64,000 bases of DNA from Selaginella moellendorffii (GCF_000143415.4 NW_003314352.1:674278-738277); one strand, 5' to 3'. Counted from the first letter of the stretch, positions 1 through 64,000 are shown. Notes: generated by a model not told the origin, from the sequence alone. Made by a program: numbers and translations.

Positions 1-182
1 CGAATCCAATACACAGGCAGTCGCAATCCCCGGGACTCGGGACAAAGCAAGCCAACAAGCAGCCAAGAAAACAATGCGGGAATCCCTGCCAAAATCCATG
101 GAGAAAAAACCAAAGCCAATGGCGGAAGCAAGCCTTGTCCAGAAAGAAAAAAAATCCTAGGATGCCGGAGGGAGTTAAGTAC

Positions 183-1531
183 CTTTGTCGCTGCGGTTCC
201 CCCCAATCGTACCAGCCTTCGGGGATGATCACATTGTCCATGCGCGTGTTGATGTAGACGATGCGGGAGTAGGCTCCCCAGGCACGCCCCAGAAACACCT
301 GCCCTTTGGATCCGGTGATGGTACAATCCACAAAGACGAAACCGGAGCTGTCGCTGGGATTCCAGCGGTTGTGAGCAGCCAGCGAGCCATACGACTCCGC
401 AATGCTATGGAGCTCACACTCCTGAAGATAAGAAAAGCTAGCGTCAGTTTCCAGATCGGTCGATCACTACTTTTCGAGTAAACTAGAACTTACCCGAAAG
501 ATGGATTGGGCATGGCCGAAGATCACGTCAATGGATCCCTCAATGTAGCAATCGCGGAAGTAATGCCTGCCTTGATAGTCGAAGAGGGTGTCTTGAGCGC
601 CGTAGAAGCCGCAGGAGTAAAACGCTTGCATGTCTGCTGCTGCCAGCGCGGCCACCGCTTGCCTGTTCTCTGCTCCTGGAGGTGGTGCTGGTGATCCGTT
701 CTGCTCACCACAATGAATCGCAGAGGAGAAAAAAAAAAAAAACCATTTGTCAAACCAAGCACGAACGCAAAGACATAAAAGCCAAGTACTTGCCTTAAAG
801 CTGATTCCTTTGGCGATGAAACTCGGGGCCCAAGCCGTGAATGTAGCACTGTCGGCCGTGCCCGACCGGCTAGCGGCATCGTTCCATTCGATCGTCGTCT
901 TGTCCCTCCCCGCTCCCTGGAAGATTATGAAGGGCTTGTTGTAGGGGATGATCACCTTCTCCCTGCTCGTCAATCAATCCATTCCGGAATCGTTGCTAGG
1001 AATTGCGACAAAGGAGAAATCTTGTTCTTACCTGTAGAGGCCGGCATTGATCTGGACGTAGACCCACTGCTTGTTGTCGAGAGGGATGGAATCCACGGCG
1101 GCTTGAATCGTCTTGAAATTCCCATGGCCGTATTGATCCACGATGAGGTACTTGGAGATGGCCATCTGCTTGAAAGGATTCCGAGCCTTGCGATTCTTGT
1201 GCATCTGCTGGTTCCACACGCCCCTGCCGTGCCTGATCCTCCCGCCGCGCCGCCGCGCCCAGGAATTGAGCAGCCGGACGGCGGAATCCGGCGCCTTGAA
1301 GAAGCTCCTGTGCGCGGGGTGCTCATGCAAGGGAAGAAGCAGGGAGGGAGAGGGAGAAGAAGGAGATTCTTGATGCGCGATGCCGGCGCCGCTGCTGCTG
1401 TTCTTGGAGAGGATGCTCGTCAAGGCGGCGGCGGCGCGCGGATGAATCCGGGGATCTTGTTGCCCGCCGGCGGGGACGAGGAGCAAGATTATGGCGAGAG
1501 CGGCCGCGGCGACGAAAGATTGGACCTGCAT
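183..1531 (-). CDS. Pectin methylesterase (pectinesterase, no PMEI pro-domain), 3'-partial; exons 1531-1032, 962-794, 700-494, 421-183, last exon outside the window
   Basis: Spliced translation gives a signal peptide (MQVQSFVAAAALAIILLLVPAGG), then GHGNFKTIQAAVD, GLYREKV, QAVA, CGFYGAQDTLFD, YIEGSIDVIFG, FLGRAWG and EGWYDW, all pectinesterase motifs. Splice sites keep the frame. Confidence 0.93.
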
Positions 1532-1650
1532 TGTGCGCTTTCTTGCTCCTTCCTGGTTTTCCCGCAAGAAATCCAGCTCTAGAGCGCCATGGCCGCCGGA
1601 TTGAGCGATCTCACAACGACATCGTTGTCTAGTTGCTGGAGCGCGCGCGC

Positions 1651-1690
1651 AAGAAGAGAGAGAGGGGAGAGAGAGAGAGAAGAGGGAGAG
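1651..1690. repeat. Imperfect (GA)n microsatellite upstream of the PME start
   Basis: aagaagagagagaggggagagagagagagaagagggagag. Confidence 0.7.
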
Positions 1691-1830
1691 CTTCTTGCTC
1701 GGCCGGAGAAGAAAGACGACTCTGTTGGCCCTAATTTTTCTTTTGCTGACATCCCGTTATTTTATATGGGGAAGGAGGGGCAAAATGCCGGCTCAGGGCA
1801 TTTTGAGCTTTTTGCCCTAATTTTATATTA

Positions 1831-1947
1831 CCAGCTTGGAAGATTGTATTTGATGGATTGATTCATCCAAGCTCTTTTGGAAGATTGTAATTGATGGATT
1901 GATTGATCCAAGTTCCTCTGGAAGATTGTATTTGATGGATCAAGCTC
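1831..1947. repeat. ~41 bp tandem repeat, about 3 copies
   Basis: tggaagattgtaWttgatggat...caag occurs three times in a row. Confidence 0.7.
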
Positions 1948-3194
1948 CTGGCTTGCGTACCTTCGCTTCTCTATTTTAATGAATAGAAGAGAAAGAAAGC
2001 CCCTTTCGTTTTCTAGAGACTGGGCATATGAACAGTGTGCTGTTAAAAACATAGCATGTTGTGGACATGTTGTGTTGTTGTGGGTGGTGGCGCATCGCAT
2101 CCAAAGTACACGATTGGTTTGGAGATCGATTTCCATGGGTGAGAGTTTTAGTTGGGCATTTAATCGCATCCTTGGGTTTTCAACACCTTCTTTCTAGGTC
2201 TAACCACAAATGCATAAAAGACCTTGCGAGATTTCGAAGCTTCCCCGTCTACCATGATCACGCTCGAAATTGTGGAATATCCACCCAGTCAACTCCTGGT
2301 CAAAACCCGTTAAAAGCTGTTTGACCAAACCAAAACCAAAACCACAAACCTACATCGTTGCATTGAAAGAGTGTAGATGGATAGAGCTCTTGGCATCATG
2401 AGCTCCAAAGATCCTGTCCCAGAGTATGTGTCAGCGCCGGGGCATGTTAGCCCGTCATGTGTTTGCTGCTCGAGCCAATCCATCACACCAACCGGGGAAT
2501 AAGAAATTGTTGGAGCGAGCCCGGCGCGACGATCATCAAACCCTAACTCCAGCGTCCCCATCAACTTCTCTACCCAAACGACAAATCTTTACATGCAGTG
2601 GACGCGCGAGATCACGACCACGAGCCCTACATTCCAATTGCCAAGGTAGCAATATCAAAATCAATCAAGCACTTGCAAAGGTGTTGGGGGGGCTGGTGTC
2701 AATTTTTTCCCCCATCTCCCCCTCCCTTTCCCCGGCAACTAACAGCCTTCCATGTGGAGGGTGGTTTGTTTCTATAACGACCACGCCCCCCCAGAAGGAA
2801 AAAAGAAAAAAAGCCATTCACATTTCAACATCCACCACATGCCAAGACTATTCACACCACCGTAACTCGTGATTAAAATTTTTGTCCCTCTTATACCATA
2901 TACAATGCACGAGATTAAACTTTGGTTATTTTATTCCCACCTTCCGGTCGCTATCAATCATCGCTCCCTCGCCATAGCGTCCCATCCGACGGCCGCCAGC
3001 CACCGCCGCGCAACGGTAATGCCCTCCTTGGATTTGGGATATCCTCCCTGCCGTACGGGGATCCATCACCGTCGTACACGTTCCGTTGCGAAATTGTACA
3101 TTCCGGCGTGGAATCGGCGAGCGGTTGGGATCGCTCCGGATCGTTTGTAATCATCGGCCGTGCGTGGCGTGCCTGCTCCTCGTCTTTGTTTCTT

Positions 3195-5715
3195 TTAGCA
3201 GGGACCGATGCCGAGCTTGCCATACTCGAGCTTGCCTTTGGAGACGCCGATGAGAACTTTGGCCGCGTGTTCTAGCACCGTGTTGTTGATGCTCTTGGCG
3301 ATGCGCCCCGCGGTTCTAAACTCCTCGGCAGCCTCGGATAGCTTCCTCTGCTGCGTGAAAATGTGGCCGAGCATGTAGTGCCCCCGGGCTTCACCTTCGG
3401 TGAAACCGAGCGATTCACAGATTTGCAAGTACCTGGAAGAAACAAACGTTGTTTAAGTTTCGGTGGGACACGCACACCCCACGGAAAAGAAAATGGAAAC
3501 GAGGACCTTTTCGTGCACAATCTCGATGCTCCTAGTTTTCTTCGTCGCAGTAAGAGGTAGGCCAGGTTGCCGACTGCCACGCTTTGATATTCTGGTCTTC
3601 GCATGTATGTCGCACACTTCAAAGCTTTCTGGAAGAAACAGCGGGAAACGTCAAACGAGACAAAAGCGAGGCACTAAACAAAGGAAGTCAACGTACCCTG
3701 TGGCTTCGGGCAGCTTCAATCCAATTTCCAAGCGCTGCATGAAGGATTCCAGCGTTGGTGTAAGCCATATATTTCCCTTCGAGATCTGCCAGATGCGCAT
3801 GCTGTTCGTGGCAAGCGAGTGCCTCCTCATACTGAAACGATATACAACAGCGTGAAGAGCTTTTATACGCTGAATGAATGCAAGCTACTTACTTGCATGA
3901 TGGCCTCCGTAGACAATTTAAGCTCACCCATAGGTCCGACCTTCTCAACTTTCTCAGTCTTTAGTTTCTTGTCTTGGTCTTCTTGCAGAGAACAAGCTAT
4001 GAAGTTGTACCCCATTGCTTCCCCTTTGGAATCGCCAGTATTTTGGCAGAGCTCGCAAAACCTTTTGTAGTTCTCCACAGCTCGAGTGTAATCCTGACCT
4101 TTGCGTAAAATACACATATGTTCCACATCCGCAACTCATAAACCCGAACAATGCATACCTGGCCATTGTCATAAAGAACACCCAGACAGAGGACAGCTGA
4201 GGCTTCCTGTTTCATTTGGCTCGGATCATTCATTCGTCTGATTGATTCCAAGAGCACATTCTTGTCCACAATCTCATCCTTGAATGCACCTATATGGTTC
4301 GCACATCATCGACTTGTTACCATGAGAATAGAAAAAGTACAATCTGATATACCGTGGCCTCCCTTTTCAATCGCAGTTTCCTGCTCCTCGGGACTTATCC
4401 TAGCTGCCGAACTGTACTCCGGAGGAACGCTGATGCGTAAGAAGCTCGATATTGGCTTGCAGAGTTCCAAGTCTGTGTATAAGAAAATAAGAAACAGCTG
4501 CTACTCTCGGGTGTCTACGTACCTGCAAACTGCACACTTTCTTTTGTCTGCCTCAACAAAATCCCAGTCACTTGACGACCCTCGCCATCGAATACTTGCT
4601 CATGCCTGTCTAGGAAGAAACGCACGTCTAGAATTCACTACAGTATTAAGGCTCTCACCAAAGTCGTAGTCCAGTGGCTGTTTTGTTAAGCTTTGCACCG
4701 ATGTTTGACACAGGCGCTCTTAAACCTGGAAGCATCAACGTAGCGCTTGTGAGAAAAATAAAATCTTAGCAGGAGCTGAAATTCACCTTCGGCTCGACCG
4801 GGTGGCTTTGTGACCAGAGCTCTTTTGATCCATCCCGGTGTCGTTCCCCGACTGTCCGGCCTTTCTTTGCTTTGCAAGCTCGCGAGAACGTCCTGAAAGA
4901 ATTATCAACCTCACTCACGCAGTGTTAGAACGCATTCTCGCCTCTTCTTCTTGTTCTTCTTATGCTTCTCGACTTCTCCTACCAGCTAAAACCTATAGAA
5001 GCAAACCACCACTGAAGAACTGATTTTCCTTTGTCTTCTCCTTCTTCCACTTCTTTTACTTCTTTCACGCAAAAGCCTTCCCTTTGACGACCAGCGGATG
5101 ATTCAATAGAGTCTTGCATCCAAGCCTGCTGCTCTCACTCGACATGAAGCACGTCTCACACTGGCAGCACGCACTCTCCCTGGCGATCTGCGGACCCAAA
5201 AATCTCCTGGGCTTCACCACAACACCCGACCCAAGAAGACGCTGCTCTGGTTCTATCATCTCAGGTGACCGGGCCCTTACTCTCCATCGCAGCCTCTTCT
5301 TGGCCACAAATCCCTCCTGCTCCAGCAAGATTTGCTCCTTCTCCGCCGGCGTCAGCTCCTTCTCCACGATCACAACCTCCTCCTCCTTCTCCAGCCTGTA
5401 TTTCTTGCCATCCGCGGTGTGCTTCTCCTTGAGCCGCTCCCTCCACGACGACGGGATCTCAAACCCCGTCGAATCCTTCTCATCGAATGGAAGTACCTCC
5501 TCGATCGGGATCCGGAGATCCGGCCGGAGGGGATTGATGTCAGGCCTCCTCACCGGCTTGAGCGTGAAATCCAGCGGCTTCCTGTAGGCGCGCTTGCTCT
5601 CCTTGTCGTGGAGCTTGTCCTTGAGCCATAGATCCGCCGTGCGCGGATACGTCCCCAGCTGGTGGGCGCCAGAGGCGCCCCTCTTGAGCAGATCGGCTCT
5701 CTCTAGCCACCACAT
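3195..5715 (-). CDS. Multi-exon tetratricopeptide-repeat (TPR) protein; 5' extent uncertain (ORF 5065-5715 may be exon 1 or a separate gene)
   Basis: Exons flanked by GT-AG translate to TPR-like helices: EASAVLCLGVLYDNGQ|DYTRAVENYKRF, GEAMGYNFIA, YEEALACHEQH..GKYMAYTNAGILHAALG, QSVAVGNLA, GEARGHYMLGHIFTQQRKLSEAAEEF. Stop at 3195. Confidence 0.7.
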
Positions 5716-5931
5716 TCTCGCCCGGAGAAAGGATCTGCTCGCCTCCTCGCAAGAACCCTAATCGCGGGGCGCTAAGGCCCGTTGGATGGTGTGGATCCAA
5801 CGGCTTCCGAGCAAGCCCCGCCAAAAGTCACAAGACCTTTTGGCCCTTTAATATCGACCAGATAGAAGATTCGAACCAAGGATCGGTCCGGAGAAAATAA
5901 TATACAAGGAGAGAAGCTACGCAAACACACA

Positions 5932-8500
5932 CTAGCTTTGCTTCACTTCCTCTTCCATCAAATGCCTCGCAATATTTCTCGACGAAGCTGATACTAGATG
6001 GTCCTGAAGAGCACAGGTCGATGATCCTCGCTCCTCCTTGACGTTCAATCTGTTATTCACAGCGGTGCTATCACTCGGAGCATTGGCGCTGCTTCTCTTT
6101 GGATTTGCTCCTCCACCACTGCTACCACTGCCTTTACCATCACCACCACTGGTATCACCACCACTAGCATTGTTGCTCGTCGTTGTCCGGCAGTATGGCA
6201 CGAACCCGGACCTTCTTCTGCCCTTGCTCGCAGAGCTGGAGAGGATAGACGAGAGCAAACTGGTATCCGAGGCCATGCTGGAGATTCCAAAGCTACTGCT
6301 GCTGCTGCTGGTCCTGTTGTTCGTGATCTTGTCGATGTCAAGGTTGCTGTTTTGTTTGCTCCACTCGCTGACAGTCTCCAGATCGCTCGTCTCACTCTCT
6401 GGCAAAGATTTCCTCTCATGCTGCTGCTGCTGCTGCTGGTCTTGTTGGAAACTGTTCCTCTGAGAAAACGTCTGAGGTAGCTTCTGGTGTGAGAAGAGAG
6501 CTTGGAACGCCATTCGGCCCTGGGAAAAAAAGATGGATGTCTTTAAACAGAAAAGGAAACGAAAAGGCTAACCCCTTGAGACACTTCCTTGCGTTGCTCC
6601 CCGTCCGAGCCGCTGCTACGAGCCGGCCTTGGATTTCTCTGGAACCTCCGGAACCGAGAGCAGTGATGACTGCTGGCATGCTGGAAGCTTGGAGCTTTGA
6701 ATGAAGCAGCTTCCTCGGTTAAAGCCTCTTCTCCCTCACTCTTATTCTTGTCGGACGAGGACTCCTCACTCTTCGCCGTGGCTTGAGCGGTGCCGCAGTG
6801 CGACGAGTTGGAGCTCGGGCCGCTGTTTCCAGATGCGTCTCCGTCACCATTCCCTTGTCCACCAGCGTCGCAGTGCCCGTTGCCATCGTCGCTTCCAGAC
6901 GAGGAAGGAGGTTGATCCTCTTTGAGAGATCGCGACTTCACTCGCCTCTTTCCAGCGTCCTTGTTTTCGAAGCTGCTGCTCAGCCTCTTAGAACTCGGTG
7001 AAATGTTCGAGTTGTCGTCATCATCTTGTGGCATTTCATCAATGCCATCCGGCTTCCTGTTTTTCGCTCCTCCGTGACGCTGGTCATGCCTGTCCGTCAT
7101 GTGAACTTCTGGATGAGGAACCATGCACTGAGGAAGGAAAGTCGGCTGTACAGAACCTTGCAATGCCCACCACGCTGAAGCTGCAGCGATCGTTGCAGCA
7201 GCAAAAGCAGCAGGGGAGTTGTCTGTGTTGTAGACGTCAGATGGTGTGCCCGTCAATACAGTTCTTATGACGGATGAAGTTAAGTCGTTGACATTGGGCA
7301 GGGTTGGCCAGTGTGGTGTCCCTGCCGCTGCCGCAGTATAAACTGAAGGTTGCCACAGAGGAAACGTCGGGTTACCTCCTCGGTCCATCCCCAGGTTGCA
7401 GAAGCTATAAGGCGGCGAGACTCTGTCCGAACCTTGCAAGCTCTCCCAAAACTTTGAGTAGTACAGCGCCACCAGCTCCTGTTGTTGATCAGCTACCGTC
7501 GAGGTTCCATCCTTGTTTGATCGGTTGTCACTTTGGCCGTTCGAGCTGTCATTCTCGGAAACCAGCATGCTAATGTCTGAGGCATTCTTTTCCCGTACTT
7601 CTTCAGATTCAGCGCCTGTAGCATCTTCCGGCACTTGCCCGTTCACCATCACTGCTCGAGTAACCGTAGGGACTACAACTGTATGACCGAATAACTTAAG
7701 CTCTTCCTGACATTTTTCCAGTACTTTTTCCATTGCCATAGTGGTAAGGCACTGCACAACCAGAACGATAGTAAAGACCAGCTTCGTAACAAGGAGAACG
7801 GCAAAGAAGATCGTACCTGTTTTCCGTCACAATCTGTTATAGGAAGAGCTCCTGGAGAAACTTCCATGCTTGCCTTACGCGGATACGGATGGCTTGGCTT
7901 TCGCTTCGGCCTAGGTGGAGGAATATCAATATCTTGAGCCGTACCTGGAACGATGCTTCCAGTTGCCTGTTCTTTTTCCAACTGGAAGGGAAACAAAGAA
8001 AAACCCCAAGTTCATTCCAAGTCCTTCAAACTCATTCCTTCAAACGCACCTTCGAGAAGAATTTTTGAGCATGGCTCCTTATCTGGACTGCAGTTTTGGT
8101 GCCAATATGTTCTGGAAAGAAAGAAAACTCAAATCAAAACTCCATGGTAAAGCTCTAGAACCTCACCTTCAATCCGACGCCATGCCCGACCATAGAGTTT
8201 CAAAGCCTCTAGAAACTTTTGATGTTCTTCTTCCGTCCACCTCTCTCGCTGCTTGGTGATCGTGTATGGCTTCCTTACCTGGATCAAAGGAAACTCCTTT
8301 GGTTGCGGACAAAACCAAAGCCCACGCCCACCTTGAAAAGTGAATCATCTCCAACCTCACCGAGCTGGTGCTTCACTGCCGGATCTCCCGGTAGAAAATT
8401 GGTTTCATCTCGCCCATCCTATGGCAGTCCCGAAAATCATTCACAAACAATTCCATGAAAGGCGGACCTGGCTGTACTTCCTCGCAGGTAAATCAGTCAT
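5932..8500 (-). CDS. LHY: CCA1/LHY-type single-MYB circadian clock transcription factor, ~741 aa; exons 8500-8468, 8418-8332, 8278-8167, 8111-8050, 7981-7817, 7751-6573, 6519-5932
   Basis: [113 protein letters not shown] and GFVPY are CCA1/LHY-specific motifs. All introns are GT-AG and preserve the frame. Confidence 0.93.
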
Positions 8501-8523
8501 CACGATTCCGGCCTCTCGACCAT
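8500..8523 (-). promoter_or_regulatory. 7-codon uORF (MVERPES*) whose TGA overlaps the predicted LHY ATG
   Basis: Minus strand reads ATG GTC GAG AGG CCG GAA TCG TGA TG ACT, just after a probable 5'UTR intron acceptor (~8543). Confidence 0.55.
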
Positions 8524-9335
8524 GTGGCAAATCCTCGAAACACTGAAAGAAGAGAGCTAGATCCTCGCATAAACATTGCCCAAAGAGATCATAGATACCG
8601 GATAGAACCAAATTGAGATCAACTACCTCTCCAAGCGAGAAATCTCTGAATCACGATAAATCTCTGGCGCCTTCGCTCGGATCGAGAGGATCACTGGCCC
8701 CAACGCCGCCTGGATCGCTGCCTCATCGTCGCCTACGCCTCCAAACCCTAGAAACCTCCATGACAACACACGCAGCCACTATGGATGATCCATTCTGGCA
8801 AAGGGAAAAATGAAAACAATGCGAGATAAAACTCAAGAGATTTCCTTTTTTTGTTTCTCTCCTTTTTTCCTCTCCGTGTTCTTTTTTCTAGATTGTTTGT
8901 TAAAGGAGTGGCTCGTGGAAGAGAACGCATCTCCTGCGCCCTTGCTACCTACCAAGCAAGAAAGCACCTGGTTTTTCGACCCCCTCGCTCTCGTTTGCTC
9001 TGATGCGTGCTACCTGCCTACACCGCATCTTCGACTCGGTAGACAGGCAGCAGCCGGTCGTCGATGCTCACTAAGAAATCTATACGGTCAGGATATTTTC
9101 CACAGAAAATGCGGTAGTTTCTAACCAGTGGTCTTCTTAAAGAATATTCCTATCCCACTCTATACTGGATAAACGAAATTTTTTATCAATGCTTTATCAC
9201 GACCAGATTTTGCGGGATTTCATTTCTAGGAAAGCCAGCCACACGCTCCAGCCAAGCCCACACAGCCACAAATGTGCGCTACGGCGGCTTTACACTTTTT
9301 CCTCGTGGGGCTCATAGAACGCCACGTCGGTGCGT

Positions 9336-9344
9336 AAAATATCT
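9336..9344 (+). promoter_or_regulatory. Evening element (AAAATATCT)
   Basis: Exact match in the region between the divergent LHY and FTCD-like genes, next to an ACGT-core box (GCCACGTC, 9321) and GATTCG (9361). Confidence 0.6.
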
Positions 9345-9683
9345 GCTCATTGACGGCCCGGATTCGATGGATCCAACGGCTGTTCCAAAGCTTAAATCTT
9401 CTTCTGATTTGTCAGGTAGATTGCCCTGGGAAAGGAAGCTCCAAAAACTTCAGGCTCCCGCAGTGATGATCTCATTGCTGGCAGGGCTGAATTGTGATAA
9501 TTCGGTGCTGCAAGATGATCGTGCCAAATGCCTGCCTAAGTAGCCACAGATTTGTAAATGGCATCGAGCAGAATAACATCATATACAAAGCTCTCATATT
9601 TTTCCTTCTCTTTCATACGATGCCCTGTGTATCCTCGCCTACTTTCCAATCTTGGACTTCCAAAACACTTCCATGATCGGTTC

Positions 9684-9692
9684 AAAATATCT
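9684..9692 (+). promoter_or_regulatory. Evening element (AAAATATCT), second copy
   Basis: Exact match ~120 bp upstream of the FTCD-like start. Confidence 0.55.
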
Positions 9693-9814
9693 ATAGCCCT
9701 GGAAGAACACCGGGAGACACTGATCAATGCAATCAACCCAGCATTTAGAGGACGAAGTTATGGGGTTTGTGTTTAAACAAGATGCCTCCCAGATTTTTTT
9801 GTGCTTTCGGAGAG

Positions 9815-10831
9815 ATGCCAAGCATCCTTTTTCGCAAGAAGCTGGCTATGGCGTGCTGCAAGATGTATGTATCCACCTCTTCCAATAGGCAGGCCATGGA
9901 GAACATAGAACAAGCAATGCGCGGCCACCCTCAAGTTCCACTGCTCCATACTTTCCGCGACGAGCATTACGACAGGGTGGGCTACACTCTCGCCGGCAAG
10001 TGCGGCTCTACAGCAAGCCGTGAAAATTTTGCGGACGCCATAGTCGATATGATACGAGCCGCAATATTGAACATTGATCTCCAAAAGCAGTCTGGAAGCC
10101 ATCCTCGTCTGGGTGTCGTGGACAATCTGTGCTTTCATCCACTGGGAAAGGAGGCTTCTATGGATCAAGCAGCTGAATTGGCTAGATCGTGTGCACGAAG
10201 TATTGGAGCTAAACTTCAAGGTAAGCAAAGCTGGTCTTTAAAGAAAAGAGAAACGAATCTATCTCGTTATCCAAGGCTAGATCGACTGACGCAGTACTTA
10301 TGCTTTGTATGATCTCCAGTTCCAACTTTTCTTTATGGTGCTGCTAGTTATGAAAATGTCCCGCTGGACGCAATTCGCAGATCTCTGGGCTACTTTAAGC
10401 CGGCAAAGCCTGGGATTTGGCAAGGATCATCGAACAACACAAGGTTATCACAGCCTCCACAATTCGGCCCAGCTCATTTTCCTGCCAGCACTGGGATTAT
10501 CACTGCGGGAGCTTGTCCCTGGATCGCCAACTACAACATCCCTCTCCAGACAGGCGATCTCCAAGCCGCTCGGAGAATCGCTCGCAGCGTGTCGCAGAGA
10601 GGCGGCGGCCTGGCTCACGTCCAGGCGATGGCTCTGGCTCACGGCGTGGACTCGATCGAGATTGCGTGCAACTTGCTCGATGTCCACGAGACCAGCCCTT
10701 CGAGTGTGCAGAGCTTCGTGGAGCTCCTGGCTAGAGACGAGCCATCAGTGGAACGAGTCTGCCTTGGCTACTTGACAAATCTCCAAGAGGAGTCCATCTT
10801 GGAGCTCGCAATGGAGAAGATGGAACCTTGA
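9815..10831 (+). CDS. Formiminotransferase N-terminal subdomain protein (plant glutamate formimidoyltransferase-like); intron 10221-10319; start could be 9782
   Basis: CCKMYVS, YDRVGYTL, IDLQKQSGSHPRLGVVDNLCFHPL, LQ|VPTFLYG, VSQRGGGLAHVQAMALAHG, IEIACNLL; ~305 aa. Confidence 0.88.
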
Positions 10832-10971
10832 AAAGGATCTATGAGATTTCATAAATAATTATTTTATAAGAAATAAAGGCCATTTAAAGTTATTTCTAAT
10901 CATTGTTTTTAAATGAATTTATTGAAGAAACCCTAGGGATTTTAGGTAAAGTATAATAGGTTTCGTGGATA

Positions 10972-13886
10972 ATGGCTTTGCGAAGAGGAGTCAAGCAATC
11001 TCGTGAATGTGTGGAGCAACACTGGCTCAGCTTCTTTGAGGATCCTGAGCTATGGTGGGACAATAGATCTAAAAATGTGAGTGTTCTTCCCATGGAGCAA
11101 TACCAGTACCTAGATTATAACTTGGCATTTCTCTACAGTGGGGCAACTATCCGGACTTCAAGCATTCGTCCACTGGAGTAGGACTGTGGATTGGTTCTTG
11201 CCCTGCTTGGCTGCAACCCAAGATTAAATGCCTAGAAGATGCTACAAATGGAGGTACTCGCAGAGCACACTACAAGAAAGATGATTATAGCATCGGGAAG
11301 AACTCGCATTCTCCGCTCACACAAGCTACCACCACGAGACAGCCATTGACATGCTTGGCGTTCCCAGAGAAGCTGCTGGCGGACTTGAAATCCTGCAACG
11401 ATTTGGAGGGCGGGAGGGAGCTCGAGAAGTCTGCCGCTTCCCAGGGCCAGGACGCGAGCGTCTACGTCGCGGCAGCACTGGTCAGCATGTACGCAAGGTG
11501 CGGCAGCCTGATAGATGCGAGAAGAGTTTTCGAGGCCATGGAAACTCGGGATACCAGGACGTGGAACGCTTTGCTGCTCGGGTACGTCAACAATGGGATG
11601 GGGGTTGCTGCGCTCGAGCTGTTCGAGCGCATGGTTTCGGATGGGTGTGCTCCGGATTCCAGGACTTTTGTAGCAGCAGCGAAGGCTTGCGGGATCTCTG
11701 CGGCAGCGGAGTTGGCAGAGCAGCAGCAGCAGCAAGGATCCAAGGCTGCTATCAAAGCGAAAAAGAGTCTGGAAACCGGTGTGGCGATCCACGCTCAGGC
11801 AAGAACGAAGGGGTTCGATACAGACATATATGTGGCGAACACGCTCGTTGGGATGTACGCGAAGTGTGGGGACATGGCCGCTGCTCGCGATGTGTTCGGC
11901 AGCATCCAGCAGCCCAGCGTGGTCTCGTGGAACGCTTTGCTGCTGGGATGTGTGGAGAATGGAGAGGCCGAGCTCGCCTTGCAGCTCTATGAAGAGATGG
12001 TGATCGGCGCGGAAGGAGGAACAGCTCCTCCACTTTCCGCGGAGACGTATGTCGCAGCTTTGAAGGCTTGTGTGGCTCTAGGCGCGGAAGAGCGGTGTCT
12101 CAAATTTGGGAGAAGCATTCACTCGCTAGCGCTTGCCAGCGGCTGCATGTCGAATCTCTACGTGAAGAGCACCATGATCGACATGTATGCCAGGTGTGGA
12201 AGCCTCGAGGACGCCAAGAAGGTTTTCGACTCCTCGCCGCAGCAAAACGCAGTCACCTGGAATGCCTTGCTGTTTGGATACGTCGAGAATGGACGCGCAC
12301 AGGCTGCTCTGGAACTCTTTGCGCGGATGAAATCGTCCACCAAAGATGGCGCTCGCTGTGCTCCCACTTCTCGGACTTATCTCGCAGCGGTGATGGCCTG
12401 CGCTGCTCTGGCTGCTCAAGAAGAAGCCACCGAGGTGGAGATTGGGCGGTTTGTGAGGCTTCAAACGCTGGAGAGAGGACGAGCTCTCCACCGCGAGGCC
12501 GTGAAGGTGGTGGGAGCGGACCTTGATTCAAGCGTCCTCTTCTCGAGCGCGCTGGTTGATATGTATGCGAAGTGTGGCTCCATGGTGGACGCCAGGCGGG
12601 TTTTCGATAGCGTGGCTCCGGCTAAGCGGGACGTTGTGCTCTGGACTGGCTTGATATGGGGATACGTCAATAGCGGGGAGAGCGAGCGAGCTTTGGAGCT
12701 TTACTCGCGCATGGCTGGCGATCAAGGCTCTCATGCTGGCATAAGCCCAAGTCCTCAAACTTATGGTGCTCTTCTCAAGGCCTGTGGCTCCGTCAACGCG
12801 CTGGAAGCTGGGGAGCAAATCCATGCCCAAATCGTGGGGCTCCTGGACAAGGATCCAATCCTGGTGACGTGTTTGATCGACTTCTACGGCAAAACAGGGA
12901 GAATGGCTGCTGCTCGCAAGGTGTTTGATCAGTGGATCTCCGTGACCAAGCATGATATCGCGGCCTGGAACGCGGTGATAGCGGGATATAGCCTCCAAGG
13001 TGATGCATTGGCGGTGTTTGAGATGCTGGAGAGAATGGAGGAGGAAGATGGCCTGGAGCCAAACGGGGTGACCTTCGTGTCGGTTTTGAGCGCTTGCAGC
13101 CATGCCGGTCTGGTCGAGGAGGCGAGGAAGTATTTTGCAGCGATGAGCAACAAGCATGGAATTTCTCCAGGGAGAGAGCACTACGTGTGCATGGTGGATC
13201 TGCTGGGCCGCGCAAACCGGTTTGGTGAGGCGGTAAACGTGATCGAATCCATGCCCATGAAGCCGGATGCGATCATCTGGAAGACGCTGCTCGGGGCGTG
13301 TCGAAAGTGGAAGAATGTGGCCGTGGGAGAGGTGGCTTTCGAGTCGCTGGTGGGGCTCGACGCGAGCAGCGCTGCGGCGTATGTTCTCATGGCCAACATA
13401 TACTCGAGCACAGGCAAGCTCGACGAGAGGAGCAAAGTTCTTGCTAGAAGGAATGTGGCCAAGGCTTGGAGGAAGCCGGGCAAAAGCTGGTGGACCGATT
13501 CCAGTGCCCGGGTCCATAGCTTTTTGGTCGGGAACACCACTCACGAGCAGATTGGAGAGATCCGTGCCAAGCTCGAGGAATTGGTGGCAAGGATGAAGGA
13601 GAATGGATATGCTGCTGACGTTGAGAGTGTGCTCAAGGATGTGAGCGATGGCGAGAAGGAGGACGCGCTTTGCCAGCACAGCGAGAAGCTTGCAGTCGCT
13701 TGTGCGTTGATCAATTCCAAGCCAGGAAGCGTGGTCAGGATTGCAAAGAACTTGAGAGTGTGCCAGGATTGTCACAAAGCCACCGCAATCATCTCCAAGC
13801 TGGAGGAGAGGGAGATCGTGTGTAGAGATGCGAGCAGGCTCCATATTTTTAAAGATGGACAATGCTCATGTGGTGATTATTTATAA
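10972..13886 (+). CDS. PLS-class PPR-E-DYW (DYW:WW-like) organellar RNA-editing factor with N-terminal OSB-type PDF motif; exons 10972-11076 and 11139-13886, ~950 aa
   Basis: Repeated LVxMYAxCGS..A..VF / WNALL.GY PPR motifs. E domain, then PGKSWW, HSEKLA, KNLRVCQDCH, CSCGDYL. The phase-0 intron GTGAGT..CTACAG joins WLSFFEDPELWWDNRSKN to WGNYPDFKHSSTGVGLWI, with no stop before the PPR ORF. Confidence 0.9.
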
Positions 13887-13989
13887 GACAAATAATTAGC
13901 TTGTAACAAAAGTGATGAATGAGCAAGTCATGGGCGCGCTCAAAACAATCTCTTGCTATCTCCAGAAAAAGATTACCCCAAATTCTGGG

Positions 13990-15480
13990 CTCAGTAATAG
14001 TCTTTTCGCAATATCCAGCTCTGAACCACAAGAGCAGTCTGAAATCCCCTGAACACCAAATCGCAATTGGGGATTCTGTCTCCAACTTTTATAATGATGT
14101 GGCCGTAATGGAAGCGGAAGGATTCTTGCTGAGGAGAACCGAATATAACCGCCCGTGATAAAATACTGCTGCAGTAATAATTCATTATGACGAATATCTT
14201 CTCTGCCATGCCAGATAAAGGACGTTCACCATGCCGAGGGCGTTCTGGATCCATGAAAGTAAGGAGCTCAACTCCATTGGAGAGGCAGATTTCCACCATG
14301 CGCCTCAACGGGACTAATCGAATCCAGCTCCAAGAGCTGGAAGGTGCAGAGACTATATCAGCTGGTAAGCGAGAAACTTCCGTCCCAAAGAAGCCAAAAG
14401 GGTTGCCACTCTTGACCAGCATTCGAATATCATTCCTGACGTGACATGGAAGACTGTTTGGCATGCAGATAGCCGCTAAGAGAAATCGACTACCAGTTTT
14501 CTCGCACCATTAGGTACTTCATATACCAAGTTCAGCTCCAGAGCACTTAGCAAATTCTCAGTATTTTTTCCACTGTCAACCTGCGGAGATAACGTAAGCA
14601 CGTTGACTTTGTGTGTGCAGTTTCGGTCAATGATGATGAGTTTGTCATACTTCATGGCCAGGAAGTGCAAATCATGGCAGAGTTCAGCGAAGTTCACCTG
14701 AAAGTTGGGAAAAGCCACACGGATTTCTTCCCATTCCTGCCCAGGAAGATCAACCCACCCAAGGAGCTTCCTACCGGTTGATTTTAGTGCGTTGAGGAGT
14801 TGTTCATTTACTTTGCAGCGCCTAGGGACATTCTTGAGCATCTAACTTCAGTGCAATGGCAGAAACAGCGAAGCTACGATCAACCTGACCTCTCTCATAT
14901 GCCATGTTCGCAGAATGCTGAAGATCCCGCTGCACTACTTCCTCAATGTCGCTAGAGGCAAACTGAATCAAGCAAGCCAGACTCTCGCACACACTCGTCT
15001 TGCACTTCTCCACCAGGGCAACACTTGATTCAAATATAAGGCAATGAGCTGCAAACATCAGTTTGATATTATCAACAGCAAGGTGTCTCTTTCACGTGAG
15101 TCACATCAGCCTGTAAGATCTGGTGACCCTTAGGCCACCACGTTCCACCACCTTGACTAGAGAGGATCTCCTGCTTAACAAAGATTTGTATGCAAAATTT
15201 TCAAATCTTTGCTTTTGGAGGGATGTGTGGCGGAATAGAAATGGCAATGGCGGCCATTGCCCCAAGCAACTTGTTTGGAAGCAGCTTCTTTGGAAGTGGG
15301 GTGGTGACCTCCTACAGTGACCTTCCAATGTAGGAGGAAGATCTTGTCTGCGGCTGGAGCAGTGATTAGTTGGCTGCTTGTGCTGCCGATTTCTCGTACA
15401 AGGGATTCATCAATCTGGGTGCAAGCCATCAGCAGCAGGAGTGCCTCTGGTGGGCTCTAGAGATTTTCATGAACAGCAAC
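13990..15480 (-). pseudogene. Chain of same-strand ORF fragments, probably a disrupted gene of unknown family
   Basis: Consecutive minus-strand ORFs (15175-15429, 14822-15058, 14476-14841, 13991-14464) with protein-like composition, broken by stops or frameshifts. No recognisable domain. Confidence 0.35.
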
Positions 15481-16079
15481 AGCATGGTTCCATAGTCCTC
15501 TTCAACACCACATCCAATAGTATTTAAGCTTAATGACACTTGACTTTAAAACCTTTTTATTAATAGAATGTTTCCCTTTATATTTAAACCCTAATAAACC
15601 TTTTTTAAGCCATTCTTTTTAATTGCTTATAAATTGTTGAAATCACTGAACCTCCCTCCAGCTTCATTCTTATCTGCTTGCTGCTTAGCACTTCTAAATG
15701 GCCTATCACCTTGATCCAGTGCCTCAAGCATCCAGCAATCAAGAGGGAATCAAGAAGCTCATCCTCCTCTTTATTGCTGGTGAAGACAACAAACTTCATA
15801 GTCCTATGATCAAAGAGCATGAGGCTTTTGATACCATGAAAACACATGCAAACACACAAGAAGGAACTATCTTGCAAATATGTGAATAGTTACATATAGA
15901 TGGAACTACTGCCATGTGGGCATAACCATTACCACATTATCTCTACTATTTAATAATAGCTTCCAAAGGTAATTATTATGATGCCAAATAATAAGACAAA
16001 GAGGGCTAACCTCGCCTAGATTATGTTACATCTTCTCTTGAAATTCCTCACCACCCAACTAAGGTGGGCATTAGGATCA

Positions 16080-16210
16080 ATGAGTTCACAAGACTACATG
16101 CTTGACTATGACAATGCGAATGTGTTGAGGAGATTTATGTTAGATGACGATGGCAATATCAAGATTTACAGCTTCAGCCCAAAGAATAAAAGTGACTTCC
16201 TAGAGCATCA
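16080..16210 (+). pseudogene. Fragment resembling the S-locus glycoprotein domain of G-type lectin receptor kinases
   Basis: DYDNANVLRRFMLDDDGNIKIYSFSPKNKS; a second copy at ~17013-17090 continues RIYSFSPKNKSDSWSIVWQVV..LC. Confidence 0.55.
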
Positions 16211-18062
16211 TCAAGGGTGGTTAGAGCAAGTGCATATACAAATCTCATAAGATCTTGATGAAATGCAAGCCACAACATTTTTAACTTGATCCACTTTGAT
16301 ATATTTGGCTCCACATAAAGCAAAAAACTCTGGAAGCAAATGCCAAATTGCATTATTAACTCAGATGACCCTTAACAAAAATGATGTAATTCTTAGAAGG
16401 CATCATCATAATTATCGGGAATCTCATATAAATGCCAAGCATCATCTCAAGCATGATAGGTGGCAATCACTATAAAGTGATCGAACCAACAATATATATT
16501 ATCTCCAAGAAGAATAGAAGGAGTTGTATGATATATTGTGAATCAACCAAGTCTAATTGTTCAACTACAACCATGTAACATCAAGCAACTAGAGTCAAAA
16601 GAGGAAGAGGCTACTACTCTGCCATGAAGATGGAAAAAAGAAAAAGAGAAGAAACTAAAAAAACCTATAAAGAAAGTGAGATTTAAATAATATAAAAGTT
16701 AAATCTAAACCAAAAGCCCAAATCTAAACACTCCTTAGGGACAATCAAAGAGGCCCCTTACCTCTATCAATATGAGTGCATAGAATATGGAAATGAAATT
16801 AAAAAATGTGCATATCAATTAGCCTAAATATCAAGGCTTGTATCAATTTGATGGCTATCAAAATCCCACTATACTAATATTAATATATGGATTATAGCTG
16901 TACACTTTGGACTTCACAACTTATTATTTTTATATTATCATTTAATTCAAAAACTTAATATTGAATAAACAAACTAAGGGTTAAAGCATATTTATCAAGT
17001 TCCACATGTCCTCAGGATCTATAGCTTCAGCCCAAAGAACAAGAGTGACTCTTGGAGCATTGTTTGGCAAGTTGTTATGCACAAGTTATGCATAAGCTGT
17101 AGATCCTGAGGACATGTGGACAAAGACGCTTTAACCCTTAGTTTGTTTATTCAATATTAAGTTTTTGAATTAAATGATAATATAAAAATAATAAGTTATG
17201 AGGTCCAAAGTATATAGCTATAATCTATATACTAATATTAACATAGTGGGATTTTGGTAACTATCAGATTGGTTTCAATCCAGACCATTCACTCCTTGAT
17301 ATAAGCTAGGGTTTTTGGGTTAATTGATATGCACATTTTTAAATTTCATTTCCATATTCCATACACTCATATTAATAGAAGCGAAAGGCATTTTTTATTG
17401 TCCTTGAGGAGTGTTTGGATTTGGGCTTTGGTTTAGATTTAACTTTTATATTGTTTAAATCTTACTTTCCTTATAGCTTTCTTTAGTTTATTCTCTTTCT
17501 CTTTTTTCCATCTTCATGGTAGTGTAGCAGCCTCTTTCTCCTTTGACTCTAGAGTAATAATTAATGTAGTTGCTTGATGTTACATGGTTGTAGTTGAACA
17601 ATTAGACTTGGTTGATTTACAACATATCGTACAACTCCTCTTACTCTTCCTGGAGATAATATGTATCGTTGGTTCAATCACTTTATAGTGATTGCCACCT
17701 ATCATTCTTGAGATTATGCTTAGCATCTACATGAGTTTCCCACATGTCTCCAAAGAATGATGTTACAGTGGTACAATGGTTTGAGCATAGTTACTCATGT
17801 GGATTGGAGCATCCTCTCAGATGCTTTCAAGTGTGCATTTGGACATGCTAATGATTGTGATAATGCCTTCTAAGAATTGCATTATCTTCATCAAGGGTCG
17901 TCTAAGTCAATGATGTAATTTAGCATTTGCCTCCAGAGCTTTTTACTTTATGTGGAGCCAAATATGTTAGAATGGATCAAGTTGGAAATATTGTAGCTTG
18001 CACTTCATTAAAATCTTATGGGATTTGTGTATACACTTGCTCCAACAACCCTTGACAATGCT
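16204..18062. repeat. Large inverted repeat (arms ~16204-17027 and ~17094-18062, 66 bp spacer)
   Basis: Arms align as reverse complements at both ends and in between (e.g. tttggctccacataaag / ctttatgtggagccaaa; ccacatgtcctcaggatct / agatcctgaggacatgtgg). Differences are mostly transitions; the right arm has ~115 bp extra. Confidence 0.9.
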
Positions 18063-18528
18063 TTTTGAATAGCATAACTTTATAAGACATCACCTTTCCA
18101 CTTGTCACTACATGTCCTTCAGCTTTACTTTTTGGATTCTATTTTGATGGAAGTTGATGCTATTGCTGTTTGTGTTTAAGGACAAGGACGAGGATGTGGT
18201 TGTGTCTATGATATCCATTGTTGCATATGTGATAAGATTGGCCATACGTATTGGCGTTGTCAACATTTTTTAGATTGGCGTCCTCTATTTCATAGATGGA
18301 GGCCTTGGCATCAACAATGTTCTATTAGTCCTGCTATAGTGGAAAGTCCTAGCACAAAGGTTCTTCAAAGAAATGAGGAGTCATAAAAGTATTAGAAGGT
18401 CCTTGTGCGAATAAGTCAGTGACCTCTTCATCTTTCTTTTGGGAGTACCATCAAAGGGTTCCTCAGCATAAATTCATCCAATGCTTGCTTTCTAAGCTCA
18501 TATTTATAATAAGAAGTCATCTATTCTT

Positions 18529-19125
18529 TGTAAACACTCCTGAGTTTGGACTTCCCGGGAGGTCACCCAACCCAGTACTATTCAAACCCAAGGACGCTTA
18601 ACCCCAAATATCCCAAGACCCTTAACCGATTGGAAAAGGGGGTGCACTCTTATTCATGGGCCCTTTCCCTCTATATTTGAACCCTATGGACCGTCTCTCG
18701 AGTCGTTCCCTTTGGTTGCTTACAATCCACCACGCTTCCCTGCAAGTTCACGCCCTCATGAACGGAAGCTAAGAGCCGCAGCTCTCCTGAGAGCCCCACT
18801 CTCTTGACACCCTACCCCTCGGGTCGAGCCCAGCAGGAGCAAACTGGACCAGCCAGATGTCAATCAACATATGGTGCGATTCCCTTAGCCAACCAACAAA
18901 GTCGGACCCGAGACCCCTCTGATACCAAATGTAAACACTCCTGAGTTTGGACTTCCCGGGAGGTCACCCAACCCAGTACTATTCAAACCCAAGGACGCTT
19001 AACCCCAAATATCCCAAGACCCTTAACCGATTGGAAAAGGGGGTGCACTCTTATTCATGGGCCCTTTCCCTCTATATTTGAACCCTATGGACCGTCTCTC
19101 GAGTCGTTCCCTTTGGTTGCTTACA
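18529..19125 (-). mobile_element. Intact Cassandra TRIM retrotransposon (5S rRNA-derived segment in the LTRs)
   Basis: Two apparently identical 196 bp TG..CA LTRs (18529-18724, 18930-19125) around a 205 bp non-coding interior. PBS TGGTATCAGAG (tRNA-iMet), PPT GGGAAGCGTGGTGGA, TSD TTCTT. The LTR carries GGTTAAGCGTCCTTGGG..TAGTACTGGGTTGGGTGACCTCCCGGGAAGTCC, matching the 5S box A/IE/box C region. Confidence 0.95.
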
Positions 19126-19589
19126 TTCTTCTCTCTATATTAGTTGATACATACTTAAGCTTATGTTTTATTACTCGGTCTATTGCCATATATTGTTATT
19201 TACAATTGCGTCATATGGCATAGTCAATCTTCATTCTTTATAGCAATAGATATACACTTGCATGTGCGTAAGATGATGTAGACCTAATTGTGTGTGTGGG
19301 TGATCTCAAGCTTGAACTTCAATTATTATGGATGGTGTCGAGTTAAACTCTTAACTTCATCCTTAGTATGAATTAGTTGCAACACAATCATACAAAGTAT
19401 GAGTTTAAGGCTTCTTCTTTTTGTTTTATACTTTTTTATATTTCTTCCATTTTATTCCACTTTATCCTTCTAGTTCTACCTTTACTTCTATTACTTTTGT
19501 TTCCTCATTACTTTCTATTTATTATTTTTTCATTTTGTTCCTTTGTTCCCTCTCTAGATCCCTTTAACAATCTTTATCTTGCAATGGTT

Positions 19590-22500
19590 GACCAACTCAA
19601 GAAGGAGTATGCTGATCTTTTTAACTTTGTTTAGGGCCAAGATTGAAAAATGTCATCATATTCCAATTGGGGATAAAGGTTTTTGTTTGGTGTCAGCCAC
19701 CAAAGGAGATCAAGATTTTACATGTAAATATTAAAGAGATATTAGAGAAGGGTGTTATCCAAAAGTCTGAAAATCCTTGGGTGTGTGAACTTTATTTTAT
19801 AACAAAGCTTAATAAGAGTATTTGCTTTTGCATTGACTATCGTTTGTTAAAGGAGATGACTATCTTGGATGTGTACCCTCTTCCTTATATTACTAATTTC
19901 TTAAATCATTTAGGGATGGTTTATCAAGTTAGATTTTGTTTTTGGGTACTAAAAAATGCCAATGGCTGAAGAAAATGTTTCCAAGATTGTTTTTTATACA
20001 CCATTTAGTTTGTACAAGTTTTTTGTGATGCCATTCGGTTTGAATAATACTTTAGTCAAGTGATGAACGAGGTTCTCTACGATATGTCAGAAAGACTGTT
20101 GACTTCATTAACAGTATCTTGATCCACTCAAAGGGATATGGGATGAGCACTTCCATGATGGTCGTAAACTATTGGATCGGTTGCGGAAAGTTGATTTAAA
20201 GCTGAAGTGGTTGAAGTGTGTATTTGGGTCTAAGAACACAACTTACTTTAGGTACCATATTTCTTATGAAGGTTTGCAAATTAATCCTAATAAACTTATG
20301 GCTTTTCTAAAATTCTATACTTCGAAGTGTGTGAATGCCACCAACTCAAATGGATAAAAAATTGCAATTGACTCCAACTATCTTTCTATAGCATGAGGGG
20401 GAGTATTATGAGCTTGGTACCAAACACAATTATGCATATATCAAATATCATTATGTTACATCTCTAGCTAATAGAAAGATTTATACAACTTCTCAATTAT
20501 ACACCGATATTCTATATGCCTACTTAGAATAGGAGAGTCATGATAAGCATGGAGAAAGTGTAAAATAAGTATCTAAGGCACCACCAACTATAAATGATTA
20601 TTAGGATCAATCCCTATAAAATAAAGAAGGTCATTCTTAAGGCTAAATAAGAATGTAAATGCTAAAATAGCAAGTCATCAACAAGTGATACAGGATTTTC
20701 AAACCCTTTATAAAACCTTCGGATCCACAATTTAACCTTTTGAGCTTTCCAAACTTTATCAAGAAAAGGTAAATTTTGCATTGCACCTTATAAAAACATT
20801 AAATATCATATATAGCAAACATTGATAGGATATAATCCTTGTCTAAAAAATCCACTAATACTAGAACAATAGACTTATCAAGACTAAGATAAGAGAGTGA
20901 TGAAGGGAGAATAACTTGAGAAAGGGCATTAACATTAGGTATAGAACTCTTTAAGCGATGAACAACCTTGAAATCATATATTTGAAGCTTCAAGGCCCAC
21001 TGAGCAATACCACCAACCAAGTTCTTCCATTTCAATAACAAAGTAATCACAATATAATCACTTTCTAATAATATTTGAGAACCATGAAGCTTCTGAAAAC
21101 CCTAAGTGACTATTAAACACTCATGTGGAGTAGTTTCCTTTTGCTGGTTGTAATGTATAGCTAATATATGTTATAAGATGGCACTAACTAGGCATACTTG
21201 TGCTCTTTTGCATCAACACATCTCTGAGATTGATATTAAAAACATTTATATATAAAATGAAAGATTGAGTATAGTCAAGATATTGTAAACAACCAAAAGG
21301 AATGACTTAAGAGATGATCCATAGCGTTCAAATATAAAGGGAAAGGGCCTATGAATAAGAGTGCACCCCTTTCCTGGGATTAATTATCTTTGGGTTTAAA
21401 TAATACTAGGTTGGGTGACCTCCCGAGAAGTCTAAATTCAAGGGTTTATAGATACACTAAAACTAAAGGAATCATTAATAACGCTTTGAGATCTATAAAT
21501 GCCCATTTATAGTCTATAAACCAAATGAAAAATGATGGTGACAACTTAAAAAATGCTCTCAATAGTGTAGCATGATTAGAAAGATGATTAATGAAATTAC
21601 TAAAATATTACACTTTGCCTAAAAAACTTTACACACCATTTGATCTGATTTGGCCTTTTCTATAGTCGATTACTTGCAATAAATATATCATTATTGCCTC
21701 TGACTACTTGGCTCATTGGGTGGAAGTTGGTTCTTTTGCTATTATTGTTGGGTATTTCATCCTCAATCGAGTGGTATTCCAATATTCTTATTTAGAACTT
21801 AAATAATAGTCTTGAATTTATAAATTAAGGCATTTTACATTTTAATGTCTTGGCTAGGGATACATCACACTTTTATGAGTGTTTATCATCCACAGACATA
21901 TAGTTTTGTGGAATGTTTTGTTCGGACCTTTAAAGGGATGACTGTGAAGTATATGAACTTTCATCATTCAGATTAGGATGGTTATTTGTTGTCTTGCATA
22001 TATTATAAGGGTATAGAGTTCTATTGGTGTTTCACTATATAAACTTTTATATAGTTATTTTTCAATATTACTAACTGAGTTGAGTTTACCTTCATGATTA
22101 TCACGAGCTACTAATGCTAGGTCCTAAGATTAGTATTTAAGGAGCATTATTCTACTTGTTTGAGTAGAGTCTGCTAAACACTTGAACCACGTATAAGTGG
22201 GATGACAATGGTGTTACAACTCCTATCATTATGCATTTGCAGAGTATATAGTGGATGACTTGGTGTTAGTCCATTTTCCCAATTTTATAGTACGTTGTTT
22301 GTCAAGGGGCTCCTTGCTTAGTGGAAGGGACTATATTGGGTATTGTAGCAAGTTCAACTACAAGTTTATTATGACGTTCAATATAATATTCAACAAGTTA
22401 ATCCTCTAGAAATTATATATATGTAATGGCTAAAATACATTGTACAAATGTAGTCAAGAATAACTAGCACCACTTATAGATTTATTGGTACTTCCTTCTA
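19590..22500. mobile_element. Heavily decayed Ty3/gypsy pol remnants in both orientations (+ RT ~19600-20350; - RT/RNase H ~20750-21670; + integrase traces ~21650-22150)
   Basis: ICFCIDYRLLKEMTILDVYPLPYI, MPFGL, LKLKWLKCVFG (+); SFLG, WALKLQIYDFKVVHR..NVNALS (-); many stops. Confidence 0.7.
21284..21450 (+). mobile_element. Decayed Cassandra solo LTR
   Basis: Reverse-complement homology to the LTR at 18529 with an internal deletion; flanks GATAT/GATAC. Confidence 0.8.
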
Positions 22501-22553
22501 ATGTTCCTCAAGATCCCAGCCCATCAGCCAAAGAACCCTAATTACCTTCCATC

Positions 22554-23975
22554 TATGAGACATAAATCCCTAAACCCCAAAGTGGAGCCAAAAGGGTGCT
22601 GTAAGGAACCAACTCCCCACGGTGTTGTAGGCTAAAAGATCCCCGAAAGCACGACCGAAATGATAAAGAGTTCATCGGATGGGACCGAGTCTGAGATCGA
22701 GTCCAAGACCGACTTTGAGACTGAGTTCCAGATAGAGTCTGGGATTGAGTCTGAGGCCGATTCCGAGACCGAATTCGAGACAGAGTCCGAGATCTGAGAT
22801 CGGGTCCGAGACGGAGTCTGAGGTCGAGTCCGAGGTCAAGTCTGAGATCGAGTCCAAGACCGAGTCCAAAGTCGGGTCCAAAATCAAGTCTGAGATCGAG
22901 TTCGAGACCGAGTTCGAGTACTAATACAGGTCGAGGGGTGAAAGCCCAAAGCATGTGTCTCCTAGGGAGGGCGGGGGCTGCAAGGGGTTCGAAAAGTATA
23001 GTAGGGATAGTGAAGTCCAGGAATCAGTCTTGAAGGAACTCTCCAGTGGTGCTTCAAAACTGACTTGCGGTTGAAACTGGGGCTGAGGGGCCTTGGGTAG
23101 GAGTGAGCATGGACTCAAGTGGTGCTAGAGGGGTCACCCAAGGAAGTGCTCAAGAGAAACTCCCACTCCCGGAAGGGAAACCGATTGCGGTGCTCCCGGC
23201 TCATGTGGAGTGGTGCCCCACTTGAGTACCTTATGGCTCATTGGTCCTTGCCCTTCCTAGGGGCTTGGGTCTTCCCTTTCCCGGGGGGGGGGGGGCGGGG
23301 GCGGGCGGGGGGGTAAAGGTACCCATACCGGGCCGTTAGGCCACGATGTTTTGCCCTGGCATCCCAGAGCAAGTGTTGCATTCAAGGCTTGGGATTTAAA
23401 GGGTCTTATGATCAAGTTTTGTTGTGCCAAGGGAGGTTAAGAACCTAGAGTCTTAGTGTGCTTGGTTGCTTGTGCCTGTGGGGAGTGTAGTTGAACCTTA
23501 AGTCCAGTCTAACCCAGGGAAGGGGATTGGGGGAGATTAGGGAATCCGTGGATGGATGGCTAACACTCTGTTGCTCGTGTAGTAAGTAGTTGAAACCAAA
23601 TAGGACCAAGTAGGAGCTGGTACAATATGTGGGAACCTTGGCGAGGGAACTTAGCTAAAGCCAAGGCAGTGTTTGTCGGATAGACAAAGTAAGCTGGCAA
23701 ATTGGAAAGGAAAAATTTGTGGCTTACAGGTGCTATATGGTAGTGGTCGAAATGGAAGTCCAACAAGTATAACATGTTTAGACCAAAAACTCTGACTCTA
23801 AAAGTCAAAAGCGAGGGTGGAATTTCGAACAAAGTGCTCAAGGAATGAGCACAAAAAAATCGGTGAATAAGTATCTAAAAAAGGATACAAGAAGGACTGA
23901 TGCATAGCAAGTGTTGTGATACATAGTCGAGATGGAGTTTGAGATGGAGTTCAAGATGGGGTTCGAGACTAGGAC
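22554..23975. mobile_element. Truncated family-A LTR (same family as 56678-58203 and 51634-51945), interrupted by a family-B solo LTR
   Basis: The terminus tRtgagacaYaaa..ccccaaagtggagc..aagggtgc is shared, and homology resumes after 23733. Confidence 0.75.
22600..23728 (+). mobile_element. Family-B solo LTR (1129 bp) with internal GAGWCC hexamer array; strand is relative to the other copy only
   Basis: TGTAAGG...GCTTACA termini, TSD GGTGC; inverted homolog at 52214-53357. Confidence 0.88.
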
Positions 23976-24189
23976 AAGTCCTTTCATTGTGCAGACCAGC
24001 TATTCCATGTGAAATAACTAATCATCCACCCGTACCTTTGTCTGTGGATACTCCACACAAGAAGAAGGACGTACGCATGAATGCCCAATACATATGATTT
24101 CAAATTTAGGGGTAGGAATATACTTTGCTCAAGGGCATATTATATTTTTAAGTAGCCATTAATCAATAGGAATAAAATCCGTGCCATTT

Positions 24190-24360
24190 GCTTTGATACC
24201 ACATGTAGCGCACCCTATCTCTCTCCCCTTAAGCCAACTGGAAAAAGGGCAATTGCTTGATAAGAGAGCCTTTAGTGGTTATGTTATCCCCATTCCCAAG
24301 GTTCCAAGGATCTATGGTGACAGTATATCCAAATTTCATTCCATGATCACATGCACTACA
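24190..24360 (-). mobile_element. Family-C short 5' LTR (24204-24360) with tRNA-iMet PBS
   Basis: TGTAG..CTACA termini; TGGTATCAAAGC then ATGGCA on the minus strand; homologous to 50293-50454. Confidence 0.75.
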
Positions 24361-26353
24361 GGGGGTTTAGTGAAGTTCAAAAGGATATTAGGACTTCAAT
24401 AGAACTAATTTGGCCAGGAAATGCTAGTGTGACTAATGAAAGCTATTATCAGGAATCCCTCAATTCTTGCCACATTCCTGACTCTCACCGGATTCTTGAC
24501 TTGCAAACCACATTCTTGATTCTCGAGACACTTCTCTATTCTTGACTCTCTAGACACTTCCCTATTTTTGACTCTCGATTTCCCATACAATTCCTGAGTC
24601 TTGAGCCACATTCCTAATGATGATGTGGCGCCTCCTCAACCTCAACTATATTTAGGCCGTCCTCAATCCAAGAGTGGTGGAGCTTCATCAACCTATAGTA
24701 TATATAGGTTAGCCTTGTTCCATTTCTCTATGGAAAATGCAAAAGACAAAGAGAAAAGCTAGTGAAAACGAAGAAGAGGCCTTAGACTGGCGTTGATTCA
24801 GATTGTTGATCTTGTTGGGGGTCTTGACAGTTTGATTCAAATTGTGTTTTTTCATTTTTTTCTTTAGCTCATTTTGATTGTTTGACTGCCTTTGCCTTTT
24901 TTCCCTTTTCTTTCTTTCTTCTTTGCCAATGGAGTCTCCAAGCCATCCTGATTTCTTTGCCGAAGTCCTTGCAAAAATCCAGTCTGAGAATACCGAGCTG
25001 AAGGCAACCCTTCTTCGCATGCAGCAAGAGCTTGCTTCACTTTCAGCTCAAGGATCCAGCAAAGTTCCTGAACCGAAGGTGAGTTTCCCGGCAAAATTTT
25101 TAGGCAAGCATTCAGAGCTTCGTGGATTCCTGAACCAGATGGAGCTGATCTTCGCACTTAAACATCGGTGGTACCCCACTCCCAAGTCTCAAATCGGTGC
25201 GATTGGGATGTTGCTCGAAGGTGCAATTTTGTCATGGTTTTCTCCTCTCCTGGAGAAGAGCATGAAAGGGATCGTGGTTCCGGAGCTGATGGATCTTCAA
25301 TTGTTCAAAGAGAAGCTCGAAGCATGTTTTGGTGATATGGATCGGGTTCAGGCTGCCACCACAAAGATGAGACATCTCTCTCAGGGGTCTCGTCTTGCCT
25401 GGATCTATGCTGCAGAGTTTCAACTCCTTGCCTTGGACACTTAGTGGGATGAGTGGGCCCTGATTGATCAATTTCATTTCGGCCTCAACAATGGTGTCAA
25501 GGATTTGTTGCTCACCATGGAGGATCCCACAAACCTGTTGGACGCCATCAACAAAGCTATTCGATGCGACAATCGTCTCTTTGAACGTCGTCAGGAAAGT
25601 CGCTGCATCGCCGTTTTCCCATCCCAGACTCAGGAATCCCAGCTTGAGTCTTCAGGGCATACTCCTGAACCTACTGGTCCGGTCTTGATGGATATTTCTG
25701 GTACTCCCCGACTCATCAGAGGGAAGTTGAGTCTTGCTGAGAAGCAACGTCGAATATCTCATAATCTTTGCCTCTACTGGCTGATCCTAATCACAAAGCA
25801 ACTATGTGTCCCAAGAAGCCTCCCCAACTACTCGAGTTCACTCTGCGTCAAAGTCCACCTCTGTTGCAGTCGGGAAACGACCCTGTCCAAACAGAGTAGG
25901 AGCTGTTTATTTGGACTCCCTGAATAAAAATCACTTTTCTTCTTTATCAAGCTCCTCACTACCTTTCATCAAAGCCACCACCAATTCCCGCAACTTCTGC
26001 GTCCCATGTCTCCTTTCTTTCACCGGACAATCAGGACTCAAGGCTCTGGTGCTACTGGACTCGAGTGCAACTTCCTACTTCATGGACATGGACTTTGCTG
26101 CCCGACATCACATTCCTCTTTCTCCTACCATACGGGATCTAAGGGTTGAAGGCATTGGTGGGCATTTTGTGTCTGCATCTTCTGGACTTAGGGAAACGTT
26201 GCCCGTTCGAGTACACATCGGGTCCACTGTCACCGATATCGCCTTCAACATCATTAACAGCAAGTCCTCCTTTGTGGTTCTTGGCCTCCCTTGGTTCCAA
26301 CTATATCAGCCTCAGATTTTTTGGAAGGAATTACAGCTTGTCTCTCCCACATC

Positions 26354-28891
26354 CATAGTTACGAACACGAACACGGAACACGAACACGAGCCTCAGATTT
26401 CAGGAACCCGAACATGGAACACAATCACGGCCCACGATGGCTCACGAATATTCTACTGAATATTCTAAGAATATGTTATTTAAAAATTATATTCTATTTC
26501 TTATTATATTATTATAGGAATATGCTATATTTTATTATATTATTCTTAATATTTTTATTTGCACATAAACTACTTCACACTTTTAAACTACTCAAATATC
26601 CTGCATCTCATCGTCATCTTCAACCTCATGATCTTCGACCTCACGATCTTCGACATCATCTCCATCTTCCTCTTCCTGTCCTGACTCAAGCTCGTCTTCA
26701 GGATGAGGAACTGTCTCCAGGACTTTGTAGCTTACAAACTTGTCGTAATCACGATCATTTTTGCAGGTTAACAACCTGGTGTTGCAAGCCACAAAAACCA
26801 GATCCGCTGTCCTGTCCATGGTAAGTCTGTTCCTCTTTTTTGAAGAAACATGCTCGAAAGTACTGAACAATCTCTCCACCGAGGACGACGAGCATGCCTG
26901 ACTTAGAACTTGAATGGCCAACTTCTGAAGAGCTGGAGTTTCATAACCATAGTCCTCCCACCAACGTACAGCTCCCCTCTTAGTGCGATCAGCCTTAGCA
27001 TCATATGAGTTGAAAATGCCTCCTATCCTCCGGTAAGTTAAAAGCTCATCACGTATCACATCCCTCTCACTGGATGTAAACATGGCCAGTAGATAAGCAT
27101 TCCAGTCCTTCATGACCTCTCTGTTAGCATGCTTTTCATACTCCTGAAACTCGGGGTCCAACATGTACGCCACTGAGTGCATGAGCGAGTGATACTCATG
27201 CCACCTATTAGACATGATCTGATGAAGTTCCCTGTACCTGCCATAATCTGACTGTCCTTCTTCTAAACTTGCATCCAACCTGTTCATGCACTCATATATC
27301 TTTCCAATCGCAGGTATATCACCGTCCACAACACGAAGAAGTAGCATAACATCCTTGGACACCTCTAGCATGTCCTTAACCTGTTGCCAGAAACTATCAT
27401 CAAAAACCGTTGCATAACTGTCCCTTCCTGCTCTCGACTTCGACTCAGGCCTTGCTCTGTACGCAGGGCATACGAACATCTGTTGTAAAGCTTCTCAGAG
27501 CTCCACCAGCCTCTCCATCATAATGAAGTTGTAGCCGAACCTGGTATCACAATAACGCAGCAATCGCTTGTGAGTAAACTCCACCAGCAGTGCCACTATA
27601 TGAGAGTGGTTTCTAACGAAGATCACCAAAGACTTTCCACGCTCCAGAAGTGTTGCCATCCATGGAAGTACACCAAAGTCTTTCAAGGCATTGTTCAAGC
27701 AATGGGCAAAACATGCTGCCCATTGAATTTTCGGGTACCTCTGTTGCAAAAGTGTTGCTGCTGCTCTGTTTGCATTTTCCCCATCGGTCACAACCATGAC
27801 AACGTTCTCTGCACCTACAATGTTAATGCCTTCTTCCCAGCAGCGCAGAGTATTTTCAGCTGTTTTTCCTATTAAGGAAATGTCGATAGCCTTCAAAAAG
27901 GCTCCTCGTCCTTGACTATATGCCACAAGCCCCATGATATGCCGATTCCTCCTATCTACCCACCCGTCTGCGCATATGGTTGCACCCCTCTGCTCCCACT
28001 GCTTCCTCAAGGACGCCATCTCAATGTCAATGAATCGTTTCTCTTTCACCAAAAGCTTATCCTGGAGATCATCATATTTTGGTGGTGCATAAGGCACACC
28101 ATGCCTGGCAACTTCCTGTATCATGTTGAGGAAGTAAGGTGACCGAGCCTTGACAAATGGAATGTGTTCATTCCAGAAAAATCTTCCGATAGCCACATCA
28201 ACTCGGTTCTTCCGCTTAGGATCCATCGAATCAACAATATGGACTTGACTCTGTTTGCTAAAAAACAGGGAACTGCAGCCACTTCCACTTGACTGGGATG
28301 ATACCACCGGTGGAAATCCTTGGACATTGCCATCCATTCTCATAGAAGCACCACCAGATTCATTCGGCCGTTTCTTCCCCCTTGCCCCTTTCTCGGAATC
28401 AATAACCTTTTGCATATTGAGCAGATCCGCTTTCTTGTTACCTGGGATGAGAGGACAACTCACAATATCCTTGCTGCCTGGGCCTTCTCCTAACAGATGA
28501 GCTCGCACACGATCAACACCACTCAGTTTGTTCACCATTGGGTAGTATTTGCATGACCATAATTTGTGGCCATGCCCCCTGCTCTCAAGAACACTTACCT
28601 CATCCCACCATCGCGAAGAAGGATGCTTTCGCAGTATGCTGGATTGCTGCGCCATGCTTGTTTGCCTTGGATTGCTACTGCTGTGCCCTGAAATGGTGTG
28701 CCCTGGCTGGATTGTCGTGTGATGCCGTGCGCCCTAAAACCAGAATATTCCGCACGAGAATATTCTGAACAGTGGTCCGTGTTACTAACACGGACCACTG
28801 TTCACGAACACGGCCGTGGGAACACGACCCATGGCCGTGTTCGTGAAACACGGTGAACACGGCCGGGATCCCGGCCGTGTTCGTAACACGG
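26354..28891 (-). mobile_element. hAT DNA transposon nested in the chromovirus pol
   Basis: 8 bp TSD CCCACATC (26346-26353, 28892-28899); imperfect 16 bp TIRs sharing GTTACGAACACG; subterminal ACACG repeats at both ends. Confidence 0.95.
26592..28655 (-). pseudogene. hAT transposase (BED finger, DUF659-type DDE core, C-terminal dimerisation domain) with one in-frame stop at 27495-27497
   Basis: WSCKYY..RVRAHL..C; CADGWVD; VVTDG; CFAHCLN; TRF; WWEDYG..LQKLAIQVLSQACSSSSVERLFS. The two ORFs are in the same frame: LVEL*EALQQM. Confidence 0.9.
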
Positions 28892-31800
28892 CCCACATCA
28901 CCATCTCCCACGGCTTCCCCTGCTGTTCATCAAGTCCGAATTAGGAAAAGTTCCCTAAACTCAAATTGGGGTTTTATTCCTGACTCTACGAAGTTTTCAC
29001 CCTCTTCTTTTTCCTCTCTTCCATCTTACACTGGATAGTATCTTCGTCTCATCATTCCATTTAGTTGTACGCCTTCTTCTATCTCCACAATCACTATGAA
29101 AGAACTTCTTCATGAAGAATCTATTTTCCTTTTTTCTTTGCATGTTTCTCCTGTCAGTCTTCCTGAGAAGTATCATGATTTTGGAGATGTGTTTAACAAG
29201 AAAAAAGCTACTGTATTGCTTGTTCATAAGCTTTATGACTGTCCCATTGATTTACAGGAAGGAGTGTCACCTCCGTGGAAGCCTATCTATGGGTTATCCC
29301 CATCTGAGCTTAACGCCCTCAAAGAATATGTGGATGAGAACCTTGCCTCGGGGTATATTTAGCATTCGCAATCCCCAGTTGAAGTGCCTATCTTCTTTGT
29401 CAAGAAGAAGGATGGGAGTTTGCGGCTAGTCATTGACTACCAAGGTTTGAACAAGGTGACTATTTGGAACCATTATCTGCTGCCCCTGATCTTGGACCTG
29501 TTGGAATGTCTCGGTAGTGCCCACTTCTTCACCAAGATCGACCTCTGTGGAGCATACAACTTGATCTGGATCCGGCCTGGTGATGAATAGAAAACTGCAT
29601 TTCGAACCTGCTATGGCCACTTTGAGTACACTATCATGCCATTTGGCTTGACAAATGCTCCAGCAGTTTTCCAACAAATGGCGAATGACGTCTTTCGGGA
29701 GTTTCTTGATCAGATGGTGATCGTCTACCTTGATGACATCCTTATCTACACAAAAACTCAGGAGGAGCATGACGAGCATGTGCACAAGGTGCTGGTGAAG
29801 CTACGGGAACACGGCCTATACACAAAGCTTGAGAATATTCCTTCAATCAGGAGTCTGTGGAGTTCCTTGGGTACATTGTCACTCCTGAGGGTATCACGAT
29901 GGATCCTGCCAAAGTCAAGACTATTCTCAAATGGGAGCCTCCACAATCAATGTCGGACGTTCAGGTTTTCCTTGGCTTCACCAAAATTCTACCACAAATT
30001 CATTGATCACTACTTTGACATTGTCCTTCCTCTCACGCATCTCACTTGCAAGGATGTTCCCTTCTCTTGGTCTGCTACTGCCTAGCAAGCCTTCGACACA
30101 CTCAAGGTGGCCTTCAGTTCTACTCCCGTCTTGATCCATGCTGATCCTTCACAACCTTTCTTCATCGAGGCTGACGCCTCCAACTTTGCCATCGGTGCTG
30201 TGTTGTCTCAACTCGGAGCAGATCAAGAATTTCATCCGGTCGCCTTCCATTCTCGGAAATTCCAGCCTGCGGAGATCAATTACGAAATCCACAACAAGGA
30301 GCTCCTTGCCATCATGGATTCCTTTGGAGAGTGGCATCGTTTCTTGGAGGGGGCGGGCCATCAAACAATGGTCTGGACGGATCACAAAATTCTCGAGTAC
30401 TTTGCCACTTCCCGAGTTTTGAGCCGTCGTCAAGCAAGGTGGGCACAATTCTTGAGTTGGTTTGACTTTGTTATCAAGTACAGACTTGGAAAGCTTCAAG
30501 GCCTTCCTGATGCTCTTTCAAGGCTCTCTTATCTCAGTCTCAAGCCTGATAATTCTGTCTTCGATCAACAGGATCAAGTTATCCTCGGTCCTGATCAGCT
30601 TCAAGTTATGGCAATTTCCCTGGCCCCTCAGGACTCCTCCTTGATGGATGCAATCAGAAACGATCTTCAATCCGATGACCTCGCCAGTGACATTTTCCCC
30701 CATCTTCAAGCTAGACACCCAGTGACTCCCGATTACTGGCAATTTGACGAGTTTGAGTTCGAGTTCTTAAATGGCTTGCTGTACCGTGGGGAGCAGCTTT
30801 ATGTTCCTGAAGGTGATGCTCAAAGGTTGGTCCTTATGGTGTGCCATGATAGCCCGGCTGCTGGTCACTTCGGCATTACTAAAACCTATGAGCTAGTTGC
30901 ACGGGACTTTTGGTGGCCTCACATGGATGACTACATCAAAGGTTTTGTTACCTCCTGTGACACTTGCGCCCGGAATAAGGTACCTCGCCACCTTCCTTCA
31001 GGTTTGCTTCGTTCCCTCCCGGTCCCTTCAGGTCCTTGGGAATCCATCTCCATGGATTTTTTGAGTGATCTTCCGAGTTCTGAAGGCTTCAACAGCATTT
31101 TAGTCATGATGGACCGCTTCACAAAGATGGCACACTTCTTTGTACCAAGGAGTTTTTGGGCAAGGAGATGGCAAAATTGGTATTTAGGGAAATTTTCCGA
31201 CTTCAAGGGATTCCTACAGATATGGTTTCGGGGACCTCAATTCATCTCTAATTTCTGGCAACGGTTTTTGCAGCTGCTTCGAGTGAAGGCCAACCTCTCT
31301 TCGGTGTATCATCCTCAAACTGATGGACAATTCGAGTGAACGATTCAGAAATTGGAACAATTCTTGAGGTGCTTCATCAACTATCATCAGGATGACTGGT
31401 TCAATATCCTTCCCCTTGCTGAGTTCTCCTATAACAACTCTGTTCACTCCTCTCTTCGAGTTTCCCCTTTTTTTGCGAACTCTGGCCGAAATCCCCAATT
31501 CAATCTCTCACTTCCTTCTCCATCCGAATCCTCTCGTTCAAATCCCCGCTCTGAGGCATTTGTCTCCAACCTCCAGGAAATCCACAACTCCATCTCCTTC
31601 CACCTCTATTGTGCTTAGGAATCTCACAAAACATTTGCCAATGTCCATTGTCAGGATTGTCCCCCTTACTATATTGGGGATAAAGTCTGGCTCCTTAGGT
31701 GAAATATCTCCACCACTAGGCTATGTCCCAAACTCGATTTCAAATGCCTCGGTCCTTTCCCTATCACTGCTATCATTAATCCTATCACTTATCGCCTTGC

Positions 31801-34071
31801 ACTTCCCTCCTCATATCAAATTCACCCTGTTTTCCACTCCTCTCTCCTTGAGCCTTATATTCCCAATCCTATTCCAAATCGGGTCATTCCTTTGCCTCCA
31901 CCAGTGCAACTTGAGGATGGGTCTGAGTACGAGGTTTAGGACATCCTTGATTCCAAGATCTCACGGTCTAAACTCTACTATCTGGTCGACTGGAAAGGTT
32001 ATGGACCTGAAGAATGCACTTGGGAACCTGCGGACAACCTGATTCATTCTTCTGACCTTGTTCAGGACTTCCACCGCCGCTATCCTTCTCGTCCTAGTCC
32101 TCATTCTTTTTCTCCATTCCCCGTCCCTCGCCGCCCATCTCATCCTCCTCTTCGTTCTCATTCACATTCTCATTCCACTCGTTCTTGAGGAGGGTGTGTT
32201 GTCAGGAATCCCCCAATTCTTGCTACGTTTTTGACTCTCGCCGGATTCTTGACTTGCAGACCACATTCCTGACTCTCGAGACACTTCCCTATTCCTAACT
32301 CTCGATTTTCCATATGATTCCTGAGTCTCGAGCCACATTCCTGATGATGATGTGGTGCCTCCTCGACCTCAACTATATTTAGGCCGTCCTCGATCCAAGA
32401 GTGGTGGAGCTTCATCAACCTATAGTATATATAGGTTAGCCTTGTTCCATTTCTCCACAATTTGAATCAACACCAATCTAAGGCTTCTTCATTTTCACTA
32501 GCTTTTCTCTTTGTTTTTTGCATTTTCCAATCTTGATCTTGTTGGGGGTCTTAACAGCTATACCCATGTAGTGGGTAATGATAACCACTAAGGAGTCTAG
32601 GGCTAGAGTGAACACAGATGGACAAGTGGATAACTTGGTAAAGTGTTTAAAAGTCAACTTTAGCTCCCCCTAGAATGGAAAATTTTATCATTTATAACTT
32701 GGTATTGAAGCTATTTTTTAGTCTAACTCTTATTGGTAGTTAAGTATATCACTACTTGATATTGGCATCAAAAGGTCTCAAAAGTGGGTCTATCCTAGAG
32801 GAGTAGTATGTCAAGAAGGCATAACTCTCCACTTAAGTTCATATGTGAATATGTAGGTAATATAATGGATAGAAAGGGTCAATAAGGGAATGACTTAAGG
32901 ATTTTAGGAAAAGTATAAGGTTTTCCTTAGAGAGTTGAGGATGTGATTTATATAAATTTGACTTAGTAAATTGGCTAATGTAATTATGGTAAATAACTAT
33001 AGTTAGGATTACAGAAAGATAAAGACTCTGAGATAGTAAAGGAGTTATAAAATTATCTTCATATGGTTGAGGATGGTGCTTATGAATTTAAGACTAGAGT
33101 TAATGACTTTGAAAAATCAAATATGGATCAAAACATAACTCCTTGAAATAGTAGTTGGGGCTACTTTTAATAAAAGTTGGAACAAATCAAGGAATTAAAG
33201 GGTGTATTCAAAGGATGAATTGGTGTTCTCATCATATAAAAAAATAATTCTAAGGAGTAAAAGTAGCCTACGTAGAATAAAGGATAATCAAATGTTGGAA
33301 TAACATTTGTAAAGATGGCCCTTGTGAATAAAATGTGAATACAAGAAGCTATATTCAAGTGTAGTGGAACCTCAAAAGGAGCTAGGATGCTATGACCTTA
33401 TAGGACGTTAGATTAATAAAGTCCAAAAGCTAGATGATTTAGTCAAGTCAAGGGATGGTCCTAAAGACTTGGAGGAATCCCATTTGGATGGAGGTTCATT
33501 GTATCCTATGAAGGATTAAGAGGATTATGAGATCCAAATATGAGAACATCAGGTATGTTATTAATGGCAGAATGTGCTATACTAAAGCCATGGAAAGGTA
33601 TTCATGGAAAAAAGCAACTTTGGCAAGGAGTTATATATAAATAATATATTGCAATGCTAACCGATAGTTGGCATGAGAAATAACTATTATTTTCTTGACA
33701 AATATTTAGACATAAATGGGAAGTGTCGTGAGGGTAAGCTCATAGAGCTGATGGTGTGGAGATACCAAATATTCTAAAATGTGATAGTTTGAAGTTAAGT
33801 TGGTTAATTTATGAGAACCTCTTGCCAAAGGAATCCCAATGGAAATGGGAGTAGCATACCCTAAGCTAGAAGGCATATAATTTGAGTGTGTTGACCCAAA
33901 TAATTATGGAAGTGTGAAAACACGAACAATAAGTTATAGGACTTAATGACTATGAGGAAACTAAGCAAAAAGTGTGATATAATTGATTGGATTAGTCACA
34001 GGTAACTTCCCAAAACTTTTTATTGGGATAAGGAGGTTAGATATATCCCTTGGGGGATAAATTATTTATGT

Positions 34072-37000
34072 TGTTAGGGCATGGCCAGAGGGAATATTTT
34101 GGTCTTTAAAATATTCCTCATCTTCCTTGTATAAAACCCTTGCCTCACAAGGGTAGGGGGGAATTGCAAAGACCATTGAAGCATTTCTCGTGTTTGAGCG
34201 AGCGTTGGGGGAGGCACCCCTCCTTCCCTCAACAAATGGTGAATCCGACATGATGCATAGCACTTTCTAAAATGTCATTTCTCTCTTTTTCTTTTGGCCG
34301 CAAATTTTGGGAAGGAATTCCTTGTTTGTTGGTTTTGTTTTATCTTGGGTGTGTTGGATAGGTCTAGAGCTCCTCTTTCTAGCAAGGTATGGCGCTTATT
34401 AAGCCGTGCAGTATTTAAAGAGATACAACATTTTTTGGCTCAGTCGGATGAACATTTTGGGGTTTTCACTTTCTCGCTTGGATCCTCGGCCCAATTTCTT
34501 AAAGTAGTGCATTTGGGCTTGTAGATCTGGCCTAGATCTATGAGTAGTGGTGATTCTTGGTGCTATATTTGGCCAAATTGGCAGCATGCTAAAGGATTTT
34601 CTTCTCCGGCTAGATTGGGTCATCTTTGTAGCAGGAATTCGTGCTCCTCTGGGCTTTGTTTTGGCTGCCGTTTGTTTCTAGAGGTGCTCCTGGTCATAGG
34701 CTTTCCGAAAAGACTAACAGCGCCTCAGTATCAATCTACATCAGTGACATGCACATGTTTTTCCACAATATTGGCGTTCTGGGATACCTTTTCATGGATT
34801 TCAGGGAATATTAAGGTGGCTTCTTCCTAAATTCCTGTGATAGAGGGTAGACAGGGCTGAGCTCTTTCCATCGAGCCCACCAACAATCAAAATGGGGAAA
34901 GATCGAGACTAAAGGACTCATTTATCTCTTTTGGGCTAAACTTTGTTGGAGGTTCCTTGGGAACGAAGCAATCTTCAAGGAATAGGTAGGCGTAGGAACA
35001 AGAATAGGGGGAGCAAGAACAAGGGTTGGCATAGGAACAGGGACAGTAGGAATAGGCACAAGGATAGGAGTTGGTGTTGGAGCAGGCGCAGGAGTAGGAG
35101 TGAGAGCAAGTTATAGGTTGTGGGTCCTTGGTTACTAGTTACCGGTTACCGGTTACCAATTACTCCAGCGGCTACTCTGGCGGTTACCTTACGGGTCAAT
35201 GGTTATGTGTGCTTGAGGCCTACATCTCCTTCCATTTTGACCCTTATTTCTCTTTGTCACAAGCAGTTTGGGCAACTTTAAGCAACTTGAGCACTAGCCT
35301 ACAGTCTTCTTGCTCCTATCAACCCAGTTGCCTTGACAGGGCATTTGCAGTGTTCAGGGTATTTGATGCTGGTACAAACTCGACGAACGACAAATTGGCA
35401 CCCTTTTACCATACCTCAAGGCCCTAAGGTATGGAGTAAACACTCTAACATCCAAAGGCAGCTTAGGTACAACATTGCACCTTCTCAGACCAAGTCCTCT
35501 TCATCCTCGACAGATTCCAATGACTTAGATCTATGAGCTATGGCACAACCATCTTTAGCTTGACCTTAGCTCCATGTTCTATAGAGGGGGAGTGATCTAC
35601 CAACCTTCTTAGGTGTTGGAATAGTCTTTTTAACATCGCATATCAGTCGCTTTGATTACTACTGCACCACAAATATGATCGTCGATAATGATCGTATGTG
35701 CCATGACTTCTTGCAGTCTCTTGAAGGCAAAGCAGCAACTTGGGCAAATTCTCTCCTCCCAGAGGACCGGGCAGACTTCCAGACACTACTTGCTTCTTTC
35801 AGAGAATGCTTCGTTGAAAAAAAACCCACAAACCGGCTACTTGTCGACCTCTTTTCATTCCAACAGGGTGCTCACGAGTTTGTTCCTGATTACATCACTC
35901 AGTTTCGAGCATACTGGAAGCAGTTTTGGGATCGTAGAGTGGTCCAAGATGAGCAACAGAGGATCACAACATTCACAGCAGGTCTGCGTGGGAACTTGCA
36001 ATAGAAAGTTCTTAAGAAGAAATTCAGGTCTTGCCGCAAGGCATTTTCATTTGCCACGAAGCTGGAAAGAGAGCTAGTTGTCGACCTAAGGATTGCTAGA
36101 GTTGATTTTGACCAAGCCATCACCCCATTAGAGTCACCTTGTGTAGCTGTTCACCCGTCCACAACAAAGCTCGTTGCTATTGAACATACACCTCCGGCTA
36201 TTGAGAACTTTGCCAACGAGATGTGGCAGCTGAAGGAGATCATTCTTTAGCAACAATCACACCATGACAAACTGCTCCAGGAGCTAGTGGAGTCCAGGAA
36301 AGAGGCCACTACAACTCGGGAACGCAGATTTAACTCTTGTTGGTGCACTCACTGTGAGACGAATACACACAACACGTAGTGCTGCTTCAAGCTTCATCCA
36401 GAGCTTTGGCCTCCACCTTCTCAACATGTCCAACAACGTCCCTTTGCTGATAATTCCACATCATCTCGGGGTCCAGAGACATATCAGAAGCAGTTGGAGC
36501 GACAAGCAATTGAGGCAGCCCCTTTGTCGAGCAAAGGCAAGGCACCAGCCTCATCAGTCAACACAATTTTGGTAGCCGAGGAACTCTATAGGCAACAGCA
36601 GCAAACCGCAGCCACTTGACCCCAAGCGAAGAAGAAGGAAGCCGCTCAGCCTGCCATAGCTCCCTCGGCGCTGGTTGAGAGCAAATCTCTGTTGGCATCA
36701 AGCCCAGTGACACAAAGAGTGGCTTGTAAGCTCCCCTTCAAGTCACTACTCTCTTCTCCTCCTGAGATCTCACCAATAGCTATTCCTGTTCTGGAGTTGA
36801 TTCTTCAACAGTTGGTTGATACTCCCGTCACCTTTTCGCTCCGAGACATGTTGTGTCTGGTCCCGGGATTCGGCCAGCGTTTAGAGGAGTTTGCACGGTC
36901 AAGAACACCAGAGAGTACTCTCAAGAGGACTCCTCAAGAGGTGCACATTGTCGACATGACAAGATATGGTGGAGATCCTGGTCCATTTTTCATCCCGGTG

Positions 37001-40000
37001 CAGTTTGGTACTTCCTCTTGTAGGATGGATGCTTTGGTTGACTTTGGTTCTGGAAGCAACATTATCTCTTTCAAAGCTGCCCTTTCAGCACAGCTATAGA
37101 TCACCAAGTGCTCTTCCATCGTGCTCAAGACCTTTGCCAACCACACTATTCCTCCAACGGGCATTTGCTGTGGTGTCAAGGTCTTAGTGCAGGGTGTTAT
37201 TTCTAAGATAGATTTCCTTGTGGTTGACTACCAACGTCTTGGAACGTCCTCTTTGAAGGACCTTATCATCCTTGGCCGCTTATGGCAAGTCACAGCCCAT
37301 TGCACCATTGACAGCGTATAGGGCAAGATAGAAATTAGCGATGGAACCTATAGTGCCACCTTTCTCAACAACCACGGTAGAGCTCTTTCTCAGCAAGCCT
37401 AGCAGGCTCAGAATCAGATGGCCTCCACACCACATTTCCCTCCTAAGCTCACAGAGATTTTTCTTGAGTTGGCGGTGGAGTCGACCATCTATATGACGAA
37501 TGCTTTCTCCTGAAATGCGATTGACATGGTTGGAGGTGAGTCAGATAGCCCAAGACATCTCTCAGCTTCACTCTCTTTATTTGAGAGTAAGGCCGAGCCT
37601 CTAGCCACGCCCTCTTTATTTGATGGCGGGGCTTATAGAGTATGGGCTCCCATATCCAACTTTTTGGTGTGTTTATTGATAGAGGAAGGGCTCCTTGATT
37701 TGTTTCTTGCATGGGACCAACTCCCTCTTATGGAGCTTGACGACATGGTCACTCCAAACCAGGTCCATCTTGTGCAGGACACAGCCAAACTCAATCCTCC
37801 TCAGCAACTATCTGAGGTGTCACACAGCCAGCATCTTCCTACAAAAATCGCAGTAGCTGATGACTCCGAGTGTATTTTGTCATGCCATTTGTTGATGGAA
37901 GAAGACATCCAGACACACAACTGGCAAAAAGAATCAAACCAATTGGCGTGCTGCATGCGAGTTATAGCTCTTTAAGTTCAAAATTTCCTACCGTGGAGCC
38001 CCTGGTACTCCAACCACTAGAACGACAACTCCCTTTCGAAATTTACATCATAACGGGTACAGAGGCTTTTGGAGTATGCCTTTGCCAATGTTCACAGCCT
38101 GGAAAGCCACCACATGCAACATATTATGCCTCACATTCGTTCAAGGAGACCGAGAAGAAGTACGTGGATGCGGAAAAAAAGGCAGTGGCTGTTGTTTACA
38201 CCTTGGAGCGATTTCGTCACTTTCTCGCTGGAGCCTATATCCATTTCCAAGTCTATTTTAATATGCTAACCTTTCTTTTACAGCGACCGGTTCACAGTCC
38301 TCATACTTTATCTTGGATTGTGAGCATCCAAGAGTTCCAGCCAACTTTTCACATGCGGCGGAAGCGTGTGATGGATCCAAGTGAGTTCCTGGTTGCTAAA
38401 GCTACTTCCTTTGTGGTCCCAGCAGCATTACAGGACATTGTAGTGTACCTGGATTTAGGTCAGTTCCCAGCAGATTCCTCACCAGTACAACAAAAGGCAT
38501 TGGAGATCCGAGCACGGGGGTTTTGCCTTCTTGATGGACACCTTTACAGAAGGACTTCTCAGGAAGTTTTGTTGCGGTGTGTGGGTGAACACGAGGTCCC
38601 TGAGCTCCTTCGCGCTTTCCAATCTTGTGCGGGGCATTTATCGGGACAGGTCACAGCACAGCTCCTTTTGCGCCATGGCTACTTTTGGCCTCGGATTCAC
38701 CAGGACAGCTTGGCCTATGCAAAGGTATTGAGCAGCGCCAACAGTTCCAACCCCTGGAGCCATGTTCCATGTCTTCCTTTCCAGCTCATCACTTCTCCGA
38801 GTCCCTTTTTCCAGTGGGCACTTGACTTCGTCGGCCTGATCAACCCACTGAGCTTAAAAGGGCAGCAATACATCATCGTGGCAATGGACTATTTCACAAA
38901 ATGGGTTGAGGCCACCCCTCTGCAACAAGCAGATCAACAGTCTACAGCAAAGTTTGTCTATGAGTACATCATTTGCCAATTCAGAGTTCCCACTGTTTTG
39001 ATTTCCGATCGAGGCAGCAGCTTCCTTGGACAGGTGATGTAGCATCTTCTCCAGCAGCTACAGGTCAAGCACGGGAAGAGCAGCAGCTATTATCCTGAGT
39101 GTAATGGCCAAGCAGAGTCCAGCAACAAGATATTGAAGACAGTCATCTCAAAGCTTGTGGAGGATCACCCAAGGCGTTGGCACGAACACTTGGTTATGGC
39201 ATTGTGGGCCTTTCAGTCATCCTTCAAGACATCCATCTCTGCGACCCCAGTCTCCCTTGTCTATGGGACAGAGGCCGTGCTTCCAATGGAGATCCAAGTG
39301 CCATCACTCTCACTCTCACTTTGATACGTAGCAGGGATGCAGTTGAGCGATGAGGACAAGCTTCATGCACTTGACTTGGAGGTTCTTGCCTTGGAAGAAC
39401 AGTGACGATCCACGATTGAACATCTCCTTCGAGGCAAGCAGAAGATCAAGTCAGTCATTGATCACTAGTGGTCTGCTGAACCATTTGAGGATGGCGACCT
39501 TGTTCTACTCAAGGAATTTACGCCACCTTCGAAGTTCTCCCCTCGTTGGACCAGCCCCTACTTTGTCCAGCGACACATAACAGGTGGAGCATATATGATA
39601 TATGCTAGTTGATGCTGATGGAAGTGAGCTCCCACACGCTCACAACCACTCTCATCTCAAACGCTTCATCCGGTGAGGCGTTCCTCTTCTCTTCTTTTTC
39701 TTTTTCTTCCTTTCTTTCACTTTACTTTCATGGCTACTTTTCATACTTTCAGAGGGTGTTTCTCCATTGGACCATGGCCCATACCTTGGATTTCATGCTC
39801 AAGCTGCATTACCATTTGTATGGAGGTTCCTCGCTTGGCCCGGTCTATGTTCCAGGTTCTTTGGCCCTTCCCTTACCATCAATACACCCCACACATTCCT
39901 CTCACTCATTCCATATCATCTACACTCACAGTTCCATCACCAATCACTTCGAGCAGCATTGCTCACACTTATCTCTAGATGCCCGTCTTGCATCTTTCAT

Positions 40001-41235
40001 TCTTTCACCATCATTCACATTTCCATTTGTTACATTTACACCATACCACAAACACACATACGTGCACCAGCAGCAAAAGACACCACCTCATTTGGACGTG
40101 CTATTTCTGAGATACCCTTACGACCATTTACTAACAATGTGCTAGCTTTTCTGGAGCTAATTTCTTCCAACCAGGTGAACCTGTTCACTCAAGACACCTT
40201 GGTGGATCTTTAGGTGAGGCCACAGAAGCCGAAGCCACTTTCTTCTGCTCCAGCAGTCAGTGGACACATGCCACCTCTCTTTACCGGCAACCCAGCAACT
40301 ACGCCGTCCTTTTCAGCTGCTGTCTTCTTCAGTCCGACACATCAGACCATTGGCCTAACACTTTGAGAGATGGCCACCTTCTCGGCGCTCCACTATATCA
40401 CTCCACCATATCGGTGCTGGAGCAGGCGCAGGAGTAGGAGCGAGAGCAGGTGGTTACTGGTTACAGGTTACCGGTCCCCAGTTACTGGTTACCAGTTCCC
40501 AGTTACCAGTTACCAACTACTCCGAGAGGTCAGCGCTTACTCTACAGGCCAATGGTTATCAATGGCCACCTTTTCAGAGTGCCACCACCATCTCGGCGGT
40601 CCACCATATCACTCCATCTTTCATCATTTCCACACTTACCACCCTTGGGCAACGCATCCCCTCTTCTACCTCTCTTTCTTTCTCGATTTTGGCCAATCTT
40701 TGGAGCATACCGGAAGTCATTAAGAGGCTGCATTTGCATATTACACTTTCCTGAGCCGAAATCCAAGTACGGGTTAAGTTCTTTAAGTACTCATTCTTTT
40801 TCCCCTATTTTTCTCCTTTCTTTTCACACTTTTTCTGGACTTTTTCTTCAACTTTAGGGTCCAGTTTGACTATAGGGTTTCCCACCGGATTTTCCTCACT
40901 ATCTCCAAACTTCACACCTACCTCTTTTCTTTCTTTTCTACTTTGTTTTCCAGAGTTTCTACTATTTCACATAGTTACTATCACTTGGCATCAGTAGCAG
41001 AGGTACACTCTACACTCTTTGGAGGGTTCTCGCACATCTGGAGCCAGCGCGATCCAGTATGGTCGCATGTTAGGGCGTGGCCACCAAGAGAGAGAGGGAA
41101 TATTCTGGTCCTCAAAATATTCCCCATCTTCCTTGTATAAAACCCTTGCCTCACAAGGGGGCATTTGCGAAGAGCATTGAAGCATTTCTCGTGTTTGAGT
41201 AAGCATTGGGGGAGGCGCCCCTCCTTCCCCCAATA
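34072..41235 (+). mobile_element. Ty3/gypsy non-chromovirus LTR element lacking reverse transcriptase (gag-PR-degenerate RH-INT)
   Basis: LTRs 34072-34234 and 41068-41235, flanks ATGT/ATGT, PBS TGGTGAATCCGAC (tRNA-Trp-like). Gag FLQSLEGKAATWA; CTHC..H..C knuckle; ALVDFGSGSNII; YYASHSF..EKKY; GHLSG..GYFWP; WALDFVG; ISDRGSSF; GQAESSNK. Confidence 0.88.
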
Positions 41236-42625
41236 ATGTTGCGATATAATGAGTTAATATTGTAAAAGGAAATGCTCATTGTCAAAGAATGTTATCATTG
41301 AAATACCTAAACACTCTAAAATATCAGATAGTGATGTTTGGTATCATAAGGGTATTAGATGAGGCCCAAAGGACTAAATCTCTGGCAAATAATGGATAGG
41401 AGGTATTATTCAATATCTAACATTGTGGAGGTGGGAAAAGTATATTTATCAAAATTGAAAGTTAAAAGGATTTTGGCAAGGTTAGTGATAGGTATACAAA
41501 GACCTATGAGTAGCAATATTAATCTCAGTGTATAGGATTACAAGGTGAGTATATCTAGATTGAGGAACCACTCCCTAGACTATTGGGTAGATTATCCCAA
41601 AGAATATTTACTAAGGTATAGTAGAAAGTGTAAAGTTATCTTTCTAACATAGAGGAAAATAATCGAAGGGAGCGTGTAAAGCCAAGAGCAAGTAATAAAT
41701 GGATAGAATTGAACAATAGAAATTAAAAGCCATAGTTAAAGGTGGTTATATAAATTGTGAGTGGAGAATTAAATGGGTGCTTGGAGATGTTGTTACTAGC
41801 AATTGTGGTGCTATAGAAAGTTTAAAGTATGGAATTACCCATATTAGACTATACGGCAGTTACAAAGCTTGCAAAAGGAGAAGCCTTAACAAGCTAAGAG
41901 ACAAAATCCCTTTAATGTTCCCAAATATAATTTTAGGTAAGTTGGTACTTGAAAAATAAGTGTAAATGGTTTAAAGAAATGCATGAAATTGAAGTGGCAT
42001 AATAGAAGCATGGCCTTGAAGCTTGCCATGAGCTCTGATACTACATGAAAATTAGGGGAGTTGTGGTGAAGTTATACTGCAATTTTGTTGCAAGTGTGAG
42101 AGAGAATTTAGTGAAGAGCTAGCTACGACGATCTGCTGTTATGGTTATAAAGAGCCAAAGGGCTTTTGTTGACATTGATCTTGTGTTGGCACAGTAATTC
42201 TCGTCCTAGAACAAGCTACTGAACATATGAGGTAATTAAAAACTAACTCGAGACCTTTAATCCTTAATGTGAATGGCCGTGAGTAAAGATAGACTTAACA
42301 TCACTAGAATACTCTAAGTCTTGAGAAAATGGATATGCATTGGTGATAAGCTAGAATATAATAGAGATAGGGATAAAGGTCAAGTGCTAACTCTCCCCCA
42401 TAATTACTCTTACATGGTGGCAATTGCCACTTCTTCTTGAGTCTTGACTGTCAAGATTGTAACCTTGAGTGTCAAGGTTATAATCTTGACTGTCAAGAAA
42501 ATGCTCAAATGGATGGTTAATCTATTGTGCTTTACTCTCTTATAACTGAATGGAGCTTTGTCTTGAGGCTCCTACTGCTCCATTGTGTCAGTTGGCTTTG
42601 TTGGTGATGAATTTCTTGTGAGTTT

Positions 42626-42667
42626 GACCATTTCTCGATTTGTGTGTGTCATCCTTGCACAGAGGTC

Positions 42668-42699
<32 letters not shown>

Positions 42700-42719
42700 T
42701 TTAGTGTCTCCGAAGAGAC
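42626..42719 (-). ncRNA. U6: U6 snRNA retro-pseudogene, near full length
   Basis: GTCTCTTCGGAGAC 5' stem-loop, then ATAAAATTGGAACGATACAGAGAAGATTAGCATG..CAAGGATGACAC..AAATCGAGAAATGGTC. Flanked by a 19 bp direct repeat with 1 mismatch; no upstream USE/TATA. Confidence 0.92.
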
Positions 42720-43353
42720 GATTGCTTGTGAGTTTGACCTTGAACTTGTTGAGTTGTTAGTGGAACTCTTCGTTATCGTTGTTTTCCTCATTGTGCTCAC
42801 TTTCATTATTATCTTCCATTATTGTGGGCTGCTTTGCCTTCAGAATGCAAATCTCACTGTGGAGCTTTGCATTTTCTTTAGCAAGCTGGTTGTTGATGTG
42901 CTGTGTCTCTGCACATACTGTCCCCTGGAAGGACATACCTCTAGGGTTAGGGTTCTTGAATTCTTTATTTTTCTTTAGTTTCTTTTTTCTTTAGTCTTTA
43001 TCATGGTTATTTTTTCTTCAAGTTTGAATGGCTTCAAGTGTCCAAATTACTTATAGTCTTTCTTCGTCAAGTTTTTCTAGCATTACTAATCTTCTCTTGA
43101 TTGATTCTTCTTGATTGATTTTGTAGTGTATATTTGCAATGAAGGAACATTGTACTGGAGTGGTGTCAAGGCTTCTAAGCCATAGGCGAGCTTGAATAGC
43201 ATTGAATTTTTTCAAACCTTATATGCAATTCGATATGCCTATAGGGTGTTGTGGATGCAATCATCCCAATCTTTCTTATTTGTGTTTACGATTTTCTTGA
43301 GGATGTTCTTGAGTGTCTTATTTGTAGAAAAAGATACCCGATTCACCCCGTGC

Positions 43354-43453
43354 NNNNNNNNNNNNNNNNNNNNNNNNNNNNNNNNNNNNNNNNNNNNNNN
43401 NNNNNNNNNNNNNNNNNNNNNNNNNNNNNNNNNNNNNNNNNNNNNNNNNNNNN
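43354..43453. other. Assembly gap (100 N)
   Basis: Run of N inside the gypsy integrase region. Confidence 0.99.
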
Positions 43454-43901
43454 CGAGTCTAAGAGACTCAGGGGTTGTGAGTATCGTTCCTCTTCATTGG
43501 TTAAGCTTCAACTTATTTTATCATGTAGTTAGTCACTATGAGGATGTGTTTGTTCACTTGGAACTTGTTATAAATGGTCCAACGAAGTCAAGTGCCCATT
43601 GTTGAAATGGTTGCAGTGGTGTTGTTAGATGAAGCTCTTGAGTTTGTTTCTTTAGTGTGTACTTGGTTCATTGATAAATATCACATTCTTGACAAAATTT
43701 TACTAAGTTGTGCCAAAGTGTTGGCCACTAGAGTTCTGTTTGCCAAATCATGTGAGCTGTAATTTCTTATACAAAGTGGCCTTCTACTTGTCCACAATAG
43801 GCTTTTTCGAATGGATCTTGAGTTTCTTTAGGTTTTACATATCTTTGTAATACGTTGTCTTGTCCTTTCCTGTACAGTCTCTTACAACTGAATATGGTTT
43901 T

Positions 43902-44141
43902 TGTAAGCAACCAAAAGGAACGACTCGAAAGACAATCCATAGGGGTTCAAATATAGAGGGAAAGGGCCCATGAACAAGAGTGCACCCCTTTTTCCAATCA
44001 GTTAAGGGTCTTCGGATACTTAGGGTTAATCGTCCTTGGGTTTGAATAGTACTGGGCTGGTGACCTCCCGGGAAGTCCAAACTCAAGAGTCTACAGTTGG
44101 GCTAAGTGACCTCCTAGGAAGTCCAAATTCAAGAGTCTACA
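43902..44141 (+). mobile_element. Cassandra solo LTR (43902-44095) with a tandem duplication of its 3' ~46 bp
   Basis: TGTAAGCAACC..CTACA with the 5S-like block; the box-C-to-end segment is repeated at 44096-44141; TSD GTTTT. Confidence 0.9.
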
Positions 44142-47100
44142 GTTTTGTCCTCAAGACATGTCCATGTTATATTTTGGTTGTTTGCCAATTATAATGTGGC
44201 TAAGGTGGTCAGCTTGTTAATGTTGTTTACCGTGTTTGTGAATAATCTCAAAGTTATATTCTTGAAGTAGTAAGAACTATCAGACAATTCTACTGGTAAG
44301 GATAGTCTTGTTGAGGAGGTGTAGAAGTGCTTTGTGGTCAACTATAATCTTGACTTTAGTGCCGAGTAAGTAGTGTTGAAACTTTTGTAGTGTGTAGATC
44401 ATTCATAAGGCTTCTTTTTTGGTGGTGGTGTAGTTTGTCTCAGTTGAATTGAGTCTTTGGCTAGTGTAGTAGATTAGTCGATCTTTGAGGTCTTCTTGTT
44501 GTTGAGAAAGTAATGCTCCGATGGTGTAGTCAGAAGCGTCGACAAACTGGGACAAAGACTTCAACACACAAGTCGACGCCTCTGACTACACCATCGGAGC
44601 ATTATTGTCGATGCCTTCCAAGTATTGGAGCTCTTGCCAATGAATTCTTGAGCATGTCAAATGTTGAGAAGCTTTGTGAGGGGTTTTGCAATCTTCATGT
44701 AATCTTTGATGAAGCATTGATGGTATCCCATTTTGCCGAGGAAGGATCATAGTCTAGTGATGTTTGTTGGATGTTATATGTTGATGATGGCAAGTGTTTT
44801 GGCTTTACTGATGAGGATGCCCTCTTTGCAGATGATGTGTCCAAGTAGGATGTTGGATTTGATGAAGAAAGTAAATTTCTCGGGGTTTAAGGCGATGTTG
44901 TTCTTTCAACATTTGATGAAGCATTTCGATGTTGGAGATGTTGTTCTTTGCTACTAAAGACATTAAATTTATCCATAAAAACTTGCATGAAGTTGGTGAG
45001 GTAATCTCAAAATGTGTCAGTAATGATTCTCCAGAAAGTAAATAGTGCATTAGAAAGACCAAAAGGCATTCATAGATAAGCATAAATGCCCCAAGGACTA
45101 ATGAAGGCTGTCTTGTGCTATTCTTTGGGTGCAATATAAACTTAACTGTAGCCACTGAAGCTGTCAAGAAATGAGTACATTTCGTGTCTAGCTACTATAT
45201 CGAGAATTTAATCAAAGAATGAAATCGGGAAGGTGTCTTTTCAGGTTGCATCATTGAGCTTTTTGTAGTTGATGCAAACTCTGAGTGTTCCGCTTTTCTT
45301 GGGGACACTAAGAAGTGATGATAGCCATTCTGGGTTTTGAATTGGGTAGATGAAGTTGGCATTCTCAAGCTTGTCAAGTTCTTCTTTAACTTTCACTTGC
45401 ATGTTGGGGTTCACTCGATAGGCCATTTATTTTCTTGGTATAGTTTGAGAAAGAAACTTGATTTGGTGCATATAGATCTTAGGAGGAATTCCTTGCAAGT
45501 CTGTATATGACCAAACAAAAACATCTTTATACTTATTGAGAAGATTGATTACTTTTGTCTTGAAGTCAGGGTCAAAGTCTTTGGCAATATAAAACTTCTT
45601 TGGTTTGTATTCAGTTCCTAAGTCAATTTCTTCAGTTGACTCTTCAAAGTTGAGTGTTGATATGAGTCGAGTTCCTTCTTGTCAAAGTGCTAGGTCTTCT
45701 TCAAAATGGATTTGTTGATAAATCAATTAGAGTTGTTCAAGTTTGATTCTTGATTGATCTCATTGCTTTTTGATTTTAGTTGGTGTGTCAATGGGTGTTA
45801 AGTTTTCATGACTTGCAATCACATCCTCCTCAGTGGGTGAGTGATTGCCAATGATTGATCATTAGTTTGCAGCCACCAAGGCTAATTGACTTTGTTTTCT
45901 TGAGTATCATGGTGTGTTGTGCATTGTGTACTATTTTTCAAGATGACTCGGTTGAGATCAACTTTGATGAGAGGCTTTAACCCTAGATATGCCTTCAAGA
46001 TTTGTGCTTCTTTGTAGTTATTGAGACTTTCATTCCAATTGTACTATTCGATGATGGTTGGTTGAAATTTCTTTGCAATCTTCTTTGTTATAGTTGTGGA
46101 GATTCAAGAGGCTTCTTGATGCTCTCCAAACGTAATTGTGTTCTTTTACTAGTATGTGACTACGTCAATTGTATTGAGTTAAGTTCTTCTGAGGAGTACT
46201 TCGTAGGAACTCTGGTCTTTCACCATCTTGAGTATGATGGAAGTCACTTTAAATTCTTGATCCTTGATTTTGATGGGAATATTGCACACAATTCCTAATG
46301 GTTGTACACTTCAATCATTAGCCATCTTGACGTTGAAGGGTGTAGGGTGGATTGGCCTAAGTCCTATTGCTTTGTAGGTTGAATACTCGATGATATTGAC
46401 ATTTGCACCGCCGTCGATGATTGTTTATGGAACTTTATTATTTCCTATCGTGATTGAGATGCATGGTACATCTTTGTCGAAGTTGCTAAGTTGGATGTTA
46501 GTGTTGTAGGACGAAGAGTTGTTGGTCTTTTTCTTGACTTGAATTTTTTGGTGGCGATGCTTGATATATCTTGAGAAGTTTTTTTCTCAAGTAGAGAGCG
46601 ACTTGTAAAAGCTCTTAGAGGGTGAGTGTGATACCTTGTCGAAGAATGTTGGTGATGAGCTTTGGTTGTTCCTCTTTTCTTGACAACATTTGTGTTATGA
46701 TTTCCTGATCGTCTTCAATTTCAGGTTGTTGTTATTAAAGGTTTTGTTGGATTGTGTTGAGTATCTTTTTGTTTTGTTGTCATTTGTGTCTTAAGATTTC
46801 TTGTACTTCGTCTTGAAGGTGTTGTTCTTCAATTTCTTTATTGAGATCATCTTCAAGATTGTAGTGTTGTTTTTGACTTTGAGTTAAAGCTAGTACCTCA
46901 GGTTCATTTTGACAATGTTCATCTTGGACTAATTTGATATTGACATTTCTTGCTATTAGAGGAGGTTTTCGATTTTGTTGATTTTGCTGAGGAGGTTGAT
47001 TTCCTTGATTTTGTTGTTGCTGATACTGAAGTTGAAATTCTTAAGTCTAAGGTTATTGTTGATAGTTGTTGCCAGGGAATTCTCAAAGTGGTGGATCATA

Positions 47101-50100
47101 TTGTTGATTTTGCTGGTGGTAGTTTGGTTGGTGAGGAGGTGGTCTTCATTATCAATTGTTCTGGTATAATTGGTGAGAGTTGTTTTGTTAAGGAAGTAAT
47201 CTCCATTGTTGGTTGTCTCAATAAAGCTGTTGATATGGTTGTTAGTATGGTTGCTGATACTGATTATTTTAGTAGCTGTCATTGTATTGTCAATGGTATC
47301 TTAGGTTAGGATTATACATATCTTGATTTTGGTAGTTTGGCCTCCATTGTTGTTGTTGTTGTCGAGGTTGATTATAGTGTCTTATAGTTGGAGTTGGAGT
47401 TTAAAGTATGTTTTTTATTCGAGTTACTTTACCTGTTCCTTGGTATTGACAAATCTTTGTTGTATGTCCTTCTCTTTCACAGATTTGACACTTAGGAATT
47501 AATTCTATGGCAATGTGTCCTTCATTCTTGCATTTTCTACACTATACTCCCTCTTTAAGTTCGTTCTTGATTGTAACTTTCTTGAGTATTTTGGTGAGTT
47601 CTTGATTATTCTTGTCTTTCTTCTTGACTTCAAGTTTGTATTCTTCTTCATCGTCAAAAGAGTCGTTGATTTTTAATGTTTCTGCTCTTGAAATTTTTCA
47701 GAGTTATTTTTTAAGGTTTTTGATTTCTTATAGATGTCATCAATGGTGTTCGTAATATTTGGATCTTCTTCCGTGCTTCCATTATTTGCTAATAAATCTT
47801 CTTCAACCCCTATACATACTAAATGTATTTACTTTGTTCAGTGAATAGATCTTTGCAGTGCTTTATGTGATATTTGAATCTTCGAGTATAGTTTTCAATG
47901 TCTTCTTTATTGCCTTGTTTGATGCTCTTGAGGTGTTCTTGGTGTTCGACTGTTGTGCCTCTGAGTTGATATTTGTCTTTAAATTTTTTAATCTTTTCTT
48001 TGTACTTGAGTTTCTCTTCAAGGTTATAATACCATTTGAGTGTTTTGCTTTTGAGAGTGAAAGGAAAGAGAAGTGCTTCATCTGCTTATTGCTGATTAAC
48101 TTTGATGATGAGGTTGATTTGTTGGAGATGTCTTTCTACATCTTTGGTTTTACTTCCAGTGAAAATCAGGTAGATGATCATGTTGCCATACAATGTAACT
48201 GGGTTGATGAGTGCCATGTCTTTAGTGTTGCTTGGAATTTGTTCTTTAGGTGATGGTGGATATGATTGATAATTGTCCATGGTGTTTAGTGGTGGTATAT
48301 CTTTGTCTAGTTATAAATCTTTTATTATGGCTACTTTTTTTAAAAATTCCTTGTTGTGTTAAGTTGTTATAAAGTAATTGTGGCCTACCTCTACATATGT
48401 TGTATAAAATCTTGTGCATCCTCACTATGAGTGTCCATGTTCTCCAATTGATAGTGATATTTGAAAAGTCTAAGCTAAGTAGTGGTTGTATTCTAAGTGT
48501 TGTTATTTTTGAGATTGTTGTTAAAACAAGTTTCCAGATTCTTGATTCTTTTATTCTTCTATCTTTGATCACAATCTATCTATCGAGGTATGGATTCCAG
48601 TAGATTTCTTTAGCTAATAGTTGTAGTGTTTGGGGGTGTATCCAATGGTCTTTTGCCTAAGTTCCTCTTTATATTTCTTCATGTTGTAATTTGTGTATAG
48701 CTATGCCGATAAGTGTAATGTATTTATTGAAGAATTGTCATCTGATGATTTCTTTGATTTGTTATAGTACAAAAGTTGGAAGTTTTTCGTAGATTTGTTA
48801 TACTTTGTGTTGATTGTGATGTTGTTTTTCTTCTTTTTGGCAAATGTATTCTTGATCTAAGTAGATGTTAGAGATTTAGGAAAGTTCAAGGATGATTCTC
48901 CACATATAAAATTCAGTTTTGTCTTGGATTTTTATAAACTTTTTGCAGTGGATGATGATTCCAGAGTGAATTAGTGCATGTGTTTCTTTTTTTGTTGATC
49001 GTAGACTTTGTTGAAGATTCTTTCTTGAATCTTGAAAAACAAATTCTTGAGTGCCCTCAGGAGTCTTTTTGTATCCTGCAGTCAATAATGCAAAGCACTA
49101 TAGTGTTAATCTCTTTGATTCTAATGTCATTTTCTTCCAATTCGATTTTATTGCTATCTTTCTTGATTTTCTTTGATGTGTGTTATTGTGCTTCTTTGAG
49201 TATTTTTTGGACTTCTCTTGGGATTATCTCGATGATGATTAAAGTAGGATTTCGAAGTCATGATATTGGGATTTTGGTGATGATTTGGATTGTTGTGTTG
49301 GTGATTTCTAAAAGTCAGATTTTAACTCTTTGAGTCAATTTTTGATTTTTGAGTTCTTTGAGTTTATGGAAGAATTTAATTTTGTTGGTGAGGCAATTTA
49401 ATTGGTCTTTGTTCCTTTATTTGTTATTGATGAAGCTATAATGTTTACAAATGTAAAGGAAGATAGTGGTGAGGTTTTTTGTTTATTGCTTCCTTCACTA
49501 TCGTAAACTTTATTGACTCTCAATAAAACATTCCTGAGTGTTAGGAAAACTTTCTTGAATCTCGTAGTTTTGAGTGTTTTTGAATATCGGTTGTAACTAC
49601 ATCAATTTCAGTGGAGACTTGCATACTGGTTTTCTACCATCTTTAATCGAATTAGGTAGTTCTTTTTTTGTTGGATTTCATTAAGATCTTCATGATTTCA
49701 CTATCTTCATATCTTTTTCTCCTCTTTAGTGTGTTTCTTCACATTTCCTGCATAGATTTTAGATCTTCTTATGATGTTTCCTATCCCACCGTGGTCATTA
49801 GTGAAAACTAGGGGAGTTGTAGTGAAGTTATGCTGCAATTTTGTTGCAAATGCAAAAGAAAATTTAGTGAAGAGTTAACTATGATAGTTTACTGCTGTGG
49901 TTGCAGAGAGTTAGAGGGCTTTTGTTGTCATTGATCTTGTGTTGGCACAATAATTTTTTCTCTAGAACAAGCTACTGAACACATGAGTTAATTAAAAATT
50001 AACTTGAGATCTTTGATCCCCAAGAAGGTTTATGTAAGTGGTTGTGAGTAAGGATAGACTTGACATCACTAGAATACTCCAAGTTTTGAGTAAATAGATA

Positions 50101-50459
50101 TGCATTGATGATAGGCTAGAATTCAATAGACATAGGGATAAAAGTTGAGTGCTAACTCCCCCCCTTAACTACTCTTATATGGTGGCTATCGCCACTTTTT
50201 CATGAGTCTTGGTAATCTTGAGTGTTAAAGTTGTAATCTTAATTATCAAGAAAATGGTCAAATGCATGGTTAATCTGCTGTGCTTCACTACATGTAGCAT
50301 ATACTATTTCTCTTTCCTTAAGCTAACTAAAATAGGGGCAATTTCTTAACAAGAGAGCCTTTAATGGCTATTTTATCCTTATTTATCAACTAAAGTTTCA
50401 AAGATCTATGGTGACAGTATATCTAAATCTCATCCTATAATCATATATACTACAAAGTG

Positions 50460-51630
50460 GTATTGAAGATATGGTGAATGAAATGGGAACACCCAATCTT
50501 AATTACTATACACTAGTTTATTCACACTACCAAGTGTGGGAGATGCTCCCAAAGTTGTGGTCAACAACTCAAAGGTCTTATAGACTTAGTATCTATTAAT
50601 AAACTTATTAAAATGTCTATATAGAAGCCTTAGAGGATTCTATGGATGATAATCAATGATAAACTATTTGGTGGGTTAAGGAATGGTGTTCCTAGTTCAA
50701 AGTAGTGATTTGAACAAATGATATAGTGTGATTTGGTCAAGATGACCAAGTGGGAAGGACATTTAGGGGAAATAAATTGTGACAATACAATAGTGTGGTG
50801 AGTCCAAGAAAATAATCTGTAAAAAGATCCCATATGAGGGTTGCAAAGTTGGGCTATGAATAAAGCCCATAGTAGAAAATGCTAAAGAGACTTACTAAGG
50901 GTGAACATCCTCTAAACTTGGCAAAACAAAGGTTTTGCTATAGAATTGAAAGGATACCTTGAGGATGTATTATTTGGTGTAACAATCAAATTATAAGAAC
51001 AAAAAACTAATGGCTAAGAATGGGCTATAAAAATCATTGGAAAGAATCCAAATGACAGATGATACAAGGAACCAAGGATGAATTTCCCTAATGATTGAAT
51101 GTAGTAAAGGTGAAAGCTTCAAGAGATGGAGTGGCAAGGTAGCCAAATAATAGAGCCATAGATAGACTTAGCACAAAATTATAGATAAATATAACTTAAT
51201 GCCTAGAGTGCCATGAAATAAAAGAGAGGATGACTCTTAAGTAAAGGATTTTTTATGATAGGGAGATGGAGTTTGCACAACATGTGCAATGTAAAGTATA
51301 AGAGACACCTCAGTGTTCAAAAGTATGATGGTTATGTTGATAGAAGTTAAAACTACTTCGGATTAAATAGTAAAATTGAGATAAAGATGTCTCTAATAGA
51401 TTTAACAAGAACTAAATAAACAAAGAGAACCACCATATATAATCTAATGAGACTCTAAGTTGAAGGGACTATGCTCTTTAGAGGATGGGCAAGATTTTGT
51501 GCTTTTAGTGTTAAACCATTGACGAATATTGGTTTGGTGGTAAGAATGAAAATGGTAATCTATGATGGGGTTACTTTATAAAATAGTTTATCATTCAATA
51601 AGGACATCCAACTTCATCTATAGGTGGTGG
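50460..51630 (-). mobile_element. Very decayed gypsy integrase-like remnant
   Basis: Faint motifs only (..TDYFLGL.., LTKSHYI, WEHLP). Confidence 0.35.
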
Positions 51631-51633
51631 AGT

Positions 51634-51945
51634 TATGAGACACAAAGCTTTAAGCCCCAAAGTGGAGCTGAAAGGGTGCCACAAGGTAATGATCGAAATG
51701 GAAGTCTAACAAGCATAATATGTTTAGACTCATAAAAGTTCCAACTCTGAAAGTCAAGAGTGGGAGTGGAACTTTGAACAGAGTGTTTGAGGAATGAGCA
51801 CGAAACAATTGGTGAATGAGTCTTTAAAAAGGGACACAAGAAGGATTAACATATAACAAGTGTTGTAACATATGAAAGTATTAGGACTGAGTCCGAGAAG
51901 GAGTCTGATATGGAGTCCAAGAAGGAGTTTGAAATAGAGTCCAAT
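51634..51945. mobile_element. Truncated, decayed family-A LTR end
   Basis: Homologous to 56678-57000. Confidence 0.75.
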
Positions 51946-52213
51946 GTAGTGTATGTGGTTTTCACCCTTTATACTATGATTATTTACCATAGGATAGCCA
52001 TGTAGCAGAACCTAAACCCTTCATATGCCATGTGCCACATGCCGTGTGTCCAAGGACAGTAGAGTGGAATTTAAGTTTCAAAGCTTTGGGCCACTTAATG
52101 AAGGAATGAAGCCAAACCCCTAAGGTTGCAGCCAAAGCGCAAAGGAACTGAAGCACGGAATGACTCTTGAGCATTCAATCCAAGGAGTGAAGAAATAAGA
52201 GCACGGAGCGACA

Positions 52214-53357
52214 TGTAAGCCATAAATTTTTCCTTCTCAATTTGCCAGTTTACTATCCGACCAACACTACCTTGGCTTGTGCTAAGTTCCCTCGCCAAGG
52301 TTCTCGCCTATGGTACTAGCTCCTACTTGGTCCTACTTGGTTTCACTTACTCACTTCACAAGCAACGGAGTGTTAGCCATCCATCTACGGATTCCCAAAT
52401 CTCTCCCAATCCCCCTCCCCGGGTTAGACTGGACTTAAGGTTTGGCTACACCCCCCGCAGGCACAAGCAGCCAAGCACACCAAGCCTCCAGGTTCCTAAC
52501 ACCCCTAGGTACAACAAGACTTGATCATGGGACCCTCTAAATCCCAAGCCTTGGGTGCAGCACTTGCTTCAGGACGTCGGGGCGAAACACCATGGCCTAA
52601 CGGCCCGGTATGGGTACCTCTACCCCCCCCCCACTTCCATCCCGAAGGGAAGGCCCAAGCCCCTAGGGAGGGCAAGGACCAATGAGCCCCAAGGTACTCA
52701 AGTGGGGCACCACTCCACATGAGCCGGGAGCACCGCAGTCGGTTTCCCTTTCGGGAGTGGGAGCTGCTCTTGAGCACTTCCCTAGGGGGCCCCTCCGGCA
52801 CCACCCAAGCCCATGCTCACTCCCACCCAAGGCCCCTGGGCCCCAGTTTCAACCTCAAGTCGGTTTGGAAGCCCCATTGGAGAGTTCCTTCAAGACGGGT
52901 TCCGGGACCTCACTATCCCTACTATACTTTGGGAACCCCCTGCAGCCCCCCCCCCCCGGGAGACGCACGCTTTGGGCTTTCACCCCTTGACCCGTATTAG
53001 TATTTGGACTTAGTCTCAGATTCGATCTCGGACTCGATCTCAGACCCGACTTCGGACTCGGTCTCGGACTCGATCTCGGACTCGATCTCGGACCCGATCT
53101 AGGACTCGACTTCGGACTCGACCTCGGACTCGGTCTCGGACCCGATTTGGATCTCGGACTCGGTCTCAAACTCGGTCTCGAACTCGGTCTCCGATTTGGC
53201 CTCGGACTCGATCCCAGACTCTATCTCGAACTCGGTCTCCGAATTGGTCTTGGACTCGATCTTCGACTCGGTCCCATCCGATGAACTCTTTATCATTTCG
53301 GTCATGTTTTTTGGGGATCCTTTAGCCTATGACGCTTTGGGGAGTCGGTTCCTTACA
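52214..53357 (-). mobile_element. Family-B solo LTR (1144 bp), inverted relative to 22600-23728
   Basis: TG..CA termini, TSD CGACA, hexamer array at ~53010-53275. Confidence 0.88.
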
Positions 53358-54199
53358 CGACATAGATACAGTCCTAGAGCATCCAACATCTCAATGTGGG
53401 GTTGGATAGTTTTTGAGCTAAGCTCAAGTTAATGAAAGTCAATATAGTCCACCAAATACAAAAGTTGATGTTTAAATGATTGGTTTGGGATGAACCAACA
53501 ATTCTATTCAAAACTTAAGACATATTTTCAGTCCAAGAAAAAGCTAAATAATATAAGTCTAATAAGAAAATAAATATCATAAGTCAAAGAAGAAACTCTA
53601 TATTACCACTAAAAAATTTGACTAAAAGAAAAACTAAACTTAGTCTTCTTCGGCATCCACATCCACAAAAGGAGGAGTTCATATAGTATTATGCTCTCTA
53701 ACTATGGCTCTTGTTGTATATAAGCTTGTGCCATTGCTTTTACATAACATGGCAAATTATAACCCACGTCATCGATCCACCTAATATACACAACCATGAT
53801 AGAATTACTATAATGAGAAATTTATACTTTATTATCACCTATTATGAAATGTCCCAAGAACTCCTTCAAATGCACTCTCCTTCTCTAGTGCAAAAATTAC
53901 ACATCCAGTCTCTTTAGTTGCTAGCACCATTAAACCAAAACCTGCTGTAGCATCAAGCACAATCCCTTTAGGAGGACAAAACAACTTTAGGAGGATTTGC
54001 ATGGCCTTTAGTGAATGGTGTCAATAGCCAGGGAACTCCATATGATGGTCCTCGTGACATTTGGGATGATATCTGTTGAGCTGTCATATCTTGGCAATGC
54101 CAAACCTACACGCTCATAAGCTCGTGTAATATTGTGATGGCAAGAGTAGGGGCAGAGAGCATGGTAGTTCCATGCTAAAACCTACAATGAAAAGAGGCA

Positions 54200-55900
54200 A
54201 TCAATTTAAGATAAGAAAAATAACGAAATGCAAACCTTTTGGATTCGGCCACTTGCTCCTTTTATTTCGACCGGGATGTTTGAGAGTAGGCAACCTGATG
54301 CAAACTTAACCAATCTAGAGTCATCATTCTTCGCCATCGTTGCAAGAAGACCCCCCCAAAATAAAGAATGGGGAAGAATGACTAGTATAATGCCCTCATA
54401 TCGCAACACCTTGGATGCCACATCCACTACTTGAGAAATATGGTCGGTTGAATGATGTTCCAAGATGGAGTGTCGCCTTGTAAAGGTGGTAATCCATCAG
54501 GCAAGTTGAAGAACGCGAGGTCGATGCCAAAAGTATTGTTCATTCCAAATCTTTACATCCATCAATGGAACATAGAAGACTCTTGGCTCACATTGTTAGA
54601 AAGTTGAAAATAGTCCTTAATAACTATTTCCACGTTGCCAACACTTCCCATAGGAAAAAGAGGGCAAACCTAAATAGTGTTCAAAACTGAGAAATATTAA
54701 AGTTAGTACATGTTTTTTTTCATACTTGTTTATGTGAAGCTGATGAAGATAACTCTTGGAGGTCATCCTTTGTAGTAGTGGGGAGGGATGGAAAGAACGC
54801 ATTTGTATGTCGGCGTATAGAGTGCTAGCTGGTTTCTCTGACATCTACAACCAAATTAAAATAAGCAAAGTCATTGGAAATCAAGTTTTTACTCTCTTGG
54901 ACATCCTCACTATGGAGCTGCCTTCGTACATTTCGAGCAGTCGAGGCTGGATGAGCAGCAATAGTAGGATCTGGGGAATGAGCAAGTGTTGTAGGATGAG
55001 ATGAGGCAGGAGAGTTTTCAGCCGGGTTCTCCACTTATTCGTCTTTGGTTTGCTCAATATGAATCTTGTCTCTGTCCTGAGGCATCTCCACTCCCTCCAA
55101 AAGTGCCTCTATAATAAAGTAGAAACATAAGTTACTGCTATGAAGTTTTACTCATCAAACCTAGATGACACTCAAGGTAGAGATCAAGCTCAAAATGTGA
55201 TGATGGCATTTGCCTCCACAACTCCAAGTACCATGGACACAGTTCTCTCTCCCGCATAGTGGGATAGTGGAACTTTAGCTCATACATGCCAAGTTTCTTC
55301 CCACCAGTTAAGAGCTTGAGAAAAACACTTGCTGTGTACACTGGAGCGCTTGAGCAATGATTTAAATACCTACAAAAGACCCATGATTAAATAAGCAAGT
55401 CAAGTTCTTGCAATATACCTATACGCCATGCAGCACTAGAAAAATAGTTGGCCCAACTGGTTCTTGAAATCTATGGAGCTTGAGCTGCCATCAAGAAGCC
55501 ATCCATCCCCAAGCTCTTGAAGGGAAGCTCAGACATATTTTGGAAGTGTTATCTCGGTGTGGGCACTAGTAAGGAACTTCGTATCCCATGCTTGAAATAG
55601 CTCCTCATCAACCGCAATACTTTGAGTGATATAGAGCTTTTCCTTCATCACATTCTCAAGTTTGCTCTCCAACCTCTTATCATTGTTACGATGCCAAGGG
55701 TTGAAGAGCTCCAAGCAAGAGGTTTGTTTGTTGAAGGAGAGTTTGCTTTTTGCGATGTTATAGATCAATTCTTCATGTGCTTTACCATTTTCTACAAGGA
55801 CAAGGATTTCAAAGTGGAATGAAAAAGATAAAAGGGACTAATTTACTGCCACAAGAGCATATCTTTACAATGCAATCCAGCCAATCTTTATCGCGTTGTT
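54200..55900 (-). pseudogene. Possible intron-containing gene remnant of unknown family
   Basis: Short minus-strand protein-like ORFs separated by ~50-60 bp GT..AG-like segments; in-frame stops; no recognisable domain. Confidence 0.3.
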
Positions 55901-56677
55901 GCGAATCTAACTTTGGGTATCGAAAGTTACCTGTCGGCCAGTCCTTACGGACACTATTTCCTTACTAGCACGATGGCAGGAGGTCGGTATTGCTAGACCC
56001 TTTATCAGTCCCTCTTATGCTAGTGGAGTTAACTGGGCATTTCGAGTGTGCTTAGACCAGATGAGCATAAGGACAAAATTCCTATGTGCTATTAGCTAAG
56101 TATACGTAGCCTGGTAAGGAGTTCCCGTCTTGTTATGTCTTACACTGGCTAGTGACAAGAACCCTCGCATATTGAGATTAATCCCTCAATATTGCTGGAT
56201 GATAGCTTACCGTTTCTGCCAAACACCCTCGCTATCATGCTCTTTGTGTTAGTCTTATTTCGGTCCTAAATGCTATTTATGGAAAGTGTCTAGATTTGCT
56301 CATTTGGCATATCTACAGAATGTAAAGATTGACTTGAACACAATGGTGTTCGTCCCATATCAAAATTTGCAATCTAGAGACATTTCATATTTAGTAAGTT
56401 TTGAGCTTGCCCCAAAGACTAACTCCTAGTACTAAGGGAGGTTTAGGGTGAAAGCCCAAAGCATGTGTTCCTCAAAGGGGAGCGGGGGGGTTGCTATAGG
56501 GGGTTCTAAATGTATAGGGATAGTGGGTAGGTTGGGCGTGGCTGACCAACTTGAGGCATAGTCTAACTCCCATTTGCATGCCTATCCTTGTTCTGCATCT
56601 AGCTTGCGTCTAAGCCCAAGTTCCACACCATGCTAGTTGGTCGAGTACCCATATCCTTGCATTAGGCCACCGGTATG

Positions 56678-58203
56678 TGTGAGACACAAAATCCCTAGGC
56701 CCCAAAGTGGAGCAGGAAAGGGTGCCACGTGGTAGTGGCCGAAAGCCAAACGAGTGTACACGTTTGGACTAAAAGCTCTGACTTGGAAGGTCGAGAGCGG
56801 GAGTGGAACTCCCAACAAAGTGCTCAAGGAGCGAGCACAAAGCGAGCAATAAGCAAGGCTCCAAAAAGGGACCCAAAAAGGACCAACACATGACACGTGG
56901 AAGTGTTCGAGATGGAGTCCAAGACGGAGTCCGAGATGGACCCGAGATGGACCGAGGCGGAGTCCGAGATGGAGTCCGAGATGGATTGAGACAGAGCCCG
57001 AGATGGAGTCTGAGATGGAGTCCGAGAAGGACCCGAGATGGAGTCCAAGGTCGAGACCGAGACCGGGACCGAGACCGAGACCGAGACCGAGACCGGGACC
57101 GAGACCAGGACCGAGACCGGGACCGAGACCGAGACTGAGGCCAAGGCTGAGACCGAGCCCAAGCCCGAGTCCGAGTCCGAGTCCGAGTCCGAGTTCGAGT
57201 CTGAGAGGGTGAAAGCCCAAAGCATTCGTCTCCCAGACCCTGGGGGGTTTGGTGAGCTCCAAAAGTATAGTAAGGGGGAGGACTGCAATGGAGCCAGTTT
57301 GGCCAGAAAAGGCCAGTTTGGCCCAGGAAGGCCAGACCCAGTGTTGGGTGATGAACTGACCACTGGGAAGTCCAAGACTAGAGTGAATACGGACTGACAA
57401 GCGGGGTAGCTTGGTGAAGTGTTCAAGAGCCGGCTCTAGTTCCCCCGGGAGATAGGCTGGCCGATGCTCCCAGTCCAAGTGTGGGTGGCACTACCTACTT
57501 GGATACCAGGCGTGGCTCAACGGAACCTCGCTCTAAGCCCATGGCTAGAGCACCTAAAGGCGAAAGGTGGGGAGAGTACCCAGGTGGCTCGCGTAAGGCC
57601 ACGGTGTTCCGAAATGTTGTCCTAAAGGCCCAGACTGTGGAAAGGAAGAGGAGCAGTCCTTTGGGGTAGTGACCAAGGACACAGTCGTGTGGTGAGGAAG
57701 TCCCAGAGGACCGTGGGATTTAGTGGTCGGGCCTATGGGCCTTGATTGAGTGGCAGTTTTGGCGAACATGGCCATAGACAAAAAAGGGACTTGGTAGGAA
57801 CTAACAAAGGGATATTGGGGAAGGCTATTCCCCATGTCTATGGGCATCCTAAGGATGCTAAAGAGTGGATCTGGGTTGACCACTCGTGGGCGGATGGCCC
57901 AGTCTTAGAGAGACGGGATTGTGATGCAAGTGGTATTGGACCACTAGTGCGGCAAAGGTGAATGGGCATAGCCTTAGCGTAACAGGCCGATATGTCAGTG
58001 GTGCCCTTGGGTGTCGGTCTTGGGACCGGACACATGGAGCACTTGGACCAAGTGCAAGCGATGAGTGGCATGGGGGCCATTCTTGGGGCTAGCAAGTCCC
58101 CAAGTTCAGAATGGGACTTATGGAGGTTGTGAGTGAGACTCCTCCAAGCGGTCGAAGGTGTGGTTAAGTGACTAAAGTAGAATGGAAAAATTAGTCACTT
58201 ACA
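56678..58203. mobile_element. Family-A solo LTR (1526 bp) with GAGWCC hexamer array (~56908-57205)
   Basis: TGTGAG..CTTACA termini, TSD GTATG, CpG-rich (young). Confidence 0.88.
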
Positions 58204-58209
58204 GTATGT

Positions 58210-60376
58210 TAAAATAGCACTAAACTCCATTTGGCTCCATTTTGCGTGCTAGTCTTGGCATTGGGATGTTGGTTGCTCTAGGACTGATCCAAGTTGTTTT
58301 GTGCTCCTGTCCCTTCACTCCTTAGGCTATACGCTCAGATTGCGAACATATGTGGCTGTATTAATTGCCTCGGCCCAGAACGATAGTGGCATTCCTGCGT
58401 GAATAAGCATGCTACGTGCACTCTCCATAAGAGTCCGGTTCATTCTTTCAGCAACTCCATTTTGAGTAGGACTATCTAGAGCTGTAAACTGCTGCAGGAT
58501 ACCACTCTCATTGCATAGCTTTATAAAATTTCGTGACTTGTACTCGCCACCTCTGTCACTGCATAAAGTCTTGAGCTGCTTGCCAAGAAGATTTTCAGCA
58601 GAAGCCTTGTAAACTTTAAAGTGATCAAGAACTTCAGATTTCTTGGCCAAAAGTCTCAAGATTGTGAAGCGTGAGTAGTCATCGATGAATGTCAAAAAAT
58701 ACCTCATTCCACGATGACTTTGGACATGGAGAGGCCCACACACATCTGTGTGAACGAGCTCAAGAGGCTGACTGCTCTTGGATTCTGAAAACTTTGGAAA
58801 TGATGTGCGTGCTTGTTTTCCTAGCACACAAGCCTCACAAAATTCAAGCTTGCTTGTAAACTCGAATTCTTGTGCATGTGCTTGATCTCTGGACACTGCT
58901 TTGAGGGCGTCTTCATGCACATGGCCTAGACGCTCATGCCACAACTGGAGATTACTCACTCGAGTTGAGAGCGCTTGATCTGGCTGCTTATCTGGAACAA
59001 CCATGGTGGCGTCAAGTTTATAAAGTCCAGAATAGCGTTGTCCATAAGCCACTGCTTGATCTGTCTTCTCATCTCACATAATAGCCTACTTGGCATTAAA
59101 AATAAAGTAGAAACCATTGTCAGAAGCTGCACCGATTGAGAAAAGATGATATGCCAAGCCTGGAACAAAATACATGTTCCTGATATCTTGTAGCTCTCCT
59201 GAGGCCAACTTTACTTGAACTGTGCCCACTGCTACAACTGAAAGAAGACTCTTGTCTCCTAAACCAACCTGCATGCCTGTAGAAATTTTCCTGAGATTCA
59301 GGAAAGCTTTTTGCCTGCCTATCATGTGCATATTTGCTGCTGTGTCTAGTCAGATTACGTCTTGATCCTGCTGCTGAATAAACACAGGTTCTGGAATAGC
59401 TCTTACCATGAGAGCTCTTGACTAGTTTGTATAGCCAGTCCTAGTGTTCTTTCTCCCCAATCCTCGAGGATGCCCTGCTAATCTGTCTCGGCATTCTCTG
59501 GCGTAGTGTCCAACTTGCTTACAATAATTGCACTCACCTTTATGCTCGTGTGAGTTGCTATCTCCAGCATTGCTAGCCCTGAAACTGCTTGCAATGTTGC
59601 TCGCACCAGCCTTGAAACTGCTAGCGCTGCCTCCTTTACTTGGAGAATTCTTTGTTTGCTTGATCCCAAGTCTGCTCGATCTCGGGAGTAACCATGTCTA
59701 TGCAATTTGTTCCGGGGAATGATGATGACACAATAAATGATCCAGTAGTGTGCCTGAATCCAACCTCTGTGAAAAAGGTATAAATAGCCATGTTGAGGTC
59801 ATAGGTTGAGTGTACCCAGTGACTTTGCTTAAGACGGCAAAGTGGAATCTGAAGATGTTGGGATCCTTTCCAAGCCATTTCACCTAACACCCTACTGATA
59901 GTTCATTCATTAGCCTAGACAATAGTCTCACATACTCACTCATTCAAGATTGTGTCAGCTTCTAGCATTGTTACCACCTCATTTCTGTGACCTTCAGGAG
60001 CAACAGCATGTCTGCCATTTCCACCACCAAGATCTGCCCCACCACCTATAGCACTAGGTGCCTCATTTCTGCCACCAAGTTCTGCCCCACCACCTATAGC
60101 ACTACCACTAGCAGCTTCTCCTATGCTATATATAGGTTTTGCATTTCCACGCTCTCTAGAACCATCTAGCTCTTGCATGCTAACACTTGGATCAGGATCA
60201 ACCATTACTTGGATCTGGACACCACTGCTCCCACTATGGTCTTCCTCTGAAGTAGCGCTTTGAACTTGTGAGGTGTCCCTAATGAATCTAGCACAACGAC
60301 TTAGTCGTTTTCTTGGAGAATGGGTCCATTGAGGTTAACTAGCATGCTTCTTCTATTGTGGTATGATTTATATGTC
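58210..60376 (-). mobile_element. Ty1/copia-type fragment: Zn knuckle, protease, GAG-pre-integrase, integrase core; RT/RH and LTRs not seen
   Basis: CNYCKQVGHYAREC; LDTAANMHM; LWHERLGH..CEACVLGKQ; LVHTDVCGP; FIDDYSR; SDRGGEY; QNGVAERMNRTL. Confidence 0.88.
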
Positions 60377-60440
60377 TGCATGAAAATGACAAATAAACTT
60401 GAGTAAAGATTAAAAAAAAGTTTTGAAGAAGAAAAGAAGT

Positions 60441-60881
60441 AGCTCCCATGGTGTTGGGAAGATTGGTTTGGTGGCAAACCAATCTTCCAGTGCCAAGAAA
60501 AGGAATAGCACTGAGAAGATCGGTTCAGTGGCAAGCCAATCTTCTAGCATTGAGGGAACAAAAGAAAAAGAAGAAAAGAAGCAGTTCCCTTGGCACTGGA
60601 AGATCGGTTTGTTGCTGAACCAATCTTCTAAGTGCCAAGGGAACAAAAAAGGAAAAAAAGAAGCAATTCCCTTGGCACTGGAAGATCAGTTTGTCACCGA
60701 ACCGATCTTCTCAGTGCCAAGGGAACAAAAAATGGAAAAAAAGAAGTAGTTCCCTGGAAGATCGGTTTGTTGCCAAACCGATCTTCTTAGTGCCAAGGGA
60801 ACAAAAAAAAGAAAAAATGAAGCAATTCCCTTGGCATTGGGAAGATTAGTTTGTCGCCAAGCCGACCTTACAACACCAAGG
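60441..60881. repeat. Tandem array of six ~55-60 bp hairpin units separated by A-rich linkers (~80 bp period in units 2-6)
   Basis: Consensus GTTCCCTTGGCACTGGAAGATCGGTTT-loop-AACCRATCTTCTNAGTGCCAAGGGAAC; units start at ~60441, 60508, 60584, 60667, 60749 and 60826. Confidence 0.9.
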
Positions 60882-61184
60882 CAATGACAAGAAAAAACAA
60901 AACCCAGAATCTGATGTGCTAAGAAGATTGATTCACTACTGAACTGATCATTCCAGCGTGAAGTAGCCGTGAGGCGCAAGTTACTTGTGAGCTAGGAGCA
61001 AAAGATGGGGAGATGGAAAAGCAATAGAGAGAAGCATACCTTGATTGAGGAGTGTCTTTCTAGTGCCTTGAAGAGCATTTAGTGTCCTGATTGAGAAGCA
61101 TCTTGAAGCACATTGTGAGATTCAAGTGTTTTTTTCTCGCCCTTTCTAATTTTTAGGGTTTTATTGCTAGGGTTTGAGCAAGGA

Positions 61185-61236
61185 ATGGTCACAATCAATG
61201 GTCACGATCAACAGTCATGATTAATGGTCATGATTT
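61185..61236. repeat. 13 bp tandem repeat, 4 copies (atggtcaYRatYa)
   Basis: atggtcacaatca atggtcacgatca acagtcatgatta atggtcatgatt. Confidence 0.7.
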
Positions 61237-62329
61237 TTATTCTCTTTAAAGGCAATTGCTTTCTAGATTCTAGTGATATGTCAATTTTTTAATAGTACTT
61301 GGATATATTTATTGGACAAATCCACTATAAACATAGATTTCACGTGTTCTTTCCAAGGAGACAATCATTCAATGCTTTAGATATTAATTGTATAATTTAT
61401 TGTGAGAGGAATAATACTGTTGAAATGAATGAGGTTATGAGTGAGAGGTGTTGATTAATCACGAGAGTTGTAACATTAATTGTTTGTCCTTCCTCTCATC
61501 TCCATACTCTTTTCCCTTCAAAAGAGTTTCATTTTTTTGTGATAACTGAGAGAGAGTCAAGTTTGGAAAGGTTGGTTCATATGCAGTCTATATGGAATGT
61601 CTCTAAATTGTGAATTTGGACACAAGATAAACACCATTGTGTTTAGGACAATTTCTACATTTCGTAGATATGCCAAATGAGCAAATAGATACTTTCCATA
61701 AATAGCATTTAAGACCAAAATGAAACTAACACAAAAGGCATGATAGCAAGGGTGCAGATATAGTAGAGGCTGTAACAACACTAGTGTTGGGATTTGCAAC
61801 ATTCCAAGTCTAAGGAGATTCGAGTTTTTTGATCTCCAATCAAAGTGCGAGATTACATTTATACCAAAGCAAATATGAAGCAAGAGTTGGTTGTCATCAT
61901 TTCTTCCTCTTTTAGTTCTAGTGGAGATGCTAGTCTAGTATAGCCAAAAATCTACCAACTCCAATTTCACTGATATTCAAAGCTATTTGCAATGCTTTCT
62001 AATTTTCCTGCCTTTCTATTGATGTGCACTCATTTTTGCATAGGCCCATTAGCAAGCTCCCATTCATATATAATGGCAACATCTTCTTTGAACTACCACC
62101 TCTTGTCAATTCAAAATAAAAAGGGATAGAGACCAAATAAGACATCCACAACTAGTGTAAGATTAAGATTATATATTTCCAGCATTTTGAAAGCACAATA
62201 TCCATGGTGGTGGGTATTTGGATTGTGTGAGTGAAGCATGCAATTAAGAGCATGGTTAAAACTCCATATTTTTTGAAGGATCTGTAATCAATCCTCCCAT
62301 CTATGACATCATTGGTATTAGATTCAAGT

Positions 62330-63060
62330 GCTAGTTTTCCAAGAATGTTTCATTGTGTCATACCATCTGTGGGGCCAAGATATACTACTTTCTTCCATGC
62401 AATAGAGAGGCTAGTAGAGTTGTAGTACATATTGGCACACACATCTAATGCAAAAAGGAATATAAAGGAGTTTAGTCAATTGTTTCAAAGATGCAGTGTA
62501 AATAGAGACTATAAGAAACTCATTTGCAACTCAAAAGCATATTCAAAAGATAATGCTAAAGGACTTTATTGCAAGCACCATACTCAATCTAAGCTTCAAA
62601 AAGACTCAACTGGATGAGGTTAGCTTTCGGGAGTTACTACAATCCATGTAACTTGCAACTTGCCTCAAGAGGTAAGAAAATAATATTACATACTTTTCAA
62701 TAATATCTCTCTTCCATTTTGTTTTATTTAGGATAAAATTTTAGATATATGAATCTCAAGAGGGAAAACTCTAATAAAAAATCGACTCTATCCTTGAACT
62801 AAAATGGGCCTGTCCCTACGAATTTATCTATAAAATTTTATTTCTAGATCAAGTTGTTAGTGAGTAAGAGCGCCCCTTCGTCTTCAAAATATCTATATTG
62901 GCCCTGCTTCTGGTGTAGATCTTGTCTCCCAAATAGATATATTTGAGTCAAGTGACCTTGCTAATACATGGGTACATTTTGACTATATGAAGTAGATATT
63001 GAGTTGCACAACCATAGGAGCTTATGTGTATAATCCAAGATAGTTATTCTTTCTCATTGT
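62330..63060 (+). mobile_element. Decayed putative DNA-transposase fragment (MULE-like?)
   Basis: With one frameshift it reads PFVFKISI/GPASGVDLVSQ..DLANTWVHFDYMK*ILSCTTIGAYVYNP, which I recall resembling a repeated transposase-like family in seed-free plants. Family assignment is unverified. Confidence 0.4.
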
Positions 63061-64000
63061 CTTAAAATGGTTTTAAGCATTGCCCTTTTGATAGGCTATG
63101 TTTCAACTTGACAATTGCAACAACAGAGTTTAAAATACAAAACCAGAAGAAATATTTTGGAAGTCCCTCTTTGACATTGTACTGAAGTAAACTGATAAGC
63201 CTACCAACTTTTGCAATTTCATGGTAGATAGAGCTGGGGCTAATTAGAAAGGTGTTGAGGCATTTTTTGAGAATGGTCAACCCCTAGAACGTCGTGAGAA
63301 GACTTATGAGTTCCATTGAGCTTAGAGCCTAAACCAACACTGCCATCTTATTAAGCCAGATTTTTAATTATCATTTAAAGAGTTATGCATACAATGGCAT
63401 GTTGCACCTTTTGAAAAAGAGCATGAGGCAAATACAAATGAAATCTAAATGTAGTGCCATGAAGATGGCCATATGGATATAAGTTGTTACCACAACTTGA
63501 GTCATGGTTGGGGTGGTGGGAAGTTAAGATGGTGGGAAGTTATGATATTCTAATAAGGATATCACTCTTTTTAGGGTGGTTTTTTTTTTCTTCTTTTTTT
63601 ATTGCCTTTTAATATTATTTTTTTCATTATGACCAACCATTTGAGGATCTTGCATACACCATAACTATGAATCTGTCCAAGAGTAAGTATTGGAACTGGA
63701 ATTCTTCTAAGGCATGGAAAGGGAGAATGACTTTATATGAAGAATGTCTATCGGATTTTATATGTGCTATAAAGCAGTCTTCAAAAGCTTTGGCATTTGA
63801 GGAAGGAAGATACATAGGAATAAGACTTTCAGTTGAGATGTCATACAATTAGATGAAGAAGAAAGTGACATTACCAACATAAATAGTGGCAATTGCAATA
63901 GAGGAAGTTGTCCATGGCACATCTATGGAGTACATTCCTTGGGCTTCTATTTGTGACATGAAGACTTTCTGCTCAAAACATCATTTTTTCTTTACTGATG

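What the first reader, a model, noticed from the sequence alone, without database searches (positions are those of the whole stretch)
10972..13886. Hidden in-frame fusion: OSB-type ssDNA-binding PDF motif + PPR array + DYW cytidine deaminase
Seen: the 69 aa ORF at 10972 and the 846 aa PPR ORF appear to be one gene. A 62 nt phase-0 intron (11077-11138, GTGAGT..CTACAG) yields HWLSFFEDPELWWDNRSKN|WGNYPDFKHSSTGVGLWIGSCPAWL, and 69 stop-free codons lead into the PPR frame; the 846 aa ORF itself opens at a TTG rather than an ATG. Established: W..FF..P..WWDNR.K....PDFKH..TG..LW is the PDF motif that binds ssDNA in plant organellar OSB proteins, and PLS-DYW proteins are C-to-U RNA editors. Inference: a deaminase tethered to single-stranded organellar DNA, either for co-transcriptional editing at nucleoids/R-loops or conceivably for DNA deamination, in a lineage where editing is very abundant. 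I do not know of a functional description of this architecture and cannot exclude that it has been noted.
Basis: partly seen in the sequence, partly recalled or inferred. Interest (0 to 1): 0.9.

Follow-up and report, generated by a model that had tools for sequence, protein, structure and literature searches.

The report
RNA editor with OSB/RBP40-type PDF module
This spikemoss gene for an organelle RNA-editing enzyme really does begin with a small nucleic-acid-gripping 'PDF' module, an old pairing I found in liverworts, peat mosses, lycophytes and a fern but in no paper, and because an algal RNA-binding protein is built from the same module it more likely helps hold or open the RNA than aim the enzyme at DNA.

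Summary
Observation confirmed. The 62-nt phase-0 intron (11077-11138) is spliced in an RNA-type contig. Both RefSeq models of this Selaginella moellendorffii gene already contain the join, unnamed. The N-terminus is a genuine PDF motif: 60 bits against an OSB-only profile, shuffles at most 5.5. The intron sits at the same codon as in a eucalypt OSB gene and in liverwort and peat-moss PDF-PPR genes. Behind it lie 17 PLS repeats, E1/E2 and a DYW domain with intact zinc sites, ending DYL. I retrieved about 70 PDF-PPR records from seed-free plants and none named from seed plants. No paper describes the pairing. This scan already found it at least eight times elsewhere in this genome. New here: the Chlamydomonas RNA-binding protein RBP40/RB38 is four PDF motifs and nothing else. 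It binds RNA non-specifically, is aimed by a helical-repeat partner and opens a stem-loop. Best reading: a C-to-U RNA editor with a built-in single-stranded-RNA gripping/unfolding module (about 0.55). A nucleoid tether is about 0.2, DNA deamination about 0.04. Function is untested.

The parts
10928..10935 (+). telo-box-like AAACCCTA in the 140-nt AT-rich spacer between the upstream FTCD_N gene and the ATG (putative promoter element)
   Evidence: sequence; function inferred
10972..11076 (+). exon 1 coding part, 35 aa: about 14 aa N-terminal leader, then first half of the PDF motif (W..FF..P..WWDNR)
   Evidence: identical to residues 1-35 of both RefSeq models
10972..11013 (+). very short Arg-rich N-terminal leader; possible minimal organelle presequence, not tested
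   Evidence: 4 R/K, 2 D/E in the first 17 aa; inference
11077..11138 (+). 62-nt GT-AG phase-0 intron inside the PDF motif, at the same codon as in OSB and other PDF-PPR genes
   Evidence: spliced in X4 contig, retained in X1; position shared with L001-L004 and L006
11139..11240 (+). second half of the PDF motif (PDFKH..TG..LW...P.W)
   Evidence: 32-40 bits to PDF profiles; conservation table
11241..11357 (+). about 40-aa variable, probably disordered linker
   Evidence: 4 substitutions in 42 aa between the two RefSeq alleles versus 0 in the first 66 aa; pLDDT under 50 in a single-sequence model
11358..13268 (+). PLS-type PPR array, 17 motifs: L-S-(P-L-S)x4-P2-L2-S2
   Evidence: Pfam PPR/PPR_2; hand-anchored motif parse and code residues
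13269..13469 (+). E1 and E2 motifs
   Evidence: Pfam E_motif E=1.8e-7
13470..13886 (+). DYW cytidine deaminase domain: 136 aa from the PG box (PGKSWW type), HxE(x)25CxxC at 13677-13772 and H(x)22H(x)6CxC intact, ends D-Y-L-stop
   Evidence: Pfam DYW_deaminase E=3.5e-36

Best explanation
A nuclear gene for an organellar C-to-U RNA editing factor (PLS-PPR-E1-E2-DYW) carrying one N-terminal PDF module captured long ago from an OSB-type gene. SHOWN: spliced single ORF; motif identity; shared intron; intact zinc ligands; wide occurrence in seed-free land plants. FROM ESTABLISHED KNOWLEDGE: PLS repeats read one base each 5' of the target C, and the DYW domain deaminates it. INFERRED: the PDF module is a sequence-non-specific single-strand binder that grips the RNA just 5' of the PPR site and keeps it unpaired, raising on-rate and editing efficiency. 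This is the division of labour seen in trans between RBP40 (four PDF motifs; non-specific RNA binding, stem-loop opening) and the helical-repeat protein Nac2 (specificity), and is comparable to what ORRM/MORF helpers give seed-plant editosomes. It would matter most in GC-rich, heavily edited organelle transcripts such as those of Selaginella (own knowledge).
For: Splice and frame. Motif; predicted fold pLDDT 91 and TM 0.92 to an OSB/SSB cluster. RBP40 link: the published RBP40 forward primer (PMC3570535) matches 20/20 and in frame 66 nt before the annotated start of Chlamydomonas incerta P0337; P0337 has four PDF motifs at 55-59 bits; its 4xPDF relative P0192 has no OB fold. RBP40 alone binds any RNA, gains psbD specificity with Nac2 and destabilises a stem-loop (PMC3570535, PMC3555230). 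The PDF is N-terminal to the PPR array in 70 of 70 carriers and within about 8 residues of it in 50; no carrier has an OB fold. Code residues are largely canonical (ND, NS, SN, SD, TD, NN). MORFs are confined to seed plants (PMC13386178); PDF-PPRs were retrieved only from seed-free plants.
Against: No binding or editing assay exists for any PDF-PPR. OSB1/OSB2 bind ssDNA in preference to RNA, and the PPR-borne PDFs share an intron with, and group weakly near, land-plant OSB motifs rather than RBP40. A single PDF may bind far more weakly than four. Most Selaginella DYW proteins retrieved lack the motif, so it is not needed for editing in general. In this copy the nearly invariant Lys after WWDNR is shifted by one residue, the linker is longer than usual, the leader is very short, and the terminal Trp is Leu (W-to-A lowers editing: PMC13324415, PMC7611903), so this paralogue may be weak.
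Confidence: 0.55

Rival explanations
1. Nucleoid tether: the PDF module binds ssDNA (transcription bubbles, R-loops) or OSB-coated DNA and holds the RNA editor at the nucleoid for co-transcriptional editing; the substrate is still RNA.
For: The PDF of AtOSB1 suffices for ssDNA binding (PMC6963530); OSBs prefer ssDNA; origin from an OSB gene is shown by the shared introns; invariant aromatic/basic residues are kept.
Against: RBP40 shows the module is not DNA-specific; the tight PDF-to-PPR spacing in most homologues fits contact with the same strand rather than a flexible tether; no localisation data.
Confidence: 0.2
2. Protein-side role: the PDF is an N-terminal cap or an oligomerisation/partner-binding module that stabilises the PLS solenoid or recruits other editosome parts (a MORF-like job).
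For: It packs directly before the first repeat in most homologues; AtOSB2 is a tetramer; it is found where MORFs are absent; many carriers lack DYW and would need a partner.
Against: The conserved W/R/K/H positions are the same as in the nucleic-acid-binding OSB and RBP40 motifs; up to three tandem copies occur; in this gene a 40-aa linker separates it from the array.
Confidence: 0.11
3. Passenger: the PDF exons came along with a promoter/transit-peptide cassette that PPR retrocopies acquired, and are now inert or removed on import, at least in this paralogue.
For: Carriers are not one clade on the E/DYW tree (p-AU 1e-8), which fits a 5' cassette moved onto different bodies; this copy has a shifted Lys, a DYL end and only about 14 residues before the motif.
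Against: Invariant residues are held from liverwort to lycophyte and fern; no substitutions in the first 66 aa between alleles that differ at 20 other positions (small numbers); in moss and liverwort homologues the motif follows a 40-100-aa leader, so it lies in the mature protein.
Confidence: 0.1
4. DNA editor: the PDF loads the protein on ssDNA, the PPR array reads DNA sequence and the DYW domain deaminates dC in organellar DNA.
For: Designer PPRs can bind ssDNA (cited in PMC9508816); the DYW-like bacterial SsdA deaminates ssDNA (PMC11789416, PMC12494967 abstracts); the PDF binds ssDNA in OSBs.
Against: No report of plant DYW activity on DNA turned up; the body is an ordinary PLS-E-DYW editor nested among Selaginella DYW proteins without PDF; about 40% of carriers lack DYW; fixing C to T in DNA once would remove any lasting need for the factor (inference).
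Confidence: 0.04

Closest known systems
PLS-class PPR-DYW C-to-U editing factors (moss PPR56/PPR65, Arabidopsis OTP86)
   Same: PLS array, P2-L2-S2, E1, E2, 136-aa DYW domain with both zinc sites
   Different: extra N-terminal PDF module split by an OSB-type intron; PGxSWW-type PG box shared with other Selaginella DYWs; ends DYL; very short leader
OSB1-4 organellar ssDNA-binding proteins
   Same: PDF motif (60 bits to an OSB-only profile), same predicted fold, same internal phase-0 intron
   Different: no OB/SSB-like fold; the PDF is N-terminal and single here, C-terminal and often repeated in OSBs; joined to PPR-DYW
Chlamydomonas RBP40/RB38 with Nac2
   Same: RBP40 consists of four PDF motifs; it is a non-specific RNA binder aimed by a helical-repeat protein
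   Different: two proteins in trans acting on psbD translation, against one polypeptide with a deaminase here; RBP40-type motifs form a separate branch
Fusions of editosome helper domains (ORRM1 MORF-RRM; RRM-PPR, MORF-PPR, RanBP2-PPR; PMC13386178)
   Same: accessory nucleic-acid- or protein-binding domain fused to editing-factor domains
   Different: that survey does not mention PDF or OSB; the PDF fusion is expanded into families of 50 or more members

Membership tests
PLS-DYW RNA editing factor | PLS-type PPR array ending P2-L2-S2 | tested here: met
   17 motifs parsed; Pfam PPR_2 E=1e-61
PLS-DYW RNA editing factor | E1 and E2 motifs before the deaminase | tested here: met
PLS-DYW RNA editing factor | DYW domain with PG box, HxE(x)25CxxC and second zinc site H(x)22H(x)6CxC | tested here: met
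   regex matches, 136 aa from PG
PLS-DYW RNA editing factor | terminal D-Y-W tripeptide | tested here: inconclusive
   ends D-Y-L here and in XP_024524782.1; a paralogue ends DYF; W-to-A reduces but does not define activity
PLS-DYW RNA editing factor | organelle targeting peptide / import | not testable with these tools
   only about 14 residues precede the PDF; no predictor available
PLS-DYW RNA editing factor | C-to-U editing of a matching organellar site | not testable with these tools
U-to-C type DYW:KP | KPAxA-type box in place of the PG box | tested here: not met
   PGKSWW and HSE present; KP group described in PMC9478123
PDF motif (OSB type) | about 50-aa motif with W..P..WWDxR..K..PDFKH..LW..P.W | tested here: met
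   60 bits, profile positions 3-58 of 61; all near-invariant columns kept except the Lys, shifted by one
PDF motif (OSB type) | ssDNA binding | not testable with these tools
   needs a binding assay
OSB protein | central OB/SSB-like fold | tested here: not met
   no SSB hit in the window protein; 0 of 69 PDF-PPRs carry it
OSB protein | PDF motif(s) at the C-terminus | tested here: not met
   N-terminal to the PPR array in 70 of 70 carriers
RBP40/RB38 | four tandem PDF motifs and no other domain | tested here: not met
   one motif, fused to PPR-DYW

The most novel reading that the evidence does not exclude
PDF-PPR-DYW proteins are natural, sequence-programmed deaminases that are loaded on single-stranded organellar DNA (R-loops, replication intermediates) and convert dC to dU in the genome as well as, or instead of, editing RNA.
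Probability: 0.04. Interest if true: 0.9.

Novelty: new variant of a known kind. Interest (0 to 1): 0.55.

Why it matters
Seed-free plants do large amounts of organellar editing without MORF helpers, and their PPR-DYW proteins are treated as self-sufficient. An old, expanded subclass with its own single-strand-binding module would be an unrecognised part of those editosomes, missed because Pfam has no PDF model and the OSB survey required an OB fold. The RBP40 link turns a vague 'DNA tether' idea into a specific, cheap test (edit a structured target in E. coli with and without the module) and ties OSB, RBP40 and PPR editors to one domain family. If the module raises editing on structured RNA it is a ready part for engineered PPR editors. 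If it links editors to nucleoids it makes co-transcriptional editing testable.

Tried and rejected
Alternative splice joins: about 20 other GT..AG pairs keep the frame, but only 11076/11139 is seen in a contig. TTG start at 11346: an artefact of the bacterial ORF caller. Pfam on exon 1, on the first 69 aa of exon 2 and on the unspliced 69-aa ORF: no family. Single-sequence AlphaFold of exon 2: pLDDT 54, used only for gross layout. PDB: no relative of the PDF module by sequence or fold (best Z 3.1, meaningless). ESM Atlas feature search: nothing usable. Zaegel 2006 and Schwarz 2007 could not be read; claims about them rest on reviews. The RBP40 reverse primer did not match C. incerta within 3 mismatches, though the protein ends in the same ARY; my memory that RB38 has four repeats was only a lead until the primer test. 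A Chenopodium OSB-like gene has no intron in its PDFs, so the intron is not universal in OSBs. One origin for PPR-borne PDFs is neither shown nor excluded (60 columns). Four contig look-ups returned nothing and one returned no DNA. Target prediction against organelle transcripts could not be run. Following the operators' note, the window's own joined model was never sent to a search or fold tool: the window was searched exon by exon, and joins were built only inside one script to test the frame. I did search and score the public RefSeq record P0001 by reference, including residues 12-70, which span the same junction and are identical to the window there. The folded PDF is that of paralogue P0215.

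Full report
Source and gene. The window is Selaginella moellendorffii: exon 2 matches RefSeq XP_024524782.1 at 97% over its full length and XP_024518415.1 at 100% over residues 1-911. Exon 1 (10972-11076, 35 codons), a 62-nt GT-AG phase-0 intron and exon 2 (11139-13886, 915 codons plus stop) give a 950-aa protein. The 846-aa ORF starting at TTG is only the bacterial caller's view of exon 2.

Splicing. One 1592-nt contig of run X4 joins 11076 to 11139 and runs on to 12682, well inside the PPR array; the DNA-type run X1 keeps the intron and shows 12 nt of indels within it. X4 is RNA only by the tool's guess and the support is one contig in one run; X9 and X16 do not reach the junction, but they splice the neighbouring FTCD_N intron, a positive control for the method. 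Both RefSeq models make the same join. So the fusion is real, and it is already in the databases without a name for the domain. XP_024518415.1 models a different 3' end; an X4 contig covering 13355-13932 reads straight through the DYL stop.

The motif. phmmer with residues 12-70 of the RefSeq protein found 349 representatives at E up to 0.001, among them an OSB3-like protein with an SSB-family fold. A profile built only from 201 PDF segments of 80 OB-fold-bearing proteins scores the RefSeq N-terminus at 60 bits, window exon 1 at 22.8 and exon 2 at 32.0 on complementary halves, shuffles at most 5.5. All near-invariant columns are kept except the Lys after WWDNR, shifted by one residue. The PDF of paralogue P0215 folds confidently (pLDDT 91) and matches an OSB/SSB cluster at TM 0.92 and three PPR/DYW clusters of 127, 57 and 63 members at TM 0.80-0.87. 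It has no solved relative and no Pfam model.

Origin. The intron lies three codons after the Arg of WWDNR. The same phase-0 position is used in two other Selaginella PDF-PPR genes, in Calypogeia and in Sphagnum, and in both PDF motifs of a Corymbia OSB gene. The Corymbia motifs, like the Calypogeia and Sphagnum ones, are also preceded by a phase-1 intron. This is good evidence that the module came from an OSB-type gene by exon capture. A Chenopodium OSB-like gene lacks the intron. On an E/DYW tree the carriers fall on three lineages: a liverwort-moss-Diphasiastrum clade (SH-aLRT 99), one Diphasiastrum protein, and the Selaginella PGxSWW clade holding this gene; one clade is rejected (p-AU 1e-8; 18 truncated or duplicate models left out; 'no PDF' may reflect short gene models). 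The four Selaginella PDFs form a clade (96); deeper nodes are unresolved. Either the 5' cassette moved between PPR bodies or it is old and was often lost.

Distribution. All 48 hits to a Diphasiastrum PDF among proteins of 526-1675 aa carry PPR repeats; the named ones are Diphasiastrum, Sphagnum and Calypogeia. Further carriers are Selaginella and Adiantum. In hand: 69 PDF-PPR records (isoforms and near-copies included), 40 with DYW, none with an OB fold; the PDF precedes the array in 70 of 70 and lies within about 8 residues of it in 50. None of 38 seed-plant PPRs among the hits (Cryptomeria, Typha, and Gb_ records that I read as Ginkgo) has it. The search is not exhaustive. MORFs are limited to seed plants (PMC13386178).

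The editor body. L-S-(P-L-S)x4-P2-L2-S2, E1, E2 and a 136-aa DYW domain with HxE(x)25CxxC and H(x)22H(x)6CxC. Most P and S code pairs are canonical (ND, NS, NS, SN, SD, TD, NN). The PG box is PGKSWW, like other Selaginella DYWs and unlike the U-to-C KP type. It ends DYL; alanine at the terminal Trp lowers editing in model factors (PMC13324415, PMC7611903). Only about 14 residues precede the PDF, against 40-100 in moss and liverwort homologues, so import of this copy is unverified.

What the module binds. Reviews state that the AtOSB1 PDF suffices for ssDNA binding and that OSBs prefer ssDNA to RNA (PMC6963530, PMC4166229). But the hits also held volvocine proteins of four PDF motifs without an OB fold. 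The published forward primer for Chlamydomonas reinhardtii RBP40/RB38 (PMC3570535) matches the C. incerta gene of one of them, P0337, 20/20 and in frame, with none expected by chance; its four repeats score 55-59 bits on the OSB-only profile. RBP40 on its own binds any RNA, gets psbD specificity from Nac2 (a TPR/HAT-type helical-repeat protein, own knowledge), binds a U-rich element and destabilises a stem-loop (PMC3570535, PMC3555230). So PDF is a single-strand binder for RNA as well as DNA, and it already works with a helical-repeat specificity factor in trans. The PDF-PPR-DYW protein reads as the fused form of that logic. PPR arrays run N-to-C along RNA 5'-to-3' (established), so an N-terminal PDF would sit on the RNA just upstream of the recognised sequence.

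Mechanism and odds. Best: a C-to-U RNA editor whose PDF grips and keeps open the RNA 5' of its site (0.55). Rivals: ssDNA/nucleoid tether for co-transcriptional editing (0.2); cap or partner-binding module (0.11); passenger or cleaved (0.1); DNA deaminase (0.04). Shown: gene structure, motif identity, shared intron, spread, intact zinc ligands, RBP40 homology. Inferred: import, target, the module's ligand and effect.

Novelty. No searchable paper holds 'PDF domain', 'PPR' and 'RNA editing' together; related searches found no description. The 2026 OSB survey never mentions PPR and kept only proteins with both PDF and OB folds (PMC13393729); the 2026 editing-factor survey never mentions PDF or OSB. 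Subscription papers (Zaegel 2006, Gutmann 2020) could not be read and may remark on it. This scan had already recorded the same architecture on at least eight other pieces of this genome; none of its notes mentions RBP40 or RB38. Verdict: a real, old and apparently undescribed variant of PPR-DYW editing factors; this locus is one of many and perhaps not the most active. Interest 0.55.

Handling note. The window's joined model was not sent to any search or fold tool; the public RefSeq protein P0001, identical across the junction, was used by reference (see Tried and rejected).

Noticed in passing
ESM Atlas rows 5-6 for the PDF model: Two clusters of phage (Uroviricota) hypothetical proteins of 187-199 aa match the PDF fold at TM 0.71 and 0.64 over about 60 residues; a possible viral or bacterial source of a motif described as plant-specific.
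   Followed up: no
L007:5935-8797: Chlamydomonas incerta RBP40/RB38 orthologue: the annotated start (6001) is 22 codons downstream of the ATG that matches the published RBP40 primer; the protein is four PDF motifs.
   Followed up: yes
proteins P0123-P0269: Many OB-less proteins of 3-11 tandem PDF motifs with signal-peptide-like N-termini; one cluster has a member from the dinoflagellate Zooxanthella nutricula, so PDF repeats extend beyond green plants.
   Followed up: partly
L001:1427-1567: The closest Selaginella paralogue (XP_024543124.1) starts only three residues before the PDF and 73 nt after an LCAT-like gene: no room for a transit peptide in the annotated model.
   Followed up: partly
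window 13872-14085: RefSeq XP_024518415.1 splices after ...CSC into downstream sequence and replaces the DYL end with about 50 other residues; an X4 contig reads through the DYL stop instead.
   Followed up: partly
window 9767-10831 (+): Upstream neighbour is an FTCD_N (formiminotransferase-like) gene with a 99-nt intron near 10221-10319, spliced in X9 and X16; only 140 nt separate its stop from the PDF-PPR ATG. X4 shows no contig over this gene.
   Followed up: partly
window 8129-8287 (-): Myb DNA-binding exon of an LHY/RVE-like gene (Pfam PF00249).
   Followed up: no
window 13991-14841 (-): Convergent downstream coding pieces with no Pfam match.
   Followed up: no
P0282 (Diphasiastrum, 1362 aa): Carries a second PDF ending near residue 737, inside the protein; probably a tandem duplication or two merged genes.
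   Followed up: no
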